Part shown: positions 1 to 47,185 of the stretch, in pieces | Layout: the number at the start of each line of letters is the position of its first letter | Position numbering within the stretch: the stretch's first letter is position 1 | Origin: Vicugna vicugna | Taxonomy: Eukaryota | Length of the DNA: 47,185 nt | Assembly: GCA_013265495.1 (NCBI GenBank) | Contig: MU057403.1 | Location: forward strand, 491,481 to 538,665 | Reading direction: 5' to 3' | Notes under the pieces: model-generated | Told to the model about the DNA's origin: nothing | Databases searched by the model: none | What the model saw: the letters and a program-made list of their open reading frames with translations, nothing else | Program-made: the position numbers and the translations under genes

Positions 1-964
1 CCAATTAACCCACACTTACAGCTTATGTGTAATTTTTCCTTCTCCAGCCAGGCTCCCACCTTACAAATCATGATGTTACTGTGGTAATCTTAATTTTGTA
101 AAAAAGCTGGTTGGTGATTTATTTTTCAGTAGAAAGGGGGAAAAAAAAGCCCTCCATTTGATATTCCTTATTCTTTAGTCTTCCCATGTATAATATCAGA
201 GGATAATGTATCAATTCTAGGCTGGACCTAAAAAAAGATTCTTTGAAGACCACAGTTTCAGGAAATAAAGTAGCTTGAGTACTGTCTTCTGATTATAAAA
301 TGGCCAGGAGTATTTCTTCCTTTACAAGAGATAGTCTGCTGCAATGTGTTCAACTTGGTTTTAAATATCAGAGGTTATAAATTCAAAAGCACTTTTACGC
401 AGCTAACTTACTAGTGTAATTAGATACATTATGATTTGACATCTTTCATCATTAAGCTAGATTGGAGCCAGCCACAATTTATTGGGGGGTGTATGTCATT
501 AAAACAAAACGTTTTAAAAGACCGTATGTATTTTACAATGCATTTTTATTCTAATTGGCAATGGATGATCATTTTAATGTTCTAGAGTAGGCTTGATATA
601 AAAGGAAGAATGATAGCAAAGTGGCACAAACTCTGCCTTTCAAGTAAGCCAAAGTTAATGTGTAATATACATAAGAGCATTTGCTCAAAACCTTGGGAGA
701 AATAAAGTCACCTTTAATTTCCTAAGATAGATCTAATATGGTTGTTCTGTTTCACTGGGGCTCAGGACCACTCTGAATCAGCCTTCTTGATGAGTCAGGT
801 TTGGCAGCAAAGTCTCATCTGGCCTTCTCAGCAGACCTCCATAGGGCTTAAACTGGGGAAAAACTGGAAAGTTTGGAGCCAGACCAAGGGTTTGGGGAAT
901 AGGGGTGGAGAGGTATCAGAGCAGCAGTGCACGCATGTTTCACAACTAGCTTGGGGAGGAGGGA

Positions 965-1092
965 GCCCTGATTTGTCGCATTTGCTGATTCCCATGGTGT
1001 AAATGCTCCCACCTTGGCCGATTTCAGGCTCCCGGATGATTTTACAGTGTGCTCACAACTCTCCCCAGCCTGTATGAGCCAGCTCTAGTACA
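965..1092. mobile_element. MER63-like hAT DNA transposon fragment
   Basis: gatttgtcgcatttgctgattcccatggtgtaaatgctcccaccttggccgatttc...gagccagctctagtaca resembles the recalled MER63 consensus. Confidence 0.55.
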
Positions 1093-1114
1093 GGGAGGAC
1101 ATTTTCTTTCCAGT

Positions 1115-4100
1115 GTTTTTTGAAAAGTCACTTTTTAATTTTGATGAAGTTCAGTTTATAGATGTCTTCTTCTATAAGCTGTACATTTTGTGCATAGTAT
1201 GTACAAAATCTAAGGTCATTCAGAATTTTTTCTTCTATTTTCTTCTAGATGTTTTCCAGTTTTAGTTCATATGTTTAGATTAATGATCCATTTTTGAGTG
1301 AATATTTGTAGATGGATGACATAAGACTTGATGATTTTTTAAAAAAAAAAGCTAGCTATCCACTTGTCTAGCAACATTTGTTAAAAGATTGTTCTTTTCC
1401 CATTGAATTGCCTTGTTGAAAAACTTTATTTGTGGATTTTCTATTATTCCATTAATTTATTTGTCTTGACATAAATAAGAAACTGCTCTGATATTATAAT
1501 ACTGTGTAGTAAGTCCTGAAACTGGGTAGAGCAACTGTTTCAAATTTGTTGTGAATTTTAAAATTCTTACGGCTATTCTAGGTCTTTAAATTTCCATATG
1601 AATTTTTGAATCAAATTCTTCATTTCTACAAAAATTACTGCTGAGATTTTGGTGCAGTAAATATATTTTGCAATTAGAATCTATTGAAAATTGTCATCTT
1701 AATAATCTGGGGTCTCCTGACCCACGGACATGGGATATTGCTCCATTTATTTAGGTCTTGTTTAATTACTTCACTAATATTTTGTGCTTTTAAAGTGCAC
1801 ATCTTTGGTCAGATTTGTTCCTAAGTATTTCACAATTTTGATGATGTTATAAATGGAATTGTTTTAAATTTTAATTCTGTTTGTTTCTTGCTAGTCTATA
1901 GAAATATAACTGATTTAGTAGGTTGACCTTATATCTTGAAAATTTCCTAAATTATTAGTTCTGATAGCTTCTTTTTGTAGAGTCTTTAGATGATCATATC
2001 CTCTCTGAGTAAAGACAGTTTTACTTACTCCTTTGTAACCTGGATGACTTTATTGCTTTTTCGTGTCCTGTTGCTCTGCTTGGACCTCCAGAACAACATG
2101 GGATAGAGATGGTGAGAATGGACATCCTTGCCTTGATCTTGATCTCAGGGGGAAAGTGTTCAGTCCTTCACCATGATGTGTATGATCCTAGCTGTACAGT
2201 ATTTTTTGTAGGTACCTTTTATCAAGTCGTGTAAATTCCCTTCTATACTGGATTTACTGAGAATTTTTGTCATGGCTGAATATTGAATTAAGTTAAATGC
2301 TTTTTTTCCCTCATGTAATGATTGAGATGATTATTTGGTTTTTCTTTTTTATTATGTTAGTTTGGTGAGTTGCATCAATTGATTTTCAAATAAACCAACT
2401 TTACATTCCTGAGATACACCCTGTTTTGTCATAGTGCCTTATCCTTTTAACGTATTGTTGAATTCAATTTGCTAATATTTTATTCAGGATTTTTGTATCT
2501 ATATTTATGAGGGATATTGGTCTGTAGGATCTTTTGTTGTTTTTTTAATGTCCTTTTCTGGTTTTGGTATCAGGATAACACTGTTCCCATAGAATGAGTT
2601 GGGAAGTATCCCCTGCTTCAGTTTTATAGAAGAGTTTGTGTAGAATTGGTATTAATGTTCTTTAAATGTTTGATAAAATTCTTCAGTGACACCATTAGGG
2701 CCTGGTGTTTTCTTTGTAGGACAAATTTTAATTACAAATTCATTTTTATTAATGACTGTAGGACTATTCACATTCTCTCTCTCTTCTTGAGTGAGCTTTG
2801 GTAGTTTGTCTTTTGATGAAGATGTCCATTGCATGTAAATTGTCAATTTTTTGGCATTAAGTTGTTGTTATACTTTTAACGTCTGTCGGACTGTTAGTGC
2901 TGTACCCTCTCTCATTACTAATATTGGTCATTTGTACCTTCTCTTTTACTAAATCAGTACAGTAAGCAGCTTCTCAATTTTATTGATTTTTCAATGAACC
3001 AGTTTTTATTTCATTAATTCTTTCCTTTAAATTTTATCTCTTTCTGCTGTTAGCCTAATTTTCATGTTAATATTCCTTGCTCAGAACTCTACTTTGTCTG
3101 GTGTGAATATAGCCATTGCGGTTTCAGGTTAATTAGTTCCACTGTGGTATACCTTTCTCTATTTACTTCAAATTTATTTGTTTATATACATGCAGTTAGT
3201 TTCTTATAAACAGTATGCGGTTGGTTCCTGCTTTGAAAAAAAAACAGTCTGATATTCTCTGCCTTTTAATTGGTACGTTTAGACTGTTAATATTCAATGT
3301 GATTATTCATGTGGTTAGATTTAAATCTACCATTTTGTTGCTTGTTTTCTATTTGCCTGCTCTTTGTCCCTTTTCCCTTGGATTGAGTCATTTTCTGATT
3401 AGATTTGATCACTTTCTGTGGTTTGTTTTCACTAGTTGCTTTAGGTAAACAGTTTACATCTTTCTCTTACCACAGTCTGCTTTTAAGTGATTTATATTAT
3501 ACCACTTTATTCTCCTCTCCCCTTTCTAGCGTTTCTTCTATAGTTGTCATGTATTTATTTCTACATATGTTATAAATTCCTCAATATTTTATTACTGTTA
3601 TTACTTTAAATAGCCAATTATCTTTAAAAGACCTGTAAAAGGAAGAAAAAGTCTTTCGTACGTGTTTACATATTTACCATTTCCCAGTGCTCTTCATTAC
3701 TTTGGTTTTAGTTCAGACTTGCAGTCTGATTTCATTTTTCATCTGCCTGAAGGATTTCGTTTAGTATTCCTTGTACTGAAGATTTGCTGGTATGATTTCC
3801 TTCAGCCTTTGTACAACCTGAAAAAGTCCTTACTTTATGTTCGTTTTTTTGAAAGGTTTGCAGACTGTAGAATCCTAAACTGACAGGCGCCCTCACCCAT
3901 TCCTGTTCTGTATTTTAATGGTCTCATTAGGCTGCCTCTGACTTGCACTGTTTCTGACAACTATGCTGTAATTCTCGTCTTTGTCTCTGTGCACACAACG
4001 GGTCTTTTTTCTCTACTACTTTTACAATTTTCTCTCCATCACTGGTTTAAAGAAACTTTATTATTATGTGCCTTGCTGTAATTTTCTTCATGTTTCTTGT

Positions 4101-4400
4101 GCTTTGGGTTTGTTGAGCTACTTGAATCTGTGGGTTCATTGAATTTGGAAAAGTTGCCACCGTATTTTTTTGAAATTCTTTTTATCTCTTCTCTCCTGCT
4201 AGGATCATAATTTCTTGTATATTGGGCTCAATAATTATGTTGAGTTGTCTCACAACTGAATGATTCTCTGTAACTTTTTCATTTACCTTTTTCCCCCTTT
4301 ACCTTTCATTTTCAATGATTTCTATTGCTATGTCTTCAAATTCACTAATCTTATTATCTTAGCTAGATGTCATGAGAAATCTAATTTCTTTTTAATCTAA
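1115..4400 (-). mobile_element. Old L1M-type LINE-1, antisense, degraded
   Basis: Long T-rich L1 antisense tract. ORF2 remnant KLPKLTQEERENVNSP...KKTPGPNGVTEEFYQTFKE at 2652-2846 (-). Confidence 0.9.
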
Positions 4401-6142
4401 CAAATGACATTTAAATAAAACTTTAGACTCTGACACATTGGGTTTTTATGATGATAATAATTTCCTAATTTCCTATTTACTGTACTTCATGAAATATTTT
4501 ATCTTGATGACTTAAGATACAATTCCAATTCTCCTTGATTTAATCAGTATTTGTATTTGGCCCCTCCCTTTCCATTTCCTCTTTTGTTGAGCTTTGTGGG
4601 ACAGCAGTTCTTTTGTTACTTTGCCTGATGAACCCTGGTACACACAGTGCTCTGATTATTGTCCTGTTCCCAGTATGATCAAATGACTAAAAACCATGCC
4701 TTGATGGTAGACAAGACTTCTCTGGACAGGAGTGGATAGTCATAATGTTATGTCTCTCTTGAAGAACCAGACATTGGGAGAGCTGTGAGTAGGCTGCTGG
4801 ATGTTCATGTCTTTTATTTTATTTTTGAGCTTAATGCTGCTTTGCAGAAGGTCTTTGGCTATCTTCCACCACATGGAGACAGGCAGTCCTCACTCCAGCT
4901 AGGAAGTGTCACATCTAGACAAAGCTTTGGGGCCAGAGTATATAGATCTCTCAAGCCACCTGGTGTACCAGGACAAGTCTTAAGGCCCATGGGAGAGGTA
5001 AACCGGTTAAGGTTGGATGCCTGTATGCAAGTACAACTATTTTTCTTCTCTCCTGTGGTAGCTTTTCGCTTTGCTTCTCCTTTAATATTCAGCACAGTCT
5101 TCCAAGAGTCTCAGCTTTTCTTAGCTGGTCCAATGAGAACCAAGAGAAAATGTTTTTGATTAACCTTGATGGCAACATTGACAAGAGAGATACCCAAAAG
5201 GTTGGTAAATTTCAGGGGCAAAGGAGTTGCTTGATTGACTATCTTCCCCACCTATAATAAATACCTCCTTTTGGAGATTAACTTTGGAGGATCCACATTG
5301 TACTGTGTTGGGGTGGGTAAGGAATTTTCCTGACAAGATTCTTTACTGCCTTCCCCACCTACTCACCAACACACACTCTTTCTCTTTGTTACAGAGCCTT
5401 GGTCTCAACAGCCGGCAACTAATGACTGTGATATTAATCAAAAGAAAATAAGGGTTTTTTTTTCTTTTTTTTTCACTCAAAAGGATATATGCATTTAATT
5501 GATAACCCTTAAAGATGAGAGGCTATTCTGTGATTAAAGGAGTTATTACCTAATGACAGAGTATCAGGTAGAGGAAGATAGACTGGGGACTGGGATCCTG
5601 ACCAGCTCTACCACTGTGCCTGTAGAGTTTTATACCAATAGACATCTCTTTCAACTTGGCCTAATCTAGTTTTTTAATGTACCATTCAGAATGAACATTT
5701 AAGATGATTATTTTGGGGAAATGTTATCCATATAGCCCAAGATAAATCTATCAATGTAGAGTCTGAAAAAAATGATTAACTGTATATTTATGTTAAACAT
5801 CTAGAGAAAGATCTACTGATTTATTAATGAGATGCTAAGGTGAAATGGCCTTAAGATATGAATGTGAACTTGTGTGCTGTCGTGTTTGTTTGTAATACTA
5901 CGCTTGACTTCTGATACGTGCAAATTATACATTCCCAAATCAACAGAATAATTCCTTAAGAATTGCATGTTCCTAGGAGTCTCAAAATGGGTATGATACT
6001 TCCTTACTTCCATGTCACCTTATTTCAGAAAAGATGTAAAGGGCTAAAGTGAATAGATTGTAAGTGTCCTTTGGGACACATATATTTGTTTAGCAAAAAG
6101 TGAGACCTTTACTTTCTAATTTCATTAACATTTGACTTTTAG

Positions 6143-6229
6143 GTATTCAGAAGATGACTATCTTCAGATTATCACAAATATCCAGAGCTGTCCGTGGAAA
6201 CGACAAGCAGAAGAATATGAGAATTTCAG
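6143..6229 (+). CDS. ST8SIA6: ST8SIA6 internal coding exon (stem region; likely exon 4), 87 bp
   Basis: Acceptor tttgacttttAG (6141-6142), donor GTaaaa (6230). Translates YSEDDYLQIITNIQSCPWKRQAEEYENFR, matching recalled ST8SIA6 (YSENDYLQIITDIQSCPWKRQAEEYANFR). Phase 2-2, compatible with the next exon. Confidence 0.95.
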
Positions 6230-7499
6230 GTAAAAACATTTCTTCATAAATAATCGGTGATGAAAAGTGTTTCCATTTGCTTTCTAGGGAAAATAAGCAA
6301 TGTGTTGTTAAAAAGAAAAGTAGAAGGGGCCAGGTGACAATCAGGAAGATGTCATTCCAAGATCGCCTCATAAGGCACATGGTCCTCTGTCTCCTTCTCT
6401 TATATGGAAGTTTGTATTTGTAATTATGTGACTGAAATTAATTACAAAAATCCCATGTTCAAAATGATAGTTTTTGTTGTACTTTTTATTATAGTTTAGA
6501 GGCTACTGCTGCCGCTCTGTACCACTTGTATTTGACATTTATTTATTTTGTAAATGGAATGTAACAGTGTTAAGGAATGTTTGGAAAACATAGAAGGCAA
6601 AAGAATCATCTGTGGTCCCCTCGCTTTAGAACAAAAACTATTCCTTGCTGCGTATTCCCTTCCAGTTTGTCTCATTAGCTTTTCGACACCAGCAATGTAC
6701 AGGGACATGAGATGCCTCAGGTAATTACCTGGGAGGTGCTGTCAAAAGCCTGACAAGACCAGGTTATCCATTGATGGTTACAGAGCTATTCTGTGTGTGG
6801 ATAACTTGGAGCCCACCCGACAGAAACCAGTTGTGTCAAAACGGTTCTCTGCGGCAGGTGCCTGGACATTTCCCTGGCACCTCTTCCTCCCAACACCTGC
6901 TCATACGGTGCCACTGGGCCAGGATCTCTGTGCTTGCCTGGGCTCCATTTTCGCTGCTTTTCTTTGCCCACATTCTGATTCTTTGTTTTGCATCAGTACA
7001 AGTTTTGTCTTGTGCTAAGTTATGAGAGAATGGAAGCATGTGTTTTCCTTTACTGGTTCCTATTTTCAAAACTGACTTTAAGGATCCAGTGTTTTCAAAA
7101 CCCTATTCAAGAGACTTTGCTGTCCTCTGAGATTCTCTAGCAAGTATCTGCTGCTCCACTCTCTTTACTGTGGGAAGGCGGCTCTTCTTGCTTGCACAGG
7201 GCTGTGGCTTCTGCCTGCACCTCATCCAGTCAGTATGCGCAGGGGTCCTTGGACCAATGGCCTGTGATTCTGTGGCCAATTCAAGAGGAGGGAAGGTTCT
7301 GGTCGGCTCCCATTGGGTGAAAGAGTAGCTTCTTGACTGCATCACAGCTAAAAGTGAATATCCTTCCTCCACTGGGTAGACACATGAATTGTCATGACTT
7401 CCTATGGGATACCATTAAGTATTTTTCTGAACTGAGGGATGAGAAAAAGGATGAGATATTTAGCTATTTAATCTCCAGAGTATTTTATGCTACCTAGTC

Positions 7500-7878
7500 T
7501 CCTGTAGACTGAATGGGTCCCCTCAGAGTCATAAATTTCATCAAAAAATAAATTAAAAGTTGAAAAACTGAATCACCAGTATGATGGTATTTGGAGGTGG
7601 GACCTTTGGGAGGTGATTGGATTATGAGGGTAGAGTCCTTATGAATGGAAGACATGACCTTATAAAAGATGCCACGGACTACTTCTCACCCCTTCCATCA
7701 AGTGAGGACATAGTAGGAAGACGGCTGTCTCAGAACCAGGAAGTGGATTCTCACCGGACACCAAATCTGTCAGCACCTTGATCGTCTTCTAATTCCCTGC
7801 CTCCAGAATTGTGAAAATAAGTTTCTGTCTTTTATAAGCCACCCAGTGTGTAGTGTTCTGCTCAAGTGGACTAAGACA
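7500..7878 (+). mobile_element. MLT1A-like MaLR solo LTR
   Basis: gatggtatttggaggtgggacctttgggaggtgatt...ccagaattgtga...ataagccacccag...gactaagaCA hallmarks. Confidence 0.85.
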
Positions 7879-8579
7879 AGTTCTACTAAACAGCAGACTA
7901 GATTTGAGAGATCGTTGTAACAGGAAGACCAGGTAGAAAGTTGCACAGGCAATTATAACCGAATTGATCACAGAATCAATGAACGAGTGGCAGGCGAGTC
8001 TGGTTTTGAGAGACCTTTCTACATGTGCAGAGTAGGCAAAAAAAGAAAGAGAATATGGAGGTTTTGAACCATTGAGGATCAATCCCAGATCATTAGCTGG
8101 AAAAGACCAGATGAGTGGTGACGCTGATAATTAAAGTAGGGGGTCACGGAGCTTCTACATCTGACTGTAAAGTTGGTGTAGATCAAACCTCCGGAGAATA
8201 ACACAAAGGATACCAAACACCTCTTTGAGGCCAGCAGAGAGCTACCAGGGCAGATCCAGAAGAAGAAAGAAGCCCAGGGAGGAGGGACCTGCATTTGGAG
8301 CTGCTTTTCCTCACCGGGAGCTTGCGGGACGCACAAGCAAGAGGAGGATGGGCGGCAGAGAAGCTGAGCAGTGCTTCTAGCAATCCCTAGAAACGCCCAG
8401 TTCTCTCAAAGACTGATGCCCAAACTGGAGTCATCTCCATCCTCAGCTGGATTTAGATCTGCCCTTGGCCTGGATGCCTGATGAAATCAAAATAAATCCT
8501 CTCTGGAAGGAAGTAACCTCACTCTGAGTCTTGGGTGATCTCTGTAAGCCTCTATACACAGTCTAGAAGGGTTTTTCCT

Positions 8580-8610
8580 TGTGTGTGTGTGTGTGCGCGC
8601 GCGCGCGCGC
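8580..8610. repeat. (GT)7(GC)8 compound microsatellite
   Basis: Read directly: tgtgtgtgtgtgtgtgcgcgcgcgcgcgcgc. Confidence 0.95.
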
Positions 8611-9331
8611 TAAAAATCTGGAGTCTCTTCGAATCCAAAGCTGCATGAAAGTCACTGGGTGCAAATTAGGATGAATAGATGCTGTGTAGATGGGGATATG
8701 CAGACATAATGGCCATTTCCCCCTTTGTACCATCTCAGTACAAAAAGTGCATCTATAACCTTGATGAGTACCCAGTGGGCCATCTATCCCTTCAGGGCGA
8801 ATCTAAGAAAACATCTGGGACTATAACACTTACTGTTTATTGTCATTCAAGAGAACAGTCATGGTGACATTTATGTATTTCTTGGAACATTTATTATATC
8901 AGGATGTTCTTTTTATGGGCATATTTGTAAACTGAATTATACAAACCCACGACAGAAATGTGTGCAGTTAAACCATAATAAACTATCCACTTTTCTCAAT
9001 TTTTAGTAATATAGCTGGCCAAATCTGGAGAGTTTCTAGCTTATTTATAAAGTTGGTGTTATGGAAATGTCCCCGATTTTTATAGATGCCAAGTAGCTAA
9101 ATTGTTTCCTATTTTATTTATTTATAGCAATTTATACCAAATTGAAGAAAAGTGAAAGGTGGTAATATTCTTTAAGCAGGAATTACTAAAGTTACACTAA
9201 ATTCTGGAGAATATGTGCAAGTAAATATATTCTAAGTCCAGCTTGATTGTTGAAACTCCCAGCAGTTGCTACCTAGGGACTATTTGAAGATGGACTTTTG
9301 TGGTCACATGATCTAAAAATCAGACAGCTTT

Positions 9332-9502
9332 CCACAGGGAACTATATTCAATATCTTGTGGTAACCTATAATGGTAAAGAACATGACAATGAATACATGT
9401 ATGTATATGTATGAATGAAACATTATGCTGTCTACCAGAAATTGACACAGCATTTTAAACTGACTATACTTCAGTTAAAAAAAATGCAGATTAAAAAAAA
9501 AA
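9332..9502 (+). mobile_element. Short 5'-truncated lineage-specific L1 3' end with poly(A) and TSD
   Basis: cacagggaactatattcaatatcttg...actgactatacttcagttaaaaa. Flanks AAAAATCAGACAGCTTT (9315-9331) and AAAAAGCAGAGAGCTTT (9498-9514). Confidence 0.85.
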
Positions 9503-11450
9503 GCAGAGAGCTTTTCTTAAGTAAATATGCTGCCTGCTAGCAGAGAGCATACATTTTATTTATCAGTAAATATTTGTTTCGGGTTTACAATGCCAAAGCA
9601 CAATAGACCCCTTAAGCCTGGGACGGTATGAGACATGTGCTAAGTAGGACCTCAATAAATGTATATTAAATAAATGGTTGCATGAAAATAAACAAGAAAA
9701 ATGCAAGGTTTTCTTACTGACTTTGAAGAAATTGTAGCCAGTTTGGTGAGACAAGAAATAAGAATATGAATATTTATGATTTAATGTCAAAATGAGTGAG
9801 GTTTACAAATACCATAATATATCAATGCACAATCAGTGCGGGATGTAATTTCTTGAAACGTTTTTGTGGAAAGAAGCAGGACTTGAGCTGTAGCTCTGAA
9901 GATAAGTGGAAAGGGAGGGAGAGACCAGGAGCGATGGGACCAGGAATAAACATGAATAATTTTGAAGACCAGCTTCACTGGAGCTGTGAACTTGTACTAG
10001 AGGGAACTTGGGGGGAAGGGGGTGCTTGTAGGTAGACAGGGGCCGGCCCGTTGAGACACAGGGCTCTGATTATCAAAGTCCACAGGCTTTCTGTAGATAC
10101 CAGGAACCCAACAGAGATATTCCCAGCAAGGGAATTACATGATGAATTTATTATTTTAGGGAATGTATTCAGTCAGCAAAATGTTATGCAAATTAGAATC
10201 TTAGGAGGGAGTGAGCAGACGGAGGGAAATCAGAGCAGGCAGGGTTGGTTGTAGAAAGATGACTGCAGAATGATGACCTCAAACATCAGTGGTTGCTATA
10301 GAAATATCAAGAAGGGATACTTGACTGTCAGCTCTTTGAAGACCTGGTATGTTTTATTTATCTTTGTGTCTCCTGTGACCATCACATAGATGGTACCCAG
10401 TAAATAGCCGTGGTATACATGACTGAAAGAGTGGGGAGGGTCTGGTTGCTTACTGATTCCTGGTTTTCTAATTGAAGGAGAAGAAAAATAGAGTCAAGGA
10501 CACACAAGAAAATTTGGGTTTGGTTGATTGGGATATTAGTGGTGCTAGGGACAAGTGGAAAGATTTCAAAGGGAAGTTGCTTTTGAGAAGATAAGCTGAT
10601 TTGGGGCAGGCTGTGTTTGAGATGACATTGGGACAACCAGATGCAGAAGGTGTTTTCTTGGTCTGGGATCAACATTTAAGTGTTAAGAGAAAATGGGCTC
10701 TCCTGGAAAAGGAAGTTTAAAAGCTAGATTATATAGAAATATGGCTCTCTAAAAGCCTATCTTCTCAGCAGTCTTTTTTTCCCCTTGTTTAACAATGTTT
10801 GTCCTCTTTTCATAGATTCCTTAGTTTTTAATCATTCAGTACTGTAATTGTGAGTCTGAGAACTTGTGCCTGGGGTTTGAGCCCCTGACTTCCCTCAGCC
10901 TTTACCTGGGAACATCTGAGGTGTATATCGGTGGTTCCATGAAGCCCTTGAAATTGTGTGTGACATTTTGTACATGTTTCTGGGAAAAAGATACCTAACT
11001 TTTATCAGATTCTCAAGGAGTTCTAGGAGCCCCAGAATGGACTAAAATATTTCTAAGAACTCCTCCAGACTTGAGGCTCCGTTTGCTTTGGCATTGGTTT
11101 GTTTCACTTTCCCTGTAAGCATTCTTATCATAAGCTTAAGTGTGGCCATAGCTCAGATTTATCCCTCCTAAAATCCAGACACTCTAAATTTCAGTTATGA
11201 ACTGACTTTCCTATGAGATCCTAGTTGAACCTAACAACGTACTTAAGAATTGAAGATGTCCTACCCACTGTTTTTTCCTTGGTATGTACTTCGATTTATG
11301 CATAGCTACAAAGTTAAGAATGTTGAGCTGTCTGCCTTCTGCTTTTAAAATCATTGAGTAGCTATCCTATTATACTTATTTCCCACAAGTGCAATTTGAT
11401 GCACGTATAATTATTTGTGTAAAATCTAACCTGGATTTCAGTTTAAGAAG

Positions 11451-11599
11451 TTCAAAATCTTGTAATAACCTTTAATGGAAAAAAATATGAAAACAAATAT
11501 ATGTATGTATATGCATGACTGGGACATCGTGCTATGCACCTGAGATTGACACATTGTAATTGTATGTCAATAAAAAAAATTAAAAAATTAAAAAATAAA
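11451..11599 (+). mobile_element. Short L1 3' end with A-rich tail
   Basis: tcttgtaataacctttaatgg...gtatatgcatgactgggaca...attgacacattgtaattg...aataaaaaa. Same family as 16653-16910. Confidence 0.8.
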
Positions 11600-11632
11600 C
11601 GGGTTTAAGAAAAAGTAGAGGAGAAAAAGTTA

Positions 11633-12646
11633 TAGGCAGTCCCCAACTTACAAGGATTCAACTTAACAATTTTTTAACTTTACGATGGTGCGACCTTGAT
11701 ACACTTTCATTAGAACCTGTACTGAATTATGATCTTTTCCATGGTGTCTGAGGACAGAGGGAACAAAATGTGCCCACCAAACTGAAAAGATACCTTGAGA
11801 TTGAAAAGTGAGGCAAGCAGCTCCATGTAATCAGTGGATCTATTATTCTGTGCTAACTTATATCCAGGATAGGAGCTGGTGGACCATGATTCAGGAGCAT
11901 TCACAGCTGCATTCTGCATCTCCGAGGGGCCACTGGGACAGTTGTATAGTTAACCTAGGGTGTGAGGGTATGTGCTTGGAGACAGCAGGTGCATCCTAAG
12001 TCAAGGTCTATGATGAGCAGCTAGTCCCATGTGAGCCAGGAATATGTCAGCGAAGGTTTTTATCATTACTCAGAGACTAATATAGCATAGAAACCACCTG
12101 GATCTAATGATTATTAAACAATGTGTTAACTACAAAGTCCTTGACAGCAAAGAAGAGATTTACTCACAGTACAGTCCTAGGTAGGGTCAGTAGAAGGACA
12201 GGAGGAAATGAACAAGCCTGGCATGGCATCACTGTGGTAACAGCCATTCACCGGGATTCTGACATGTGCTCTGATCCTCTCTCGTGATGTTGGGCAGTGG
12301 CAGCAGCCACAGCTCCCAGTCAGCCCTGACAACACGACATCACAAGGGTGAACAGCTTGACAACCATCCTGGACCCAGACAACCATTCTGCTTTTCACTT
12401 TCAGTACAGAATCCAGTAAGTTACATAAGCTATTCAGCATTTTATTACAGAAGAGGCTTTGTGATAGATGATATTGCCCAGCTGTAGGCTAATAATGTAC
12501 ATGTGTTCTGAGCACATTTAATGTAGGTGAGGCTAAGCTATGATGTTGGGGAGGCTGTGTGTTAAATGCATTTTCAACTTAAGATATTTTTAACTTACGA
12601 TGGTTTTATTATTGATGTAAACCCATCGTAAGCAGAGAAAGATCTG
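11633..12646 (-). mobile_element. Tigger3-like (TcMar) DNA transposon, TA-flanked, split by an insert at about 11741-12251
   Basis: Left end ggcagtccccaacttac...actttacgatggtgcga...gatcttttcc. Resumes cggg...gatgttgggcagtggcagc...gctaagctatgatgtt...aacccatcgtaag...atctg. TA at 11631-11632 and 12647-12648. Confidence 0.8.
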
Positions 12647-12733
12647 TATTGCTTTTCACGCTCTCTTCCTGTCATTTTTAGAAACTGATGGGTAATCATT
12701 GCTTGAGCAGGACACTCGGATATTTGAGCATAA

Positions 12734-13220
12734 TGTTATTGAGTCCAAGCTCATACTGCTTGCCATGTGACAGGTCAGTAGTTGTTGGGGCAAGGAACAA
12801 TGTCTTTATTCAGAAAGTCAACAGACCAAGGAGATAGTGGACCCAAAAAACCACGATTCTTGGTTTGGATGTTAGTGAACTATAGAACAAAATGGGGGAG
12901 GTGAGGGAGTAAAGTAAAAAAAGTGATAAGTTGTTGAAACTGTTGTGTGGTTCTGCTAGACTCCTGAGGGGGGTATGTTAATTTCATCTTGCCTGCAGCC
13001 ATTCACAGGTGGGCCTGGTCAGGATGTTTCCTGTAAGTGACAGAAGGTATTTTGGTTTAATGTGGGGGCATGGGAGGCAGGGTTCCTGGAGATGGGCCAT
13101 TTTAAGCTCTAGGCAACATCCTGTTAATGACTAACTTGTAGCAAATGCAAGACAATACAAAGGTTAAAGTAAAAGAAACAAGGAGTCTATGGAGAACAAG
13201 ATTTGTTCTTGTTTACTACA
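12734..13220 (-). mobile_element. ERV1-type solo LTR with 4-bp TSD
   Basis: TG...CA termini. ATAA at 12730-12733 and 13221-13224. tttatt (minus-strand AATAAA) near the left end. Confidence 0.8.
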
Positions 13221-14082
13221 ATAACATCAAAATACTTAAAATTAAACGTGGTAGGAATTGCTCCCTACTTCTCTCTGTCCACTTCCTCTCCTTCAGCCTT
13301 GAAAATTCCTTTGTGAAAGTCTGGGAATGTTTGGAAAGCAAGTTTTATCCCAGCAGAAGATCTTTGAGGGTCAATAATTAGTTTTAGGTTCCCTAGGTAA
13401 CTTGCTTGGTAATTACTGTATTCGCATTCATGAATCGTTTTTCTAACTTAAAAGAACTGTATTCATTTGTGTAATCAATTACAGAACGCTAACAGGTGTA
13501 TACACAACCGTGCTTAATTTTCATTTTGCTATCATATTTTTTCAGAAATAGTCATACTATTATTTTGGTTTTGGTTTCTTTTGGATACTCTAACATCATT
13601 TGATTTCTTCAGACATCCCTGTGTTTCATAGACATGAGTTTGAATCCAAAAGTGCTGAATATTGTCAACCACGTATTTACTGAAAACTTAGTGGCAAAAA
13701 ATGGTGCTATTATATAAATGCACTTTTATTTTAAGACATGCAAATGAGATACCTTTCAAAGTACTTGTAAAACAGGTATTTTTGTGCCTGATTACTTTGT
13801 TACAGATAACTATTACAGGGTAGCAATTTTATTAAATCTCAAATTATCCCCTCAGGTTTGGTTAGATTAAAATTTCTTGAAAATAACTTCGTCTTTCTTT
13901 GTGTTGGGTATATAAGAAAATATTCCATCGCTGTCTTAGTAGATTCATTGATATTTCTAAAATAACAGCCAATATATTGCTTTCATTTTTATTGGCGCTC
14001 CTTGGAGGGAAAAAAAGCATTTTAAACAAAGTGATCTTCCAGATTGCATATCACGTATGTTAATTTTTTTACTGCATTATAC

Positions 14083-14560
14083 TGTCAACTGAAATAAATG
14101 CACAGCCTGAAAGTTGAGAGTTACGGTTTTTTTGGCGGGAGGGCTTGAGCCAGGATGACAGCCTCTCAATCGCTCTGAGAAACTGCTCCAAAGAGTTAGG
14201 GGAGGAGCAAGGATATATAGGAATTTTATAACAAAGACCAGGTAGTCCGAACTTTGAAAGATTACTTGTTAACTGAAGGAAACCAGACATCTCACGTTAA
14301 GGAATTTAACGCTTTTCTATATACGGGAGGGCGCAAGCGTTTGGGCTTACTGAATTCATTCCTTTGACAAGCATCTAGCTATCTAGGGCCAGTATCCTGT
14401 CCTTTCTTATTCTGAGTCCCCTCAGGGTGCACCACTGTGAGTGGCTGCAGAGGCTGGGCTGCAGGCTTGTCTTCACCAGGGGGTGCCGGCAGCCGCTGAT
14501 GACTTGGTGGCTTCAGCATTCTTTGTTTACTGATAGGCTTGCAGTAGTTTTCGTTCAACA
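14083..14560 (-). mobile_element. ERV1-type solo LTR, relatively young
   Basis: TGTCAA...TCAACA termini, flanks ATAC/ATAG. Motifs ctctgagaaactgctccaaagag and gctatctagggccagtatcctg. Several CpGs retained. Confidence 0.8.
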
Positions 14561-16652
14561 ATAGTTACATGATCGAGTGCCGTTTAATGACTTAGCTTTG
14601 TGAAAGGATATAAATTGCACAAATAGATGGATAAGGTAATCAATATTTTTCAAGAAATCGTAAAACTGAACAACCAAACTTCATTTAACCAGCAAAGTTT
14701 TCAGCTGTTTTCTGAAATATGGCTCCCAGAAGCAATGGCTGTGGTTTGATTTTGGTTAGCATTTGGTGAGTTTAAACTACCCCCCCCCCATTCAATCAAC
14801 ACTTAACAGCATTATTGCCCCAGGCATTTTGTTTTGTAGCACAGATTTCTTGGGGGGAAGCAAAAGTCATCTCTACCAGAAGCTTCTTTTGATTATACAA
14901 AAAACTGTGTTCATTTTTCTGAACCTCTGTTCTCCTCCTTCTCATTCCCTTTAAATGTTTATGATTCATCTAGGGTGACTATGATGACGGCTCAAAGCAA
15001 TACTTTTTTTTTTTTTAATTTAAGATGTTTGCATTTGATGATAGGTGTTTTGGGTCAGTTGTCAGATTGAAAAAGCTTCTTTTCCTCGTTTCCTCTGTAT
15101 CAAGACCATTTTTCACTGTTAACATCCTGTCTTATTATCTTCCATCCGTCACGCCGTACAGCATGCCTGTGCATTTAGAGAAGCAACAAAAACCACACCA
15201 TGTCATTACGCCTGCCGTATTTAATGATAGAAACTGGCTCTTGTACATTTAAGGAACTCATTCCTCTATCAGTCTTCAGAATATAAACTTTGCCATAAAA
15301 GTGCATCAGACCCACACGGGATTCACTGATCTTCTGAATTTTATTTCAAAACGTGTTTCCCAAGTTGCACTCTGTGTCAACCATGTTGCTTTATTGTTCT
15401 ATGTCAGAGAAGTCTTGTAGATTGCCCTACCTTTCAAGCCCTCTGCTCCTTGTCACAATGCTTGGGCTGTCTTCACTGGTACGTTGACATCATTTAAACA
15501 CTGTTACAACGTTCCTGAATACATATAGATCTTTCTCCAGTGTTTTAGCATGTCTCCTTTACGTCTGAGTTGACATTTCAATTGAGTTCCTGTCCTTTGC
15601 CTTGACAATCATATTTGTTTTATTTTACCTTGGTTTACTTATGTTCTACTCAAATATATGAGCTCATCTCTCATAAACTTCAAAATAAGAATGTACACGT
15701 ATAAGGGGAAAAAACCTCAGTCATCCAAGATGAGGACTGAATTTGGTCTTCATTCATTCTCTTCCTTAGCCTGAAACTAGGGTTAATCCCATGTCAAACA
15801 TGGAATCACATACCTTCTTGGATTTTTCTATGAAATAGAACTTGGAGTGGGTTGAGGTAAAGCTAAAATTGTGAAATGAAACGTTCACTTATTTATTTTA
15901 TATTTTATATATATTTCAGACTGGATAAAATACCCATTCTGGGTCAAGTGCCCGGGTTTCCTGCCACCTCTTTTTTTTTTTGATCTTCTGTAAATTGCCC
16001 CAGTTCCTTCTTTGCTTCTTCTCTTCTTTCTCAGTGCAGTGCCTCAGGGGTCCAGGGACACCTTGTGATGTCAGGTTTCCATGTTCCTTAATGTTCTCTC
16101 CCTCATCCTTCCTCAAAACTCCACTTTCTCCATGCCAGACCTCTACTGACACGGGATGTACTAACTCATGTTATGATATGAATGATTAATGGAATGGCTT
16201 TTCTGTCTGGCATGCTTTGCATTCATTCTGTATCTAATGGGATTCATTAAGGACCATCACTGATGTCTGACATTAATTCTAAATGTATGGGCCACCACAC
16301 TTCCTAATTTTGTGAGAGAGCCAGTGATTTGACGGTAAAGCTCTATGATTAGTATCATGAATTAACCTGACAGCTATCAATTCTTCCATCCTACCTTTCA
16401 GAGCGATGCCAAACTGATCATCACACAAACTAATTACAGATCCCCTCTGGGTTGCTGGAAGTTCTCCGAGTGTTCTGGGAGGCTAGCTCAACCTCATGGA
16501 TGGTTCTATTTTAATTTAGGCATAGGCATGTTGCTAAAAAGAAGTAGCGTCTTTTTGAAGCCCTTAATTCTTCCAATCTGTTGGAGCTGAAACAATGTTT
16601 TCCTGCCTTGTGAATCCCTGAGAATCCCTGGAATTCTTAGATCATCATATTC

Positions 16653-16910
16653 TTTTTTTTTTTTAATGGAATTACAGTCAATTACAATGTGTCAATTTCT
16701 GGTGTACAGCACAGTGTCCCAGTCATGCATATACATACATATATTTGTTTTCATTTTTTTTCATTAAAGGTTATTACGAGATATTGAACATAGTTCCCTG
16801 TGCTATGCAAAAGAATTTTTAAAATATATTTTCATATATAGTGGCTAAATCTCAAGCTCCCAAACTTATCCCTTCCCATCCCCTTTTCCTGGTAACCATA
16901 AGACTGTTTG
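16653..16910 (-). mobile_element. Lineage-specific L1 3' end, antisense
   Basis: T12, then tacagtcaattacaatgtgtcaatttctggtgtacagcac...atagttccctgtgctat...ggtaaccataag. Confidence 0.85.
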
Positions 16911-17059
16911 ATTTAACAGTCTTTTAGTGTGAAACATTCTTTTAGTGTGGGAAACAGACATTCATTATGAGCCTGTTGATTCTTAACTTTCAATATTTTG
17001 ACATGGCAGCTTGATTTTCTTTTTCTTTCACTCGTTACCCAAAGACTATTTCTCCTCCA

Positions 17060-17990
17060 CTACCCAACCGAAGCCTGGAAAGAGTTGTCTGTACTTGCTC
17101 TGTCTTCTACCCATATCTTTAACTACATCTTTTCACCTGCGGTCAGCAGTGACCCCCCCCCCCAACAACTAAATCCAAAAGGCGTTTTCTGTTCCCGTTT
17201 TGCTTGACCTCTCATGTCTCACAGTATTTTGAAATTGTAGCCTATTCCTTGCACCTTGAAAGATTCTCATACTTGGTTTCTGTGTCGCTCCACTTGTTTG
17301 TTTGTTTGTTGTTTGTTTATTTTTTGCTCCTTCCTCTTTATCTCCATATCAATCCATCCTTGGGTTCTGTTTGTGTTTTGGAAAAGTCTAAAATGTGGGA
17401 ATCTTTGTCAGCACAAAGCAGATACTCCATGACTGACTGTGGTTGGGGGGGGTCTTTTGGCTTCATCGCCATTTCTCCTTTGGATTATTGCAGTGACCTT
17501 CACCCTGGTCATCATCCACCACGCTGGTATCCTTCTTGTCCGTTGTCTATACAGCCGCCAGGTGGATTTTTTTAAATGGAAATTGGGCAGTGATCTGTGG
17601 TCACAACTCACTTCCATCACGCTACCTCTGCCCCAATCTGTTTGGATTCTGCTGCTTTTTAGTTTCTGTTTTTCTTTTAATTGCATTTAAAACAGAGACT
17701 AAACTCCCTTAAGGCCCTATATTGCTTGGCCACTACCTACTTCCTTGGCATTACTGGACCCCACACCCCTCCTGGCTCTTTTCTGCTCCACCTGTGTTGG
17801 TCTTCGGCTTCATCAGACGTCCGATCCTTGCTTCAGCCACGGAACTTGGCAGTTCTGTCCCCTTCTCCCTCCCCCACCTCCCCTGTTCATGTGTTTTCAT
17901 CTTTCAGACCCCAAATCAGCCACTTCATGCTCAGGAAAGCCTTCCCCAAACCACCTGATGACTTCTTGGCCACTGTCCTGTAATGAGATT
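17060..17990 (+). mobile_element. Degraded L2 LINE fragments
   Basis: Pyrimidine-rich L2-like motifs: aaagagttgtctgtacttgct, cttgacctctc, ggattattgcagtgacct, tcaggaaagccttcccc. Confidence 0.55.
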
Positions 17991-20540
17991 TTTCCTTCCT
18001 AAGACTGGTCCTATATGGGTTTTCATCATGTGTGTGAAATTAATTTACAGACCTGGTTACCTGTGATCCATGTTTTATAGAGTGAAAATTAATGATGATG
18101 GGAAAACATTTTCATCAGAAGGAAGCAAGACTCTTTCTAGATGGTTCTAAAAATGGGTCAAGACTCAGTACAGGAACTAGGAGCTGGAAAGCAGAGTCAG
18201 GTTTCTGGGCTCAGAGCATAGGCTCAGCTTCATGCTGGCTTCATGCGTCTTATTTTATTTACCTTTCTTGTTTGGTTTCCCATCGTTTTTGATTTTATGT
18301 TATATTTGGTCTCTCTATGAATGCTGAGTTCCCACTAGAACATGTTCAGGGCACCGTTTTACCTTGGACAGGAGACTTTTGGGCAGTTGGTTATCTGTGA
18401 CATCGTTATCATTATTAGGCTAAACCACTTCTCTCAGCCAGTCTCTTTGCTGGTATGGTGGAGATGAGATCATGCCTTCTTCCATGAGCCTTTATGAATA
18501 TTCAGTATGTAAAATGTTCAGTACAGAGTCCGTTATACATTACAGTCTCCATACTTGATCACTATTATCATTATTATCATGAGTTTATTGTCATTTTCCT
18601 AGCTTACAATGAATATTTTACTTAAAGTAGTTTAAACTCTTGGCATCTGTAATAAATACAGCAAGTCCATGAGTAGCAATAAAGCAGTTTCAGGTCTGAT
18701 TCTCTGCCTGGGGAGACCTGTAAACATTTGTAAGCCCCATGTTTGCTTTTGTGATGCATTTTTTAGGGATTAGACAGTGCATTTGATGAGGACCAGCCCT
18801 TTCTATTTGGTTTGCTTTATTTGAACTTGTCTTTGATCTTTTCTTGATGGAAAATAGGTCACACAGAGCAGGAAGTAATGAGCTTCAGCTTTCTGGGTTG
18901 CAATCTTCCTGTGCATTCTTCTTTGCAGCAGAAAAGGACTTACCTTTACAGGAACAGTCTGTCTCTTGTCCCTCCCTTTCAAGACAGCTGGTCAGATTGT
19001 GTTTGGTGACTTGCTCTCAGGTCCCTCAAGGAATGACTGAGTTGCCTGGAAATTAATCAGCCTGATTATAGGCAGAGCACAGAGCTACACATCTCGTTCT
19101 TTTCACAGAATAGTTAGTCCCCTCCCTCCCCTATTTGGAACTAAATAAAGGGCTGGTAAGCTCAGGGTAGGACTGGATAATTCTTTTCTATTGGGTGAAG
19201 CCTGAGAGCAGAGATGAAAAGTCAGGATGTGGAGGGAAACCAGAGGCCAAAAGCCAGAATATAAGTGCACCGTTCCCAGAGGCCAGGTGGAAATAGAAGC
19301 TGAGTTTGTGTCTGAAGCCAAAAACACAGAAGGTGCTGAATTCCTCAGCGAGCTGTGGGAGTGGTCCTGGAAGAGTGCTTGAGATGTAACCCACCTCAGT
19401 GGCTTCTGGGAGCACGTACGGCCCATTTGTCCATGTGAATCAGGCTCATTTAACAACCTGGCCTCCTACCTGTCCCTCCATCTGTGCAAGACAGCGACTC
19501 CCGGCTGTAACCCAGAAGAAACCCTTTACAATAACACCTGCATCGCTTGTCAGTGAAGTGTGCAATTAGGACTTGGTTTGGTTAAGCTTAAAGATCAGGA
19601 AATAATGAGACCTTTTATAAAAGAAAGTGATGTAAACGCAAAATAGACAGGAAACATTTTTCCTTCGGAGATGCTTCACTGAACAGTGTATTGGTGCAAT
19701 TACACGTAAGACTGATTCAGCATTAGAATAATAAATCTCTGTTTTCGTCGGATTCAGAGTGTAACTTCAGCATCTGAAATAATGTTGCCAGACAATGTCT
19801 GCAAAAAGGAAAAAAAATTTTCTTACTCCTCTTTTTCCTTCCTCTACGAAATATCTCACCAAATACAAGTATCAACGAACAGCTTCCCATATTCTTCACA
19901 CACTGGATAATAATGGCAGTGACCTTGATTTTTTTTCCCCTGTCTGCAGAGTCAGATATTTTCAGAAACCCTAATGTTCATCTTAACAGTTGATTCTGTA
20001 TCTTTAGAACTTGTTTTTTCCCACACTTATGTCATTGGCTGTTGATTTGAATGTAACACTTTTTTTAAAAAGGCAGGAGCCAGTCCTGTGATCGGGCAGC
20101 AGGAGGGACCCGAAGAAGTGGTTTTTGGTCATAGTTTTTGCTCATTCACAGTGACTCTGAAGCCAGCCAAATGGTGGGACATCCCTCCTGTTTTGGGAGA
20201 CCGCACAGCTCTGCTTTTTCACAGTGTAACTTCTGGTTCCACTGCTGCGGTATGATCTCATTTTCTCTCTGAGTCTTAGGATGAATGAAGATGATCACAG
20301 GTCACTCCTGCACTAGGAAAGGGCCATTCCCACCCTACCCCGTTTTGTTGAAGCTTCTCCCTGCGTCAGGGAGGGCACCACCCTCTCCCAGGATCAGAAA
20401 CTTGTGTATCACCCTTGACATCTTTCCCTTTGGTGCCCATCTGCAGTCTGTCAACAAACTTCAAGTTTCACATCCTAAATATGTTACAGAGTGATCTACT
20501 TTTTTTCTGTCCCCTCCCACAACTTGGGTCCAGTTTACCA

Positions 20541-20939
20541 CGATGGTTAATTTTACATGTCCCCCGACTAGGCTGTAGCCCTCAGTTATTTCATCAAACG
20601 TGCATCTAGGCATTGCTGTGATGGTGTGCTTAACACCTACAATCAGTTGACTTTAAGTAAAGGAGATGACTCTGGATAATGTGGGTGAACCTCATCCAAT
20701 CAGGTGATGTCCTTTAGAACAGAGACCGAGGTTTCCCAGAAAAGAAGAAATGCTGCTTCGAGACTGCAGCCTCAACACTTGTGTGAGTTGCCAGCCTGCC
20801 AGCTGCCCTGCAGATTTTAGACTTGCCAGCCCCCACATTGTGTGGGCCAATTCCTTAAAATAAATCTAGATAGATGGATAGATAGATATCAATATTGATA
20901 GACTCTTGGTTCTGTTTCTCTGGGGAGCCCTAACTGACA
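20541..20939 (+). mobile_element. MLT2-type (ERVL) LTR
   Basis: gatggttaatttta...aatcagttgactttaagtaaaggagat...gccaattccttaaaataaatct...ttggttctgtttctctgg hallmarks. Confidence 0.85.
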
Positions 20940-20948
20940 TAGTTACTC

Positions 20949-21618
20949 TTTTTTTTTTTTTAATTGAAGTATAGTCAATTTACAATATAGTATTCATTTC
21001 TGGTGTGCAGCGTAGTGATTCATTTATACATATACACACACACACATATACCACATACATACCTATATATGTGTGTGTATATATGTATTCCTTTTCATAT
21101 TCTTTTTCATTATAGGCTATTACAAGGTACCGAATATAGTTTTCCCTGTGCTATACAGTAGGACCTTGTTGTTTATCTATTTTATATACAGTAGTAGTTG
21201 CAAATCCCAAACTCCCTTTTTATCCCTCCCCACCCGCATCCCCCGTGTAACCGTAAGTTTGTTTTCTGTCTGTGAGTCTGTCTGTCTTATAAATAAATTA
21301 ATTTGCATTGTATTTTTTTTATTCCAGGTATATGTGATACCATATGGTATTTGTCTTTGGTTTACTTTACTTATGGTAAAGTATGGTAATCTCTAGGTCC
21401 ATCCATGTTGCTACAAATTGCATTATTTCATTCTTTTTTATGGCTGGATAGTATTCCATTGCATATATATGCCACGTCTTCTTTATCCTATCACCTGTTG
21501 ATCCCATTCCTGGGCATATATCCAGAGGAAACTCTAATTGGAAAAGACACGTGCGCCCTAGTGTTCATAGCCACACTACTTAAAATAGACAAGACCTGGA
21601 AGCAACCTAATGCCCATC
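20949..21618 (-). mobile_element. 5'-inverted L1 insertion (antisense 3' end 20949-21502, sense piece 21501-21618)
   Basis: Poly(T) plus antisense L1 3'UTR switches to sense ORF2-end sequence (atcccattcctgggcatatatccagag...tggaagcaacctaa). Imperfect TSD TAGTTACTCTTTT / TAGTTGTCTTTT. Confidence 0.85.
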
Positions 21619-21658
21619 TAGTTGTCTTTTAATTGTTACCTAGTTATCTCTTAACCAG

Positions 21659-22225
21659 TGTTCTGGTTATCTATTGCTGCATAATAAATATCCCCCAAAA
21701 CCAAATCTTGATGACTTAAGGGGACAATTTCATACTCTCTCACTGTTCCATTGGCTGAATGAGCTTAGCTGGAGCTTCATCGAGGGCTTTTGTATGGTTC
21801 TAGTCCAGTGGTGGCTGGAGCTGAATTCATCTAAAAGCTTGCCTTTGCTGACATCCGTGATGGCTCCCTCGCACAGCTGGCAGATGACCTTGGCTTTGGT
21901 AGGAGTTCAGCTAGGGCTGCCAACTACAGCACCTTCAAAGGAGCCTCTGCCGGTGACTTGTGCCTCTTACAACATGGTGGCTGGGTTCCCTGAGTCCAAA
22001 GAGTGAACATACTAAGAACCCCAAGCAGCAGTCCCAAGACTTCTTACGACCTAGCTTTGGAAATCCCAGTGCCACTTCTGCTGTGTTCCCTTGGTCGAAT
22101 AGTCATGAAGGCCAGCCCAGATTCAAGGGGAGGAGCTTTCAATTTCACTTCCTGATGTGAGGAGCAATGGGAGTGTGTAGGGACAGAAGGGATTGGTGGT
22201 GACCATCTTTGGAGACCCATCTTCG
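21659..22225 (-). mobile_element. MLT1 (F/G/H-like) MaLR LTR
   Basis: ggttatctattgctgcataa...aacatggtggctgggttcc...gccagcccagattcaagggg...gaccatctttggaga hallmarks. Confidence 0.75.
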
Positions 22226-23239
22226 ATACTGGATCACTGCCATGTCCTTCTCACTGATCACACCACCTTGTTCAGACCCTCCTAATCTGTCCTCCTCAGT
22301 GAAGCCAGGGGACACTCCTAAAATACGTATCTTATTATATCACTACTGTAACTAGACCTCCAACAACTTGTTCTTTCCCGTAGAAGGAAGCCAGATTGTT
22401 CACTTCCTCTTGCTTCTAAGACTTCTGGTGGTGTAGTTCTGCAGCATTCTCCACCTAGTACTTTCTCTCCCGACCTAGACAGAGTTTCTTTCAGCATTTT
22501 TGCATGTTCAGTGCTCTTTGTCCCCCCGGCTTTCACACTCCTTGTTCTCTGTTTCTCAAAGTCTTCCCCACTCTTTTCTCTTTCTCTTGCCTTACCTGGC
22601 TACCCTCTACTCATCTTTGGTTTTCAGCCTAAGCTTTGCTTCTTCTGGGGAGCTGAGCCCTGACACCCCAGGTTTAGATTGGATTCCTATGTCCTCCTGC
22701 CTGGAGGGTTGGCCCAGGTCTTGGGTTTGCATGAATGTGTAATTGGGCTTAGTTAAACTTGCTTTCACTTTGCATTATTACTGAATTAGCAAAATGAAAA
22801 CACAAGATTAAGGATTCAAGTGAGCGGATGGTTCTCTTCAGATTAGCACCTAAAGTTCTTGTAGTTCGTGCAGCCCTTGGGAATGAGTGAGCTCACATCT
22901 CAAACTGCAGGCTCCTCGCCTTATTGGCAGCTTGCCAGTCTCCAAAGTTCGTGCTGCAGTCACAGAGGGAGGCTCCCTTGGGCTGCAGTCTCACCCTTCC
23001 GGATTGTTTTTCTTAAGCATCAGGGGTAACAGCAGGCCCAGCATGACCAGCCCAGGTCCTCAGCCTCTGCTTCCCTCGTCGCAGTGGAGGACTGATGGCA
23101 TAATGATGTAATCGCTGGCTCTTGTTTCTCTCCCACTAGGTGACAAGCCTTTCCTGGGCACTTAATTTTGCCTATTTCCTGTCATATCCCTGGTACTGAG
23201 ACCAGTGCTAAGAGCTTGATTTGCTGAATAAATATACAC

Positions 23240-23370
23240 ATGAATGAATGAATAAATGGAAGAAAGAAAGAGAGCAAGAGAGAGGGAAAGAAAGAAAGAA
23301 ACAAAAGAAGTGGAAGGAAGGAGAGAAGGAAGGAAGGAAGAGGAAGAGGAAGAAAGGAAAAGAAAAGAAA
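23240..23370. repeat. GA-rich simple repeat ((GAAA)n/(GGAA)n) extending an L2 tail
   Basis: Read directly: atgaatgaatgaataaatgg followed by a purine-only tract. Confidence 0.85.
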
Positions 23371-25625
23371 TCTTTGGTTTACCCTGAACACTGTTCCATG
23401 TCACTAAACTTGGTTCCCAACTCTACCTTCTTGGTGTTTGCTGTTCATATCTGTTCTCGTTAGCGTCACACTTGATCATTTTCTTAGAAGTAGTGTTTGG
23501 TTCTCAGCCCTAAGCAGTCTGTTGCCTGGGCAGGAATTTTGACCTTGACCTTGACTCCGTGCACCCCAGTTCCAGACCCTTAGCCCTTTAACCTGTGGCC
23601 AGCTGGGCCTCCTTCTGAGGGAGGGATTTGTCTTCATGATGTTCTTCTCAGTCTCCCCCTAACCCTCAACTTCCCCGGTAGAATTCATCCATTTCACAAG
23701 TATTCATCAAAAGCATCTTGATATTTAATTCTTATTTTGCATATAACCCTGGAAATTCAGCACAGTTTAGAAATATTTAATCACAATTTACAGGATGTCT
23801 CAAGAGGTAGCTATTTGCCCCTGAAGGTCATGGAGTTTATCTACAAGTCTTGTGACAGTGGCTGTGTGGGCTGCAATTTTAGTTTGCTTTCCCCTTAACC
23901 TTGTTACCTCTCTTCTGCAGTTACCCATAATATAAAAACTAGAATGTAAAAAAGTATTTTCTGAATTCATTGAATAGCTTTCTCTTCTTTTTCAGGAATT
24001 TAGAAGCTCAAGACTACAACATTCTCATTGCTCTCTAGAGGGGGAATGAGATTGTCCTCTGCTTACACAGCCTTCTGTGGATAGACTTTTCCTTGCAATT
24101 CAGCCACACTTTACACAGAAAAGATCCCCTGATTTTGTTGACCTTTCCCTCTTGAACAGAGTTAACCAACTGTTAATCACCTTTGTTGCTTTGCCCTGAA
24201 GCCTTCTTCCATTTTCTACATCTCACCTAAATTGTGGTGCCCCACGTTCAAGACGACAGTAAGGACAGGGTCTCTTTTATTCCTTGAGATAGTCCCAGGG
24301 TCTAGCATGGTTCCTGAAGCACTGACTGCTCTTGGTGAATAGTTGTGAGATGCGTGAATCCCTCTGGGGGATGTTGAGGGCTAGGGGGAGCCTGAGAAGG
24401 GCATCGTGTGACAGAGCCATTGTCCTGTCTCCTGCAGCCTTAGTTCATCCCTTACCCTTGTTCTGTCACCTACTCAGTAGATCTTAAATCTTCCCCACCC
24501 AACCCTTTTCACCCTTAGATCACTTGCTTACTGTGGGCCCTTTCAGTCTTTACCTGGATAAGCTCTAACAACAGTTGGCCTTCCTCCTTCTGGTCTTCCA
24601 CCACCAGCCATCCTCCATTACCCCAGTGACTGTTCCCGAACACCAGCTTATTCATTCACTGAACAGATATTTATCCCGTGACTCCTGTGTGCTGGGCATG
24701 TACTAACACCTTCACGAAATCTTCCCTTTGCCCCCGGTTAGCTGAAGTGCCCTTCCTCTGTGTACTTACCATGCTTCTTCTCACGTCAATCTGTGTCATA
24801 TTGAAAGTATGTTGAAGTACCCATTACATTTTGTGTCTGTCTCTTCTGATGTCGTTAAGCTCCCTGGAGAGCAGAGTCCATCTATGCTTTATATATTTTT
24901 GTATTTAATAACTTATAAGTTGTAATCCTCATGACCTTGAACCCTAGAGAATGGATCCCAGGAAAGGCAGCTTTTTATTAATACTTGGAAGGTGCCTGTA
25001 GCCTCTGCCTCACCCTGGCTGCCCCATATCTCATTAGGGAGTCTTACAGAGTTTGATAAACAGAAGAGAGGCCTGTGGGCTCTGGGCTGGGACACTTAGG
25101 TGGTTAGTATTCAGAGTGTCCTACAGTGTCTGGTACACAGTAAGCCTTAAGCAGTCATTAACATTTCATGGAAATCCAGGAAGCATCCCATTTAGAACTA
25201 AAGAAGAATTTTGACCTGGGACTTGAAATGAATCAAAAAAAAAAAAAAATCAAAGATAAAAACCAAGGAAACACCCAGCGGTCTACAGTGTGAAAGAAAA
25301 AGGAACTTCTGCAATTTGAACAAAAATCGCTTTTTCAAAACTTTATCATTAGACCAACTGTGACACAAAGATGATTTTGCACATTTTCAGATTCTGCCTT
25401 TATAGATCAAGGCTGAAAGTGTTAAGCCAGATTCTCCTGGGACCAACTGACTTCTTGAGCGTTAAGCCCTTTTGGAAGTATGTGGACTCTTTCCAGTTCT
25501 GGAACTCAACACAGTTAGAGGGTCCCCATGCTTTTCCTGGGGGTGGAAGAGAGCTTTCCTTTTGGAGCTGGACTGCGTGGAGGAACTTGCTGAAGGTACG
25601 ACACAGCAAGAGTAAGGTCATCATC

Positions 25626-28070
<2,445 letters not shown>

Positions 28071-28508
28071 GTAAGATCATCATCAAGCCACAGGTTTCTT
28101 TTCCATTAACTCCTGGGGCATGTTGACTGGACCACGTGATAACCTTGATCCCATTGGGGACCATGTACATCCTCCATGTAAAACAAGAGCCTTGAATGTC
28201 TCAGTTATAGAGAGAGTTTAAAGCATTTATATGTAAAATCTTTGGGTTTTGTCAGGACCAGTTTTCAAAGAGGTGTGACCAGCATTATTTGGGGAACCAC
28301 TGTGTTGTCTTAGTGTCATTATGGAAAGAACCCTAAAGGAAGAAGCTCAGGTGAGAACGTTACCCCCATCACAGTGTACTCTGGTATAAATTGCAGAGAT
28401 GTGATTGTCAAAAGACATATCTTGGAGTCGCTAGCTACCTGGGTGCCTTGGTCCTATCATGTAAACTCTCTCAACTCCAGTTTTATCATCTCTAAAATGG
28501 GAATGATT

Positions 28509-28824
28509 GGATGGACCTAGAGATGATCATACTAAGTGAAGTAAGTCAAAGAGAGAGAGAGAGACAAATATATGATATCACTTATATGTGAAATCTAAAA
28601 AAAATGAAATAAATGAACTTCTTTACAAAACAGAAACAAACTCACAGACATAGAAAACAAATTTATAGTTACCAAAGGGAGAAGTGGGGAGGGATAAATT
28701 AGGAGTTTAGGATTAGCAGGTACAAACTACTATATATAAAATAGATAAATGACAGGGTCCTACTGTAGAGCACAGGGAACTATATTCAGATCTTGTAGTA
28801 ACTATACTTCAGTTAAAAAATAAT
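28509..28824 (+). mobile_element. Artiodactyl-type L1 3' end inserted into a MIR
   Basis: ggatggacctagagat...cacagggaactatattca...ctatacttcagttaaaa. Degenerate TSD AAAATGGGAATGATT (28494-28508) / AAAACTGGAATAATT (28825-28839) within a MIR core. Confidence 0.85.
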
Positions 28825-28964
28825 AAAACTGGAATAATTGTATTTTCTACCTCCCTGGTTGCTGTGGGAATCAGATGTCATGAAGGGTGTGAAAATTCTC
28901 TGGGAAGTGTACGGTGCTTTACAAGGGTAAGCTTTGTGCATACTGATCTGGTTGGATAGTTAAC

Positions 28965-29123
28965 TGTGCATTGGAGAGAGCGAGCCTTTTGACTCCGTGT
29001 GCCAATTCAAATGCTAATCCCTTCTGGAAACACCCTCACAGACACCCCCAGAAATAATGTTTTAGCAGCTATCTGGGCATCGATGTGGCCTGGTCAAGTT
29101 GACACATAAAATTGACCATCACA
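28965..29123 (-). mobile_element. MLT2-type LTR fragment
   Basis: attcaaatgctaatc...aaacaccctcacagacac...gtcaagttgacacataaaattgaccatcaCA. Confidence 0.8.
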
Positions 29124-29619
29124 TCTAGTTAATACCAACAGTGTCCTTCATTTCTTAAGGTCCCTTGCTCTTTTTACCAATTACCAATAAACAGTTACAC
29201 ATTACCAATAAACAGGAAGGAGGAAACCGCCATGTCGGTTATTGTGAACGCAGCTAGTTGACTTTTGAGTCACCAAGGATCAGAACTGACTCTCTTCTTA
29301 AGGATGATGGGAAATGGAAGAGGAAAAATAGAATTCTGTTTTATTTTGTTTATTCTAAGCATCTCAGCTTTATACTAAACTCTGGTTATTACAGGGGTCT
29401 TTACCACGTGGATGAGCTGAAAGGTGACAAAGAACATAGATTTGTAATTCCGCTACTGAATATTAAGGCTTAAAAAGTCCTGTTGGTCAGTGACTCCATG
29501 TAAGCTTCAGAAATGACATCTTGGATAATTATTCTGATGCTTTTCCTGGGAAGTTACTATGAGTGATTTGGTGTTTAACATTGATTTTTTTTATAGTGAT
29601 TTCTTTAAAAGTGCAAGGG

Positions 29620-30250
29620 AGAGATGGCTAAATCAGTTCTGGCACATTCGTGCACTGAAACTCTACTCCAGCAATAAAAAGGAACACATTACCAATAAAC
29701 ACAGCAAAATACATGAACTGCAAAAACATTTATGCCAAGTGAAAGAAGTCTTATACAAAAGCATATATACGATATGATTCTGTTTGTATAGATTCTAGAA
29801 CAGGCAAAATTAATCTTTGATAAAAAATAATCACAAACGTGGTTGCCTTGAGATGAGGGAGGGCTGGAAGTAAACTGGGAAAGGATCTGAGGGAATTATC
29901 TGCGGGGTTGGTAATATTTATATCTTGATAGGGAGTTGGGTTACAGAGATACACACTTCTCAAAACTCAGTGAACGCACTTAGAATTTTGTTGTATGTAA
30001 ATTCTATCCCAAAATACAAACAAATTAATTATATACGTGCTGAAGTAATTAGAGGTGAAGTGGACCTGTAATCTACTTTGAATTGCAATAACTATAATAA
30101 TAAAAATGGATTGGTGGGTAAATACACAATAAAGCACATACAGGAAAAAAATTACTTGCAGAATCTAGCTAGTAGTTTTTCAAGTGCCCACTGTCCAATT
30201 CTTTCAACTTTCCTGTAGGTTTGAAAATGTTATAATACAACCATTGAAAA
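29620..30250 (+). mobile_element. Old L1MC/MD-type 3' end
   Basis: aagtgaaagaag...tatgattc...ttctagaacaggcaaaattaatct...attctttcaacttt...gtttgaaaat. Confidence 0.75.
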
Positions 30251-30437
30251 TATAATTTCAGGAAAAAAAACTATTTAAAAACACATAAAGGGTACTCAGT
30301 ATGTTCTTTTTGTAATGCAATATTCTTTCAAGTACGAGATATCCTTGGAGAAATCAAGTTACTTGTAAAAGGTGAATGAGAATATTCTGTTGCCTTTGTC
30401 AACATCTTGCATGAAAGAGACATTTAAAATTATAAAC

Positions 30438-30570
30438 GGGGTAGGAAGGCAGAGAGGGTATGTCTCAGTGGTAGAGCACATGCTTAGCATGCACAAGGTC
30501 CTCGGATCAATCTCCAGTACTTCCGTTAAAAAAATTAAATAAACCTAATTACCTCTCCCCACCAAAAAAT
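30438..30570 (+). mobile_element. tRNA-Ala-derived SINE (camelid vic-1-like)
   Basis: gagggtatgtctcagtggtagagcacatgcttagcatgcacaaggtcctcggatcaatctccagtac followed by the tail aaataaacctaattacc. Flanked by AAAATTAT(A/T)AAC at 30426-30437 and 30571-30582. Confidence 0.8.
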
Positions 30571-31690
30571 AAAATTATTAACACATGAGGATTTCTGAGT
30601 TTGCAATAAATCACATGAATTGTTATGAAATTAAATTTATAATGAAAAATATCATGTTTCTGACTACACGTCATTTAATTTTCAATTTTTTTGTTAATCT
30701 TCATGAACTATCTTTTAGAAATGGAGGTTGTGTAATACAAAGTGGGATAATAAGCAGGTGATAGGATTCAATTAAGAAGGTACTATTTTAAGTATAAGCT
30801 ATAGTATACGCTGGCTGGTAATAAGTCATTTGGAAAAATCTTGATTTTAGGGTACAAATAATATCACAACACTGGCTTTTCATACCCTGAGGATTATTGG
30901 AATTCAAGAAGACTGGAACAGAATTGGAAACAACCATGACAGATTAGAGCACTGTATTCTTTCAGCAGAACCAAATTCGGTAGGAACGTATACAAAGTAT
31001 ACCAAAAAAACAATAAACGGTGTGGGCTGGGGAAGGAGCACTGGTGAATCTGACCGGGTCAGTCCTGACCGCGGTCAGCTCTGCTCGCTGACTGTTCACC
31101 ATTCCTTGTACTGTGATGGGACCCACCTTTCATACATATTTTTAAGTGAAATGGCGAAAGAACTAAATGTTTACAGAGGGGCAAGGTGACTTAAATAAAT
31201 GAAAAGCTGATCTTAGGAAAATCTGAAGTAAGAGAATAGGAAATTCTTTCTAAATTCTTTCAAGATTGAAAAGGTTCGAGTTTTGCTTGATTTGTTACCG
31301 CTTTGAATTACGTGACGTATTTGTATGGAGAGATTCTAGGAAGAGCCGATCAGGGAAATGGGTTTAAGTTAAGAGAATTCAGTTGTGTAAATGACAGAGT
31401 CTCTTGACTTTTAAGATGGATTAAATTCTAGAATAGTTATCAAGAGATGCAGTGGAATCTCCATCCCTGGAGAATTACATAAGCATAATATAAATTCTGA
31501 GTGGTTCTAGATTCCCCTGCCAGAGGCTGGGGGCAAACTTAGATGATCCCTGGAAGGACCTTTGTGGATCTGCATTCTAACAATAATGTAATGGTTTTGA
31601 AATACAGGTTGATACCAAGTTATGTTTTTCTGGGCTTTCTGTAAGGAAGGGCAGCTTATATTAACATCACTTAAAAATTCACTGTATTGA

Positions 31691-31929
31691 TGTACAGCAC
31701 TGTGATTATGGTTAGCATTACTGTATTGTATACTTAAAATTTGCTGACAGGGTAAATCTTAAGTATTCTTACCACAAAGAAAGAAGGAAAAAGATAACCA
31801 TGTAAGGTGATGGATGTTTATTAGCTTGATAATGGTGATCACTGTATGCATATCAAAATATGAAGTTTACACCTGAATATAAACAATTTGTATTTGTGAA
31901 TTATACTTAAGTGAAGCTCAAAAAAAAAA
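31691..31929 (+). mobile_element. L1MA-type 3' end with poly(A) and exact TSD
   Basis: tgtacagcac...actgtattgtatacttaaaatttgct...cacctgaatataaacaattt...A-run. TCACTGTATTGA at 31679-31690 and 31930-31941. Confidence 0.88.
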
Positions 31930-32363
31930 TCACTGTATTGAATGGTTCTTTTTTTTTCATTGAATCATAATAAATGATTACATATCACTTTGGTGATGAT
32001 TTGCTCTTGAGTTCCTGTACTTTTTATTGAAATAATTATAAGGTATTCTGTCATTTTCTTTTTGTTGTTAGAAAGAAGTTTTTATATTTAAACCATTGTA
32101 TAATACGTATTTCCTGTTAGGGAGATGGTCCCTACCTGAATATAAGTATGTTTATGTTCTTTGCTGTTTTTTTCTGACCACGTCACCATTTCACCATCCA
32201 GGGCCAGTTAGAATGGCATGAGATAAAAATGTCATCTCTGTGAATGACTTAGTCTTTCTGAAATTCAATATGGCAAAATCGTCCTCTGCATTTTTCCATT
32301 GTAGTCTCTATTTTTGGCTTCTTAATCTTATTCCTGACTCACTCTTATCCTTATCCTTTGCAG

Positions 32364-32508
32364 AGCCAAACTTGCTTCCTGTTGTGATGCCATTCAAAAC
32401 TTCATTGTTTCTCAAAATAACACTCCAGTTGGGACTAACATGAGTTACGAGGTGGAAAGTAAAAGCGAAATCCAAATCAGAGAGAACATTTTTGCTATGT
32501 TGCCAGTG
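32364..32508 (+). CDS. ST8SIA6: ST8SIA6 coding exon (likely exon 5), 145 bp
   Basis: Acceptor ttatcctttgcAG, donor GTgagt (32509). Translates AKLASCCDAIQNFIVSQNNTPVGTNMSYEVESKSEIQIRENIFAMLPV, in frame with the flanking exons. Confidence 0.96.
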
Positions 32509-34446
32509 GTGAGTGAAGATTTGTGTGTTTTGTTTTATTTGTGTCACCTTTCCAGGTGAGCGTTCTGTCAGATTAAGTCCCAGCATAACAATGGAGGAGC
32601 TGATGAGTTAAAGTGCCGCCCTCCGTTGTTCTGTTGCCTAACATCTGTATGGTGGTCCATATTCACAGGGCAGCTTTGAACGCTTGTGGTGCTGCAGGGG
32701 ATGGTATTTACATAAGCTCTTGGAGCCCTTGTGTCTTGATGGCTCATCCTTGAGTGAGACGAGTTACTTGGACTTTCTACACAGTAATTACTAGGGTATG
32801 GGAAGTTGACCACTTTTTTCACCTGGAATAAGAGTCTTCCAGTTGTCAGCTTTGGTGACTGAATCAGTTCCTTCACGAAGAACTGTAGGTTTATGTGGCT
32901 AATCTTTGGGAAGCGAATACATAAGAATTTGTGGTCAGTAAACATAATCTTAACAAGCCAGGGATTTTTACCTAGTATGTTCCCTGATGTGACTCAAGCT
33001 CCTAGGACATTCCTCAGTGCATGTATACATCCATTACCTAGTTGTTAATTAAACTAGTGAGCATTGATTATATTGTAATGAGTACTGTTACAATATAAAT
33101 CCAAATCTTGGGGGAAATTATTCTCATGATGGATATCCTACTGCTTATAAACTATACTCTCAGGCATCTTTTTATGATATGATAAGAGCAGTGAGGCCAA
33201 GACAGTCTGGTCAAAATGGGATCATTTTATATCTGCAGTTTACCAACTGTAGAATATTCAGTTCTTGCAATTAATTCTATTTTGTTGGACCTTTGACTTC
33301 TTTCAACTATTTTACTGTCATGTAAGTTGTTCCAATTTTTTAAAAAAAATATAACAGTTCAAAGGAAGTATGATTTGCTGAGAATGAATGGAAAATCAAT
33401 ATAAAATGTTAGAGAAAAATATTGCAAACTTTCTGGGAGGGAAAAGGTAACTCCTACAGCATTCTAAAACTCCTCTCGTGATGCACTGAAATTACCAGTA
33501 GTTGGAAAGATATTAACTAAAGAATATTTATGTTGTCCGTCAGGGAGGGCCTTGGGGAGTTCCACAGAAAGCAACTCTTGGCAGTTTTTGCTAGTGTTTT
33601 CCTTGCTTTAGGCTGGCCAGGACAGAGGAGTGGCAGGTATTTTTGCTTCTAATTGACACTTTGAGAAGAATAACAACATAGGCTCAGTAATTCTGGCTGC
33701 AGTTAACAACAGCATCCATTTTCCAAATTGATACTAATGTTTAAAAACTGGGGGGAGGAAATTCTGAAGTCAGTGCAATAAAGATCGCAAAGGGAGGTCA
33801 GTTTTATGTTGCTTCAATATCCCTCCCCATGGACACAGCATCTGACCTCTTTCCCACCTCGCTTCCTGTACCCCCCACCCTGCTCCACACTGCGGGGCTC
33901 ACAGAGAGCAGATCAAAATAGATACTTCTGATTAAGTGTTGTGGAGTCACTTCCTCCAAAAACGTCACAAAGTTACTTGAAAAAAAAAACACAAGGTTGG
34001 CTTTCAACCAGAGTGAGTGACCAGCAAGGCAGCTGAATTGCACAGATTCACGTTTTCTTAGGCAGTTTATTTTAAGGAACATTGAAATTCTCATTTAAAC
34101 TCTTCCTGAATGTGAGATCCCGAAACATACGGATTTTTTGTTCTCTGAGTTGACCAGGAAACCAGAGAAAACATTCATTATTCTGAGTGTTTAATTGGAG
34201 ATGTTTCCCTCAATAGTCTTTTCTGTTGTACCATAAAGAGCCTATTTGCAGCCTGCCTTATCCATAAAATTCAGCATGTACGGTGATCCTGCTTAGTAAA
34301 CACTGAAGACGTCTTGAGCTTGAACTTCAGTGACTTGAAATAGCCTGAGGTGTCTGGGAACCATTTATTTAAGAGCCAGGCACTCTGCTGGGCATTGCAG
34401 CTATACAGGGAAATACAGCACAGACTTAAATTAACACTTCACCCCT

Positions 34447-34473
34447 AACAAGTGCAACAAGTGCAACAAGTGC
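34447..34473. repeat. Perfect 9-bp tandem repeat x3 (AACAAGTGC)
   Basis: Read directly; immediately precedes a MIR. Confidence 0.9.
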
Positions 34474-34477
34474 AGTT

Positions 34478-34575
34478 GTGTGATGTGTAGTTGGTTAAGA
34501 CCATGGACCCTGAAACAGACTGCCGGGGTTTGAATCTCAGCTCTGCCACTTTCCATCATCCTGTCTGTAAAATGC
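34478..34575 (+). mobile_element. MIR SINE fragment
   Basis: gtagttggttaagaccatggac...ggtttgaatctcagctctgccactt...tctgtaaaatg. Confidence 0.75.
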
Positions 34576-34814
34576 TCACCAGATTGTTGTATGGATTCCG
34601 TGTATTGGTAAGTTACCCACTTGGAAAAAAATGCCTCTCGCATGAGAAGCACACGATTTTTCATCTTTTAGGGACAAACCTCGACATCCTAAAGTAGAGT
34701 TATCATATGTTTAGAGTGAGGTAGGATCTCATGGGCAGCTCAGAGCCACACTGGTCCTGGGGTGTTGCCAGTGAGGCTGGTACACTGGGCAGGTAGGTGC
34801 ACGCCCTGTTGAAT

Positions 34815-34942
34815 AGCACTGTAAATACCCACACTGTGGCAGACTGTAGTTTACTAGTGGTTTAACAACCAGATGACAGAATTCTGAATATGTACTGGGT
34901 GGCTCCCATAAGCTGGTACCACTGGGTTCCAGCACAGCATTG
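34815..34942. mobile_element. MER63-like fragment
   Basis: tgtaaatacccacactgtggc...tttaacaacc...gttccagcacagcattg; related to 965-1092. Confidence 0.45.
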
Positions 34943-35938
34943 GGGTTGCACCAACGTGGCCACTGGGCCAGCAGACATCATTGAGAAGTGACATCCTTCT
35001 GTAGGAAAGGGCTAGGTCTGTAGGAAAAGGGAAGAGAAAATTAAAAGTAATAGACACACTCTGTGCCCTTGAGGACCAACATTTGAATTTAGAGACCAGG
35101 TAGGTGAATCAGGACCTGTTCATTGTGGACATGTGAGCTGGGCCTCTTCCTTCTGGTTAAGGTCTCATCATTATTTCTGGAAAAGTGACCCACAAAGGCA
35201 AAGTGCACTGTCAAACTGAGCAGTTGTGTTTCAGACTGGGGAGGATTTGGTGAAAGTGGGAAGTCTTTTGGGGTCGGCCAGTTGGGTCCTTGGAGGAAAC
35301 AAAAATGATTCCGGCCTTGGAGATGAACTTGAAATAAATCAGCACAGAGTTAAAAGATCTCCCTGAAGCACCATGTCCGGTCATTTGTGGAGATGACAGG
35401 CATAAATCCCCTGTCATCACCCAGCCTGAAGGTCCAACTATTTAAGAAAGACAACGAGCTTTCACTAAATTAGCTATTAATTTTATGGCCGAGAGTAGAG
35501 AATTTAATGCTCCTTTCTAATTGCTTTATTTTCTGGGGGTTTTTTTGTTGTTATTGTTTTTTTGCTGAAAATGGTCCTGTCTGTCAGAAAGATACCATGT
35601 GAGATTTTGCCATTCTCGTTTTATTTACTTAAGTATGTGATGTCAGATGTGTCAAATTACATCTTATAAACAAATATATTTTTATTATTACATTATATTG
35701 TGGGTGATATGCTGTATACTTCTTGCAAGAGAAATGAAATGTAGGTTTGCAGGATTTTTTAGGAACTTTTAGTCATAAGTTGATCAGTGTACAGTGGTGT
35801 CGCTACTTCTGCCCCTCTTTCTTGTTCTCTCTTGTTCCTTAGCAGGTGTAATAATTAAGCTGCTTGAATTAAGCTGCTGCTCTTTATGGTCCTAAAACTA
35901 AAGCCATCTCATGGCAGTTTTTCACTTTCTCCTGATAG

Positions 35939-36051
35939 TCTCAGCCTTTTGTGGAGTACCCCTACAATCAGTGCGCAGTGGTCGGAAATGGAGGAATTCT
36001 GAATCAGTCTCTCTGCGGAGCTGAAATAGATAAATCTGACTTCGTGTTTAG
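35939..36051 (+). CDS. ST8SIA6: ST8SIA6 coding exon (likely exon 6), 113 bp, first half of sialylmotif L
   Basis: Acceptor ttcactttctcctgatAG, donor GTaaga (36052). Translates SQPFVEYPYNQCAVVGNGGILNQSLCGAEIDKSDFVFR (CAVVGNGGIL = sialylmotif L). Confidence 0.97.
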
Positions 36052-36342
36052 GTAAGATCTGTCAAATGGGTTTCTTTGAAATCCCAGATGAGTTGGATAT
36101 TTGAAAGGAATAGGGTAAAGACACTCCATGTCCATTTTGACCTTTGAGCTGTGATGCTTAAGGCTACAGCTGATCTAGTGTGTTTCTTGAAATATTAAGT
36201 GGATCATGAGTTCCTCTGAATGTTGATATCAGAAGGGTAATAAAAATGTGCCACAGTCAGTTTCCAGAAACCCTGCTTGAAATCATGGTGAAAGAGGATC
36301 TTCACTGCCAGACTTGTCAGAGCCTCCAGTGTATTAAGGATA

Positions 36343-36458
36343 CCTTTCTTTCTTTCCTTTCTTTCCTTTCTTTCCTTCCTTCCTTCCTTCCTTCCTTCCT
36401 TCCTTCCTTCCTTCCTTCCTTTCTTTCTTTCTTTCTTTCTTTCTATCTCTTTCTTTTT
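36343..36458. repeat. (CCTT)n(CTTT)n microsatellite
   Basis: Read directly: near-pure pyrimidine tetranucleotide array. Confidence 0.95.
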
Positions 36459-38663
36459 AAACAGAGCATTTCAAGTAAGTTTTGTTCTCAGATAATACTT
36501 GGAGCATGTTGACCTAGGCATTTTACAGCCACACAATATCATCGTTTATTTAGGTTTCTGGCTTGAAATATTTTTTAAAAATTGTGCAGCTTCTAAATTC
36601 TGGTCTTGTTACATGTTTATATCTCAGTTCAAGCAAGCTTGCAGAAACAGTAACAAAAAATGGTTTCCGTGTGTGTCTGTACTAACAAAGCAAGGGATAG
36701 AGCATCTCCACTTTCAGAATATATGGACAGGTGACTCATCCCTGTGAGGGTGGATTTCAGTTGAAATGCACCTTTTTTATAAAGTAAGTCAAAATTTGTT
36801 TCTTCCTATTTGGGAAGCACTGACTGCATACATCAGAAGAAATCCTTTGATCCTTATCGATTTAATGCTGCCCTTTTTAGCACATGAAAAAGAATTATAA
36901 TTTTGAATCAGTAGCTCCCCCGACTTTAATCTCATTTAGAATTTTGTGCTGAAGGGAATGGCAGAACCACAGACCTGGCAGTCCAATCATTATTGAATAT
37001 GTTCCTTGTGATTAATGTGAAAGTGGCCAGTACCTGCGTGATTTAGCCATTCTGTTAAAGTACTCAGTATGAAAAAGCCATAATGATGATAAATAATTCT
37101 TCTTGTAATAGACATTTTATAGACTGAAAAATTCCCAAAACATCTGTGGTGAGTGTTATGTCTAAACATCCATTTTACTTTATAGCAAATACAGGAAATA
37201 CAAGGTTTTTGTTAGATTTAACAATCAGGGGAGAGGAAAAAAAAAAAAAAGCCCTGAACAGCTACTTAATTTATACCTCTAAAATAAGCACATGTATTTC
37301 CAGATTCTACATTTGCTGATGCCAGGAATTTTTCTGAATACAGAGTTCCTTTTGATGTTGACCTTCCAACCTGAAAGGCCAAATGAAGGCTAGATGTGTT
37401 TGGTGGCATTAAAATCTATTTACTTTTTTAAGGCCAGATTTACTTTGGCCATGAATGTATTTCGTAGTTTATAAGCCCATCTGGAGACTACTTTCTTTAA
37501 AATTTTCCATTTCAAAAGGTCGAGAGCTGTCAGCTGCGTGTGTAAGAAATGGGAATAGGCGATGCATGGCTTTGCTGTACTGTGTGTGTACGGCACCTAA
37601 CAGTTCCCCTAGGAGCCGCATCTGATACTATTGGGAAAATCACCTTTGAGTCTTCAAAAGAACGTGAGACTGTTCTAGAAGGTGGATTTGTTATAGGAAG
37701 CCCACTGATAAAGACATTTCTGTGGCCTATTATCGAAGATTTTCCCCAAGGTGCCACATTTAACCATGTTCTGATGTATTTTTTAAATCAGTGAGAGAAG
37801 TCCATGTTTTATATGGACTGTATTATCTGTATGTTTTATATCGCATAGAATAGAATCTTTCTGCTTCAGTCACATTACAGAACACCTCAGGTTTAAATAG
37901 CCTTCCTCACTGATGCTCCCTTTATATGGGCAGCTTTAAGGAAATGGTCTACTTGAAATTCTGTAAATGATACTTTGGGATCATAACCAACTCCCCGCCT
38001 CCTTTTTTTTTTTTTTTTTTTTTTTACAGGAATGTATTTAGCCCCAAATTATAATTCTCAATTTGTTTTCCAATTTAAAAACAAATTAGCACTCAAAAGG
38101 AGATGAGAACATCAGTAGGAAAACATCATTATAAGAACCATTAGGGTTTTATTTATTAACAGCATGATTTGGTGGGAAAGTCCATATGGGAATCAGGAAA
38201 TTTTGTTTTTTGTTTTTTGTGTTTTTTTTTGTATAGCCTTTGCTTCTGGCAGACTCTATAACCCTTAGTCACAATGCCTCCATTTTTAAATATCTGTAAA
38301 TTGGTGATCATACTATTGTGGGACTATAATTAATATAAATAATAATTTTAATAGAAGGATCATGAATTCTTCAAAAGCTACACAAGGTGTAATTGTCATT
38401 TCTTGCTTTGTTACTTATAAAGATCTTAATCAAAATTGAAAGCCTTTTTTCAAATTCATACATTTCATGCAATGTTGAAATGCCAACCAAAAGTTCAGTA
38501 CTTATTAAATGGTTTTAAATGAAAATCAGATGAATTCTGAGATCTCTTAAGAGCAATGATTTTTCTCCAATGAGAATGATCTCATGTATATGTGTGAATG
38601 TGTGTGTATGTACTTTTTTTTTAGAAGTTATATTTTGAAAATAGTTTTTCTTTCAAATTCCAG

Positions 38664-38756
38664 GTGTAACATCCCCCCAACCACAGGGAATGTTAGCAAA
38701 GATGTTGGCAGTAAAACCAACCTGGTAACTTTAAATCCTAGTATCATACGACTAAG
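38664..38756 (+). CDS. ST8SIA6: ST8SIA6 coding exon (likely exon 7), 93 bp, second half of sialylmotif L
   Basis: Acceptor tttcaaattccAG, donor GTaagt (38757). Translates CNIPPTTGNVSKDVGSKTNLVTLNPSIIRLR. Confidence 0.96.
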
Positions 38757-39904
38757 GTAAGTACCTCCAAATTACATTTCTGTTCAAGAACGTTTTTTCA
38801 TTAACTCTTAGTCTGAGCATTAATCTTGGTGCTGAGAATGACTCCCAGTACAGATGGAATGGCTTTGGGGGAAATATGTAAGAATATATTATTGGTAATT
38901 TAGGTGTTGGCTCATAAGAAGTATGACTTCCAATGTCATAGTTGCTAATCAAATGAGAACTTATTTTACCTCCTCATCTTTTTTTAACAGCAAAGTTCCT
39001 TTTTTCAGTGTTCTTTCAGAATTTTACTGCTATACTTTTATCTTGATAGCACTTTCTTGAAGAAAACTTAGTCTATTTAGAAGCTTTGGAGAGTAAGCCT
39101 TAGGAGAACCTGGCAAAAATCAAGTTTTCGGTTTGGGTAGTTTATTTCTGAAGGATAATTTCCATATTTTCTTTTCCGCACTGTAACTACTACAAAATGT
39201 CAGCTGTTTAATAAAAATCCCATTCATAGTTTTATTCTACAGTTTTCATCAAAAGTGACTAATAATTGTTATTAATAGTATGCACCCCTCAAATAGTTCT
39301 AGTATGTCTTAAGAGAATATAAAATATTGTTCCCATCTCCCCAGTGTTTATTTTCTAAACACACATAAACAGGATATTTACTGAGGTATTATTTAAATCA
39401 GACATCACAATCTGTGGAGGAAATTTTAAATGTGTGTGTGTACGCATGTAGGCATTTTAGGTTTTCTAAATGAAACTGTTATTTTATAATAACATTTGTA
39501 TAAGTTTACAGCTCAATGAATTCTTAAAAATGTATAGATATTTAAATATTGTCTTATGTTTGAGAAAACAGTTCAGCATTATGAATTTGGAAGGTGTTTC
39601 AGCATCAAAAAGTAACCCTAGGAAAAAATGACGTGAGTTGGAAGATAAAATAATGTAAAACAATGCATGCTGAGTGAAAGCATTGCCTCATAAGAAAGTA
39701 GGAAGCATAGATGTGCCGAGAGAGAGAAAGACCAGCCCCGATATGCACATGATGCTTGCTTAACATGTCTTCTCTGAGTCTCCAGTTTATCTCAGTGATA
39801 TAAATGGTTCTGCTTTTTGGCCAGTGGTGAATTCAGCCTCATGTCACCAAACCTGCTCATTTGAGTATTACTGTTAAAATTATGATTTTTTAAAAATTTG
39901 GCAG

Positions 39905-40373
39905 ATATGGGAACTTAAAGGAAAAGAAGGCAATGTTTCTGGAGGACATGGCCACCTATGGAGATGCATTCGTCCTTCTACCGGCATTCTCCTTCAGGGC
40001 CAACACCGGGGCCTCTTTTAAAGTGTACAGCACACTGAAGGAGTCTAAAGCAAGACAAAAAGTTTTATTTTTTCATCCCAAGTACCTGAAAAACCTAGCC
40101 CTTTTCTGGAGGACTAAAGGTGTGACCGAGTATCGCCTGTCCTCCGGCTTGATGATCACAAGTGTGGCGGTTGAACTGTGTGAGAGCGTGAAGCTGTATG
40201 GCTTTTGGCCCTTCTCTAAAACTGCAGAGAACACATCTGTCAGCCACCACTACTACGACAACCATTTACCTAAACGCGGTTTCCATGAGATGCCCAAAGA
40301 GTATAGCCAAATTCTCCAGCTCCACGTGAAAGGAATCCTCAAATTGCAGTTTAGCAAATGTGAAGTAGCCTAA
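39905..40373 (+). CDS. ST8SIA6: ST8SIA6 last coding exon (alpha-2,8-sialyltransferase 8F, GT29 family), to stop codon
   Basis: Acceptor ggcAG (39903-39904). YGNLKEKKA followed by ORF 39933-40373, with sialylmotif S (LSSGLMITSVAVELCESVKLYGFWPF), motif III (HHYYD), motif VS (HEMPKEY) and C-terminus LQFSKCEVA*. Confidence 0.98.
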
Positions 40374-41759
40374 GCAGAAGGTCTTAAAGTGGGAATAATT
40401 TTTATATAATGCAGTAGGTGAGTATCAATGTTCCAAACACCAAAAGATGTGATTATAGGGAATAATAGGAAAAGTCCTGAAATTTGGTTGGATCAAAGCT
40501 CCCTGCTATGTTTGCAACCTCAGCATCTCATTTAATTGTTCTAATCATCAGTTTTTCTTCCTGTAAGATGGGGACCATGATATCTAACTCATATTAGGGA
40601 AATGTGATAATCTTTGAACACTCTTGGCAAGTATTTGGCATTAGGTAGGAACACAATGACTATTGCCTTGTTGATATTTGTAATAGCCATTTCCACCCTC
40701 ACCAGACATAATAAAAGGCAGGCTGTCTCGAAGACCCTTTCTGGAGAGAACAGCTGAATTGCCAATATTCACTGGAGTTCTTTCTCCATCAGATCGTTTT
40801 ATTGTCAATAATATCTTTCTCACCTTTCTTCATGTCTTAAAGGGTGCATTTAAGAAAATTGTGGGTGATCTCTTAAACAAGAAACCCTTGGTTATTTAGG
40901 AATGAATTCTGTCTCTTTGTGTGCCTAATTACATTCATTTGTGTCTTGAGCTGTGCTGACATGGTGGTTAGATTAAGACCAGTTCTTTTCCTCTTTTATC
41001 TACATTTTAAAGTCACTCTTTAAGTTCTAGTCACTTTCTGCCTCACGCCCAAGCCTTTTCCTCTCCCACTGACAGGATTTGCTTTACGAGTGGGAATAGT
41101 TACTATACTCAGTAATTCTTATCTGTTGTCTTGCCTCTGGGGCCCCTCATTCAATTGATTTGTTTTTAATGATTGAGCAGTGACTTCATGAGCCTTTCGC
41201 AGGCTCTGTGAGAGGGACATGAGATACTAAGTTCTGCAGGGGAACACAGATGTGTGTATTGTGAACTGTGATGTGCTGTTCTAATCGTTATCACAAAAGC
41301 TGAGTAAAGCACTACAAGGAACAGAGGCAAGAATCATCCAGCCAATTTCAGTGGAATCAAACAGTAAAAGTTCTCAAACGATATCAAAACACATTTTCTG
41401 TTTTGTTCCAAGAGGAAGAGTACAGATATCCTTTGGTAGAAAAATAACAGAGCTAAGGAGGTATGTTTTACAGAAGGGGAGACCTGCACAAATGACTAGG
41501 AGAAGAAAATACATATGTGAAAATGAACATTTACATCGTGCCAAGTACTATGCTGGGTATTTTATGTATGATATCATGTTTAATAAAGCAAACCTTTGAC
41601 ACTTATGTTCTTATCCTCACATAAGAAATATAGAAGAGACTCAAATAGGTAACTTTTGTAAGGTTAAATTATGAGTAGAGTTAGTATTCATTCTCCTGTC
41701 TGTCTGACCCTAAGCCCATGTGTTCACCTATGAAGGCATCCTCACACTCAAGATAATAT

Positions 41760-44700
41760 ACATACCCATTATCCCAAAATATTTTCTTATGCTTCTTTCA
41801 CTCAACATGGTAATACTAGGATTCACTCATACTGTTTTTGTGTCAATAGTTTATTCCTCTACTTACTGATATGGATGTACCACAATTTTGACCCCTTTAC
41901 CCACTGATGTACATTTCAATTTTCTCCAGTATTTGGCTATTACAAATACAACTACCATGGACATTCATACAAAGTATTTGTGTGGACATATATTTTCATT
42001 TCTTTGGGGCCAGTATCTAGGGTTGGAATGGCTGGGTCACCTGGTCAATGTATGTCTCATACTGTTTAAAACTACCAAACTGTTTTCCAAAGTTGTAACA
42101 TTTCATGTTTTCTATCAGTAGTCTATACAAGTTGTTAACGCACATCTTTGATAAAATTTTGTATGGGCAGTGTTTTTTAATTTTAGGCATTCTTTTGGAT
42201 GTGTGCTTGTTTCTCATGGTTTTAATTTTGATTTCCCTTATGATTATCTTTTCATGTGTTTATTTGCTTCCTATCTATCTTCTTTGGTAAAGTGTCCATT
42301 CAAATATTTTGACCATTTTTGATTGGATTGCTTTATTATGGAGCTATAAGAGAATTTTGTATATTCTAGATACAAATCTTTTGTCAAAAGTACAACATTT
42401 TTCTAACAATTTTTAAATTTCACTAAAATCTAATTTATTGATCTTTTCAATTTTGTAGTTTGTACTTTTGTTTCAAATTTAAGAAATCTTTGCCAAATCC
42501 AAGGTCACTAAGATTTTCTCCAATGTTTTCTTCTAGGTTTATACTTTGACTCTTACATTTAGTCTTACGAGACACTTTTTAGTTAATTTTGTGTGTCTAT
42601 TTACAGTGTGAAGTAAGAGTAATTGGATTTCATGACTTCTGTTTTTATAGTTGCTTAAGATAATTAATATGAGACCTATTTTTGTTTTTAACATGGGAGT
42701 TTAGTGCTATAGATTTCCCTCCAAATACTTTAGCTGCTTTCCACAAATTTTGATATGTCATGTTATGTTCTTCATGCAGTTTAAAATACCTTCTGACTTT
42801 TTTCCCCCTTTAAAAAAACCTTTATTGAGATAAATTCATATACCACACAGTTTACCCATTTAAAGTGTATAATTCAATGGCTTTGAGTATATTCACAGAG
42901 TTGTATACACATTACTATAACCAATATTTTAAAATGTTCATCACTCCCCTCCCCCCACACACAAAAAAAAACCCTACACCTATTAGCAGTTACTCCCAAT
43001 TTCCCCTCAGTCCCCCAGTCCTGGGTAATTTTTCCTTTGTACCAAAGTTTATTTAGAAGCATGAAATTTAGTTTCAGATATTTCTGAATTAACCAGATAT
43101 ATTATTGTAGATTACTTTAAATTTCAGTGTGGTCAATGGACGTGCTTTGTATGATTTTAATCCACCTGAATTTATTGAGACTTTTATTTTTATGGCCCAG
43201 AATATGGTCTTTCTTGGTAAGCGTTCTGTGTGCGCTTGAGAAGTATGTGCATTCTGATGTTGCTGAGTGGACTGTTCTAATGTCACTTAGATCAAATTGA
43301 TTAATATTATTGTTTCAGGCGTCTGTATATTTCCCGATTTTCTGTGTATTTGTCCTGTCAGTTATTGGGAGAAGAGTGTTAAATCCTTGACTATAATTAT
43401 GGATTTGATTATGTCTTCTTGCAGTTTTATCAACTTTTGCTTTGTGCATTTTGAAGCTCTGTTAGTAGGTGCTTGAATGTTTAGGATTGTTATGTTCTCT
43501 TGACGAATGACCTCATTATCATTCTGAAATTATCCTCTTTATCTCTAGTAGTATTTTCTCTGACATCTACTTTCATGTTATTATAGCCACTCCAACTTTT
43601 AAAATATAATGTTAGCATATCTCTTTTAACATGTCATTTTACTTTGAACTTATTTCTTTATATTTAAAGGGATTTTCTTAAAGATAGCAAATAGTTGGGT
43701 CTTGCTTTTTTATTTAATCTAAACATTTGCCTTTTACTTCATGTGTTTATATCATTTAGATTTGCTTTCACACATTTCACTTCTACATATATGGTAAACC
43801 CAGCAATACTTCATTACATTTTTTGCTTTCAACTGTCAATTACCTTTATAAATTTTTTTCTTAAAAATTTTTATACTTAACCCAGATATTTCCATTTTCT
43901 GTACTTTTTATATTTTTAGATCTGCATTTTCACTGGGTATAATTTCTCTGAAGGATTTCCCTTAATATTTCTTGTAGTGCTAGATGGCTCGATGATAAAT
44001 ACTTTGTTCTGTATATTTGAAAAAATGTTCATTTCACTTTCATGAAAAACATTTCTTTTTTTGTTGAATTGATAGTATATGTTCTCTCGGTACTTTAAAG
44101 ATGTTTTTCCACTCTCTTCTGATTTGCATTGTTTCCAATGAGAAGTTTATTGCCAGTTTTACCTTTGTTCTCACGTATATAATGTATTTATTTTTCCCTC
44201 TGTTTCCTTTTGATTTTTTCTTTCTGTCACTAGTTTTAGGCACTTTTATTATTATGTGTGTTCATATAATTTTCTTCAATTTTTTTGTACATTTTTTTGT
44301 TTGTTTTTGGTTTTTGAGCATTTTGAATCTGTGGACATAAGGCTTTCATCAGATTTGGAAAGTTTGGGCCATTATTTTCAAAGGTTTTTCTTTCCTATCT
44401 CCTCTCCAGTTTTCAGAATTTTCAGTTAACATAAACTAAGCCGCTTGAATTTGCTCTGCAGGTCATTGATTCTCTATTAATCCTCTTCTTCTTCTTTTTG
44501 TTTTTGTGGTCTGTTTTTCATTTTGGGTAGTTTCTATTTCTACATCTTCAATTTTACAAATACTTTCTTTTACAGTGTCTGATCTGGTGTTAATCCCGTC
44601 CAGTATGTTTTTCATTTTAAACATTGTAGAAGCTTTATTTGTGTCTTTTTATGCCTTCCATGTCTATATTTAGTAGGCTTGTTTATTTCTCTATCTTCTT

Positions 44701-45128
44701 CAGAATGTGGGATATACTTATAACCCTTACAGTGTCTCTTTCTACTATTTCTATCACCTGTGTAATTCTTTGATCTGTTTGTACTGATATCTTTTTCTTC
44801 TCAATCTGAGTTGTATTTTTCTGCTTCTTTGAATGTCTGGTGATTTTTTATTGAATGCCAAATACCATAAATTTTACTTTCGTATGTGTTAAATATTCTG
44901 GTGTCCTATAACTAGCTTAAAATTTGTTCTGGGAAGAAATTAAGTTACCTGTAAAGGGTTTGTTCCTTTAGAGGCTTACTTACAACCTTTGTTAGTTGGA
45001 ATCATAGTAGCATTTATTCCAGGGCACATTTTTTTCTCCTACTGAGGCAATACCCTTATGAGGACCCTATTCAGTGTCCCATGAATTACACGATTTTCCT
45101 TTCTGTGTGGTGGGAACATGAATTATTC
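41760..45128 (-). mobile_element. Nested old L1M fragments, antisense
   Basis: L1 3'UTR antisense at about 41760-42600 and 42810-43030. ORF1 remnant NFSLETMQIRREWKNIFKV at 44040-44243 (-). L1MC/MD-like 5' region up to ggtgggaacatgaattattcc. Confidence 0.85.
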
Positions 45129-45129
45129 C

Positions 45130-46620
45130 TTTTTTTTTTAAATTAATCCCTTTGGTAACTGATACATTTAAGTTTTATTTTGTCCTTTAAGAATGGGCAA
45201 AGAGGAATGTAATAACATTCACCATTTCTGTGAAAAAGACCGTTCCGATACAGAGGCAGAGGGGACTTTGTTAGCATATTCTCCAGAATGCTCTCTAGTG
45301 AGTGGATATTTGCAGATGACTTCGGAGCAGAACTTCTCCTGCACGTGTCTCTGCCATGGGCCTGTGATGTGGTGTTGCCCACAGGGCCTCTCCGTGTCTA
45401 CAGCATGTCTCCTGGTTGTCTCCGCCTTTCTGCAAAGAGCAGTATTTTCGCCTCTGCATCTTGGTGAAGTTGTTTCCACCAAGCACATAGGAACAATGCG
45501 TATTCCATCCTGGATTCCTAAAAGCCTGCTTTGTGCCAAGTTTGCAGTGGCCTGCATCACTGTGGCAGCTGCCTCCTGTGCCTTACGGTTCATGGTTGGG
45601 ATTGGTGGCCCCATTCCTGGCCCTCCCTGCTGAGACATGCCAGGAGAACTGGGGGTCATGCTGCTCATATTTCCAGGAAACGGTCTGTTCTGCATCGCAG
45701 CTGATGGCATTCGTCCCAGGGGCATAGCACCACATGGCTGGCTTGGCCCTTGTCCATGCATCTGGTTGTTGGCATTGATGCCCATGCCGGGCCCTGGGCT
45801 GCTGTAGCTTGCACTGGGCACCCCACTATACGTTGGGGGTCTGGAGTAGTTACCTAAACAAAAATCAAACACAAATTAAAGCCTTTTACTTAATATTTGA
45901 ACTCGTGAAAACATTCACTGGAAATACTTTTTATCCAACAATGTGATCGACACAGAATATTAGTCATTATCCTTATTAACCCTTCCCCTATTGGCGCTGA
46001 TGAGGTTGGCAGTCTCAAAAAACGCTCTCTCTGCACATTCCAACGGCAAGAGCCACACAGGACCACTGCAACACGGAGGGAAATCCAGATCGATCAATGA
46101 AACCATCTATGAGCGGACAAGGGAGGCTAGTCTGGAGTGCTGCTTCAGCACATCCAACACCTCATATTCTTACCAAATTTAACCAAAACAATTATTTCAG
46201 CCCCTAGTCCCTAGGTGAGCACCAATTTGAGACTGCACCACTGCCTCACTACCACACTGGACAGTCAGGACAAAGAGTTCAGAAGACAAGGGGTAAGAAA
46301 CCATGCACACACGGTCAAGACCATGCTTCAAAATCCCCCAGGGGGTGTCATGTGGAAACTCGACATTAGTCCAGCACAGCTGGCTCTTCTTCGGGGTCTG
46401 GAAGACGTGTTTTCCTTGAGCACCAGATAAAGTGGCTGGTTTGTACGTGGTGCCGTGTCTTAGAAAATGCAGCCTCAACACTGCATGGCACTCAGCACTG
46501 CGAGGTGGTGGCACCACTGGGAGCAGGGAAGGCTGGAGGCTGAGATGAGCGTCTGCCATCCCACCTCCCACCCCTGCTGACACGGGGGCTCAGGCTCACG
46601 AAGTAGAATGGGCCGGACTA
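45130..46620 (-). pseudogene. ARID1B: ARID1B fragment: one 328-bp exon (45526-45853) with retained upstream intron-like DNA and a poly(A)-terminated 3' extension; right boundary approximate
   Basis: Minus strand [18 protein letters not shown]...[21 protein letters not shown] matches an internal ARID1B exon. Intact acceptor tttgtttAG (45855-45854). AATAAA on the minus strand at 45174-45179 and T10 at 45130-45139. No other ARID1B exon seen. Right edge estimated only from a GC-to-AT composition shift. Confidence 0.85.
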
Positions 46621-46719
46621 TTTCAATAGTTTTGTTTTCTCTCTCCTTCCACATCTTTTATTTTGATTGAGTTTACATAAATTACATTCAAGTAAATTAA
46701 AGGTATATATAATGCTACT

Positions 46720-46940
46720 TTGATAATAATAACAACTGCTGAACCATATTATGTATGAGACACTGGGTCAAGTGCTTTGCATCAATGACTTCATTCATTT
46801 CCCAAGTAACATGTGAAATATATATACGACCATGACTCCATTTACAAATGAAGAAAATCGACAGCTAGTAGGTTAGGATTTAAGCTCAAGCAGAATGATT
46901 ATGGAACCCATGTAACTGACCAATAATACATGCTGCCTCC
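46720..46940 (-). mobile_element. MIR SINE, degraded
   Basis: aagtgctttgcat...ccatttacaaatgaagaaa...ggatttaagctcaagcag...tgctgcctcc. Confidence 0.6.
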
Positions 46941-47185
46941 CAGTAAGTAACGGTTGAAATGAAATAGACGTATAAAGGGAAAAGTGTTTGCAGAACAAGC
47001 AGCAGTGTGTCTCCATCCATCCGTACTACTTTCTAGAAGAATCTCATCCATATAACTGTCCTAGGGACAAGATATAAAGTTAAATACAATGCAATTCTGG
47101 TACTCAGGATACTCACAGCCAAAGTGTGTGTGTGTGCGTGTGTGTATGAGGTGAAGCAGCAGGGGTAAGATGAGAAAAAAAAAAA

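Follow-up and report, generated by a model that had tools for sequence, protein, structure and literature searches.

What kind of RNA, if any, could have left an ARID1B exon joined to foreign sequence and followed by a run of A's beside an unrelated gene? The question is raised by a 47,185-nucleotide stretch of Vicugna vicugna DNA, referred to below as the window. On its minus strand, a pyrimidine-rich AG acceptor, a 328-bp ARID1B exon, a 386-bp foreign segment and an A10 run follow one another in this order. A sequence-only reading had taken this arrangement for the fossil of a truncated ARID1B isoform, and the positions it gave for the exon, the junction, the stop codon, the AATAAA and the A10 run are all correct on the minus strand. 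Our analysis supports the RNA origin and the splice-type junction of that proposal but not its protein-coding part, because the copy retains intron with stop codons and neither the frame nor the poly(A) signal is conserved. The explanation that we regard as fairly likely is that the locus is a semi-processed pseudogene, open at its 5' side, of an ARID1B RNA that would have ended in a cryptic last exon. The features are as follows, in minus-strand order.

46097..47185, minus strand: probable further stretch of retained intron, up to the window end (by inference only)
45854..46096, minus strand: retained ARID1B intron with AG acceptor, 5' of the exon (by homology)
45526..45853, minus strand: ARID1B coding exon, 328 bp, decaying (protein homologues, consensus comparison)
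45140..45525, minus strand: putative cryptic last exon, 386 bp, non-coding genomic DNA in other lineages, with a probable YAG acceptor (degenerate back-translation alignments, acceptor enumeration)
45219..45524, minus strand: 101 open codons in the frame of the exon, plus stop (45221-45219); frame not conserved (open reading frame)
45174..45179, minus strand: AATAAA, separated from the A-run by 34 nt and missing from this site in homologues P0034 and P0077 (sequence and homologue alignment)
45130..45139, minus strand: A10, probable remnant of a non-templated poly(A) tail (sequence and homologue P0077)
42000..45129, minus strand: host flank, limits approximate: an old and degenerate L1-like stretch oriented the same way (appearance of the sequence, AT skew)

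The main gene of the window encodes a family 29 sialyltransferase, which we take to be ST8SIA6; it lies on the plus strand, and its last coding exon ends at 40373. The last exons of this gene, at 35978, 38662-38757 and 39907-40373 (plus strand), look intact. The ARID1B piece is situated about 4.8 kb past the stop codon of this unrelated gene and on the other strand, and is therefore a copy away from the parent gene. The repeat that adjoins the A10 run is presumably an old L1, L1MC/MD-like by its look, with which its A-rich minus strand agrees (between 42 and 45 kb, the AT skew of the plus strand is -0.20 to -0.39). A weak match of the upstream part of P0035 to this flank (E 0.53) was judged to be due to chance. 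The window also contains a retrocopy of a SLAIN-family gene, presumably SLAIN2, at about 25605-28085 on the plus strand. It is broken into three frames, has an A-tail, a CpG-rich 5' part (observed/expected 0.76) and an almost perfect target-site duplication (25612 and 28071), and is probably intronic, lying upstream of the sialyltransferase exons (35978 onward) on the same strand. Short related repeats with A-tails occur at 9333-9484, 11450-11579, 16657-16802, 20950-21040, 21118-21405 and 28508-28800; they resemble the 3' ends of lineage-specific L1 elements, which we assume to be of the camelid type. No tRNA genes were found in the window.

The exon is that of ARID1B. It is matched by 30 proteins among 78 candidates, the best of them 88-94% identical over the exon, and all named matches are called ARID1B or ARID-containing protein 1. 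When the copy is compared with a consensus of 29 distinct homologues (55 of the 83 proteins being full-length and ungapped), seven of its 110 codons deviate, six of them within the 72 invariant columns, and five of the seven are single CpG transitions. The exon copy has been decaying since its insertion, mostly through such transitions, and decay of this type points to a long-lived separate copy and not to a mis-join of the live gene. The exon presumably lies upstream of the ARID domain; a PDB search to place it relative to this domain gave only weak, unrelated matches.

On the minus strand, the exon ends and the segment begins as CAAAGCAG/GCTTTTAG. What normally follows the exon can be read from the protein collection, since many of its members are spurious frames reading from the ARID1B exon into the true intron. 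The last residues of the exon are passed by 66 of the 76 homologous proteins, a count that includes cluster members and whose rows are thus not independent species. Sixty-three of these continue with Tyr, which corresponds to AG/GT-AY and a read-through into the intron; two continue with Gln-Gly, the spliced next exon; and one, a bat gene model, with Asn-Val. None continues with Leu-Leu, as the window does, and no read-through protein among the 66 homologues aligns to the segment. The bat ARID1B model (P0007) has first residues that weakly resemble window positions 46038-45972 and a tail unlike that of all other homologues, and is probably a prediction artefact. The break therefore sits on the constitutive donor of the exon, and the original observation that the junction is neither a normal GT donor nor the normal next exon holds. 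It had also been considered that the segment might be contiguous with the exon at the parental locus, the donor having mutated from GT to GC. This possibility was rejected: with 63 of the 66 reading AG/GT-AY and none resembling the segment, the latter is not the adjoining intron of the parent behind a mutated donor. To judge from these cross-species read-throughs, exon and segment are non-contiguous in the parent.

The segment has homologues of its own. Its 101 codons, compared with 1.84 billion representatives, gave three matches, two of which are real; the remaining one, P0033, a repeat protein of bacterial origin, was set aside as a chance match. A profile search (three matches among 474 candidates) added a third cluster. 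The three clusters, P0032, P0034 and P0077, are unnamed frames and were aligned as degenerate back-translations of genomic DNA. P0034 covers 45528-45173, with 183 of 215 fixed bases matching; P0032 covers 45527-45232 (115 of 157) and P0077 covers 45526-45145 (157 of 209). These alignments score 120-263 bits versus 15-21 for six shuffles, and the identity at fixed bases, 73-85% across the three clusters, is that of neutral DNA. A high-copy repeat was rejected on the weak evidence that just three homologue clusters exist. Scans of metagenomes for the DNA that flanks the segment homologues produced 292 pattern matches, none confirmed, and no exact match; neither the 84 matches in viral contigs nor the 76 in prokaryote genomes were confirmed. 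Of 24 sequencing runs listed, 21 contain part of 45100-46000, the best share being 0.34 and none reaching half.

The homology of all three clusters starts at 45526-45528, that is, at the junction, and the sequence upstream of it is not ARID1B. Codon enumeration for the three bases before the junction permits CAG, CCG, CGG or CTG in P0034, TAG, TCG, TGG or TTG in P0077, and NAG or NTC in P0032. AG is the only -2/-1 dinucleotide that all three clusters permit, and position -3 is a pyrimidine in the two that fix it. By parsimony from these protein translations, a YAG acceptor exactly at the junction is probable; it would be a weak one, since the region upstream of it is purine-rich. The location of the junction on a constitutive donor, together with segment homology that starts right there, supports a splice-type join. 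The segment, apparently non-coding genomic DNA in three other lineages, looks spliced to the exon, and the removal of the intervening intron would have been precise, as judged by a donor known from 63 of 66 homologues and an acceptor deduced from three clusters, both in the sequences of other species.

At its other end, the segment carries an AATAAA located 34 nt from the A-run, which is slightly longer than the usual distance of 10-30 nt between hexamer and tail. A poly(A) run behind a signal, as processed pseudogenes possess, is present as AATAAA followed by A10. At the site of the AATAAA, P0034 has lysine codons, in which no T is possible, and P0077 has a 4-nt gap; the absence of the hexamer from both suggests that the signal is lineage-specific or arose late. 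The homology of P0077 extends to 45145; the codons that come after it there, Gly-Gly-Leu-Leu-Ile-His-Ile-Trp-Glu, leave room for three consecutive A's at most. The A10 is therefore probably non-templated, a conclusion drawn from the single homologue cluster that reaches past the tail. A genomic A-run, which the sequence-only reading had named as a finding that would speak against it, was rejected because this sole cluster passes the tail position without one.

The upstream side of the exon, omitted in the earlier account, reveals more about the template. The pre-exon parts of three of six tested read-through proteins align 5' of the exon well above shuffles: P0006 at 45967-45855 (80 bits; shuffles 13-20), P0008 at 45926-45855 (42 bits; shuffles 16-19) and P0020 at 46096-45935 (42 bits; shuffles 14-16). 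The remaining three stay within the shuffle scores or exceed them by only about 4 bits. As read from these alignments, at least 243 bp of the upstream ARID1B intron (45854-46096) are retained. The frame of the exon meets 16 stops in 444 codons of the upstream region, the last of them 8 codons before the exon. The template was therefore not a mature mRNA, and the molecule as copied was unable to encode N-terminal ARID1B plus a new tail; translation of it could at most have begun at a Met inside the exon (188 codons). The rest of the region, 46097-47185, is probably retained intron as well, on weak compositional grounds: the CpG observed/expected ratio of 45854-47185 is 0.40, a value reached by three of 34 bins elsewhere, two of which are in the SLAIN retrocopy. 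Rfam gave nothing in the retained intron, and what we take to be a MIR-like remnant lies at about 46740-46890 on the minus strand inside the presumed retained intron. No repeat of at least 7 nt of the tail-side flank, as a target-site duplication would leave, was found upstream of 45200 within the window, and the 5' end of the insertion is probably beyond it. The window itself ends in an A11 run (47175-47185), possibly an assembly break.

By bringing these observations together, the origin of the copy can be described in some detail. In the germ line or the early embryo, an ARID1B transcript would have used the normal donor of the exon, whose splicing partner was a YAG acceptor, weak and cryptic, within non-coding DNA. 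Cleavage and polyadenylation 34 nt after the lineage-specific AATAAA would then have turned this DNA into a cryptic last exon. Both of these steps are well supported. The cryptic exon most likely resides in the next ARID1B intron after this exon, or at a later point of this transcription unit. The RNA would still have contained the upstream intron, being an unfinished pre-mRNA or having its start within that intron. The L1 proteins, in keeping with their established biology, may then have reverse-transcribed the RNA from its tail into an A-rich site in the old L1. The place of the segment in ARID1B, its acceptor and the absent A-run are all read from protein translations of other species, which counts against this description, as does the 101-codon open frame, which is unusual for noise. 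No function of the copy is indicated by the evidence, and the most likely view of the parent RNA is that it was processing noise at a low level.

The open frame is one reason to consider instead a real and regulated isoform, of which the RNA would be a precursor with retained intron; the mature mRNA of this isoform would encode N-terminal ARID1B and a 101-residue tail and would lack the ARID and C-terminal domains. The sequence-only reading had noted that the frame stays open for about 100 codons past the junction, and it does so for 101, up to the stop at 45221-45219. It is in register with the exon, and an equally long open frame in the given register arises in 13 of 3000 dinucleotide shuffles and at 116 of 17839 overlapping GC-matched start points in window 1-25300. 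P0032 shares this frame at its beginning, and its end falls almost where the frame closes; a last exon is known to escape nonsense-mediated decay, and translation and function are reported for some cryptic last exons in bioRxiv 10.64898/2026.01.30.702498. The frame is not kept between lineages, however: P0032 leaves it midway, P0034 and P0077 have one extra nucleotide some 10 nt past the junction as well as further frame-shifting gaps, and non-triplet gaps relative to the segment occur in all three clusters. The poly(A) signal, missing from the two clusters that cover its site, is no better conserved, and a conserved protein-coding last exon was rejected on these two grounds. The openness of the homologous frames is itself biased, since it was by such frames that these homologues were detected. 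No protein of 369-2000 residues with the tail was found among 11 candidates in a weak search, none of 30 shorter protein matches spans both exon and tail, and Pfam recognizes no family in the 210-residue frame. The absence of the ARID domain from such a product, moreover, depends on the presumed placement of the exon before that domain. We regard an isoform precursor as unlikely, and the copy is no demonstration that cells ever produced a shortened ARID1B protein. The most specific form of the idea is quite doubtful: that a regulated cryptic last exon exists, or once existed, in camelid ARID1B and gives a stable, germ-line expressed N-terminal form that consists of the disordered region only, carries a lineage-specific 101-residue tail and lacks the ARID or BAF-assembly domain, the retrocopy being its intron-retaining precursor. 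If it were true, a natural short form might serve to adjust the dosage of ARID1B or act as a competitor for the N-terminal region's partners.

The junction could also unite two loci, the segment lying outside ARID1B. Such a chimera might arise by trans-splicing, by a template switch of the reverse transcriptase on AG-G, or by splicing once an earlier duplication of DNA had brought the exon alongside the segment. The exon end and the acceptor do have AG-G in common (CAG-G with P0034), a real microhomology of 3-4 nt, on which a switch or a deletion would give identical letters, and the scans for flanking DNA yielded no confirmed locus tying the segment homologues to ARID1B. Breakpoints that coincide precisely with a constitutive donor and a YAG are, however, what cis-splicing is expected to give, whereas a template switch would have no reason to respect both, and we hold a two-locus origin to be unlikely. 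An event at the DNA level, namely a duplication with a GT-to-GC donor mutation or a deletion beside a genomic A-run, or else an assembly join, would account for the presence of the upstream intron, as in DNA duplications, and would fit the lack of a visible target-site duplication in the window and the A11 at the window end. It is very improbable, because the segment is unlike the downstream intron of the parent in all 66 read-throughs, both segment ends fall on RNA-processing signals, and the CpG-type decay of the exon is that of a long-lived copy. The semi-processed pseudogene of an ARID1B RNA with a cryptic last exon is the reading that we retain.

As it stands, a retrocopy recording a rare, unfinished ARID1B transcript is of little significance. 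It does, however, define a junction that is precise and open to testing, namely that of a cryptic last exon in a gene sensitive to dosage. Haploinsufficiency of ARID1B leads to Coffin-Siris syndrome, as stated in the part of PMC13542418 drawn on here, and its protein contains a DNA-binding ARID as well as a folded C-terminal part, according to PMC6181354. If the exon proved to be regulated and translated, it would divert ARID1B output to a form without either. Neither an ARID1B retrocopy nor such an ARID1B last exon was reported in the literature searched, which was covered mostly at the level of listings.

The copy belongs to a described class, the semi-processed pseudogenes, and is real but of a known type. 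Examples of this class named in PMC4151081 are rodent preproinsulin I and the TMF1 copy in CYBB, in which intron 7 was retained and the 3' end was set by a poly(A) signal of intron 8. Like these, the ARID1B copy derives from an incompletely spliced RNA, keeps an intron, is truncated at the 3' side and would have used an alternative poly(A) site. Unlike the TMF1 copy, which reads on unspliced into intron 8, it appears to have its last junction spliced to a separate segment; it is also an aged copy in decay, and neither its 5' end nor a target-site duplication is in view within the window. Cryptic last exons number in the thousands, show intron-like conservation and are only sometimes functional, as described in the main text of bioRxiv 10.64898/2026.01.30.702498, in which ARID1B does not occur. 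The putative ARID1B exon resembles those in being terminal and unannotated, in its intron-like conservation, in having signals restricted to a lineage and in the predicted truncation of the protein, and differs from the catalogued ones in being known here as a DNA fossil alone. The use of retrocopies to trace variant transcripts of their parents has been described (Shemesh et al. 2006, as cited in PMC5470649). In the passages of PMC7692494 concerned with this subject, retrocopies reveal unannotated parental exons, and a new exon was confirmed by GT-AG boundaries in the parent and by junction reads, whereas the ARID1B junction was read from the copy and from the sequences of other species. Like those retrocopies, the ARID1B copy exposes an exon junction that is missing from annotation.
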